Notes: generated by a model not told the origin, from the sequence alone. 64,000 bases of DNA from Octopus vulgaris (GCA_951406725.2 OX597824.1:48050001-48114000); one strand, 5' to 3'. Positions 1 to 64,000 are shown, numbered from the stretch's first letter. Made by a program: numbers and translations.

Positions 1-329
1 ATGCTCTTCCTAAGACCAGCCATTCTATGAAGAATACTAGGTGTCTTTTATGTGTCACTGGAACAGGTGTCTTTTATGTCACCAGTATGGGTGCCATAGA
101 AAATGACATTTGCCCTAGATGCCATGCAGCATGATCAACTATGGAACCTCATGGTTGTGAAACAAACTTCTTAACCATTTAGCCATGTTGCACCTGTGTA
201 TGTGTGTCTCAAACAGATAGGAAGGAAGAGAGAAACAAGTACTATTACACTAAATTTTAACATGCATGCATTAGAGGCCACATACACACATACTAAAATA
301 AAATTTTGACTAAGATGTATTGACAAACC

Positions 330-680
330 AGATGGCTGCACCAGGCTCCAATCTGATCTGGCAGAGTTTCTACAGCTGGATGCCCTTCCTAAGGCCAACC
401 ACTCCGAGAGTGTAGTGGGTGCTTTTATATGTCACCGTCACAAGGGCCAGTCAGGCGGTACAGGCAACGGCCATGCTCAAATGGTGCTTTTTATGTGCCA
501 CCTGTACGGAATCCAGTCCAGCGGCACTGACAACAACCTCACTTGAATGTTTTTTCACATGCCTCCAGCACAAGTGCCTGTAAGGCGACGCAGGTAACGA
601 TCACGTTTGAATGGTGATTTTTACGTGCCACTGGCATGGAAGCCAGTTTGTTGCTCTGGCAACGATCATGCTCAGATGTA
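330..680 (-). mobile_element. Old RTE-type 3' UTR/tail element with internal tandem subrepeats
   Basis: Contains the reverse complement of the GTGGTTGGCGTTAGGAAGGGCATCCAGCTGTAGAAA tail seen after the RTE ORF near 49000, plus repeated TTTTA(C/T)GTGCCAC units. Confidence 0.75.
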
Positions 681-1034
681 TGTATGTATGCATTCATGTA
701 TATGTGCGTCTATTGTGTTTGTCTCCATCACTGCTTGACAACATGTGATGGTTTGTTTATGTGCCCATAATTTAGAAGTTCAGAAAAAGAGACTGATAGG
801 ACAAACTCAAAAGTCAGTATTGGAGTCAACTTGTTTGATTAAATCCTTCAATGTAGTACCCCAGTATGGCCACAGTCCACTGACTGAAATAAGTAAATGT
901 AAAAAGATTGGAAAAAAAAAAGATGAACTTAAGTAGATAAATTTGATGGGAAATATCCAACAGGATATGGAAAGAAAGTATTGGAACAAACCATAAGGCA
1001 ACAATAATATCAATGAAACGTGTAATCTACTTAC

Positions 1035-1141
1035 TATAACTTTAGATGTATATCCACTGTTGATTGCAATGGTATGTATCAAAAGATTGCTTATTGCTGG
1101 ATTTATATCATTAAAGTTTGGCGTTTGTTTATAGTGTATGC
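1035..1141 (-). CDS. ATP2B: PMCA exon: start of nucleotide-binding (N) domain
   Basis: Translates (C)IHYKQTPNFNDINPAISNLLIHTIAINSGYTSKVI, resembling PMCA HYK..P...I..NS.YTSKI. Acceptor TTTCTCTTCTTCAG, donor GTAAGT, 107 nt, phase 1-0, compatible with the previous exon. Confidence 0.92.
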
Positions 1142-1234
1142 CTGAAGAAGAGAAATATATACAAGTTTTAAACTACATATATAAACATACTTTCAGATAA
1201 GTCACAGAAATGAAAATCAGTTTTAAAAGATATC

Positions 1235-1450
1235 AACCCTTTTGATACTGTATTTCTGTTGAAACAAACTTTTATTTCAGTTAATTTTGAAAATAATAAT
1301 TTAGTAAAATAGCTATCATTATTAAGCTGGTGTTTGGAATATAAATTTATACAAGAAATTTTGATGGAAGGTTTTAATTCATTCTCTTGAAAACTAAGTT
1401 TTTATCATAGAAACAAGGGACAGTCTCAGATGGATTGGTATCAAAAGGGC
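1235..1450. mobile_element. Short non-autonomous TIR element (piggyBac-like MITE relic)
   Basis: Ends CCCTTTTGATAC ... GTATCAAAAGGG are inverted repeats. Related internal sequence recurs at ~20750-20870 and ~34670-34860. Confidence 0.55.
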
Positions 1451-3080
1451 AAATGCATAGTGAAAATGACACAATGTTTAAATGAGACGGCCAGGTGGCA
1501 ATAAGGTCAATGACATATCGATCTTATCTGATACAGAAGTATGTTTTATTAAGATGAGCTGAAAATTATATTATGAGAGTAAACACTATAACACTAGATA
1601 ACAATAAGTTTGATATTAACTCCCATACCCTCTCACTTTTTTTGACAAACAAATCCTTTGAAAGGATTTGCTCAGTCAGCTTACCTTTCGACAAAAGAAT
1701 CTGAATGCTATCTTATGTCAAAGCTTCTAGGGAGATAAGATTCAGTGAAATTTAAGTTTATAATACTAGAATGTTAAAGAGTCTCATTAGCTTGAGATTA
1801 GTGTTAAAAAGAGTCTGACTAATCTAAGAAGACATAACTAAAGAAATTGCATATTTCCCTACAGATAAGACAAGATGTCTGTTGACATTCTGTTGAACAA
1901 TGTCAGCAGCATGGTATCATACATTAAAGATATGAATGAGGTGGCCATAGTACTAAACACTGGCATAGGATTGTGGTGCAACAGTTTACAAGCAGGAAAA
2001 TGAATGGCTAATAACCTCCAAGCAAATGGTACTCTTATATGTCTTATACAGACACCAGTAAATATATGTGATGAAACAGAAGACCTCCTCAGCAGAATCA
2101 ATGATGGTAATCTTAAATACGACATCACTGACTATGTTATAAGCTGTATGGATGTAGTTATGTAATTTCATTGTATCCATCCACTGGTAGAGAATTTACC
2201 ATTGCAAAATGTGTGGAACTGATTAGTGATAGTAGATGGTGTTCCATAATGCAGTAAAGAACACCAATTAAACATATCCTGGTGAATCCCTGTTCCACTT
2301 GACCTAAAAGAAGTAGACACCTATTCTTATCATCTTTGCTTTTAAAAAGCTATTGAGTGAATAGAGATGTTCGCAGTATTAGAGCCACAATTGTACATGC
2401 AGCAGGTATTCAGTCTTTAAACTGTCTTAAATAGCCATATATTTAGCTTTGACATCAAATTTTATAAACAAATAAAGGATGGTTGGAGTTGGAATTGCTG
2501 GATACATCACCTATCTTGTTTATGGTGTGGTGTAATGGGCAATTTAAACAAAAATAGCTAAATAGTAAGTATAATCAAGTGTTATACTCTGAGCTTGTGG
2601 ATGATATTAACCTTGTTGTCAAAATGATTCCTCACACTGATAACATGAATGAAGAACACATGATGAGTACAATAAAGAGCTAAGCAAATTCTATCCATGG
2701 TAGCATTAAAGTAACAATTGACTATCCCATTTAGGCACCCAAATAGGCATTTACCAGACACTGAATGATGGATAAAAAATGGTACTATAAATAGTACATA
2801 CAAAAAGAAAAATTTTTTAAATGAGTTAATTTTAATTCTATACTTTTATAATATAGAGCTTTTCTAAGCTCTCCAGGACTTTCAAGAGTTGGTGCTTAGT
2901 GGTTTTATGATGTAAATCAGAAGAGGCATAAATATTGCCAGATGATCTTGTACATATTTTCTAGATACTGAGTAGAAACAGAATGAAATGTTTGCAGAAG
3001 ATGTAAAATTTCTGATCCATAAGAAATCCAGTACCTTATCCACTCAGTCATCTCTACAGAAATTTTAGTTGGTAACTTCA

Positions 3081-3266
<186 letters not shown>

Positions 3267-3463
3267 CTAAAAAAATAAGATTTTAAAACATTATAAAAAA
3301 CAAAAGTAAATAATTTCTATTGTAATTAAATAACTTTTAAATTCACTAATAAACTAGAATTATTTCAGAAAACACGACAAACTATTTTTGTACTTTCTAT
3401 TAAAGTCAATTTAAAAGATATTTAATAGCATTTAATATATGGTACAAATAAGGTAACATAATA

Positions 3464-3679
3464 ATTTCAAATTTTTGCACAGGGCCAGAAATTTTTAGGA
3501 GAGGAGTAAGTCAGTTACATTGATCCCAGTGTTCAGCTGGTACTTAATTTATCATCTCCAAAAAGATGAAAGGCAAAGTTGATCTCGGCGAAATTTGACC
3601 TCAGAATGTAAAGATGGATGAAATGCGATTAAGCATTTTGTCTGACATGCTAATGATTCTGTTAGCTCAATGCCTTACT
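3464..3679 (-). mobile_element. tRNA-type SINE (family B) in a small PMCA intron
   Basis: Diverged reverse copy of the 24979-25215 element, flanked by a 17-bp direct repeat AATAAGGTAACATAATA (3447-3463 and 3680-3696). Confidence 0.85.
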
Positions 3680-3747
3680 AATAAGGTAACATAATATCAT
3701 ATAAAAATAAGAGAATGTTTAGATTAAGAACTCCCTGTAAAACTTAC

Positions 3748-3962
3748 CCGAACGGAGTAAGCCAGAGCTAAAGTGACTGCCAGAGGTAAACCCTCTGGAA
3801 CTGCAACAACTAGAACTGTAACACCTATGATAAAGTATTTAACAAAGAGCTCTAGATATATTGTAGTCTTGTCACTACTCCAAACTTCTTTCTTTACTGC
3901 AAACTCGTGGATACAGAATTTCATGACGAGAATAACAACAGTCAAAACAGCAATTGCTGTGC
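3748..3962 (-). CDS. ATP2B: PMCA exon: TM3-TM4
   Basis: Translates (G)TAIAVLTVVILVMKFC...KYFIIGVTVLVVAVPEGLPLAVTLALAYSVR. Acceptor TTTTACAG, donor GTAAGT, 215 nt, phase 1-0. Confidence 0.97.
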
Positions 3963-4168
3963 CTGTAAAATAAATAAATAAATAAAAGACAATACATATT
4001 TAGCAGTTATCTTTAAGAAGGATATAAAATTTACATTTATTTAGTGGTTAGCTTTAAAAATATTGTATTCTTGGAAGTAAATGAATAAAAAACATTGACA
4101 TTAAATTTTGTAAGTCTTGCTAAATATCACACAGATAAAGAAAATAGGTTTATAAAATTGTAACTTAC

Positions 4169-4390
4169 CTGCATATCCAATTTGGATTGCTAATCTAGTG
4201 AGTTTTGATTGTAACACAGATTTTTCTTTCCGCGTGACTTTTTTAGCTTTTTCTTCTTCCTTCTTTTCGACACATTCTATCTTCTCCTCTTTCTGGTTTT
4301 CAAGAGTTTTCTTATGGCTTCCTGCCTTATGTTCATTGGTGTTTAAGACATTGTTGGAATTGCCTGTAGCAATGTTACTAGGATCTGAAT
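4169..4390 (-). CDS. ATP2B: PMCA (P2B Ca2+-ATPase) exon: end of first cytosolic loop into TM3
   Basis: Translates (D)SDPSNIATGNSN...KEKSVLQSKLTRLAIQIGYA(G), the PMCA KEKSVLQxKLTKLAxQIG motif. Acceptor TTTTCAG, donor GTAAGT, 222 nt, phase 1-1. Confidence 0.95.
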
Positions 4391-7300
4391 CTGAAAATGT
4401 AAGATGAAACAAGTTATTATTGCTAACTGATACATGAGAGAGGTGTGGAAAGGATGTAAGATATCTTGAGAATCACTTTTTCAGTTCTAACTCAGACAGT
4501 ATTTATTTTCTTTATATTGTGTACTTGTATTATTTAATCATTTTGTTTCAGTTTACATTCTAGTAGATTAAAAACAACAATTCTCCAATTCTCTCTTTAT
4601 ACATATAAATGGAGGATATTTCAAAAGAAAACAAGATTTAAACACAAATGTAAAACAAATTTTCTACACAATCAGTTTCTTCAATATTTAATCTCTACAA
4701 ACTATTTTTATTATCCAACAAATACTTAAAAATCAGTTTTATTCAGTATTAATGAATAAAACCAACTTTAATCTTGATACTGTGAAGTATTTTAATTTTA
4801 AAAAAATCACAAGTTATGTGCGAATTCAATACAGTTGGCTCAAGAATAAAACTATTTATTGATAAACAACGATATACCAAAGGCTAAAGTATAATTGGCA
4901 CTGAAAAATTAATATTGATATAAATTTTTTTGAGTTTTCTAAAACACTACACATTTTTGACAGTAACTAGCATTGATAACTCTCTCAAAAACGTTAAATT
5001 GGTATAAAAGGTTTGTCATATTTATCAAAGTTGAAAATAAAATTACACATTTTGAAGTAATTTTTATTAATCACAATAGACATAATTAGTTTTAATACTC
5101 TCTTTTTATCCAGAAAGAATCTTATTATCCAGAAAGAAAGTTGAAATATCAGATGATTTGGTTGATAGCTGCTCATTTGGAGAACATTTATTGCTGCAAG
5201 AAATGATCAATGGTCAAGTAAATTGGATAAGTTAAAATTCATAAGTTTATAATCCAGAGAATATAAACAAACACTTGATTCATGTGATTTTTCTTATGCT
5301 GTATATCTTTGGTTATCTTACAGGAGCACATTCTTTTTTATCACAATGTAGAATCCAGTTCAAGAATGACTCACTAACTTTATGCATGTAAAAGTAACAA
5401 CATTTTCTGTGCACAATTTTTTCTTCTTACTACTCATTAGGCTATCAATCTATTCAAATGTTTAACTGTTTCAGATTGAAATGACATCTGATCTTGGATT
5501 GAGAGACACTATATTGTTTAACTTATCTTTCAAGTAGCTTTATTAGTATCTGCTTCAATCATAGCTTTCGGCATCTCTGTTACCAAGAATTCTAGAGTGA
5601 TTTCTGACAGACGTTCCATTGATGTCTAAATATTACAATATTGTACTGAATGGTAAGTTTTGAGGTAATGGATCTCATCCGTCACAAGTATCATTTTTAT
5701 AACAAATTTTTGCTCAGTTTCAACACATATAGCTTAAGACAGCAAATTCTTTACAGGAAAGGACTGCTGTTTTAATGCAGCAAAAAAGATAAATGGCTGG
5801 CAAGGAATATGGAAAAAGAAATGATGGTAAGATGCTTTTAATCAATAAACAAAGAAAAAACTTCTTGTACCAACCCTGAACTTTGACAAACATGAAAACC
5901 TTTTACCTTAACCAATTAAAATCAAATTCTTAACTTAAAGTAATACAACTAAGTAATAGTTATATAATATTAACATGTTCATTAGTTTCATCAATCCTTG
6001 AACATAGGATTTTGTTACTTTTTAATTGAGGAGAGAGATACAATGATTTTCTAAGCACATGTTGGTAGGAGATAAAAGTTTCATACAAGTACATAGATAT
6101 ATTTTTTTAATTTCTCAAAATCAAGTTTCTGAACATATTAGTATTAAATGTAATTAATTTTTACATAACTTTAATGACTTGTGTAATAGATTTTGTAGAA
6201 GCATTTGAATTCAACAATAACAGTCCAAAACTGTAAAAAAGGGGTCGAGGGGAACAAATGCAATAAAACATACAAAAACAATCCATGTGCACAAAGCATA
6301 AGAAAAAATGTCACCATAGAAAGTGAGTAATCAAATGAAAAGCAAGCCATAGACAATTACACTAAGCTAATTTGACCTACTCTAAATCTTATTTGCTTTC
6401 ATCACAGTTGTTGAAGTCTGTTGAAGTTTACTCACGTCATAATATTGATAATCCAAAGTTCATGGTCTGTCCTTGTGACTTTTGTGTTTGGAAATGTAAT
6501 AATTTGAAAATTTACTTAGGCTAGTGTATTGGTTGTTCCACTTGAACATATATTCCAAAGAAAGCCACATTGGTTTAATAGCAACACAACAAAAAAACTA
6601 CTTAGCATCACAGAATGCTATGCTGTCATATCAAAGTAGCAAGCAAAAAAGAGTTGTCTGAATTTCATAATAGCTGCTTGCACTAGGAGTCAAGCTTTAT
6701 TTGGCAGAGAAATTTGAATTTGATTTCATCACTCCTTTATTGGGATTCATTTGATAGACTTGCTATCAACAGTTACATATATTTCAAGAATTTAATATTA
6801 GTTATGTTCTTGAACTGAACTGACCCAAATAACAATCAATATATATATCAATATATCACAACCAATTTGGTAAGTTTTTCAGGCAGTGACTACATTTTAT
6901 TTCATAGTAAAAACAACTGCCAAACATTCAGCAATTTTTCTGTGACAATTAAAAGCTGTAGTGTCTCAATAACTTTCATGAGTTTATAGGTTTTAAATCT
7001 TAAAAAAAGCTATTTGCATTTAAAATATTACAACATTCAAATCAAAACATTATCAAGATTATAACACATTTTTGATGGACATTGAAATGATTCAAACGAA
7101 GAAAGCACAATAGTTTAAACATATGTTTCACTTTATTCAACTAATAATTGTTGAATAAAATTGTTGCAAATAGCAAAGCAAGCAGAAGACTAGAACTAAT
7201 TTTTCACTCTCAAAGCCATATTTTTCATTTACAAACAGACTATATAAATCAAATTAACAGCTAAAACTTCAAAGTTCAAAATCCTCAGTTGTCAGAATTC

Positions 7301-8424
7301 TTTGAAAAGAAATCAGTTTTGAAGCAGCAAATTTAATACATTCTACATATACTGCCGGGTTTATAAGTCCTACAGACCAAAATCTAGGATCTAAAAAAGT
7401 AAAACAATCTTTGTAATGTACACACAATTTGACTTAATTTTGAAATATATCTGATATATAACATATCTAGTAAGTCATCTTTTATGCACTTGACAATGTG
7501 TGAAACACTTTGGTAATAATGTTTTTTTTCAGTTTGAATTCAAAATGTGCCTGTTGGCAAGTAGAAAGCAAACGTGTTGTCAAAGATTAAATCAACTTGA
7601 GTATACAGATGGAATAACTTAGCAGACCATCAACTCAAGGGTTATTGGGTTATAAATGAGTTCATATCAATCGCACCATGATCCTGGACAAAAAAATTAT
7701 AAACACCTCACTTCAACTGGTTACTGGTACAAATCTTCTAAGAATGTCACATTTAAAAAGGTTGGTTTCTAACGAAAGAAGAAATTCTTCTAGAATCCAG
7801 AATTAAGAAGAAATCCTTTTTATTACTTTACAAAACACTTATAAAATGTTAAATGCGAATAAAAAGAAATACAACAAAGTAGTAAAAATGTTCCAGGAAA
7901 GAAAAACAAAATGGGCCAACCTATTTTAATGTCGAAGACTTGTGTGGTATATTGTAGAAGCTAAGAATCTATTATATTTTAAATTCAGTCTTATGCACTC
8001 AGGTGAAACCCAAATCATACAAAGAAAGTCTAATCAGACAAAATGAAATGTAACTAAGTTTATAAGAAAATATAACTAATATATTAAAAACAATTGATGA
8101 AGAAGTGGGTTTAATTAGAGTTGTATGTAAAAAGAAAAAAAGGTTAAAATTCATTGATATTTCTGTTTTATTTATTTAGCTGTGAAATTTTGAAATATAC
8201 TTCGGTACAGGTGCAAAGAAGATGGTATAATTAAAAAGTTCACTTTGCAATCACATGGGACTGGATTTTATCTTATTGCATGACACCTTGGGTATCTTCA
8301 GCTATAGCTTCAAATCAATCCATAATAATGTGAGTGGAATTTAGAAGTTGGAAGCTGTGCATCCTGTCTATCTGTGTCTCTTTCTCTCTTACACACACAC
8401 ATATATTACTTGTGGGGATTGGAG

Positions 8425-8640
8425 GGAGGGTCAGCAATTGTCAATACTCTACAAAGCTGAAATCAGACCCACAATGCAGTATTGCTCCTACATGTGGGCT
8501 GATACTCCAGTTGCACACATGGATATCCTGGATTGCATCCAAAGATATACCACTCACCTAACAGACACACTGCAGCTTCTGTCCCACTGGCACACCATCT
8601 ATTCTTATTGCCTTTCTTCATCTATTATAATGGCCTCTGT
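8425..8640 (+). mobile_element. Degenerate non-LTR retrotransposon ORF2 C-terminal relic
   Basis: LYKAEIRPTMQYCSYMW...LDCIQR resembles the LYK.IRP.MEYCS.VW...LD.IQR motif of CR1/Jockey-group ORF2. Confidence 0.65.
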
Positions 8641-9765
8641 TTCTTAAAGGGCTAGTCCTTTAGATGTAGTTCTATGATGTTAAGGACATGCTTTCACTAA
8701 GAGAGACTTGCCATCCTAGTAAAGCATAAAATTTGGGCAACTGTGCAGGATTCTAGTAGAGAACTGCTTGTGTGTGTGGAGGTGTGTTGTTTTCTTGATT
8801 TGAGTAGTACTTGCTGATCTAAGAGATAAGATTGGTATAACTCCATTGGAGAATGCTTTCAAGGTCATCATTTATAGATCAGCACAGGTAAGCCATGTGC
8901 TGTCTGGGTCATGATGGGATATGTGGTTGGGAAAGGTTAGTGAGGCATGATGGATCATGTCATCTTATAAAAGTGAGTATTGTTAGACATGAGAATAGGG
9001 GGCAAAAGAAAATCCCGTGGCACATCAAAGCTCATGAGGAGTAAGATAGAAAAGCTCCATCAGTATACACAGTATTGGAGCAAATTGATAGGCAGTTATA
9101 GAACCAGGAGATAAGATATGTATGGAATCTGTAAGTGAAAAGTTTAGATGAGGAATCTATATGCAAGATGCAGTCAATACTTTAACTGAACTTTTATCAG
9201 GGGATCCATATTGAGGAGAGAGAGGAAGATTTAAGGTGTTCAAGAATGTCAATGACTGTTTTATTTACAGCAGATGTGTCAGAAGCGAGTGCAATATATG
9301 AATGTGTACATACACAATGAACTTCTACACACTTTCTCTCAGTCAAGTGCCCAAGGTGGCGTGCAGTGAGACTAAATCCCAAACCATGTGGTTACAAAGC
9401 AAGCTTCTAACCACACAGCCACATAAACATAAACATACATATATATATCTGTAGACTATATATATATATATATATATCTGCAGCTGTTGATAGCAATGGT
9501 AGGAGTGTGCTTAACACCTTGGCCCAGTACTTCGTTTTGTTCAGAGCAGCAAAAAGAAAGAGAAAACCTAAGGAAAACCTAATGCCAGGACAAGACTGGA
9601 GGACAGCACCTTCAAATGCAATCACTGCAGCCAGGACTGTCACTCATGTGTGGGTCTCTATAATCACAGTAGACATTGCTCTACAAATAATGGTGAAGAA
9701 AATCTTTCCAGCATCATAGATCCATGGTCTTTCAAGACTAAGGGAAGTTGCTATATTCTTTCTCT

Positions 9766-11454
9766 CTCATTTATATAGGTCAGTTCATTTGTTTTTTTTG
9801 TTGAAATTCATGGTTGAGGTATGTACTCTCTCTTCATTTCTTCTATCAGTGGGAACACTAATGGCATTCTTCAGTCTAGCTGAATCAGAATCTAATGATT
9901 TCAAAGAGAATCTAATACAGAACAAAGACAATAGAAGAGTTGATACAAACACTATAAGGGGGTGGGTGTGAAAGTGGTATCAGCAACAACTATAGTAGTA
10001 GTTGTAAAAGTAGTATAGTGACAGTTGTAGTAACAAACTAATGTCTTTTAAATTACAAAAATTCTAAAAGCAAAATTGTTCATAATTAAACACTCTACAC
10101 TACTGCTTAACAATCAGAAAGGCCCATAAAGAACACTTCCTTTGCTGGATCAGACCTAGCCACCCCACTTTGGACTTTCACAACATTAGGGCTGCTATCA
10201 CACCCATCTGTCAGTGCTAGCTTAAAAAAACATACACTTAGCAGCCACATTTTCGAGTTTAATAATAAACTTTATAAAAAGGTGAAAGGCAGCACAACTG
10301 GGATTGGAATTGCAGGAGCTGTCACTAGAACTTTTATAGTATGGTATGACAGACATTTCAGAGAAAAGCTAGTGGCTCTTGCTGTTCACTTGGCAATGTA
10401 CTCTTGCTATGTAGATGACATTGGTCCTGTGTAAAACTTGCCACATGCTGTTGGTCAGATGAAAACACAAGATGATGGTGATACAATATGTAACCAACTC
10501 TATGCATTATAGTAAAAAAGTTACTGTAGACTGCCCCTCTAAATACTCTTGTAGAATATTCTGTTTTTGATACAGAGTTGTGGATTGAGGATGTCATGAT
10601 CAATGAAGTAATGAAACCATGCACACTCCACTAACACTATAGCAAACCACAAATCCACATATTGATCACAAATTAAAAACACTGTAAATCAGATAAGGTG
10701 TCTAGAAGGAGCATGTGCAAATCTCCCTGAATCCTATGTAGGTGATACTTCTAAGAGTTTTAAAGTTTCCATGGAGTACTGGAATAGCTATGTTGAAAAG
10801 AGACCAACCTCTTTCTTTTCTAACAACATGCACTTGATTACCATAATAGCTCCATAGATTTAGATTAGATATCATATCCATGTCTCTGATACTATACTAA
10901 GGCAAGTCACAGAGTCTGTCTGCATATGCATAGCCTCAACTGCAAAAACTGTACACCTCATGTGAAAAGTGCTCAATTTTCCACCCTTCTGCCTCTCTGT
11001 AACCTTTTATTTACTATTACTTTTTATCCACTCTTTATCCATCATCATCATTTTATCATTATTATTATTATGTTATTTTTAGTACCCATACCAATTTTTA
11101 GTATTTAGTTTTTCATCTGCTTAATTAGCAACCATTTTCATCTATAGAATTTTTGTTATTTAGTTAAATTTAAAGGATTTACTATATTTGTCACTAAAAG
11201 TGCCATAATACCACTTTTGCTGCTGCTGCTGCTACTACTACTACTGCTGTTGCTTGCACTCTCATACTGTTTGTATCAACTTTTCTCCCTATTATGTCTG
11301 TTCTATTGTCATGAACTGATAAATTCTTTTCTCTGAAATGATTAAACTCTGATTCTGCTAGATTGTACAATGCCATAAGTGTTCCCACTGAAAGGAGAAA
11401 TGAAGAGATTGAAATGAATTTCAATCAAAAACCAAATTAACTGACCTACAATGA
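9766..11454. repeat. Long diverged inverted repeat (~250-bp arms: 9766-10025 and 11195-11454)
   Basis: Arms are reverse complements; both translate SSFLLSVGTLMA...LAESE on opposite strands. Confidence 0.85.
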
Positions 11455-12898
11455 GCACCAGGTGATGGTAACCAGAATGACTGCTTAAAACCTACCAATG
11501 GCTACATATATTGATCAATAGCCTTGTCTCAGACCAGTTGCAGTGAAACTTGTGTCAGTAGTCAGGTTGCAGATACTGAGAAGAAAATTTTGACATAAAT
11601 AATTGAAGTTAACATCTTTTAAATCACTAACAAATGTCTTCAATGCTGTAATTGCTTTAGTTATAACACATGGTCTCAGACCAAATTACTTGTTAGACAA
11701 CTCATATATATCTATATACATACACACACACATTTCATCATATTGAATTGTTAATCCCAGCACATTTTTCTCTCTTCGTTTTTTCCTCTCTCATCCCTTT
11801 CTATCAAAGAGCTTAGGTTCAAAACTTCAAAGATTTTTCCTTTTTCCCAAGCATCAAACTAATGCACCTGCTTGTTCTTTCACCTGTCTTTGTCTTTTGT
11901 TTTCTGTACATATCACCTATATATTTAACACACACATATATACGCAGATACATCTCTCTCTAAATACATACGTATGTATATAAACTGAACTTCATCAAGC
12001 CTACATTATCACCCATCTCCTTATATCTCCCTTCTAGGACTGGCATCTCTTCATTATTCACATCATACCTTTTTCCTGTGTTACTTCTATTACCTCCCAA
12101 CATCCCACAACCTCTCCTTACAGCTCTTGAATGCCCTCTAGCTTTTCCTTTTTCTTGCTGCACCTACCTACTGTTTCATCCCTTTGCTTTCTCTCCTTCT
12201 TTTGCACTGTCTCCTCCTCTATAATGCTTCTGTAGTATTAACACACTGCTCTTCTTCCTGCTTGTATGGTACTCTCCAGTGTCTACTTCTCACCCATCTC
12301 CTTCTACCATCTTTTCTCTCACAGAACTCAACACACCTCATTTCCCCACCCCCTGGCACAACTTCCCACATATCTCTTTTATTCATTAATTCATGCAGGA
12401 TTCTTTTCCCACTTAGTCTGTTTCTCCCCGTTCCTTTCTTTACTCACAGGTTATAATGTCAACTAGCCTAACACAACTCATCTTCTCACCTTTCAACTCT
12501 ACATCCACCTTTTCTCAGCCCTCCCACTAATCCTTTCCCCTCTCCCTTGTTCCCTGCCATAGTTCCCCAGCCTTCCCTCCTACATGCCATTCCTTCAGCC
12601 CTTCACCTAGGATCATTGTCTACTGTCTCTTCTGTCCTCCCACAGTTATAGGGGCTACTTTGGAGCCCCTATAACATTGCAAGTTATCAATAGTACTAGT
12701 ACCATGAGAAAAACACTCAGTACACTTTGCAAAGTGGTTGGCATTAGGAATGGGATCCATTTGTAAAAACCATGCCAAAACAAACACTGAAACAGTATAC
12801 AGTCCTTTCACCCATTAGATCCTGTCAAACAGTGTAGCCTAAGCTATTATGGAAGCTGAATGGTAAATAATGATCATTACAGACACACACACACATCA

Positions 12899-13185
12899 AG
12901 GCCCACGGCTTAGTGGTTAGGGTATTTGGTTCATGATCATAAGGCAGTATGTTGTATCCTTGAGTAAGACAATTTATTTCACATTGCTACAGCTGGCAAA
13001 AACAAGCTGTACCAGTAATTCAAAGGGCCAGCCTTGTCCCTCTCTTTGTCATACCGAATCTTTTGAGAACTACATTAAGGGTATGTGTGTCTGTGGAGTG
13101 CTCAATCGCTTGCATGTTAATTTCATGAGCAGACTGTTCTGTTCATGATCAACTGAAACATTTGTTGACATAAGCAAGAGAACCA
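12899..13185 (+). mobile_element. Old tRNA-type SINE (family C)
   Basis: A-box-like GGCTTAGTGGTTAGG head followed by CTTGAGTAAGACA.TTTATTTCAC.TTGCT core, which is shared with 26390-26430. Confidence 0.6.
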
Positions 13186-13414
13186 GGCCATATATACATA
13201 TATATATATGCATGTATATATACACTTATGTCACACATATCTATAAATACACACACACACACACACATTTGCAGAGTAATGTATGGATTTATAGAATTGT
13301 GTGGCTATCACTGAAAGCTTCTCTAACAGACTCAGTTAACAGAGTATAATGCAGAGTTCCTTGCAGTTGAAATCCAGAAGATCTGACTAATGAAATTATT
13401 TCATGAGGAGTATA

Positions 13415-13697
13415 TAAATTATAAAATGTCAGGACGTATGAGAAGTACTATTTTTATTTAACCACTTGACATCTTTAGCATTACAGCCATTTCACAGCCT
13501 TTTTCATGTAATAATAATTTCAGTGCATAATAAATTATGTTTACATGTCTGCATTAATATGCATGTTACACATTATACATCTATATGAACTTATGGACCT
13601 TAATTTCAATCACATTTTCTAATTAATTTGAAACAACATCTTTGTTTTCACTGACCGTACCTAACTAATGTTATCTAGTCTCGATCATTCATAGATA

Positions 13698-13736
<39 letters not shown>

Positions 13737-13917
13737 CATAAGAGTGGCTGTATGGTAAGTAGCTTGCTTACCAACCACATGGTTCCGGGTTCAGTCCCAC
13801 TGTGTGGCACCTTGGGCAAGTGTCTTCTACTATAGCCTCGGGCCAACCAAAGCCTTGTGAGTGGATTGATTTGGTAGACAAAAACTGAAAGAAGCCTGTC
13901 GTGTATATATATATATA

Positions 13918-13994
<77 letters not shown>

Positions 13995-14490
13995 GTATGT
14001 GTGTGTGTGTGTGTGTATATGTTTGTGTGTCTGTGTTTGTCCCCCCAACATCGCTTGACAATTGATGCTGGTGTGTTTACGTCCCAGTAACTTAGCGGTT
14101 CGGCAAAAGAGACCGATAGAATAAGTACTAGGCTTACAAAGAATAAGTCCTGGGGTCGATTTGCTCAATTAAAGGTGGTGCTCCAGCATGGCCACAGTCA
14201 AATGACTGAAACAAGTAAAAGAGTAAAGAGTATAAAGAGAAAATTTTGTATGTATACATACAGTTGATGTTCTGGTAATCTGATGAGCTAGCTTTCTCTA
14301 TTTAATGAATCATGAATGTACAATTGTATTGTGTAATGCATAGCATGCATATTAGTGCAGACATATAAACATAATTTACTATACATGGAAATTATTATTA
14401 CATGATGAAGGTTGCGAAACAGCTGTAATCCTATGCATGTCAAATGGTTAAATATATTCACCTCTCATATATCCTAACATTTTATGGTTT
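13415..14490. repeat. Inverted pair of Penelope-type terminal-repeat relics (13415-13580 and 14330-14490) flanking a SINE
   Basis: Arms are diverged reverse complements. The right copy carries hammerhead boxes CTGATGA (14280) and GAAACAGCTGTAA (14416). Confidence 0.6.
13742..14230 (+). mobile_element. Near full-length tRNA-derived SINE (family A) with internal (TA/TG)n
   Basis: A-box TGGCTGTATGGT, B-box GGTTCAGTCCC, internal microsatellite, LINE-like tail GGTGCTCCAGCATGGCC.CAGTCAAATGACTGAAAC + (GTAAAAGA)n. Many further fragments, e.g. ~700-900, 9330-9425, 22040-22200, 24200-24300, 30810-30930. Confidence 0.92.
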
Positions 14491-14494
14491 ATAA

Positions 14495-14546
<52 letters not shown>

Positions 14547-15005
14547 TGAAAAATTGAAGTTGAGAAGAAGCTTATACCTTTGGGGTGGTACCTCAGGATG
14601 ACCACTGTCCAATAAGTGAAATCAAGAAAACTATATGCAAGGCATACAAGAAATACTAATATTTTCATGTGATGAATGCCTATCACACACACACACACAA
14701 AAGAAAATAATATTTTGGTTGAGAAAAGTTTTGATTCTATTCTCTGAAATAAGGAAAGGAAAAAGTTTTTAATATTTAACTTTTTAAAAACTACTTAGAA
14801 TGCAACTGTCTTCACATTGGCATTTTGCCAATCTGCATGCATGAACAGGCACACAACACCAACAGCTCTTCAATAAAACTGATTTTTGTTTAACAAAAAT
14901 AAAAATGTATAATATACACATATGTATATATATGTGCATATTGATGTTACTGATGAATACAGAACATGTATTCACTCAAACAATTTACTGTACATCAAAC
15001 TGTAC

Positions 15006-15023
15006 CAGATGGTGAGATATTAC
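15006..15023 (-). CDS. Candidate 18-nt microexon, or AG|GT recursive splice site
   Basis: CTTCTTTTATTTATTAG|GT AAT ATC TCA CCA TCT G|GTACAG. Phase 1-1, encodes xNISPS. The donor is weak. Confidence 0.3.
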
Positions 15024-16756
15024 CTAATAAATAAAAGAAGTTTGGAGAAATAGCCAACATGTTGAACATACAGATACACACAAGGAATAGATTTTTTTTC
15101 CTTTCAATAAAATACACAAAGCTTAAGTCTGTGGAGATGCCATTCTTCATCTCTTGTCTCTGTTGAAAGCGATGTACAAAAGCAACTACAGTTTCAGAGA
15201 AATAAGCAAAGACATGTTTAGAATATAATGGCAAAGATTTATATAAGTGGAATTTAAAAAGAAAAGATATCCTTAAATATTGCAAAAACGTACATTATTG
15301 GAGGACAATTTCTATTTAATTAAAAACTTTTGAAAATGTATGGAATTTTAGATAATTTCTCTATTAAATAATGTATCCTGCATAAGTAATATTTTCTTCA
15401 GAAAGCATTGCATTCCTCATTGTATGATACTGAAATGAGCAAAATTTAATCGGTAATTCTTAAAAGCTTTTCTTAAGACTTTCTGAATTTCCAGTACCAC
15501 TAAGTACAGGGTAGGTTTCAAAACTGACAATTGCGTGATGCAAACAATGACAGAAAGTGACTCAATGGTTAGGTGCTGGAGTAGGATGTAATTCACTGAG
15601 GACTCAATAACTTACAGTCCCAAATTGAAATCCTGCTGAAGTTACTCTGCCTGTACCATCATCTGTGGTAAAATTTTTCTAGCATAAAACTATCAAAAAA
15701 AAAAAAAACCAATCCATAATTAGACATATTGTCTTTGGGGGTTGTTCCAACACAAGATTGGTATCAGTGATAATAGTTTCATCAGAGCTGATTGGGTAAA
15801 AGACAAAACAAAATCAAAACTGAAACATCAAACAAGAAGCTTAGACATCTTATCCTTATACTTTAGAGGATAATCAATGTAATTTCTATTAATCAAAGGT
15901 TGAAGATTTCAGCAGTTGTTAGTTTAAAATATTCTTCATTTCCTTTAAAAAAAAAAAATCTTTATTCACAACTACGCAGATTAAATGGTGAGTAACTTTA
16001 ATTTGAAATGACAGTAGATAAGTATATATTATTTTTAGCTTATTGTATCTAAGAAACTATCAATAACTTTCTATAAAAGGGCAATAAAAAGAAAGAAATG
16101 ATAATGAAGCGTGTAAAATTTATTCAGGGCGCATATATGCAAAAAACTGAGTTAATTTCTTTTGTTTAATAGTATGCATGCATGCATACTAACGTGCAAA
16201 TATCTATGTGTGTAGAAGTTGTCAACACATCGAAATAAAACAGCACATGTATTATTCATAGTTCTGGATTGCTGCAATTTAGGTGGCATTAGAATAAACA
16301 CAGACATAAATGTGTAAACAGATTGAAAAGGATTTGTTTCAAACATTGAAGCTTAGTTAGATCTGTTTATAGAGCAAGACCTACATTCAGAAGTTTCTAT
16401 TTTAGCTGACCTTGGAAGAGCAGAGGATAATTGACTAGGGCAGATTTCAGAAGTAACATACTTCTGAGTGGTAAGATCTAAGCAACTAATAAATTGTAAC
16501 TGAAAGAAAAACTAAGACATTGAACAAAACAACATTTGAACTGAGAAAGCACAACAAGTCAAGGAGAAATGAAGAAATTATTCCACATTATCAATAAGCT
16601 ACACAATAACAATCACAAAGTCTGTGGCAGAGGACTGAGAGTACGGTAAAGTAGGTGCTTTCCAGGAAGTTAGAAATAGCAGTAAGAAAGAAGATGAAGG
16701 CCAACAAAGATAGGGCTCAGCAAGTTTAATATGTTGAAACAGTAGAAATCGCTTAC

Positions 16757-16834
16757 AGCTTGATTTATTAAGCCATGCCTTAGAGACATGGGAAGCTTTC
16801 TTTCCTGAGTCCGCAGTATTCACTTTATTATTAT
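16757..16834 (-). CDS. ATP2B: Candidate PMCA splice-site-A cassette exon (78 nt)
   Basis: TTTGAATTTCAG|AT AAT AAT AAA GTG...TCA AGC T|GTAAGC. Symmetric phase 1-1 and open in the PMCA frame: (D)NNKVNTADSGKKASHVSKAWLNKSS. Lies in repeat-poor intron sequence. Confidence 0.5.
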
Positions 16835-18752
16835 CTGAAATTCAAATGGTGAAATACCACCAATGATTAAACAGATGGCAACACATATATGTGCAAGTAG
16901 GCTAAGAGCACCTTGGTTAAATACTAAATTATGAAGCTTCAACAAACTATTTACAAATAGGAGAAACTGAAAGTTTCTGATATATTTACTTCTTTGCAAA
17001 AAATGCAATCACAAATGGAGCTGAAAGAATATGTTATAAAACATTAAACAAAGTTTACTGAAATATTAGAAAGTCTTCCAAATCTATTGAATAAAACAGT
17101 AGGAAAACTTTTGTGTTATTCTTATAATAATTATGAGTAAGTGTCATATTTTATTTCTAATTAGAATATTTATGATATCTAAACTTGCTAGAAAAACTTT
17201 TTTTTTTTTTGAAATTAAAAAAAAAAAGCATTTTGTATAAAATTTTTATGCATCTACTTAGATTTTCTTCTAAGTATAAAACTGAATTTTTTGATTGGTG
17301 GTGGTGGGGGTACTTTTAGAATTAACAAACTATTTTAATTGTAATTTTATGATAGAGCCTGAACAACTGAGTTTGATTTAGAAGAATAGACACCAAAACT
17401 AGAACATGATAAATTGTTTTTATATAGATCATTCCTCAAAATTGATTTCACTGAATTAATAACAAGTGAAATTAGACTAACAAGCCAGGCTTATATCGTT
17501 GCACTTTCACAGCTTCCTACCTAAAAATAGCCTCCAAGTAACGCAACAAAAGGGGGAAAGGGGAGTGAAGTATACCTGTAGAACAGGAAAATGAAAGTAC
17601 ATTTGGACAAACGCTGAAAAAGGAACATAAAAGACATACGACAAAACAAAACAAAATATACATATACACATAAAACTAAAGCCATACGACAGAACTGTCA
17701 ATGGAAAAACTAAAACCAACCAAAAATTATCATATTTACATCTGATTTGACATGTTCGGACAAAATAAAAAAAAAATTGTTTCTAAATTTAAAACAGAAG
17801 GCACTGGTTTTAAATTAAGCTAAACCTTTGGGGATTAGATTTATAAAAATAAAAATGCTGCCTAGTGTGTTGTTTATGAATACAATAAAAATGTATGTAT
17901 TTTAAAATAATATTATATAAGTCTTAACATAAAATAACGAAAAATATACACTGTAATGAGGAAAGAAAGTAACTTAGACCACAAAAAAAAAAAAAGGGAA
18001 AATGTTTAGTATATAACGAAATTAGTGTTTAATACTTACAGATAAAAAATGATGACATACAAATGTAAATTCATGCTCAAATAAAACAAAAATATATTAA
18101 AATTTTTGGTGAACACAAAAAAGTGGGAAAAAAAACAAAGGTTGCAAACTAAGAGAAGTGTTGAAGGGATAAGTGTTTAAAAGTCCAGACTGTCTTTGTT
18201 TAAAAGGGTATCTTGTAAAGGAAGGGTTATATCAGTACAGGAAGGTAAGGAAAAACTGGTGGTAGAGAAAAACAAAGTGAAGATAAAGAAATGAAAGCAA
18301 GAACACAAAATAAAGTGAGATGTTAAAATGGAGTATTATCTGAAATTGTTCTTTAACAACAACTATTGGTTTTAGCACTATCCTGTATAGAAGCTAAGTG
18401 AGCATCAGAAAACCATTGCCACCAAAGTAGTGTGTTATAGCTAGTGTTGGCCACAGTGTCTTAATATCGAATTACTTGAGGACATAAATGTGGTATCATG
18501 CAATGAAGCTCAGAAGTCAAGGAATGGGTCAGGAATATTAGATAAATAAGGAAGCAACAGGGTGCAGGACACGATTAATGAATGATAAAGGGCAATAACA
18601 GTTGTTTAGTTTAGAACAAGGATATCAGATTATGCATTGAAGGAGAAGAGCAAGAGAAAGGGATTGAGTGAGAGATAGTAGATTCAGTTTGAAAAGAAAC
18701 ACCATAATCTGGCCCAAGCATGCCCAAAAACAAAAATTCAAAATACACATAC

Positions 18753-18782
18753 CAATATTCCCCTCTGGCTCATTAGCAAGCA
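18753..18782 (-). CDS. ATP2B: Candidate PMCA splice-site-A short cassette exon (30 nt)
   Basis: TTCTTTCTGTTTTTATTAG|TG CTT GCT AAT GAG CCA GAG GGG AAT ATT G|GTATGT. Strong splice sites, phase 1-1, encodes (V)LANEPEGNI(D). Confidence 0.6.
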
Positions 18783-21700
18783 CTAATAAAAACAGAAAGA
18801 ACAAATTGATATTAACTTAAGACGTAAAGCTGTAGAGTGATTAACCAACAAAATCATGAAAAAAATAGTAAGCTGCTGTAGATTATAAAAGAAATGTAGA
18901 AATTATAAATAAAATATGGAGAATGGTGTGTACACAATTGTTCTTATTAATTCTGGTGCATAAAAATGCAGTAAAATCTTGGTAAACGTTACTCATATCA
19001 AATACTGTTTACAGTTGCAGTTGTTTGGATGGAAGGCAATTTATTTATTTTTTTTTATACAAGTTTTGTATAAAATAGCATCAAGATTTTTCTGCAAATT
19101 GTATCAACAATATAAATATTTACAAATAAATGTGTACACACTGACAAAAATAAAAAGTAATAAACTGAAATGTTTATCAGTACTAGCAACATGGGGCAAT
19201 ACAATGCCTTCATATCCTAAAAAGAAAAGTAAAAAAAAAACAACAAAAAAACCCCCCAAAAATACAAACAAAAATAAAAAATAAAAATACACCAGTATCA
19301 ACAACACGCCACTTTGGTTTATCATTAGAACTGCTCAGTCATGAATTGATATATAGTTAACTGACCATAATATAGAAAAGGCTGTCTTATTATTTTCACC
19401 ATTGGATTATGTAGATAGTTGATTGGAGAGCTATTAGACATTACATTAAATGGAATAAAAATTTGTGTTTTGTGTAGAACTGAAATTAAATATCAAATCT
19501 TAAAGGTTGTATTAATAAAAAATATAAATATAAAAACTTAATAATTTGGTTGCTTAAATCAACTATCACTAAAGATTAAAGTTTACAAACTGATCATTAC
19601 TAATGAAAGCATGGATTGAATCCCAAGTCGTATGTATGGAATTGGATGAGGTGCATTTTGCAACAGGAAACATTTGTGTGGTTATGAAATGATGATTGCA
19701 CACTAATATTAACTCAACATATGGATTTGTGCATTTCATGCACAGATGGCATGTGAAGCTGATAGAGACAAATATGGCAGCAATAGTGCATGCTGTTCTC
19801 TCTGCAACTGAAACTGGTGTATAGTTCACAAAATTATATACACACACACATATATATACACATAATATTATGTATATATGTGTGAGAGAGCAAAGAAAAA
19901 TATCATGCACTATATAACATTCACGAAAGAAGTATATTTTGATAAAAGTAGATGTGACAAAATGAAATCATGTTTGCAATGCATTAATTTCATGATGATG
20001 ATGAATGCAATGCATTATATACATGTGTGTGTGTGTGTGTACATAGACACACACACACACACAAAATCATAGGGCTCAATGAAGTCATGATGTCTAATCA
20101 CTAAAGGACCATTATCATAAAATTATACTTATACTCAATAAGACCCTTACTAAATAATTTTGAAATAACATTAATAAAAAATTTCACATGCATCATGAAA
20201 ATCTAAATTCTTGTAACAGAGTCACATGCAGCAATCTCTGAAGAAATTGCATAGAGGTAATTGAGGGCAAAATTGATTACGTAAGTATAAACAGGTTCAG
20301 TAAGTTTGGACAAATCTTAAGATGATGAGCTTATCCAGTAGAGTGAACAATAGTCATATAACCAACAGAGTCTATGATAATCATCAAATAAAGACCACAT
20401 CAGTCGAGCAATGTTACCTAAGAGATTTAAGAATATGTCCAGAATTGTTAATATGCCAAAATCCATGTAATTGAGGAAGTGTATGCATACATATACATAC
20501 ACACATATATATATATATATACACACACACAAATATACATAAAGGTACAAGTTTCAACAGATAACTCGTATTTAGAAAATTAAGAAAACTATTGTTTTCT
20601 CTTACAATAAGACTTAATACTGTCTCTGTATATCTTAACTGGTTTACTGACCATAGCAAATATCAACATTGTTATATATATTAATGATCTTTCTTATATT
20701 TCTGTTGCACAGTCTTTTGTTTGAATAATTAAAAAAAAAAACCGATTTATCAAAATAACTTTTTGGAATATAATTTAAAATTTTAATGGAAGGTTTTAAT
20801 TCAGGTAACTTTAAAATAGGAAGTTTGTATCATAGAATCAAGGGGCATCTTAGGTGAGTTGGTATCAGCAGTGACAATATATTTTCATATCAAAAAGCTA
20901 GTCAAATGGGAGCTGTGAATATGTAAATTTGGTGTTTTCAGTCACTGGATACTGTGTTAAAGATTTATCATTCTGCTTGTCAGGAAAATTAAATTTAGCA
21001 AAAATATTTACCATCCAAGTGAGAGCTACTTTTTATTTAATATGAATTCACCAACAGTATGTTTTAAAGGAAAATATTTTATTGTGTAACAGCAGGTTGT
21101 TAGGTAAGAGTTTTAAGTAGCTGAAATTAACTCCACAATGCAATTCTGTCTGTATGACTTCAAAAATCTTTTACCGAACTGTTATACTCTGTAAGAGAAT
21201 GTCTCAAAGAACAATAATGAAACAGCTTAACCGTATCAGTTTGATTATTCTCACTTCTTATGCATTCTAATTACTCTATTCACTGAACAGAGTACAACGG
21301 ATTAGCTAACATGAAATTTTATAAAACTTCCTTCAAAAGTATTTACTTCTGATGTATTCTTCAGTTACCAACATTTCAGTCAATAATGGTTATTCTCAAC
21401 AATTAGTCAATACAAGGTTGAAAATTCTAGAGAATGAAAGGAATAACATTAATGGCTGTTTGCAGAAAGAATTTTCAAAACTAATGATTCATTTTCTACT
21501 TACTCCTGTTCCTACATAGAAATCAAGGAATGAAAATTTTTAGCTGGAGAAGAAAAAAAATGTTCATCTAAAAAAAAAAAAAAAAAAAAATCAAGCTTCT
21601 TACTTAGAAGCTACTTAAAAATAATGTGCTTGCAAGACTACAGAAAAGAAATTATATATTTCCACTGGATGAATTCTAAATAACCATACTCAAATATTCA

Positions 21701-24539
21701 TGACAAAACCTATACATGTATATAACCAGTATACCTATAGTACAAACAACAGCTAGCTATCTATTCCAGAAGAAAATTTATAAGCATGCTTCCTCCCAAT
21801 CCTTAGATGGTGCTTTGTATATTTTTATCAAGTGTTATAAAAATTCACATTACATTACCCATACATCCACTTTCCCAAGCTTCCTTTATTTATTTTACAT
21901 TTTTATGTGTTGAGCAGATGGACTTTATATCCCTTAAGATGTTTTCATGGAAGACTAGAAACAAAGGACACAACTTGCATGACAATGCCACTTGTTTACA
22001 ACCATTGTGCAAAATAAAGGTGTGTACACATATATATACAATGGGTTTCTTTGAGTTTTCATCCACCAAATCTACTTGCAAGGCTTTGAATGGACAAGGG
22101 CTATAGTTGAGGAGACCTGTCCAAGTGTCCAAAGTGACAACAAACCCCAAGCCACATGGTTGCAAAGCAAAGTTCTTAACCATACAATCTTACCTCCACA
22201 CACATACATATTACAAAAAAGTAGGTTATTTGAAGCATTGTGAAATAGATAGGAGTGAGTTATAAAATCACAATGCACATTAGAAATAAAAGAGTGAAAG
22301 CAAAAAGTTGAAAAAAACCCCAAAACAAAACATGTCTAATTCTGAATACAGGTAAATGGAACATCACCCTGACCTGTGTAGATATATGAAGGTATGTGGG
22401 GTACTGCAACATACAGACACTGGAAGTGCTAAATTAAATGATTAGTGTTTTGAAATTCTTGCCTGTTGCTGAATGAGTATAAGTTTTAAATGCTTAATGA
22501 CAAGACGTTTTTTCATCGTTGCTTTAATGCTCACTTTTCTATGCTTGCATTGTTCAGACAGAGCTTGTTGAGATATAGTTTTCTACAACTGGATGGTACT
22601 TTTGTTATCAACCCTCACTCGTCTCCAAGCAAGGTAATATTTCAACGAATCCTTTGAACAATGAACAGCTCATTTGCTGGACATATTTTCTTGGAAGACA
22701 GTAAACAAACAACACAGTTTGTATGAATGGAAACTGTTTTCAAAGTGTGTGAAATGTTAAGTCAAGGGGAAGACATTATTCTAACAGTTTCTGTCTACTA
22801 ATTTTACTTACAAGGCATTGGTCAGCCTGCAGCTGTAGAAGATACGGCTGACAATGGGAACGAACCCTTTAGCATTCACATTACTATCAAAGGAAATGTT
22901 TATTTAATTACATAGTTTTGAATTAATCATTCATTACCTCATAGTTTTGAAATTTTGAAGATGTGATTGTTTATTTTTAGAATGACATTTTAGGGTAGAT
23001 GTGAAAGGCTGGATCTGGCTGGTTTGAAGATAAAATGGGTAAAATGTTTGGGCTGGACATGACCAGTTTAAACTACAACGTTCTGAAGTGAAGTTCTTAA
23101 CATTATTATAACTATGCCTAAACAAACACATATGTATGAAAGTACATTCATATATATCATCATTTTAATGTCCAATTTTCAATGATTGCATGGGTTGGAT
23201 GAAGATGTTTTATGAAGCAATATTTTTATGGCCAGATGCCATTTCTGCTGCCAACAAATAGAAGATTTTATTCTTTTAATATTTCATGAGATGTTAGAAG
23301 TAAAAAATCCAAGAGGTACAGGATGTTTTGTTCAAAAGTTGTCATAGGACACCATGTGGAAGGTAAACAATGCCACATACATACAAAACAACACATGTAC
23401 ATTAAGAATGTGGTATTAGTAATGTTTGTATTATAAAGATGCTTCTATTGCACAATCTGGAGATATTCTACTTGTGTACCGTTGCTAACCAATAAATAGG
23501 TTTTATACCATCTGTATATGTTTCAGGCTAGAGATTTTGATTTCATTTGGGAGGTGACTTGAGTGCCTGATATTGGTAAGCTGCATTTACAGTGAAATGC
23601 ATATTTATTGCTCTTGTGTTTGCTTCAAGGGTGATTTTATTTTGATTTGCACTAAAGTATGTTTTTTAACACTTTATGTCTTTAAAGGGGTTTTCCTGGA
23701 CAATAAACTGCAGCTCCTGGCATTTAAACAACATACATCTTAAGCATGTGGTATTGATAATGTTTACATATATGTATTGAAACACTCCTGTCACAACCTG
23801 GGACCATGAAGACTGCTTTAATACAAGAAAGTATGCTAGTCCCTTAATATTTGATATTCAGTATTTCATCTATTCAATAAGACAATCAATACTTCATTTC
23901 ATTTTACTATATATACTATTTATACTTTATATTCTACATTAATATTATAAAGAATATAAATAAAACATAAAAAACAGACAGAGTTGGAATTCCTTTGAAT
24001 AATATATATATATATATATATTATATAATAACGATAATTAGGGGAAAAGTGTAATCTGATCACCGCATCAGCATTTCCTGAAGGAACCTAGTCAATTATA
24101 CTTCAAAAACTGATTAAAAAGGAGAATTTTGCAAATCCATGGAATGATCTGGTAGGCATGTTATAAACCTCAATGAAATTAATTAGATGCAACTATTGTT
24201 GTGTGGTACTTTGGGCAAATGTCTTCTACTATAGTCTTGGGCCAACAAAAGCCTCGTGAGTGGATTTGGTAGACAGAATCAGAAAGATGCCCATTGTGTA
24301 TAAGTAATTCATTTGACTAAAATTCTTAAATGCAATGCTGCAGTCTGATGAATGAGGTAAGTAAAAAGTAAAAGATATATATACACACAGACACTTTCTA
24401 TGTAGTAGTAATAATAATCCATTTTCCACAAATCACATTTTTTGTGACCATAGCCCACATACCTGGGATGATTACAGTTTAATCTATAATATATATGGAT
24501 ATCAGGTGAGTCTTTTTTCATTTCTTCAGGTGATATGGC

Positions 24540-24591
<52 letters not shown>

Positions 24592-24978
24592 TACATACAC
24601 ACACACACAAGAGATTTCCGTAAAGTTTCTGCCAACTAATTTAATTCACAATGTATTGTTGACCCAAGTCTGTAGTAGAAGACACTTGCTTAAGCTGTTG
24701 TTATGAAGGGATTCTATATCTATGACACACATCTGTACCTTAAATAGAACTGAAAATGTAGATTTTTATTTTTGATATGCTTTCACTCATATTTCTAATG
24801 TGAATTATAAATTTCTCAGCTGCTTTATATGTATGAACAAAAATAACACAGAATTGCCAAGGCATAAATTTTGAATTACAAAGACAAAATATACTATGTA
24901 AAATAAATTCTTGATATACTAGTTTCAAATTTTGGCTCAAGGCCAGCAATTTCGAAGGAAGAGTAAGTTGATTACATT

Positions 24979-25215
24979 TAAAGCAGCGAGTTGGCAGAAA
25001 CGTTAGCACGCCGGGCGAAATGCTTAGCGGTGTTTCGTCTGCCATTACGTTTTGAGTTCAAATTCTGCTGAGGCCGACTTTGCCTTTCATCAATTTTTGG
25101 GGTTGAAAAATTAAGTCCCAGTTACGTACTGGGGTCGATATAATCGACTTAATCCGTTTGTCTGTCCTTGTTTGTTCCCCTCTATGTTTAGCCCCTTGTG
25201 GGCAATAAAGAAATA
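24979..25215 (+). mobile_element. Young family-B SINE (Meta-domain-like core) inserted antisense into an older copy of the same family
   Basis: 14-bp TSD AAGTTGATTACATT at 24965-24978 and 25216-25229. B-box GAGTTCAAATTC. Core TTGCCTTTCATC...GGGGTTGAAAAATTAAGTCCCAG. Flanks 24925-24978 and 25216-25300 match the reverse strand of the same family. Confidence 0.88.
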
Positions 25216-25341
25216 AAGTTGATTACATTGAGTCCAGTGCTCAGCTGCCTACTTATTTTATCAACCCTGAAAAGATGAAAAGCAAAATTGTCCTTAGCAG
25301 AACAGTTCTCTGGAATCTATCTATCTATCTATACACACACA

Positions 25342-26390
25342 CAGGGTATCCTGAAATTAGGGCAACCAAAGTTTTGGGCTTTAATAACTATCAATAAGTG
25401 TGATAAAATCTGAAAATTATACATCATATAAAAGCTTAGTGTCTCTTCTTTTTGTTTCAGACTAAAATTCAGATTTATAGATTAGATAATGGCTATAGAC
25501 CAAAATACAATCATAACCTTCCACAAAGGAGGTGAAAGTAACACAACTATAGTAAAAAAACTTAAAATTAACTGAACAACAGTCTGTCAAAAAATTTCAA
25601 GAGACTAGTTCCACAACTGATTGACCTGGACATGGCTGAAAAAAAAGTGTATGGACCCTTCAGCCTATCAAAAGTACTAGAAAAAAGATATGGTGAAATC
25701 CTCATTATTGTCAGAAAACTGGCTGCCTCAACAAAATAAACTGAACATTGATGTATAGAGTGCTGAAGAAGAATCTCAGGACCCACTTCTACAAGATGAT
25801 CTGCTGTCATGAACACACACAAGTTTATAAGGCCATGAGACTGAAGAGAAGTCATCTTATCTTGTGTCAGATTGAAGGTATGTTGCCCAACTTGGTGTTC
25901 ACTGATGAAAAGAAATTTGACATTGAACAGACAGTAAACCACCAGAATGACCGACTTTGGAGTGTATCAGGCTCCGTCAAGGGTAGACTTGTAAATTGAT
26001 GCTGAAATCCACAGTCAGTTATAGTTTAGGTGGCTGTGACAGCCACTGGAAGGTCTCCCCTTGTTTTTGTGTCCTTGGGTGTTAAAATTAACACCCAGCG
26101 ATACATTAGCAACATTCTGGAAGCTGAAGCACTTCCATGAGCAAATGAACACTTTCAAGATGCACCTTGGAGGCTCCAACAGGACACAGCAACACTCCAC
26201 AGTTCTACAAACAGACAGACACAACACTAGATTCAGAAAAACATTGTCATTCACAGGTCACAGGCAAGGATGTATGGCCTTCAAGAAGCGCCAGTCTCAT
26301 CTTATTGGATTTTTCTGTTTGGTTCATTTTAGAGATGAGGGTCTTGAGCACTCTTGATGCTTCATTTGATGTACTGAAGGCAAAACTGTG
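25342..26390 (+). mobile_element. Degenerate Tc1/mariner-superfamily transposon (maT/DD37D-like)
   Basis: Motifs VFTDEKKFDIEQTVNHQNDR, QQDTATLH and WPSRSASLILLDFSVW (SPDLNPLDF-like) with stops and frameshifts. Left end CAGGGTATCC. Exact D-D spacing cannot be counted through the frameshift. Confidence 0.85.
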
Positions 26391-26632
26391 CCAGACACTT
26401 TATTTCACGTTGCTCCAGTTAACTCAGCTGTAGAAATGAGTTGCGACATCACAGGTGCTAAGCTGTATTGGCTGCTGCCTTTCCCTTGGATAACACTGGA
26501 GGCGTAGAGAGGGGAGGCCGGTATGCATGGGCGACTGCTGGTCTTCCATAAACCACCTTGCCCAGTCTTGTGACTAGGAGGGTAACTTTCTAGGTGCAAT
26601 CCCATGGTCAGTGTCGTGACCGAAGGGGGTCC

Positions 26633-26633
<1 letters not shown>
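26390..26633 (+). mobile_element. 5'-truncated SINE (family C-like core)
   Basis: ACACTTTATTTCACGTTGCTCCAGTTAACTCAGCTGTAGAAATGAGT core and GC-rich tail ending in (AT)n. Confidence 0.6.
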
Positions 26634-26671
<38 letters not shown>

Positions 26672-28199
26672 CACACACACCATTAAGAAAAAGACATTTT
26701 TGTTTAATCTTCTGAAGACAAGAGAACAGTTGTGCTCCCATGTTTTTGGAGCAGATGGTACCCAATGGGTAACATCAGCACAGCATTGCCCTCGATTACA
26801 GCAGACATACACAAAAAGAGTAGAGAACATTTATTTATGGCCAAGGTAATATATATTAGCTTTGATGAAATTTTACATTTATTTGTGTTAATTGGTGATT
26901 CACTTCGTCTCTTTCAACCATAGTTTTATGCATGTAAGATCATTTAGGTACTCATGTGGTAAAATAATTCTTGGTGTTCATTAATCAGTATCACCACCTA
27001 AGCACGACAAGCCAGTGTGAGCAAAGAATCAGTAACAGTTCTCTTTGCCATCTTATTTTTCAGCAATCTATAAGCATAAGAGCTTGAATAATTGGGTATG
27101 CATAAAACTGAGTGATTCATTGATTTTATACAAATAAATAAACATTACTACATACATATATACTGAATTAGTTGTCATTTACAATTCTGAACAAAACAAG
27201 GTGACATGATTAAATGCACTCATCCCATTTCAAAGTGGATGCTGATAGGAAGAACATCCATCTGAGAGCATTGTCTGGGTTTCCTCTGCTGATGTGTCTA
27301 CCTGATGACAAGAAGCTGTGAAGAATTGTGTGATCCATCCTAAAGAAGGTAGTATGGAGCAAAGACAAGTACAGTGATAGTGATAATATACATTATACAG
27401 AATGCTAGGAATCTATTTCGGGCCTAAATAACTGCAGCTGCATGGTAAGACATTTGCATCCCCATCAAATGGATCTGAGAGCATGACACCTTGAGGTAAG
27501 TGTCTTTTGCTATAGCATCAAGCTGATCAAAATCTTGTGAGTGGATTTGGCAGACAGAAACTGAATGAAGCTTGTATGTGTGTGTGTCATTGTTCCCACC
27601 CAAGGGCCTGGGAACAGGGGGTGCAAGTGCACCCCCTAAAATATTGTTAGAGTACAAAATTCAATATTGTACCCCTTACTTACCTTTCTCAAGCTTAGAA
27701 AATAGTGTTTAAAAATTGACCTGTAAAAAGTTGCTTGAAGTTAGGCTTCTTCACAAAATAGAACAAAGAACTAAAATAAATAAAAAGAACCCTTTTACAC
27801 AGAAGATTCTGTCAGAATTCTGATTGAATCTTCCATGTGTTAGCATGTACCTCCTTGCGACAATGTAAACTTTAATTTAATCAAGATATCTTTGGCTTGA
27901 AGAGTAGCCTGCATTATACACCTCACTTGGATATATGAGGTTTTGCTTGCTATGAAACATATGTAGCCCGGATCTTACCTACTCTATTCCTTAACTCTTG
28001 TATTCTTATTCGCATACCCGGCAACCCTGGTTGTCTGTGAAATCTAAAAATAATTTTTTCCAGCTTATCATACTTCGATACAAAAATCCACAACCTTCTG
28101 CCTCAATAAAGCTCTATTGTTCCTGAAAGGTGTTTTTTAGATTTAGAACGGATCCTTAGATCTTACATTTATATGTATGTGTGTGTGTGTATGTAACAA

Positions 28200-28590
28200 A
28201 AACCATGGCCACTCTCTCAATACTAGCACAATTGATGAAATATTAAACTTCATAATCAAGAGCCCTTCACAGTTCAGCTATTCCTTTCCTTGGAGTCCCA
28301 CAAGTGACTCTTCATCACCATTGTCATCATGTTCTACTGCACCTAACCATACCACAACTAAACAATAGCAACAAAATCAGCATTAGAAGTCACTCTTCAC
28401 TATTAGAAAAATTGATGAACTATTAAACTCCACAATTAAGAGCTATCCACTTCCTTGTCTTCCTGGAATACCACAAGTGGACCATCATCGTGTTCTCCTG
28501 CTATCACCCTTACCACAACTAAACAATAGCAACAAGATCAGCATTGGAAGTCAGTCATCAATACTAGAACAGTTGATGGCCTATTAAAGA
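28200..28590 (+). repeat. Diverged ~165-bp tandem repeat, about 2.5 copies
   Basis: ACCACAACTAAACAATAGCAACAA.ATCAGCATT.GAAGTCA at ~28351 and ~28512; TTGATG....ATTAAA occurs three times. Confidence 0.8.
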
Positions 28591-29529
28591 ACACAGCCCC
28601 AAGCTCTTCTCCACAGTCAAGCCTCTCAAATTCTTCTCAGAATCCATCATCATCATCATCCTAATCTACAGTACTACCAATACCACTGCTACTACTCCAA
28701 TTAGTGAAGAATCATTCCTTTCTTCCCCCACTGTCCACCTCAATCTGAATGTATATCTGACAGCTCCATAAATCTGCCAACTGTAAATAAAATAAAATTT
28801 ATGAGCTCATGAAACCTCAAAATATGCTGCTATTCTCAATGTGAGAGACTATGCATACACAGTGATTGTAACTTCACCCACTCACCTGGAACAAGACGCA
28901 CAACTCACACAAGCAATACCAGCCAATGCCAAACCACACATATTACAATAACAACATCACAATTGCTACTACATGCTAAATCACAATAACTTCTACACAT
29001 GTAACCTGGAATCTTAAAATCTGTTGTTATTCCCAACATAAAAGATTATATCTGATGTGTGACTTCACTCATCTTCCAGGGACTCGTTGAACCAGTAAAA
29101 ACATCCCTTACAGTGGCAGTGTTGGTACAGACTTTCATTGAAACCCAGAAGTCACCCAAATATCTACTGAGTACAATAATAAAATTGATAGCTGCAAACT
29201 GTATAACTATAACCATATTCAACAGTGCAACCATACCAACTCCGGACAACAACCCCTCCCAAAACAAGAAAATTCTCTTATAGAGATGACTCTGGCAAAA
29301 GAAATAAAAAAAAAAACCTATAGCTCTTACACATCACCAACCATTGCTATTATCCCAGTGCACAACCACACCATTGTTGTCATTATCCCAGAATCTCAAT
29401 TCAATAATAATGTCAAATATACAAGGTCTTTCACACTTCACAAATCAAACAAAGCTATCATATCTTAGAGACCTTGCACAGCAAGAGAGACCTTGCACAG
29501 CGAGAGAGACCTTGTACAGCGAGAAAAGA

Positions 29530-30800
29530 CAATATGTATAGCACTAAGTGAAATGCACCTGACCCCAGACATATTGCATGCAGAAGTATGCCTCAAGGAA
29601 TCATTCTAGGACTATTATTATTTATCAACCTATCAGAAATGCACTTATCCAAACTAACGTGTTATGCTGATGATGCAAAAACATCAATGGCTAACCCAAC
29701 TCCAGAAGATACTGTCAAACTTCAAAATGAGCTAAACATCATTTATCAATGGGTGGATTAAAACAATATGAAATTTAATACATCAAAATTTCAGGTTCTT
29801 CATTACAGAGGGAATACACACATCACAATATTTGATGCCATAATGATTCAAAGTGCTAATGACATATGGGACTTAGAAGTAATCATGCCAAATGATGCAT
29901 CTTTCATTAGCCACATCACCAAACTGAACTCTAAATACAGACATCTCGTAGGATGGAGTCTACAAACCATTGTGACAAGAGAACCAGTAGTTAAGGCTAA
30001 TTTTATGGAAAACCTGAGTTCTGAACAGGTTAGATTACTGCTCACAGCTTTGATCTCCTAACACACCCGGTCTCATAGAAGAAACTGAAGAGTTACAAAG
30101 AACATTCACCAGCAAAATACCTTTGGTTAAAAGCCTTAACTACTGGAAATATTTGAAAGCGTTGTCTCTACTCTCTTAAATGCTGAAGAGAGAGATACAC
30201 ACTATCACATAAGTGTGGAAAATCCTGTTCCAAACTTCAGAATTAGAGAGAATTTTAATGCATGAACTGTTAGATACTGTCAACTTCCAAATACACCACC
30301 TTCAAAATCACAAGCAAAAACACTTTATTGTATGAGCCTGATGTTTGGGGGTCCTCAAATGTTCAACTGCCTGTCTAAAGTAATCAGAAATATCAAAGGA
30401 ACCACCAATGAAACATTAAACAAAAAGACATCTAATGATATTAGACTAGTCAGCCATTCAAGGATGCACTCAGAGATAGGTTTCCTGGCACATATTTTGT
30501 CCTCCAAGAAGTTGGATTTACATTTGCCCTGGTCACTGATGCATTGAATTTTGTTCACCAATGTACCATTCTTCTGAAAGCGCTCTGGATAAGCCTTTGT
30601 GATGAGAATGTTCAGCACATTTTTGCTGTTTGAAGACCTGACTCCGTACCATAAAGATGCAACACTGTCTGATAGACTGTGCTGTAATGTATGTACAAAC
30701 TCAATCATAGACCAACTTCAAGTCATAAAGTGACAACAAAGCTGTTAGAAAATAAATTAAAGTGATGCTCCACCATGGTTGCAGTTCTACAAATGAAATC
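29530..30800 (+). mobile_element. Old CR1-group LINE ORF2 relic with 3' tail
   Basis: PQGIILGLLLF, YADDAK, MKFNTSKFQVLHY, LDYCSQL, GPQMFNCL and TNSIIDQ motifs with frameshifts; decayed tail GTGATGCTCCACCATGGTTGCAG. Confidence 0.85.
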
Positions 30801-30939
30801 TCTGAACTACATGGTTCCGGATTGAGTGCCACTGCGTGGCACTTTGGGCAAGTGTCTTCTGCTATAGCTTTGTGTCAACAAAAGCCTTGTCACTGGATTT
30901 GGTAGATGGAAATGAAGCTTATCGTGTGTGTGCGTACAT

Positions 30940-30974
<35 letters not shown>

Positions 30975-31005
30975 CACACACACACACACACATATACATA
31001 TATAC

Positions 31006-31050
<45 letters not shown>

Positions 31051-32996
31051 AGAAAACTTTGTCTAATGACATAATGTAATATGTGTGTATAGTAAATGTT
31101 CAGGTTGGTTTACTACTAAAACTCCAACTTGAACAGTAGCTGAAACAAAGGTGTTGTTTAAGCTGCCTATCAAAGATGGCTATAAGTAGTTCATCATTGA
31201 GCTGGTAGATATATATTAGAAAGAGAGATGGACAAGTAAAACATGTGGTATCACTTTAGAGAATATAATCTATAATTCAATTGTAACTGCAGAGTAATAA
31301 TAAATAAGGGGTTAAGAAATTATATGTAAAGTTTCTTACAGCTGTTTCTAGAAATAACTAAGCATGTGGATATGTCATTGAGCAAAGCTTTGCATGTTAG
31401 CCAACTATTCTGTCTATGGAGAGAAAGAATTCAGGAATATTTTAAATAAACGATATTAGTAGTTACTAGTACATCGAAGAATTAAGAACATACTTAGTGA
31501 AAGATAAAAGTGGTTAGCACTTTCCTGATCAGAGAATTTAGGAAATCCTTAGTAAAAGATAATAACATTTAATAGTTCCATATTTGAAGAATCAAGGAAT
31601 ACTCTTAGTAAAAGACAAAAGAAGCTACTAGTTCCATCTTTGAACAGAAAGTTAATAGATATCATAGGAAACTTCGCAAATCTCATAAGAGAACTTGCTG
31701 AAGAATGTGGTGCAGAAATCAGAAAAGAAGTTGAAGATTCCATGTTTATTGATGTTATATGTGATTGCTCTGGCATGGAAAATGAATCAATTATTGTCAT
31801 TATGTTTCTGAAAACCAGGATGTCCATGAAGATTTTCTCAGCTTTTATAACCCTCCTGGCTACACTTCAGAGACACTGACTAAGGTTATTCCAGATGTTT
31901 TTTGTTGCCCAAACATTTCTCTGAGCTCAAAATCATGCTGCTTTTGCCTTTGGTGGTGCATGCACTATGAGTGGAAACCTTTCAGGCATACAAAAGAGAT
32001 TAAAAGATAGGTTTCCTGGCACATATTTTGTACACTGCAGAAACCACTCTTTGGACCTTGTCCTCCAAGAAGTTGGATTTACATTTGCCCTGGTCACTGC
32101 TACATTGAATTTTGTTCACCAATGTACCATTCTTCTGAAAGGGCTATGGATAAGCCTTTGTGATAAGAATGTTCAGCACACTTTTGCTGTTTGAAGACTT
32201 GACTCCGTACCATAAAGATGCAACACTGTCTGATACACTGTGCTGTAATGTATAAGAACTTGAGCAATGAAAACCCTTTGGACATTCTCTTGGAAAATTT
32301 CATTGCCAAAACGAGCAAGCATAGAAAATTCTTTTAAATGATTTGAAGCATTACTTTTCCATATATAATAATAAAATATCTTACCTATGTTTGTTTTGAT
32401 ATTAAGATTGAAAAAAAAATCAGCCTTGTTTGTAAAAGAATTTGGACCTGAGTTTGCACCTACTAAGCAAATTTCGTTCCCACCACTGCTTAATAACCAG
32501 TGTTGATTTATGTCCTTGTAACTTAGCAATTTGGCAAAAGATACTGATAGAATAAGTACCAGACTTCAAAAAAAAAAAAAAAATTAGTACAGGGGTCAGT
32601 TTGCTTGACTAAACCTGCCAAAGTAGTACCCCAGCATGGCCAAATTCCAATGACTGAAACAAGATATACAAACATACATACATGTAAATATCAGAAAGTA
32701 GTAATATGAAACAGTGTAATGACAGTGCAAATGCTCAGTATTAATTGCAATATTTATGATTAACTCTATGTATGAAATAAGTTTTCTTATGTATGTTTGC
32801 ATGTGTTTAAAATATAACAATGTGGTTTTTGATGTATTATGCATATCAGGGATGTACTCTCTAGATAAGTAGTGTAAGTACACAGACTGTAACTGTACTT
32901 ATTAATTATTAAATAGGATGATGATGAAGAAGAAAACTAATATTTCCCATTCATGATGAAATTAGATATATACAATTTCTGTATGTTTTCGAAGCA

Positions 32997-33072
<76 letters not shown>

Positions 33073-34218
33073 TAAATATTTAACCTTGTAATTTGGTTCC
33101 TTAATGCATTAGTTTTTGTGCCATTCACATACTCTATAAACAATTATGAACTAGTAATTCTTCCATGGACTGAAGATGATGGTCTGATGAAGGTCTAAAC
33201 TGCCCAGAAACTAGAAAAAAAAAAGATCCCTCTTTCTCTATTCAGACAGATAATATCTGTGGTGTGATAACTTTGTTAATTTTTCAGTGACACTAAAATT
33301 GATTGTTAATGCAAACAGAAGTGTATGTATAAATTATTTCAAAAGGCTGTATAGTACAGTTATGCAAATTAGATTTCAGCAACATACCCATGTCCCAGCT
33401 TGAATACACTATAAATAGCTAAAAGCTATTAATTCCAAGTGCAGTGTGGAGATGTTTGTTTACTCACCTTTTCCCATGTCTCTTCAACATGTTATAAATC
33501 TTTCATAGATTGTCAGTAGTCATAAAAGTCTTAATAGTAGCCTATGCTGGAAGAGCCAGGCTTTGAACTCTCTTACTAAGTCTAATCCCTTTATCTTCTT
33601 CAACCATTCATCTAATTGGCTCTCTGACATGGATGCACTATTTCTGTTAATAGAAAAAGCATCATACTACTTATCTAGGCATTTTCTTTTGTTTTCCTCA
33701 GTTGATGATATAACATCTCCCAGAACATGAAAGTAAAATCTTGCAGGTCATTTTCAAATTTCTTGAATTCCTTGGTTTCAACTTCATTTTGGCTCATGCT
33801 GTCATACCACAGAACTTTTCATTTGTGGTTGGCAGGTACCACAATAAATTATTGGCATTTGGATTTCTTCACTGTAGCTGTTAGCAGTAGATTTGGTTCC
33901 ATGATGAATAAGATGAGGGAGTTGGTACTGCTCACTATTTCATCTCATCATTAAATGTCCATGTTCTATGTAGATATGGGTTGGTTGGGTGGTTTGACAA
34001 GATTTGATGAGGCCAAGAGCTGCATTGTCATTGAATGTCTGCTTTGGCATCATTTTTATAGCTCAATGTCCTTCCTAACATAGACAGAAAAAGTACCAGA
34101 CTTAAAACATAATAGGATCAATTTATTTGACTAAATCCTTCAAGATGGTACCCCAGCATGACTGCAGTCCAATGATTGAAACAAGTAGATATATATGATG
34201 ATATATACACACAGAAGC

Positions 34219-34251
<33 letters not shown>

Positions 34252-34539
34252 TATATGTGTGAAGGCTTGTGGCCTAGTGGTTATGTGTTCATCTCACAAT
34301 TCTAATTTAATACGTTCTATTCCTGTGTAATGAAGAATACATCTGGTTGAGCACATCAGGTATTTATCTGGCCTTTGAAAAAAAAGATACCAAAACAATA
34401 GAGAGCATGTTTAGGTCCCCTTTAGAGCACATTTAGAATATATATATATATTTGGTTCTTGCCAATCAACTTCTGTTCCTCTCCAAAGATGGATTTACTT
34501 TAATGATACTGAAGGTGTTTCTGAAGAGATGGTATACTT

Positions 34540-35180
34540 CACAGATCTTTTTCATAATCCATCTACAATCAATGAGAAAGTCATAGAAAACCTATCACAG
34601 CACAATTTTATTGAAGAAATGGATAATATCTAGTATAGAGGAAGTCAAAATTACCATTAACTTTTTTGATATAAACCACCTAAGACTGTCCCGGGTTCTA
34701 TATGATACAAACTGTTTTTAAGTGGCCTAAATTAAAATCTTACATCAAAATTTCGTGTTAATTCAGGTTTCAAACACCAATTTAATGATGACAAAGCTAT
34801 TTTACTAAACTGAAACTAAGGCAGTATATTTTAACAGAAATATAACAACAAAAGAGCTAAACAAATTAAGAAGAACCCCCACTAGGAGCTGATGGTGTAA
34901 CAGCACATGTCATTAAGCATGTAAGGGTTGCAGTGATTGATGTTGTAACTATATCAGTTATCAATGAATGGAATAGCTCAACAGTTCCATGCGATTAGAG
35001 TGTTGCAATAGTAATTTCACTATAAGGAATAGGTACCAAGTTTAACTGTAAGTTTCATAGTGTATCTGTACTTGTCAAGTGTTGGTAAGATATTTGTCAA
35101 ACTTTTAAATTGGCTGCAGTCATACATAAACTGCCCTATTGTCCCAGAGTTTCAATATAGATTCAGATCAAGTGGAAGTA
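34540..35180 (+). mobile_element. Highly degenerate RTE-type RT N-terminal relic, interrupted by a MITE
   Basis: GADGVTAHVIK, WNSSTVP.D, VGKIF and PEFQYRFR resemble RTE GPDGI.AE..K / W....VP.DW / GKIF / PE.QCGFR. Confidence 0.6.
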
Positions 35181-36800
35181 GAACTATACAAAACTCATTG
35201 AGTTTGCTATTTCCATAGTGAAAGTAACCCATAGGTTCTATCAAAGTCAGTAGTTCTCTAGATTCACTCTTTCTTTAACCACCCTGCTACCACTTTCTCC
35301 TTCTGGCATAAATTATACCCTTTAGATAGCATAACGTATTAACTTTCAGTAAACACATCTGGAAGAGTCTACACAGTCTTCAGCTGATGGTTGCTCAAAT
35401 AGCTTCTGGTGCTTCTAAAGCTTGAATTCTCTGTTACACCTGAGAAGCCATTACACATTTAAAACAACCAATACATACAAAATACAGTAGTAATTTCCAT
35501 CTGATTTTTGGTATTCCACATATGGCTAAAAGCTTTCATCAGCTACTTCCCTGTGGCTGATGAAAGTTTTCTTACTTAAGCAGGAAGCAAAATTTGGTTG
35601 TTTTCTTTCAAGTTTTATCTTGTAAATTTGTTGTGCAATCCTTCAATAGAATCTGGAATTAAAATCAAATCATTAGAATACATGTCTTCATGAGTATACA
35701 GACCTGAACTTATGATTGCTTCTGGTATTATAATGAAAATAAGAGGATTTGTATACCCAACAGTATACTAAATCAATGATTGGCTCATCTACCAACTTTG
35801 ATTATAGTTTTTGTAGTAGCTACTTGCAAAACCTGAACTAGTTTCACCAAGCTTGTCTTTTATCAACATATTGCAGAAGAATGATTGAAATAAATGCAAG
35901 ATAGAGATTTTTGTTGTTTTTGCATTATCCCTGGAAACATACAATTCATTGGTGGCTATTTAAGTTACCTTGTACTAGTTTCCCAGTGGTTGTATTTCAA
36001 CCAACTACATTGCATAATCCAACAATTAACAAGTACATTATTATGGCAACCATCAAGAATGAGATTTTCTTGCAGTCATTTTGTATGTTATATGACACCA
36101 GCCTGAAATATTGCTTTTGATATCTCAGCAATCATTTCTGAAAAAGACAATACTTTTCTTAGTTCATATTTATTGTCTTTTTCTTTATGAAACTCTACAG
36201 CTGCCCCCTCTGTTCACACCAGTTAATCAAGCTCTTCATAGCACATTATTTATTTTATCTTAAACTACATTTTATGGTAACAATTCTGCTCTCTTTCTCT
36301 ATCAGCAATGGAAGAATGTGCACAAAAAAACTTTTCAAATACACAATGCCTTAACTTTTAAATTCCTGTAGTGCTTTCTATAAATCTTCCAATCCTGAGA
36401 AACTAGAGATTTTAATGAAATACAATTAGTAGAAAAAAAAATCATGAAAATATAACCATTGAGTGAATTTGGATGAAACTTAATAAAGGATATAATGATG
36501 GTTAATGTATATTTTGAGTATGGTTTTTGCCCCTTGAATTTTACCAGTTGTCATGTCACATTATTCCATGTAGGTTATGTGTTTCACATCTATTTACAAG
36601 ACATAAATTCCTGTTCATTGATTTCCTGACTCAGAGTTGAATATGTACTCTAGTAAGTCTCTGTCACAGCACCCATTTGGAAAAGAATTCTGAGATATAC
36701 TTTCATCTTCATTCAAAGGTTTTTGTAAGGCCCATTACTAACAAATTAGTGTTATTTAATCTTATTACAATAATTACTCTCCCCTCAAACCCAGAGATTA

Positions 36801-37191
36801 CTCTTTACTCTTTTACTTGTTTCAGTCATTTGACTGCGGCCATGCTGGAGCACCACTTTTAATCGAGCAACTCGACCCCGGGGCTTATTCTTTGTAAGCC
36901 CAGTACTTATTCTATCGGTCTCTTTTGCCAAACCGCTAAGTGACGGGGACATAAACACACCAGCATCGGTTGTCAAGCAATGCTAGGGGGACAAACACAG
37001 ACACACAAACACACACGCACATATATATATATATACGACGGGCTTCTTTCAGTTTCCGTCTACCAAATCCACTCACAAGGCTTTGGTCCGCCCGAGGCTA
37101 TAGTAGAAGACACTTGCCCAAGGTGCCACGCAGTGGGACTGAACCCGGAACCATGTTGTTGGTAAGCAAGCTACTTACCACACAGCCACTC
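36801..37191 (-). mobile_element. Young family-A SINE
   Basis: CpG-rich reverse copy of the 13742-14230 element with intact A/B boxes and tail. Confidence 0.93.
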
Positions 37192-37637
37192 CACAGATCG
37201 AGGAGTCCCAGTCGACTGCGAGTACGTGACATGTCGTTGTCGCCGCGCCCGCGACGCTTCCAAGCATCGTTCCTAGGTCAGGTCCGCGCGCGTCGTCGTG
37301 TTCCCGCACCGACTCAGGTGTAGCAGGTGGCCGGGGACCCAAAAGACAGCGATCCACACCCGGTTGGGATGAAGCCAGAGGAAACTCTGGTGGAAGTCCG
37401 AAGCACCTCTGATGTGCAAATCGATTGTCCAGAACCAGGTGTAGGGGCGAAAGATCAATCGAGCCGTCTAGTAGCTGGTTCCCTCCAAAGTTTCCCTCAG
37501 GATAGCTGGCACCAGCGGGAGAACGACATGCAATTCCGTCTGGTAAAGCGAACGACTGGAGGCCCCGGGGACCTTGGCACCCTCGATCTACTTTTGAACT
37601 CGGAACGGGTGAAACGGGCTGCTCCTCTCCCCAGAGA
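37192..37637 (+). pseudogene. Dispersed 28S rRNA fragment (D3 expansion segment plus downstream conserved core)
   Basis: Conserved LSU blocks GAAGCCAGAGGAAACTCTGGTGGA, GTGCAAATCG, TAGGGGCGAAAGA, TCTAGTAGCTGGTTCCCTCC.AAGTTTCCCTCAGGATAGCTGG and GGTAAAGCGAA. Only ~450 bp, with no other rDNA around it. Confidence 0.93.
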
Positions 37638-40559
37638 TTGTGCATTTAAAATATATAAGTAAATTAATGTTTTTTTTTCTAAACCATACCATTCTTCAAC
37701 AAAAAAACATTGATACAATGTTGATAAATCTCTACACAAATTCCAGTTAGAATCACTTAGATTGCAGATGTGTACAAATAACTCTGAAACAGCTTTATTT
37801 TCTACAAGTTGAAACTTTCTTTCTCTACGTAAATAATAAGATAGATAATAAATCCTTAATAAACAACATCACCTTAATAAACAACATCACCAAATCCTTA
37901 TTCTGCCATGATGATTGAAAATTGAAAAAGAAAATTATCCAAAGAAATTTTTTTGATAAACTGGGGAAAAAACAAAACAAAACATGGTGTAAATTGGAAG
38001 TCTTTTGAGAGGAATTTTTTCTAAAAGGAGGCTTAACTTTATTTCTTGCAAAGAAGAGTGCTTAGTTCTTTGAATTGTGGTTATGTGTGGCTCAGAACTC
38101 AGTGACAGTTGTACTTATTTGTAATACAAGACTTTAACTTAAAGATAACCTGGTGTGTTCTAACACACAATGTGACAAGACTATTCATTATAGCACTTCT
38201 TCACAACATTAGTAACCTACTTGCATGCTAGCTATGTAAATCTGATATTTTGGCTGATTGTCAGGTTTAAACATTAATTTATCAGCAAAGTCTAAAGTAA
38301 CTCAACAGACTCAAATCAGTATAAGTATGTACACATCTGCTTATATTATGTTAACATACCCAGTTATGTTGTGAACAACCCCAAAGCTGATTTCATATGT
38401 CTGTTCACACAAAACTGGCAATAGTTGAAGTACAGGACTATAATCACATGAGATCACATTGTCCTGAGTTCCTTTTTGCAGTTTATGAGTAAGACAATCT
38501 TGAGTAAGACACTTAATCTCCATTAATCTAGAGGGAGAATAGATATCAGGTTCTCTGAGAAAATTTACAAGCAATACCACAGCACCGTATCTGGCAGGAT
38601 ATAACATAAAAATAATGACTAAAAGCAAAAAGGCTGCTCATAGCTTACAGAGCAAACAACTAAAAGACTGATGCTTACTGGTTGTAAATAGAAACAGTGG
38701 GTTATTTTTAATGAAAATAAAAGCCAGCTTTAAATTAGTCACTCTTAATTTAAAACTATTTGCACAAGATCTACATTGCAAATTCTATTAAAAACATTTA
38801 CTCTTAGTTCTCCAGCTTGCTGCTACAGAGTTCTACATTTTTACAATCTCATAATTACATCATTGCACTCCTTATAGCAAACCAACTTAGTGAATTCTTC
38901 TATAATCTTACACTTACAGAACAAACTTACTTAAATAAAAACAAAAATGCTTTCAAAACTAAACACAATGAAATTCCAACTCAACATAGGAACAGGCAAG
39001 ACAACAGCACACAAGGAAATTAACAGGAATAAGGGATGTGCACGCCCAACATCATCCCTTACCACCACGTGTCCACTCAATGTCCATTTCTCCTGAACAC
39101 CCTTTCATCTGTGCCATCAATTCTCCTTTTTGTAACTCACTATATCCTCTCCTATGTATATGTAGCCTCTGTCTCTGACACTGTGTATCTTCCATCTCCC
39201 TCTCACTTCATATCTTTTACCAACCCACTCAGCTGCCCTTGATTCTCAGCCCCTATTCTCTATTCAACTTCTTGTACTTTGAAGACACACCCTCGTATCT
39301 CATCTCTACTATCTTTTCTCCCTTTTCTGTTGGGATACCCTTTTCTACTTTAGCCTCTCTACACCTGGAACAAAGCCACCTCCCTCAGTTTTGCACCCCA
39401 CTCAGTGAGTCTAGTCTTGTGAATTACTTGGTACTCCCATTAGTGCTGGTACTATGTAAAAAGCACAGGGTACAATCTGTAAAGTGGTTTGCATTGGAAG
39501 GGCATCCAGCTGTAGAAACTTTTTCAAAGCAGACACTAAAGACCAACACAACTTTCAGTCAGGCCCAGTTGAACCATTCAACTCACAGCAGTATAGAATA
39601 CAGATGTTAAAGGAGGATGATGATAATGATGACAAAATCAAAATATAATGAAAACTGAATAGGAGAAATAAACTCACAATGGATAGTATCTATCAAGGAA
39701 GACTCATAGATACAAAGAAACAAATCAACAATGAAGCATTAGACTTAGCTGCAATATTGAAGATAAGAGGTGAAAGCTGTGCTACAGAATTGATTTCTAT
39801 ATGCATGTGATATGGCAAAACAAAAAAAAAAAAACATTTTAAAGGATGAAGAGAATGAAATCATGTCAAGTATGTGAATTTTAACTATTGATGGAAATAT
39901 AAATTTATTAGAAAATACTGAGGTACTTAGAAATTTAAACAATCAAGAAAAGTTACAATTACAAAAATCATTTAGAAAAAGATTGCCTGACAGTACTATG
40001 GGTTACAACTGTTATCAGAATGGATAATACAGGTCAACTGACTGATGTGGTAATAAAAAATCCTAAACTATAAACAACAAATCAATGTGTTCTCTCTAAA
40101 TGTTGAGACACAGATTGTCTGTCTGTCTGTCTGTCTATCTATATAGATCTATCAGTATATGTGTGAGTACATGTGTTGCTGTCTCCTAGCCATGACATCA
40201 CGTGATAATTGTTGTAAACAAATGTTACAATCATGCAAGCTTGGAAGAATAGACATTAAAATAATGATGATATATAAATATTTATATATATAGGTATGCA
40301 TGTATGTATAGACACATGTCCACCAAATAGATATCAAAAACACAAATATGCAAATAAAGCTATCCACTTCAGTAGGAGTTTTATTTATGTTTATTCTAGA
40401 TAGCCACTGAATGTACTATACTTCTTGGATAAAAAGGGAAAGTGGGCATATATTTTCTGAGGAGGGTCAAGAAACTGCGAAATGATCTGTCAGGAGACCA
40501 CTCTTTTTTCTGCCCAACAAAAGCACACATGGAATGTATTTGTATTCATATATATATTA

Positions 40560-40752
40560 TTCTTTTTATCTGTTTGTCATTTGACTGCAGCCATGCTGGA
40601 GCACCACCTTTTAGTCGAAGAAATCGACCCCAGGACTTATTCTTTGTAAGCCTAGCACTTATTCTATTGGTCTCTTTTGTTGAATTGCTAAATTACAGGG
40701 ATGTAAACACACCAACATTGGTTGTCAAGTGATGGTGGAGGGGCAAACACAG

Positions 40753-40785
<33 letters not shown>

Positions 40786-40952
40786 CACATGGCAGGCTTC
40801 TTTCAGTTTCTATCTACAAAATCCAACCACAAGGCTTTGGTTAGCTTGAGGCTATAGTAGAAGACACTTGCCCAAAGTGCCATGCAGTGGGACTGAACCT
40901 GGAACTATGTGGTTGGTAAGCAATCTATTTACCACACAGCCACTTCTGTACC
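40560..40952 (-). mobile_element. Family-A SINE, CpG-decayed
   Basis: Colinear with 36801-37191. Confidence 0.9.
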
Positions 40953-41137
40953 TAACAGTTTGATTCAGCTACAAGCAACTTGAAGTTTCATACATATACG
41001 CACACACACATATATATGGGATTTAAGGCAAACTGTCTTGCTAGTCAATGATTTTTGGGTGTTTCAATACCTAATGCTATGAGGGAGTTGTTCCCATAGT
41101 GCTAAACTGCCATACACTAAGTACGTGCGGTCAATAA

Positions 41138-41185
<48 letters not shown>

Positions 41186-41378
41186 CACACACATACACAC
41201 ATATACATATATATATATACATATACATACATATACATATACACACATACACACACACACATACATATACATACACACATACATACATATATATATATAT
41301 ATATACACATGTGTGCATACATACATACTCATACACACACACACACTTACACATACATATATACACACACTTACACAC

Positions 41379-41409
<31 letters not shown>

Positions 41410-41417
41410 CACACATT

Positions 41418-41458
<41 letters not shown>

Positions 41459-41855
41459 ACACATGCACACACATATATATACATATACACACCTACTCAC
41501 ACACACACATATATATACATACACACACACATGCATATATACATACATATATATATATATACACATGTGTGTATACATACATACATACACACACACACAC
41601 ATACACATACACACATATATATATATATACATATATATATACACGTATATACACATAAGTACATACATGCATAAATGTATACATATTTCTATAGAGGTGC
41701 ATACACATACATACACTCACGCGCCACCTTATATACATAAATACATACATGCATACAAACGCATACTCAAGTAATAAATAAGTAATAAGTAATAAATAAT
41801 AAGTATATATACATACAGTTACCCTTTATACAGACGGAAACATTCATATAAACAT

Positions 41856-41926
<71 letters not shown>

Positions 41927-41967
41927 TATATATACATATATGTATATATACATACATACACACATAT

Positions 41968-41998
<31 letters not shown>

Positions 41999-42078
41999 CA
42001 TATATACACCTATCTACATATATGCACATACGTATAACTCTACATACCTACATATACATATATATATATACATACACA

Positions 42079-42119
<41 letters not shown>

Positions 42120-42331
42120 GGCCGATGCCAGACCCCTCTGGCACCTGTGCAGGTGGCACGTAAAAAGCACCCACTACACTCGCGGAGTGGTTGGCGTTAG
42201 GAAGGGCATCCAGCTGTAGAAACACTGCCAGACTAGACTGGAGCCTGGGGCAGTCCCGAGCTCCCCAGACCCCGGTCGAAACCGTCCAACCCGTGCTAGC
42301 GCGGAAAACGGACGTTAAACGATGATGATGA
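42120..42331 (+). mobile_element. RTE 3'-tail-only insertion
   Basis: Matches the end of the RTE 3' UTR (48930-49150) and ends GGACGTTAAAC(GAT)n; flanked by (TA)n. Confidence 0.88.
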
Positions 42332-42349
42332 TATATATATATATATATA

Positions 42350-43691
<1,342 letters not shown>

Positions 43692-43827
43692 CATATATAT
43701 ACATATACATATATATACATATATATATACATATATATATATATATACATATATATACATATATATATACATATATATATATACATATATATACATATAT
43801 ATAATATATATATATACATATATATAC

Positions 43828-44166
<339 letters not shown>

Positions 44167-44167
44167 C

Positions 44168-44278
<111 letters not shown>

Positions 44279-44335
44279 CATACATATACATATACATATA
44301 TACATATATATATACATATACATATATATATACAC

Positions 44336-44526
<191 letters not shown>

Positions 44527-44527
44527 T

Positions 44528-44672
44528 AATGAGATAGGGGTTGAAAATTCAACCCACCATGGGATAATATATATCCAATATACTGCCAGATAGGTACCCA
44601 ACAAGATTAATACATAGATGTTAAAAATTGTCAAACAATCAGTTCATCTATTGTATTATATGGGTTAATTTT
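44528..44672. repeat. Short hairpin-bearing element inside (TA)n (copy 1)
   Basis: Shares ~56 identical bp (AATGAGATAGGGGTTGAAAATTCAACCCACCATGGGATAATATATATCCAATATACT) with 58385-58442. Confidence 0.8.
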
Positions 44673-44737
44673 GTATATACATATATATATATATATACAT
44701 ATATATATACATACATATATATATACATACATATATA

Positions 44738-44828
44738 CGGCAAACTGGACTTGGAGAGGGTAGCAACAAGGGCGGTGCCCCAGCATGGCCTCAGCCGGAT
44801 GACTGAAACAAGTAAAAGAATAAAAGAG
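44738..44828 (+). mobile_element. Tail-only (~90 bp) copy of the 60682-62213 LINE family
   Basis: Near-identical to 62119-62213. Confidence 0.9.
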
Positions 44829-45249
44829 TATATATATACATATATATATATATATACATATATATATACATACATATATATATATATACATATATATATA
44901 CATACATATATATATATATACATATATATATACATACATACATATATACATACATATATATATATACATATATATATACATACATATATATATACATACA
45001 TACATATATATATACATACATATATATATACATACATATATATATACATATATATATATACATACATACATACATACATATATACATACATACATACATA
45101 TATACATACATACATATATATATACATACATATATATATACATACATATATATATACATACATATATATATACATACATATATATATACATACATATATA
45201 TATACATACATATATATATACATACATATATATATACATACATATATAT

Positions 45250-45296
<47 letters not shown>

Positions 45297-46376
45297 AAAT
45301 TATACAATAATAATAATATATATATGCATTTAAAATGTATATATAATTGACATATATCATGTATATGTGTATAAAATATATAATATATTTATTATACCTA
45401 ACATATATATAATGTATATTAGCAGAATAGCTGGCATTGCCCAGGTTGTGGACACTGGCAATTGTTAATGTCTCAATGCAATTTACTTAGATATAGTAAA
45501 GCTTATGGATAAACCATAAGTAGAATACCAGTACTGACCTTGTGAGTGGATTTGGTAGACAGAAACCGAGAGAGGTCAGTGTGTGTGTGCATGTGCATTT
45601 GTGCGAGAGGATGAGTGCCTATGAGCAAGTGTGCATAAGTATTAATTCATAAGTATGTCTATATATACAAATATCCCATGTATAATTATATAAATGTATG
45701 CATTTGTATATCTTTGTTCACATAGACTTGTATAAGATTGGCTGGTTGAATGAATGACTACCTTGAGTTTCTGTCTTTGCACCACCCTCTACTACTTGTC
45801 AAATTTCAGTGTTTCTCTATCATTCTGCACTTTCAAGTAAATACACTTGCAGCTTTCCTGCAACATTGATCATATATAAGTCTAGCTTAATTTTCTAAGT
45901 GTTTCAAAATACACATGTATTATGTACATACACTGGCATCATTTAGACATGTAGATGCATCATATCTCTCCTAGATGGCTATACCACAGCTGTTTATGAA
46001 CAAATGATAGATGCTACATACTTCCTCAATAGGAATCAAAAATGTTTTTAAGCATCCACCTTGTGATACAGAATGAATGTTGATTGTGACAGAATGGTAG
46101 ATATCACACACATCAGCAGCAGCTGTCCAAAAATTGACGTCAAAAATGGATAGAAGGAGGAAGTAAAAATAGGTAGGGGACTGTATGTTTGCTGTATGTA
46201 TGGAGACGTGCAGGTGTGCGCTTGTGTTAATGAGTGTGAGTGTTTGCGTGTGTGTATATAACTGCATTTGTATCTGTGTGTGTATATATACAAATATATA
46301 TACATACATATATATATATATATACACATATATAAATATATACATATATATATATACACATATATATATATACACA

Positions 46377-46408
<32 letters not shown>

Positions 46409-46445
46409 CATATATATACATATATATATATATACACATATACAC

Positions 46446-46598
<153 letters not shown>

Positions 46599-46675
46599 CA
46601 TATATATATATACATACATATATATACATATATGCATATATATATATACATATATATATATACTATGCTGTCATA

Positions 46676-46707
<32 letters not shown>

Positions 46708-46900
46708 CATATATTTATACATATATATATATACTATGCTGTCATATATACATATATATATATATACATATATATATACGTATATATATATATATACGTA
46801 TATATATATATACATACGTATATATATATATGTATATATATACATATATATATACGTTTTATATATATACATATATATATACGTATATATATACATATAT

Positions 46901-46931
<31 letters not shown>

Positions 46932-47090
46932 CATACGTGTATATATATATATATATACATACGTATATATATATATATATATATATACGTATATATATAT
47001 ACATATACATATATATATATACGTATATATATATACATATATATATACGTATATATATATACATATATATATAGTATATATATATACGTA

Positions 47091-47170
<80 letters not shown>

Positions 47171-47315
47171 TATATACGTATATATATATATATACATATA
47201 TATATACGTATATATATATAAATATACTATATATATATTATATATATATATACGTATATATATATATATATACATATATATACGTATATATATATAAATA
47301 TACATATATATATAC

Positions 47316-47572
<257 letters not shown>

Positions 47573-47646
47573 GTATATATATATATATACATATATATAT
47601 ACGTATATATATATACATATATATATACGTATATATATATATATAC

Positions 47647-47698
<52 letters not shown>

Positions 47699-47700
<2 letters not shown>

Positions 47701-49150
47701 GAAGGTAGACAATCCACAAATGTCTTCAGGAAGATGGCCCTGCTCGATCTGTAGAAAAGGTGTAGGTAGAAACTCTATAAGATGTACCCAGTGTAAGCTA
47801 TGGACACATAAGAGGTGCAGCAATGTCAAAGGTAGGCTAACTGGGAAGATAGTTTTTGTATGTGGCAGATGCTCGGGAGCATTAACCTCCGAAAATCTGC
47901 AGAAAACAACTTCCGTCACTTTCCAGGGGGAAAAACTAGAAGTAGTTGATAGCTTCCGTTATCTAGGTGACCAAGTCAGTAGTGGGGGTGGGTGTGCTGA
48001 AAGTGTAACTGCTAGAATAAGAATAGCCTGGGCAAAGTTTAGGGAGCTCTTACCTCTGCTGGTGACTAAAGGCCTCTCGCTCAGAGTAAAAGGCAGGCTG
48101 TATGATGCGTGTGTACGAATAGCCATGCTACATGGCAGTGAAACATGGGCCGTGACTGCTGAGGACATGCGTAAGCTCGTGAGGAATGAAGCCAATATGC
48201 TCCGATGGATGTGTAATGTCAGTGTACATACTCGACAGAGCGTTAGCACCTTGAGAGAAATGTTGTACCTAAGAAGCATCAGTTGTGGTGTGCAAGAGAG
48301 ACGATTGCGCTGGTATGGTCATGTGGCGAGAATGGATGAAGATAGGTGTGTGAGAAAGTGCCAATCCCTAGTAGTTGAGGGAACCCGTGGAAGAGGTAGA
48401 CCCAGGAAAACCTGGGACGAGGTGGTGAAGCACGACCTTCGAACGTTAGGCCTCACTGAGGAAGTGACCAGCGACTGAGACCTTTGGAAATATTCTGTAC
48501 GTGAGAAGACCAGGCAGGACAAGTGAGCCCAGCCCACTTATGAATGCCTTTCCTCCCTTGGACACAAAGACCTGTTGAGGCAAGCGAAGTCGATATAGAA
48601 CCTCATCCGACGACAGACACCCATGCCAAACCCCTCTGCTTGCGAAGACATGTTGGGGCAAGCGAAATCGAAACCGAATTGAACCAGCCAGGATCCCTGG
48701 TCTGGTGGTACGTAAAAAGCACTATCCGACTCGTGGCCGATGCCAGCGCCGCTTCGACTGGCTTCCGTGCCGGTGGCACGTAAATACTCCAATGCGACCG
48801 TACGACAGGCACCCATGCCAACCCCCTTTGCTTGTGAAGACATGTTGGGGCAAGCGAAATCAAAATCGAAATCGAATTGAACCAGCAAGGATCCCTGGTC
48901 TGGTGGTACGTAAAAAGCACTATCCGACCGTGGCCGTTGCCAGCCTCGGCTGGCACATGTGCAGATGGCACGTAAAAAGCACCCACTACACTCACGGAGT
49001 GGTTGGCGTTAGGAAGGGCATCCAGCTGTAGAAACATTGCCAGATTAGCCTGGAGCCTGGTGCAGCCTTCTGGCTTCCCAGAACCCCGGTCGAACCGTCC
49101 AACCCATGCTAGCATGGAGAACGGACGTTAAACGATGATAATGATGATGA
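47699..49150 (+). mobile_element. 5'-truncated RTE-clade LINE: ORF2 C-terminus plus 3' UTR with tandem duplication and (GAT)n tail
   Basis: [39 protein letters not shown] and [10 protein letters not shown] motifs. Duplicated UTR unit at ~48620-48760 and ~48810-48950. Confidence 0.95.
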
Positions 49151-49353
49151 TACATATATACATATATATATATATATACATATGTATATATATGCATAAA
49201 TATATACGTATATATATATACATAAATATATATATACATACATATATACGTATATATATACATATATATATATATACATATATATATACACATATATATA
49301 TATACATATATATATATACACATATATATATATACACATATATATATATACAC

Positions 49354-49398
<45 letters not shown>

Positions 49399-49706
49399 TA
49401 TATACATATATACGTATATATATATACATATATATACATATATATACATAAAGATACATATACATACATATATATAAATATACATACATATATATACATA
49501 TACATATATATACATATAGATACATATAGATACATATACATACATATATATAAATATACATACATATATATACATATAGATACATATATATACATATAGA
49601 TACATATACATATATATACATATATATATATACATATATATATATACATATACATATATATATATACATATATATATGTATATATATATATATATATATA
49701 TACATA

Positions 49707-49828
<122 letters not shown>

Positions 49829-49846
49829 TATGTATATATATATATG

Positions 49847-49900
<54 letters not shown>

Positions 49901-49985
49901 TATATACATATATATATATACATATATATATACATATATATATATATACATATATATATACATATATATATATACAAATATACGT

Positions 49986-50136
49986 ATCATCATCATCATC
50001 ATCGTCGTTTAACGTCCGTTCTCCATGCTAGCATGGGTTGGACGGTTCGACCGGGGTTCTGGGAAGCCAGAAGGCTGCACCAGGCTCCAGTCTAATCTGG
50101 CAATGTTTCTACAGCTGGATGCCCTTCCTAACGCCA
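49986..50136 (-). mobile_element. RTE 3'-tail-only copy, inverted relative to 47699-49150
   Basis: Near-identical reverse complement of 49003-49150. Confidence 0.92.
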
Positions 50137-50183
50137 ATATATATATATATATACGTATATATATATATATATATACATATATA

Positions 50184-50688
50184 TCTATATATATAAAACT
50201 CTAGTTGTGTGAGTGTCTGTCCCCTTCGATTTACATTCCTAACTCCTCCCACATTTTGCGGTGCAGTTTAACCAAATTTGGGTATCTTATAGTCGTGATT
50301 AATATCGAGCCCGTCTGACTATTAGCGCGCGTCAACGATGAGTCTACGATTTTAAAAATAATTTAACATCATTTTTTATTCCATTTTAATGCATAAGATG
50401 CATCGTGTGTCGATGGCGGTGGAGTTGGCGTCCACGCTCACAGCTGCACCTGTTTGCTTCTCCCCCTTCACTCCCTCGTGAAGCTGTGGGGAAGGGAGTG
50501 TAAAGAAATCAACGTCGTAATGCGTTGTGAAGGAAACCAGCGTTCTTTTAGAACAAGGACTTCATGGCTTGAAGACACCAAAACAAAAATGGCTAAGAAA
50601 GCCCGAATTTATAAGGGAAGTAACTCTCTAAAAATGCTTATATAGTTATTTCCCTTACAAACCCGAGCAACGCCGGGCGATACTGCTA

Positions 50689-50689
<1 letters not shown>
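50184..50689 (+). mobile_element. Non-autonomous Helitron-type element
   Basis: 5' TC(TA)nAAA, 3' GC-rich hairpin CCCGAGCAACGCCGGG followed by CTAG, inserted between A and T, no TIR or TSD. Confidence 0.82.
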
Positions 50690-50724
<35 letters not shown>

Positions 50725-50729
<5 letters not shown>

Positions 50730-51247
50730 TACCGCAGCTCATTAACTGCCCCACTGATCTTATGTTACCTCCTGTTTAGAATCTGGCACTGCCTCAATCC
50801 GACCATCTCCTTCCAGTCCCCCTCCCTGTCTCGTGATATCCTACGTTTTATTTCTTCTGCACCAACCCTTTCCTTGTCATCGTTCCTCCTTACCCAACCT
50901 TCCCCACTGGTGCTTCCCTTTATTACCTGCACCCCCCACTATCTCTCCCTCTCTTTCCACTGGTGGAACCTTTCTCAGCTAGACCCCCCCCAACTCAACT
51001 CTAGAAAAAGCTCGAACCGATCGTGACCGATGCCGGACCCCCCGGCCCCTGTGCAGGTGGCACGTAAAAAGCACCCAATCCACTCGCGGAGTGGTTGGCG
51101 TTAGGAAGGGCATCCAGCCGTAGAAACTCTGCCAGATCAGACTGGAGCCTGGAGAGGCCTCTGGCTTCCTAGACCCCGGTCAAACCGTCCAACCCGTGCT
51201 AGCGCGGAAAACGGACGTTAAACGATGATGATGATGATGATGATGAT
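50725..51247 (+). mobile_element. RTE-type 3' UTR variant with C/T-rich segment and (GAT)n tail
   Basis: The 3' ~220 bp match 42120-42331. Older analogues with C/T-rich bodies at ~12460-12830 and ~39030-39630. Confidence 0.8.
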
Positions 51248-51273
51248 ATATATATACACACACACATATATAT

Positions 51274-51399
<126 letters not shown>

Positions 51400-51622
51400 T
51401 ATATATATACACACATATATATATACATATATATATATATAAACACATATATACATATACATACATACATATATATACATATATACACATATATATACAT
51501 ATATACACATATATACACATATATACATATATACACATATATACACATATATATACATATATATACATATACATATATATACATATATATACATATATAT
51601 ACATATATATACATATACATAC

Positions 51623-51663
<41 letters not shown>

Positions 51664-51676
51664 TATATATATATAT

Positions 51677-51735
<59 letters not shown>

Positions 51736-51828
51736 CACACATATATATATACATATATATATATACACATACACACATATATATATACATATATATACAT
51801 ATACATATATATACATATATATATATAC

Positions 51829-51871
<43 letters not shown>

Positions 51872-52160
51872 TATACATATATATATATACATATATATAC
51901 ATATATATATATATACATATATATATATACATATATATACATATATATATATACATATATATACATATACATATATATACATATACATATATATACATAT
52001 ATATACACATATATACATATATATACATATACATATATATACATATATATATATATACATATATATACATATACATATATATACATATACATACATATAT
52101 ACATGTATATACATATATATATACATATATATACATATATATATATATACATATATATAC

Positions 52161-52191
<31 letters not shown>

Positions 52192-52324
52192 CATATATAT
52201 ACATATATATATATATATATACATATATATACATATATATACATATACATACATATATATACATATATATACATATACATACATATACATATATATACAT
52301 ATATATACATATACATATATATAC

Positions 52325-52381
<57 letters not shown>

Positions 52382-52618
52382 TATACATATATATAAATAT
52401 ACATATATATACATATACATATATATATATATACATATATATATATACATATATATACATATACATATATATATATACATATATATACATATATATACAT
52501 ATACATATATATATATACATATATATATATACATATATATACATATATATATATATACATATATATACATATACATATATATATATATATATACATATAT
52601 ATACATATATATATATAC

Positions 52619-52649
<31 letters not shown>

Positions 52650-52714
52650 CATATATATACATATATATATATACATATATATACATATATATATATATAT
52701 ATACATATATATAC

Positions 52715-52747
<33 letters not shown>

Positions 52748-52896
52748 CATATATATACATATATATATGTATATACATATATATATACATACATATATAT
52801 ATACATATATATACATATATATACATATATATATATACATATATATACATATATATATGTATATACATATATATATATACATACATATATATATAC

Positions 52897-52941
<45 letters not shown>

Positions 52942-53222
52942 CATATATATACACATATATATATATATATATACATATATATACATATATATATATACAT
53001 ATATATACACATATATATATATATACACATATATATATATATACATATATATATACATATATATATATATACATATATATACATATATATACACATATGT
53101 ATACATATATATACACATATGTATACATATATATACACATATATATATATATATACATATATATACATATATATATACATATATATAAATATACATATAT
53201 ATATATATACATATAAATATAC

Positions 53223-53253
<31 letters not shown>

Positions 53254-53271
53254 TATACATATATATATATA

Positions 53272-53654
53272 CTAGCAGTATCGCCCGGCGTTGCTCAGGT
53301 TTGTAAGGGAAATAACTATAAAGCATTTTTAGAGAGTTATAGCCAAAAAATAGCAAAAGAATGGAAAAAAAATGCTGGTAAATTTTTTTGAGAGTTAAAA
53401 AAAGGTAGAGTTGCGTCCCCTAGACGGTCTGTGGTTTTGGTTTCTAATTCTCGACCCCATGTCGAATTTATCGATTTTTTTCAGAACTGGGGGAACTTTT
53501 CAAAATTTTTGCTGCGTTAGATTTGAATTATGACATTGGGCTATGTGTGTGTCAAGTTTCATCAGAATCGGTTGAAAGCCGTGGTCAGAGTGAGGTACGA
53601 GAAAACAGACACACAGAAAACGCACAGACAAACTGCCGTTTATATAGAGAGAGA
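53272..53654 (-). mobile_element. Second non-autonomous Helitron-type element (same 3' end, different body)
   Basis: Reverse-strand 3' hairpin and CTAG share ~70 bp with 50620-50689; 5' end TCTCTCTCTATATAAA. Confidence 0.8.
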
Positions 53655-53671
53655 TATATATATATACATAT

Positions 53672-53793
<122 letters not shown>

Positions 53794-53808
53794 CATATAT
53801 ATACATAT

Positions 53809-53880
<72 letters not shown>

Positions 53881-53895
53881 CATATATATACATAC

Positions 53896-53942
<47 letters not shown>

Positions 53943-54108
53943 TATAAATATACATATATATATATACATATATATAAATATATATATATACATATATATA
54001 TATATACATATATATAAATATACATATATATACATATATATATATATACATATATATATACATATATATACATATACATATACATATATATATACATATA
54101 TATACATA

Positions 54109-54139
<31 letters not shown>

Positions 54140-54305
54140 ATATACATATATATAAATATACATATATATAAATATACATATATATATACATATATATATA
54201 CATATACATATACATATATATACATATATACATATATATATATACATATATACATACATATATATATACATATATATATATACATATATATACATATATA
54301 TATAT

Positions 54306-54362
<57 letters not shown>

Positions 54363-54417
54363 TATACACATATATATATATATACATATATATATACATA
54401 TATATACACATATATAT

Positions 54418-54545
<128 letters not shown>

Positions 54546-54590
54546 CATATATATACATATATATATATACATATATATACATATATATGC

Positions 54591-54658
<68 letters not shown>

Positions 54659-54690
54659 GCATATATATACATATACATATATATATATGC

Positions 54691-54753
<63 letters not shown>

Positions 54754-54788
54754 CATATATATACATATATATATATACATATATATAC

Positions 54789-54881
<93 letters not shown>

Positions 54882-54910
54882 TATAAATATACATATATAT
54901 ATATATATAC

Positions 54911-54955
<45 letters not shown>

Positions 54956-54970
54956 CATATATATATATAT

Positions 54971-55163
<193 letters not shown>

Positions 55164-55256
55164 CATATATATATACATATATATATATACATATATATAT
55201 ACATATATATATACATATACATATATATATACATATATATATACATATACATATAC

Positions 55257-55287
<31 letters not shown>

Positions 55288-55543
55288 CATACATATATAT
55301 ATACATATATACATACATATATATATACATATATATACATATATATATATATACATATATATATACATATATATACATATATATATATATACATACATAT
55401 ATATATACATATATACATACATATATATATACATATAGATACATATATATATACATATATACATATATATATATATATACACATATATACATATATATAC
55501 ATATATATATATATACATATATATACACATTATATATATATAC

Positions 55544-55614
<71 letters not shown>

Positions 55615-56061
55615 CATATATATACATATATATATACATATATATATACATATATATAAAGATACATATATATATACATATATATAAATATACATATATA
55701 TATACATATATATAAATATACATATATATATATATATATAAATATACATATATATAAATATACATATATATATACATATATATAAATATACATATATATA
55801 TATATATATAAATATACATATACATATATATACATATAAATATACATATATATACATATATATATACATATATATATATATATACATATATATACATATA
55901 TATATACATATATATATATACATATATATATATATATGTACATATATATATATACATATATATATATACATATATATACATATATATACATATATATATA
56001 TACATATATATAAATATATACATATATATACATATATATACATATATATACATATATATAG

Positions 56062-56092
<31 letters not shown>

Positions 56093-56439
56093 CATATATA
56101 TAAATATACATATATATAGATATATATATATAAATATACATATATATATACATATATATAAATATACATATATATATATATATACATATATATATACATA
56201 TATATATACATATATATAAATATACATATATATAAATATACATATATATAAATATACATATATATATACATATACATATATACATATACATATACATACA
56301 TATATATACATATATATATATACATATATATATATACATATATACATATATATAAATATTTACATATATATAAATATTTACATATATATATATATACATA
56401 TATATATATACATATATATATACATATATATATATACAC

Positions 56440-56472
<33 letters not shown>

Positions 56473-56483
56473 CATATATATAC

Positions 56484-56530
<47 letters not shown>

Positions 56531-56573
56531 TACATATACATATATATACACATATATATATATATATATATAT

Positions 56574-56759
56574 GTAGTTCCGGGTTGATTCGGGGTTAAC
56601 CACAGTAAGTAAGGTACTCAATACATAGCAGAGTAAAATTAATTTATTATATAGAAGGAGCTTCTACAGGACTAGTACTGTTTCATTCAAGAGAAATGTT
56701 CAGAAGATTTCTCTTGAATGAAACAGTACTAATCCTGTAAAGCTCCTTCTATATAATAA

Positions 56760-56761
<2 letters not shown>
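56574..56761 (-). mobile_element. Penelope-type terminal-repeat relic folded into a 120-bp palindrome with a hammerhead-like core
   Basis: Near-perfect ~55-bp inverted arms within 56642-56761. Minus strand reads CTGAACA TTTC TCTT GAAT GAAA CAGTACTA GTC, followed by AATAAA. Confidence 0.6.
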
Positions 56762-56810
<49 letters not shown>

Positions 56811-56871
56811 TATACATATATATATACATATATATACATATATATATACATATATATATACATATATATAC

Positions 56872-56918
<47 letters not shown>

Positions 56919-56939
56919 CATATATATACATATATATAC

Positions 56940-56974
<35 letters not shown>

Positions 56975-57030
56975 AATATACATATATATATATATATATA
57001 CATATATATAAATATACATATATATATATA

Positions 57031-57462
57031 TGGCTTCATGACTTTCTGAAGGATAGAAGTCAGGTGGTAGTAGCCAATGGGACCACCTCCATTAACACAC
57101 AAATAGTGAGCGGTGTTCCGCAGGGCACTGTTCTGGGACCACTACTGTCCATAATGGCCCTCTCAGACATGCCCTCAGCCACGCAGAGAGCCACGATCAC
57201 AAGTTATGCAGATGATACAAAAGTTTCACAGGCAATACAGAACCCTGAGGACACTAAACACCTGCAATGTGAGCTGGACGAAATATACAAGTGGGCTGAA
57301 AAGAATAGCATGCAGTTCAATGCTGGAAAGTTTCAAGCTTTATACTATCAGCATGCAAAACTGAATGCAATATCCAATGAATACACTGGACCCGGAGGGA
57401 TTGCAATCCCAGAGGCACAATCAGTGCATCATATATATATATATACATATATATATACACAC

Positions 57463-57493
<31 letters not shown>

Positions 57494-57652
57494 CATATAT
57501 ACATATATATATATACATATATACATATATACATATATACACATATATATATATACATATATATATATACATATATATATATACATATATATATATACAT
57601 ATATATATATACATATATATATACATATATATATATACATATATATATATAC

Positions 57653-57713
<61 letters not shown>

Positions 57714-57732
57714 TATATACATATATATATAC

Positions 57733-57803
<71 letters not shown>

Positions 57804-57940
57804 CATATATATACACATATATATATATATATACATATATATATACATATATATATATATACATATATATACATATATATATATATACATATATATATAC
57901 ATATATATATACATATATATATATATACATATATATATAC

Positions 57941-58017
<77 letters not shown>

Positions 58018-58554
58018 CATATATATATACATATATATATACATATATATACATATATATATACATATATATATACATATATATATACATATATATACAT
58101 ATATATATACATATATATATACATATATTTATACATATATATATACATATACATATATATATATATATATACATATATATATACATATACATATATATAT
58201 ACATATACATATATATATACATATACATATATATATATACATATATATATACATATACATATATATATATACATATACATATATACATATACATATATAT
58301 ATATATACATATACATATATACATATATATATATATACATATACATATATACATATACATATATATATATATACATAGGTTATAAAATGAGATAGGGGTT
58401 GAAAATTCAACCCACCATGGGATAATATATATCCAATATACTTGAGTATCATCGGATAGTTGATGTTTTACTGATTTAAGTATGTTTCTCCATTCTCTAA
58501 TTTTGTAGTTATATATATACATATATACATATACATATATACATATACATATAC

Positions 58555-58603
<49 letters not shown>

Positions 58604-58654
58604 CATATATATATACATATATATATACATATATATATATATACATATATATAC

Positions 58655-58685
<31 letters not shown>

Positions 58686-58716
58686 CATATATATATATAC
58701 ATATATATATATATAC

Positions 58717-58803
<87 letters not shown>

Positions 58804-59436
58804 TACATATATATATATACATATATATACATATATATATATATACATCATCCAGTGTCAAGTTGATCACAGAACTTGAGGCGATCCAACGAAGCTACAC
58901 GAAGAAGATAGCCTCTATGCAGAATGTAAGCTACTGGGAAAGACTCAAGAGATTAAAATTATATTCCCTGGAGCGTAGGCGGGAAAGATATGCCATAATA
59001 TACATCTGGAAGATCCTGGAGGGAAGTGTCCTGAACTTTGGCATCGAGAGTTACGCAAACGCCAGAACTGGGCGCCACTGCGTGGTGCCTAGGACTCCAA
59101 ACTTGCCATCAAGATGTAGGACAAGATTCTGTGATAGCCTGGGCTTCCGAGGCCCACAGCTCTTCAATATCCTCCTGATGAACCTGAGAGACCTGCATGG
59201 GGTGGATACAGATGTCTTTAAAATGGAGCTGGATCTCTTCCTGTCAGGTGTCCCAGATGAACCAACTTCACGGCAGGAGGGGCAGATGAGGGCAGCTGCA
59301 TCGAACTCTCTCATGCACCAAATAGCAGTTGCTAGAAAGCCTCCATGAAGTGAAAGCAAGTAGCAACACCAAATGGCGGTGCCCCAGCATGGCCACAGCT
59401 CATAAGCTGAAACTGGAATCAATCAATCAATCAATC
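57031..59436 (+). mobile_element. CR1-group LINE in two pieces (57031-57432 and 58846-59436) with internal deletion and 1.4-kb interruption
   Basis: [10 protein letters not shown] and YADDTK in piece 1; [17 protein letters not shown] and ASNSL in piece 2; tail stem-loop + (AATC)n. The RDLG...LWSP segment is missing. Confidence 0.92.
58377..58510. repeat. Short hairpin-bearing element inside (TA)n (copy 2)
   Basis: Shares ~56 identical bp with 44528-44583; distal sequence differs. Confidence 0.8.
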
Positions 59437-59469
<33 letters not shown>

Positions 59470-59471
59470 TC

Positions 59472-60632
59472 CTTAAATCCTTAAAAATGTTTTAGCCCGA
59501 AGGCCGCGGCCATGCTGGGGCACCACCGCTGAATGAGCTACACTAGTTTGTGAATCCACCTCTGATACGTGGCACTTGATCAACAAGGGAGTTCGATGCT
59601 GCTGCCCGCATCCGTGTCTCCTGTCGTGAGGTAGGTTCATCTGGGACTCCCAACAAGAAGAGATCCAGTTTAGTTTTAAAGAAACCCACATCCACACCAT
59701 GTAAGTCTCTCAGGCATTCAGGGAGGATGTTAAAGAGCTGTGGTCCTCTGAAACCCAAGCTGTTGCAGTATCTGGACCTGTATTTTGATGGTGATGTTGG
59801 AATCCTTGGCACCACGCAGCGGCCCCCCGTTCTGCGGTTGGAGTAACTTTGAATGCCAAAGTTTGGGACAAGACCCTCCAGGATTTTCCAGATGTATATC
59901 ACTGCATATCTCTCCCGCCTCCGCTCCAGGGAGAAGAGGTTTAATACCTTCAGTCTTTCCCAGTAGCTGACATTTTGCATTGAGACGATTTTCTTTGTGT
60001 AGCTTCTCTGAGTTGCTTCGAGTTCTGCTGTTTGTTTTATATTGTGTGGTGACCAAAGTTGGGAGCAGTAGTCCAAGCAGCTGAGGACAAATGTTTTCCA
60101 TAGGATCATCAGTGTCTCCTTCTCTCTTGTTCTGAAAGTTCGGAGAATCCATCCAGCTAGCCGTCTGCATTTTATCACCAGATTAGCAATATGCATTTGG
60201 AAAGATGCATCATTGCTCATGTCAATGCCCAGGTCACGCACTGATTTTGACTCAGGGATTGCAATTCTTCCTGCGCCAGTGTATCCAGTCTTCACATCAT
60301 TTACCTTTGTGTGCCAGTAGCGCAGGGCCTGGAACTTACCTGCATTAAACTGCATGTTGTTGTCCTCAGCCCACCTGTATATTGTGTCCAGCTCATGTTG
60401 CAGATGCGCAATATTTTCAGGGTTTTGTATTGCGTGGGAGACTTTTGTGTCATCTGCATAGCTAGCAAGGGTGGTCATCGTAGCAACTGAAGGCATGTCT
60501 GAAAGGGCTACTATGAACATCAGTGGCCCCAAGACAGTGCCCTGTGGGACACCGCTTGTTATTTGCGTTTCCCTGGAGGTGGCTCCATTGCTCACAACTG
60601 CCTGTTTTCTGTCTTTTAGGAAGTTGTGCAGC

Positions 60633-60636
<4 letters not shown>
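59472..60636 (-). mobile_element. 5'-truncated CR1-group LINE with uninterrupted ORF2 3' part (RT motifs to C-terminus)
   Basis: Open frame of about 360 codons: [51 protein letters not shown]. Tail stem-loop + (TTTAAGGA)n. Confidence 0.96.
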
Positions 60637-60681
<45 letters not shown>

Positions 60682-60682
<1 letters not shown>

Positions 60683-62213
60683 GGTAAACTGCCCAGGGCG
60701 CTAAAAGAAGGCACCATATGCCCTATCCACAAAGGAGGGAGTAGAGCAGAGGCCAAAAACTACAGGCCAGTCTCCCTGACGTCACACATAAGTAAGGTCA
60801 TGGAACGAATCATCAGAAAAAAACTGATCACGTTCCTCGAAGAAACTAACCGTCTCACTGACACACAGCATGGCTTTCGCCCAGGAAGAAGCTGCCTTAC
60901 AACACTACGACTGGGTACTGAAACAACTACTGGATCGCTCACAGGTGGATGTGGTATATCTCGACTTTGCGAAGGTCTTTGACAAAGTCGACCACGGAGT
61001 GATATGTCACAAATTACTCAGACTCGGCATAACAGGAAAAGCAGGTGAGTGGATACATGACTTCCTGAAGGACAGAAGCCAGATGGTTGCAGCCAATGTA
61101 GCCCTCTCGGGAAAGACACCAATAGCAAGCAGGGTGCCACAGGGCACAGTCTTGGGACCCTTGCTGTTTTTGGTGGCACTCTCTGACATGCCCTTGGTAG
61201 CACAAACAACATCCCTCACTAGCTATGCTGATGACACAAAGGTAGCACAGGCAATCAAAAACCCAGCTGATGCTGACCTTTTACAACAAGATCTGGATGC
61301 CATATACAAATGGGCTGAAGACAACAACATGCAAATTAATGCTGGTAAATTTCAAGCCTTACAATATCAAGCTGTAAACACATATACATTACAACACAAC
61401 TATACTGGTCCAGGAGGGATCGAAATCCCAGTATCGAAATCAATACGGGACCTGGGGATAGACATGAGTGATGATGCATCTTTTTCTTCACACATCGCGA
61501 AGGTGGCGACAATGTGCAGACGTCTCACTGGCTGGATCCTGAGGACATTCCGGACAAGAGACTGCGAGACCATGTTGACACTATGGAGGACATTTGTCCT
61601 AAGCCGCCTGGACTACTGCTCCCAACTGTGGTCACCGCATAGTGTCAAACTAACCACAGAGCTTGAGACAATCCAAAGACATTTCACCAAGAGGATTTCC
61701 ACCATGAAAGAAAAGAACTATTGGGAGAGGCTTAGGGAACTCAATTTGTACTCCTTGGAACGAAGACGAGAAAGATATGCAGTGATATACATATGGAAAA
61801 TCCTGGACGGACTAGCACCAAATTTTGGAATTGAGAGCTGTTCCAATCCCCGTACAGGACGTCACTGTGTGGTGCAAAAGGTCCCGTCTTCCACATCCAG
61901 GGTAAGGAGCAGATACTGAAATAGCCTGGGGTTCAGGGGCCCTCAGCTGTTTAACAAACTGCCAAGAAAACTAAGAGATCTACATGATGCGGATGTGGAC
62001 ATTTTCAAAAAACATCTAGACAAGCTGCTTTCCGGGATCCCAGATGAACCCACTGCAAGGTATGAAGGTAACCTAAGGGCAGCAGCTACAAACTCTCTCT
62101 TAGATCAGTGGCCAGCCACGGCAAACTGGACTTAGAGAGGGTAGCAACAAGGGCGGTGCCCCAGCATGGCCTCAGCCGGATGGCTGAAACAAGTAAAAGT
62201 AGAGTAAAAGAGT
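60682..62213 (+). mobile_element. 5'-truncated CR1-group LINE ORF2 (frameshift ~60900, premature TGA 61917-61919)
   Basis: [53 protein letters not shown]; tail + (GTAAAAGA)n. Confidence 0.97.
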
Positions 62214-62477
62214 ACAATATATATATATACATATATATATACGTACATACATATATATACATACATATATACATACATACATATATATATACATATATAT
62301 ATACATACATATATATATACATATACATATATATATACATATACATATATATATACATATATATATATACATATACATATATATATACATACATATATAT
62401 ATACATATACATATATATATACATATACATATATATATACATATATATATATACATATACATATATATAATACATAC

Positions 62478-62531
<54 letters not shown>

Positions 62532-62616
62532 ATATATACATACATATATATATACATATACATATATATATACATACATATATATATATATACATATAAT
62601 ATACATATATATATAC

Positions 62617-62647
<31 letters not shown>

Positions 62648-62666
62648 CATACATATACATATATAA

Positions 62667-62784
<118 letters not shown>

Positions 62785-62807
62785 TATACATACATATACA
62801 TACATAT

Positions 62808-63079
<272 letters not shown>

Positions 63080-63084
63080 TATAT

Positions 63085-63129
63085 GGCGATGGCCACAGCT
63101 CATTAGCTGAAACTGGAAAAATCAAAATC
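63085..63129 (+). mobile_element. Ultra-short LINE tail (stem-loop only) of the 58846-59436 family
   Basis: ATGGCCACAGCTCATTAGCTGAAACTGGAA..ATC matches 59389-59420. Confidence 0.8.
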
Positions 63130-63139
63130 ATATATACAC

Positions 63140-63230
<91 letters not shown>

Positions 63231-63235
63231 TATAC

Positions 63236-63266
<31 letters not shown>

Positions 63267-63325
63267 TATATACACATATATATACATACATACATATATA
63301 TACATATATATATATACATATATAT

Positions 63326-63380
<55 letters not shown>

Positions 63381-63531
63381 TATATACATACATACATATA
63401 TATATACATATATATATACATACATACATATATATATACATACATACATACATATATATATACATACATACATATATATATACATACATATATATATATA
63501 TATATACATACATATATATACACATACATAC

Positions 63532-63564
<33 letters not shown>

Positions 63565-63640
63565 CATACATATATATATACATATATATATATACATACA
63601 TATATATATATATATATACATATATACATATACATATATA

Positions 63641-64000
63641 CTCTTTTACTCTTTTACTTGTTTCAGCCATCCGGCTGAGGCCATGCTGGGGCACCGCCCT
63701 TGTTGCTACCCTCTCTAAGTCCAGTTTGCCGTGGCTGGCCACTGATCTAAGAGAGAGTTTGTAGCTGCTGCCCTTAGGTTACCTTCGTACCTTGCAGTGG
63801 GTTCATCTGGGATCCCGGAAAGCAGCTTGTCTAGATGTTTTTGAAAATGTCCACATCCGCATCATGTAGATCTCTTAGTTTTCTTGGCAGTTTGTTGAAA
63901 AGCTGAGGGCCCCTGAACCCCAGGCTATTACAGTATCTGCTCCTTACCCTGGATGTGGAAGACGGGACCTTTGGCACCACACAGTGACGTCCTGTACGGG
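63641..64000 (-). mobile_element. Inverted near-identical copy of the 60682-62213 LINE, running off the window end
   Basis: Reverse complement of 61849-62213 with only a few differences; has TGT (Cys) where the other copy has TGA. Confidence 0.96.

What the first reader, a model, noticed from the sequence alone, without database searches (positions are those of the whole stretch)
15006..18782. Cluster of candidate symmetric cassette exons at PMCA splice site A
Seen: three minus-strand segments of 30 nt (18753-18782), 78 nt (16757-16834) and 18 nt (15006-15023) each have a pyrimidine-rich AG acceptor and a GT donor. Each has length divisible by 3, phase 1-1 matching the exon starting at 4390, and no stop in the PMCA frame. 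They lie in a stretch (~14.8-21.5 kb) that is nearly TE-free in an otherwise repeat-saturated intron. Known: vertebrate ATP2B genes have small alternative exons at this position (site A), which affect membrane targeting. Inference: a combinatorial site-A exon array that ORF-based annotation would miss.
Basis: partly seen in the sequence, partly recalled or inferred. Interest (0 to 1): 0.7.

Follow-up and report, generated by a model that had tools for sequence, protein, structure and literature searches.

The report
Octopus calcium-pump optional mini-exons
Two of the three short segments are optional exons of the octopus plasma-membrane calcium pump (the 30-base one is spliced in transcripts, the 78-base one is in database gene models of two Octopus species) and likely tune where the pump sits in the cell, while the third has no support and is likely chance.

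Summary
All three segments have the stated AG/GT ends, phase 1-1 and open frames, but those criteria alone are at chance level here.

30-nt (18753-18782): real. It is spliced straight onto the exon at 4390 in 8 of 8 runs laid (7 studies). It is conserved, with skip isoforms, across molluscs and nemerteans.

78-nt (16757-16834): likely real but minor. Its identical peptide is in RefSeq isoforms of O. sinensis and O. bimaculoides. It is skipped in the contigs of all 8 runs.

18-nt (15006-15023): unsupported. It is in 0 of 12 full-length Octopus isoforms and 0 of 8 runs.

It and the 5' half of the gene were not found in this assembly.

The array is ordinary PMCA site-A splicing and is already in RefSeq for sister species. 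One lead: including the 36- and 30-nt exons together builds Pro-Leu-Leu/Ile across their junction, from nemerteans to octopus. This may be a splice-switched sorting signal, although it lacks the canonical acidic residue.

The parts
18753..18782 (-). 30-nt cassette exon (10 codons, phase 1-1); included in the dominant transcript of every run laid
   Evidence: Joint 4390-18753 with GT..AG ends in 4 of 4 runs. Loose end = this exon in 4 of 4 further runs. Peptide in 8 of 12 full-length Octopus isoforms and 8 of 8 other cephalopod proteins. Homologous segment with skip forms in gastropods, bivalves and nemerteans.
16757..16834 (-). 78-nt cassette exon (26 codons, phase 1-1); likely a minor or tissue-restricted isoform
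   Evidence: Identical peptide in 9 of 12 full-length RefSeq isoforms of O. sinensis and O. bimaculoides. The GT-AG intron of 1918 nt from the 30-nt exon reproduces the O. sinensis protein. Skipped in 8 of 8 runs. Absent from 8 of 8 non-Octopus cephalopod proteins.
15006..15023 (-). 18-nt candidate; unsupported, likely a chance acceptor/donor pair; its acceptor is followed directly by GT
   Evidence: Signals present. Rank 5 of 287; matched in 59 of 100 shuffles. Peptide in 0 of 259 fetched proteins, of which only the 12 full-length Octopus isoforms are informative. Skipped in 8 of 8 runs.
4169..4390 (-). Constitutive exon downstream of site A (222 nt, phase 1-1), ending in the KEKSVLQ/TM3-proximal segment
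   Evidence: Covered without differences by spliced contigs in 8 of 8 runs.
3748..3962 (-). Next constitutive PMCA exon (ends in the VVAVPEGLP segment)
   Evidence: spliced contigs.
14800..21500 (.). Repeat-poor intronic stretch around the cassettes, with 7 sense-strand TGCATG motifs

Best explanation
The 30-nt segment is a spliced exon and the 78-nt segment is likely a minor exon of a frame-preserving cassette array at splice site A of the octopus PMCA gene, and their inclusion likely tunes the pump's membrane targeting by changing its first cytosolic loop; the 18-nt segment is likely not an exon. Shown: the 30-nt exon is joined to the 4390 exon, and the 78- and 18-nt segments are skipped, in the dominant contig of every run laid. 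Shown in database models only: inclusion of the 78-nt exon, skipping of the 30-nt exon, and a 36-nt cassette upstream; the order is 36-30-78. Inferred: the 36/30 pair is old (molluscs plus nemerteans) and the 78-nt exon is a lineage-level addition. All are phase 1-1, so any subset adds 0-48 residues without a frameshift. Inferred from vertebrate PMCA2: the loop insert sets the membrane domain, and forms with the 78-nt exon plus another cassette (36-48 added residues) would pass the >30-residue length reported for apical targeting.
For: RNA: joint 4390-18753, ends CT..AC, 4 of 4 runs; loose ends equal to the 30-nt exon, 4 of 4 runs; 8 of the 24 listed runs laid, 7 studies. The base before the exon is T in 3 of 4 runs and G in 1 of 4, which fits 36-nt inclusion (Leu) versus skipping (Val). 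RefSeq: 5 of the 8 possible combinations occur among 12 full-length Octopus isoforms (36+30+78, 30+78, 36+78, 30, 36). Conservation: the octopus 36+30 peptide scores 58 against chiton (0 of 20000 shuffles reach it) and 49 against Tubulanus (1 of 20000). Isoforms lacking the 30-nt homolog are listed for Patella, Haliotis, Magallana, Mya, Mercenaria, Biomphalaria, Tubulanus and Lineus. Position: after GIIF.LLG and the lysine run, where mammalian PMCA4 x and z forms differ (P0124 vs P0121), and in the unaligned gap against PMCA2 chain 9gsd_A. Function by analogy: passages of PMC5641333 and PMC8835232.
Against: The 78-nt exon was not seen included in any of 8 runs, and its support is predicted (XP_) models whose read evidence I could not see. 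Skipping of the 30-nt exon was not seen in RNA of this species. Contigs drop minor isoforms, tissues are unknown, and 62 joints were not shown. 13 of 28 Octopus cluster members were never listed, so an 18-nt isoform could be among them. The cassettes show no similarity to the mammalian PMCA4 x insert (shuffle P 0.43 and 0.28). The mollusc loop is already longer than PMCA2z, so the 30-residue rule may not carry over. No localisation data exist here.
Confidence: 0.75

Rival explanations
1. The 18-nt segment is a real but rare microexon, perhaps neuron-restricted, missed by gene models and contigs.
For: Its acceptor scores 10.5, within the constitutive range of 5.1-18.2, and its combined score is higher than those of the two real cassettes. 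It has a 75-nt AG-free zone upstream and lies in the repeat-poor stretch. Oysters and snails carry extra lineage-specific small cassettes at site A.
Against: 0 of 12 full-length Octopus isoforms, including the longest (X1) of both species. Skipped in 8 of 8 runs. Weak donor (2.2), no TGC and no branch-like motif in the 150 nt upstream. 59 of 100 shuffles give an equally good candidate.
Confidence: 0.15
2. The 78-nt exon is a recent, low-level, nearly neutral inclusion into a disordered loop, with no function of its own.
For: Skipped in 8 of 8 runs. Absent from Argonauta and decapod proteins, 8 of 8. Weak splice sites (6.3 and 2.5).
Against: 26 of 26 residues are identical in the window, O. sinensis and O. 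bimaculoides, while the next constitutive exon differs in O. bimaculoides. A chiton isoform has a 25-residue insert at this site with K, A, W, K and S in register (end-anchored shuffle P 0.04, local P 0.39), which is weak and post hoc.
Confidence: 0.3
3. The AG at 15024-15025 is a recursive (ratchet) splice site in the 14.4-kb intron, and the 18-nt segment is its normally skipped RS-exon.
For: The acceptor is followed at once by GT. It ranks 2 of 118 AGGT sites in 4391-43000, and the regenerated donor (3.7) outscores the segment's own donor (2.2).
Against: 3.7 is below all 13 constitutive donors (5.3-13.1). There are 118 such sites to choose from. The intron is modest in length.
Confidence: 0.07

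Closest known systems
Vertebrate ATP2B splice site A (PMCA2 w/x/y/z; PMCA1, 3, 4 x/z)
   Same: Same loop between TM2 and TM3, just after the lysine run; frame-preserving small exons; up to three combined in PMCA2, with inserts of 0, 14, 31 or 45 residues (passages of PMC5641333, PMC8835232).
   Different: No sequence similarity to the PMCA4 x insert (PMCA2 w not tested). Octopus inserts are 12, 10 and 26 residues. The downstream constitutive loop is longer. No targeting data exist for octopus.
RefSeq PMCA isoforms of Octopus sinensis (XP_036363419-37) and O. bimaculoides (XP_052827678-95)
   Same: Carry the 30- and 78-nt peptides letter for letter, in several combinations.
   Different: They also carry the 36-nt cassette and the 5' half, which were not found in this assembly. 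None of the 12 listed has the 18-nt peptide. They are predicted models.
Site-A isoform sets of other Lophotrochozoa in RefSeq (Haliotis, Patella, Magallana, Mytilus, Pecten, Mya, Biomphalaria, Liolophura, Tubulanus, Lineus)
   Same: Homologous 36-nt-like and 30-nt-like segments, present or absent between isoforms.
   Different: Extra lineage-specific cassettes of 7-10 residues; no clear 78-nt homolog.
Acidic dileucine sorting signals, ExxPLL type (OCA2, TYR, TYRP1)
   Same: Pro at -1 followed by Leu-Leu/Ile (passages of PMC3418312).
   Different: The -4 residue is Gln (20 of 27 hand-picked rows), Pro (5), Val (1) or Leu (1), never Asp or Glu. The motif is built across an alternative exon junction.

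Membership tests
PMCA site-A alternative splicing | Host gene is a PMCA (P2B ATPase) | tested here: met
PMCA site-A alternative splicing | Insert lies in the first cytosolic loop, after the lysine run and before the KEKSVLQ segment | tested here: met
   (P0121 vs P0124).
PMCA site-A alternative splicing | Exons preserve the reading frame | tested here: met
PMCA site-A alternative splicing | Inclusion and skipping both occur: 30-nt and 78-nt exons | tested here: met
   30-nt: inclusion in RNA contigs, skipping in RefSeq models of two species. 78-nt: skipping in RNA contigs, inclusion in RefSeq models. One arm of each rests on predicted models.
PMCA site-A alternative splicing | Inclusion occurs: 18-nt segment | tested here: inconclusive
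   Not seen in 12 isoforms or 8 contig sets; contigs drop rare forms.
PMCA site-A alternative splicing | Same intron position and phase as in vertebrates | tested here: inconclusive
   Within about 4 residues in a low-complexity run; vertebrate DNA was not on hand.
PMCA site-A alternative splicing | Exons homologous to vertebrate site-A exons | tested here: not met
   Shuffle P 0.43 and 0.28 against the PMCA4 x insert; PMCA2 exons not tested.
PMCA site-A alternative splicing | Insert changes membrane targeting or activity | not testable with these tools
   Needs expression of isoforms.
eMIC/SRRM4-type neural microexon | UGC close to the 3' splice site and a long AG-free zone (passage of PMC8797185) | tested here: not met
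   No TGC in the 150 nt upstream of the 30- or 18-nt acceptors; AG-free zones 31 and 75 nt. The 78-nt exon has TGC at -46, -61 and -76 and a 65-nt zone.
eMIC/SRRM4-type neural microexon | Neuron-restricted inclusion | not testable with these tools
   Run tissues are not given. The 30-nt exon was included in all 8 runs.
Acidic dileucine signal [D/E]xxxL[L/I] | L-L/I core with Pro at -1 | tested here: met
   Of 164 unique site-A segments, 88 had a recognisable 30-nt body. The junction residue is Leu in 51 (all 51 after Pro) and Val in 37.
Acidic dileucine signal [D/E]xxxL[L/I] | Asp or Glu at -4 | tested here: not met
   0 of 27 hand-picked rows; Gln in 20.
Acidic dileucine signal [D/E]xxxL[L/I] | Binds AP-1, AP-2 or AP-3 and directs sorting | not tested
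   No binding or trafficking test was run.
Recursive splice site | Strong acceptor directly followed by a strong donor, used as an intermediate | tested here: inconclusive
   Acceptor 10.5, donor 3.7; use cannot be seen in contigs.

The most novel reading that the evidence does not exclude
Lophotrochozoan PMCA carries a two-exon AND switch. Only when the 36-nt and 30-nt cassettes are both included does a Q-x-x-P-L-L motif form across their junction, with the first Leu made by a split codon. It acts as a non-canonical dileucine sorting signal kept from nemerteans to octopus. Skipping either exon (giving Val, or Pro-Tyr), or inserting a further microexon as in oysters, would switch it off.
Probability: 0.25. 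Interest if true: 0.6.

Novelty: new member of a known kind. Interest (0 to 1): 0.3.

Why it matters
As given, it matters little: site-A splicing is a textbook PMCA feature, and the two supported exons are already in RefSeq models of sister species. It has two practical uses. It shows that this assembly seems to lack the 5' half of PMCA, so gene models built on it will be truncated. It also points to a conserved lophotrochozoan 36/30-nt cassette pair that my 5 literature searches did not find described. If the junction-built P-L-L motif is a sorting signal, invertebrate PMCA targeting would use a sequence code, unlike the length-based rule reported for PMCA2w. That is testable in polarised cells and relevant to shell-forming epithelia and neurons.

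Tried and rejected
No listed run is on record as RNA; the 8 laid were taken as transcript contigs because they lack introns. The bin holding the 78-nt exon had no cover in 4 of 4 runs; taken alone this is not evidence of silence. A metagenome scan for the 30-nt exon pattern gave 0 matches, so no orthologous intron DNA was obtained. The 5' half and the 36-nt exon were not found in G000 with P0017, an 88-residue part of it, a degenerate pattern, PF00690, PF00122, P0175 or P0200, nor by local TBLASTN in the 200 kb beyond the window. The control P0232 (71% identical) found its exon. A separate 6-nt microexon to explain the O. sinensis S-D extension was not found in the window. The search for shorter proteins gave only 2 single-exon fragments. 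A second cluster look-up returned the same 15 of 28 members. Homology of the 78-nt exon to a chiton insert is not established. The lysosomal PMCA2 preprint 10.1101/2025.10.01.679724 concerns a site-C YEGL motif, not site A (passages). The 27-of-27 P-L-L/I count used rows picked by eye and is circular; one search is the unpicked count, though its pattern for the 30-nt body was written from these same sequences. Earlier findings: none returned. Papers were seen as search listings and found passages only; no supplements were opened.

Full report
Setting. The window is G000:C11:48050001-48114000. It holds minus-strand exons of a PMCA gene. The Octopus sinensis protein P0017 maps letter for letter onto blocks at 18780-18754, 16835-16758, 4397-4167, 3963-3748, 3266-3129 and 1139-1035, and onto 11 more blocks in the 40 kb downstream. 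The organism is an Octopus close to O. sinensis and O. vulgaris.

Observation. All three segments have AG acceptors, GT donors, lengths divisible by three and open phase-1 frames. The stretch 14800-21500 is repeat-poor, 1.6% against 17.6% and 22.7% on either side, though 4001-9000 is as clean by this crude test. These criteria do not pick out exons. There are 287 such segments in that stretch. A matrix from 13 constitutive introns ranks the 18-, 78- and 30-nt ones 5th, 9th and 11th, and 59, 92 and 94 of 100 shuffles give an equal candidate. The matrix is small and rough, and the real exons score low, so it cannot rule the 18-nt segment in or out.

Protein records. The Octopus cluster has 28 members, of which 15 were listed. 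Three are O. vulgaris entries that begin at residue 428. Of the other 12 (8 O. sinensis, 4 O. bimaculoides), 8 hold the 30-nt peptide, 9 the 78-nt peptide, 9 a 12-residue (36-nt) peptide upstream of both, and none the 18-nt peptide. Five of eight combinations occur. Eight other cephalopod proteins (Argonauta, Sepia, unnamed decapod-like Logan contigs) all hold the 30-nt peptide, with or without the 36-nt one, and none holds the 78-nt one. The 18-nt peptide is in 0 of 259 proteins fetched; only the 12 Octopus isoforms are close enough to count.

Transcripts. 24 runs were listed, none on record as RNA; I laid 8, from 7 studies, all as contigs. In 4 of 4 runs a contig joins 4390 to 18753 with GT..AG ends, at the depth of the contig that covers the 4390 exon (62 weaker joints not shown). 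In 4 of 4 further runs the letters beyond 4390 are the 30-nt exon. So the dominant transcript includes the 30-nt exon and skips the 78- and 18-nt segments. The single base before the 30-nt exon is T in X2, X19 and X20 and G in X3. This fits 36-nt inclusion and skipping, but it is one base at the end of a consensus. Contigs drop rare isoforms and tissues are unknown, so minor inclusion is not excluded.

Missing 5' half. Residues 1-303, with the 36-nt cassette, were not found in G000 by seven queries or in the 200 kb beyond the window. A control of similar divergence found its exon, and the Pfam searches found N-terminal exons at other P-type ATPase loci, none of which matched the PMCA N-terminus. 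A run of 100 N lies 5.5 kb past the window end. An assembly gap is the likely cause; a withheld stretch would also read N. The upstream part of the window may therefore not be PMCA intron.

Depth of conservation. Segments homologous to the 36- and 30-nt exons, present or absent between isoforms, appear in chiton, gastropods, bivalves and two nemerteans. The octopus 36+30 peptide matches chiton (score 58, 0 of 20000 shuffles) and Tubulanus (49, 1 of 20000) but not the mammalian PMCA4 x insert (P 0.43). Exon status in those species is inferred from isoform differences, not from DNA. The site matches the vertebrate one in position; the exons do not match the one vertebrate insert tested.

How it likely works. 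Every cassette is phase 1-1, so any subset adds 0-48 residues to the first cytosolic loop. In mammals the 45-residue w insert sends PMCA2 to the apical membrane, and a scrambled insert over 30 residues is reported to do so too (passages of PMC5641333; PMC8835232). Forms with the 78-nt exon plus another cassette would pass that length. The mollusc loop is already long, so this transfer is uncertain.

A lead. The first codon of the 30-nt exon is split. Among 164 unique site-A segments, 88 had a recognisable 30-nt body; the junction residue was Leu in 51, always after Pro, and Val in 37. Leu needs a pyrimidine as the last base of the upstream exon, where G is usual at donors (recalled). The result, P-L-L/I, exists only when both exons are in. 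It resembles ExxPLL signals (passages of PMC3418312), and PMCA tails use dileucine motifs for endocytosis (passages of PMC9307954). But -4 is Gln in 20 of 27 picked rows and never acidic, so it fails the canonical test. A deliberately weak donor could also explain the conserved pyrimidine.

Literature. Five searches listed no paper on octopus or lophotrochozoan site-A exon arrays; subscription journals are largely not covered. I read found passages only of PMC5641333, PMC8835232, PMC8797185, PMC9307954, PMC3418312 and 10.1101/2025.10.01.679724.

Verdict. Two of three picks are exons (30-nt shown, 78-nt likely), the third is unsupported (about 0.15), and the array is an invertebrate case of known PMCA site-A splicing that is already in RefSeq for sister species. 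Interest 0.3.

Noticed in passing
L001:5477-5576 (G000:C11:48119477-48119576); window 43500-64000: A 100-N run lies 5.5 kb past the window, after about 20 kb dominated by AT microsatellites. The 5' half of PMCA (residues 1-303) was not found anywhere in G000, and three O. vulgaris protein entries start at residue 428.
   Followed up: yes
window 4391-4396 (minus strand): Four listed O. sinensis isoforms have two extra residues that match these six bases, but no AG precedes them in the window and all 8 runs start the exon at 4390. O. bimaculoides, Argonauta and Sepia always have two more residues here. An allelic 6-nt indel or a model artefact is possible; unexplained.
   Followed up: partly
window 19184-19216 (minus strand): The strongest acceptor of the region (score 16.4) opens a 33-nt phase-1 open candidate, ranked 1 of 287, with a weak donor. 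No such peptide is visible in the printed site-A segments.
   Followed up: no
window 14841, 16186, 18502, 19742, 19909, 20192, 20230 (minus strand): Seven TGCATG motifs (Rbfox-type, recalled) in 6.7 kb, about 1.0 per kb, against about 0.4 per kb in the flanking intron and 3 on the opposite strand.
   Followed up: partly
Proteins P0198, P0110, P0242, P0219, P0047 (site A): Oysters, mussels, scallops, clams, abalone and Biomphalaria have extra 7-10-residue cassettes at site A. One type before the 36-nt exon looks shared by bivalves and gastropods; one in oysters sits between the 36- and 30-nt exons and breaks the P-L-L motif.
   Followed up: partly
Protein P0064 (Liolophura) vs window 16757-16834: A 25-residue chiton insert has K, A, W, K and S in register with the end of the octopus 78-nt peptide; local P 0.39, end-anchored P 0.04.
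   Followed up: partly
window 24462 (minus strand): Top-scoring AG|GT site (1 of 118) in 4391-43000; a ratchet-like motif that may be chance.
   Followed up: no
window 13700-14230: A high-copy repeat with very high summed depth in all four contig sets.
   Followed up: no
L001:1656-4200 (+ strand): Three open-frame pieces that look like LINE endonuclease/reverse-transcriptase fragments (judged by eye).
   Followed up: no
G000:C11:48011282-48023511: Octopus isoforms of 1298 and 1225 residues share the same site-A length (O. sinensis pair identical there), so they differ elsewhere, probably at splice site C in this 11.6-kb interval.
   Followed up: no
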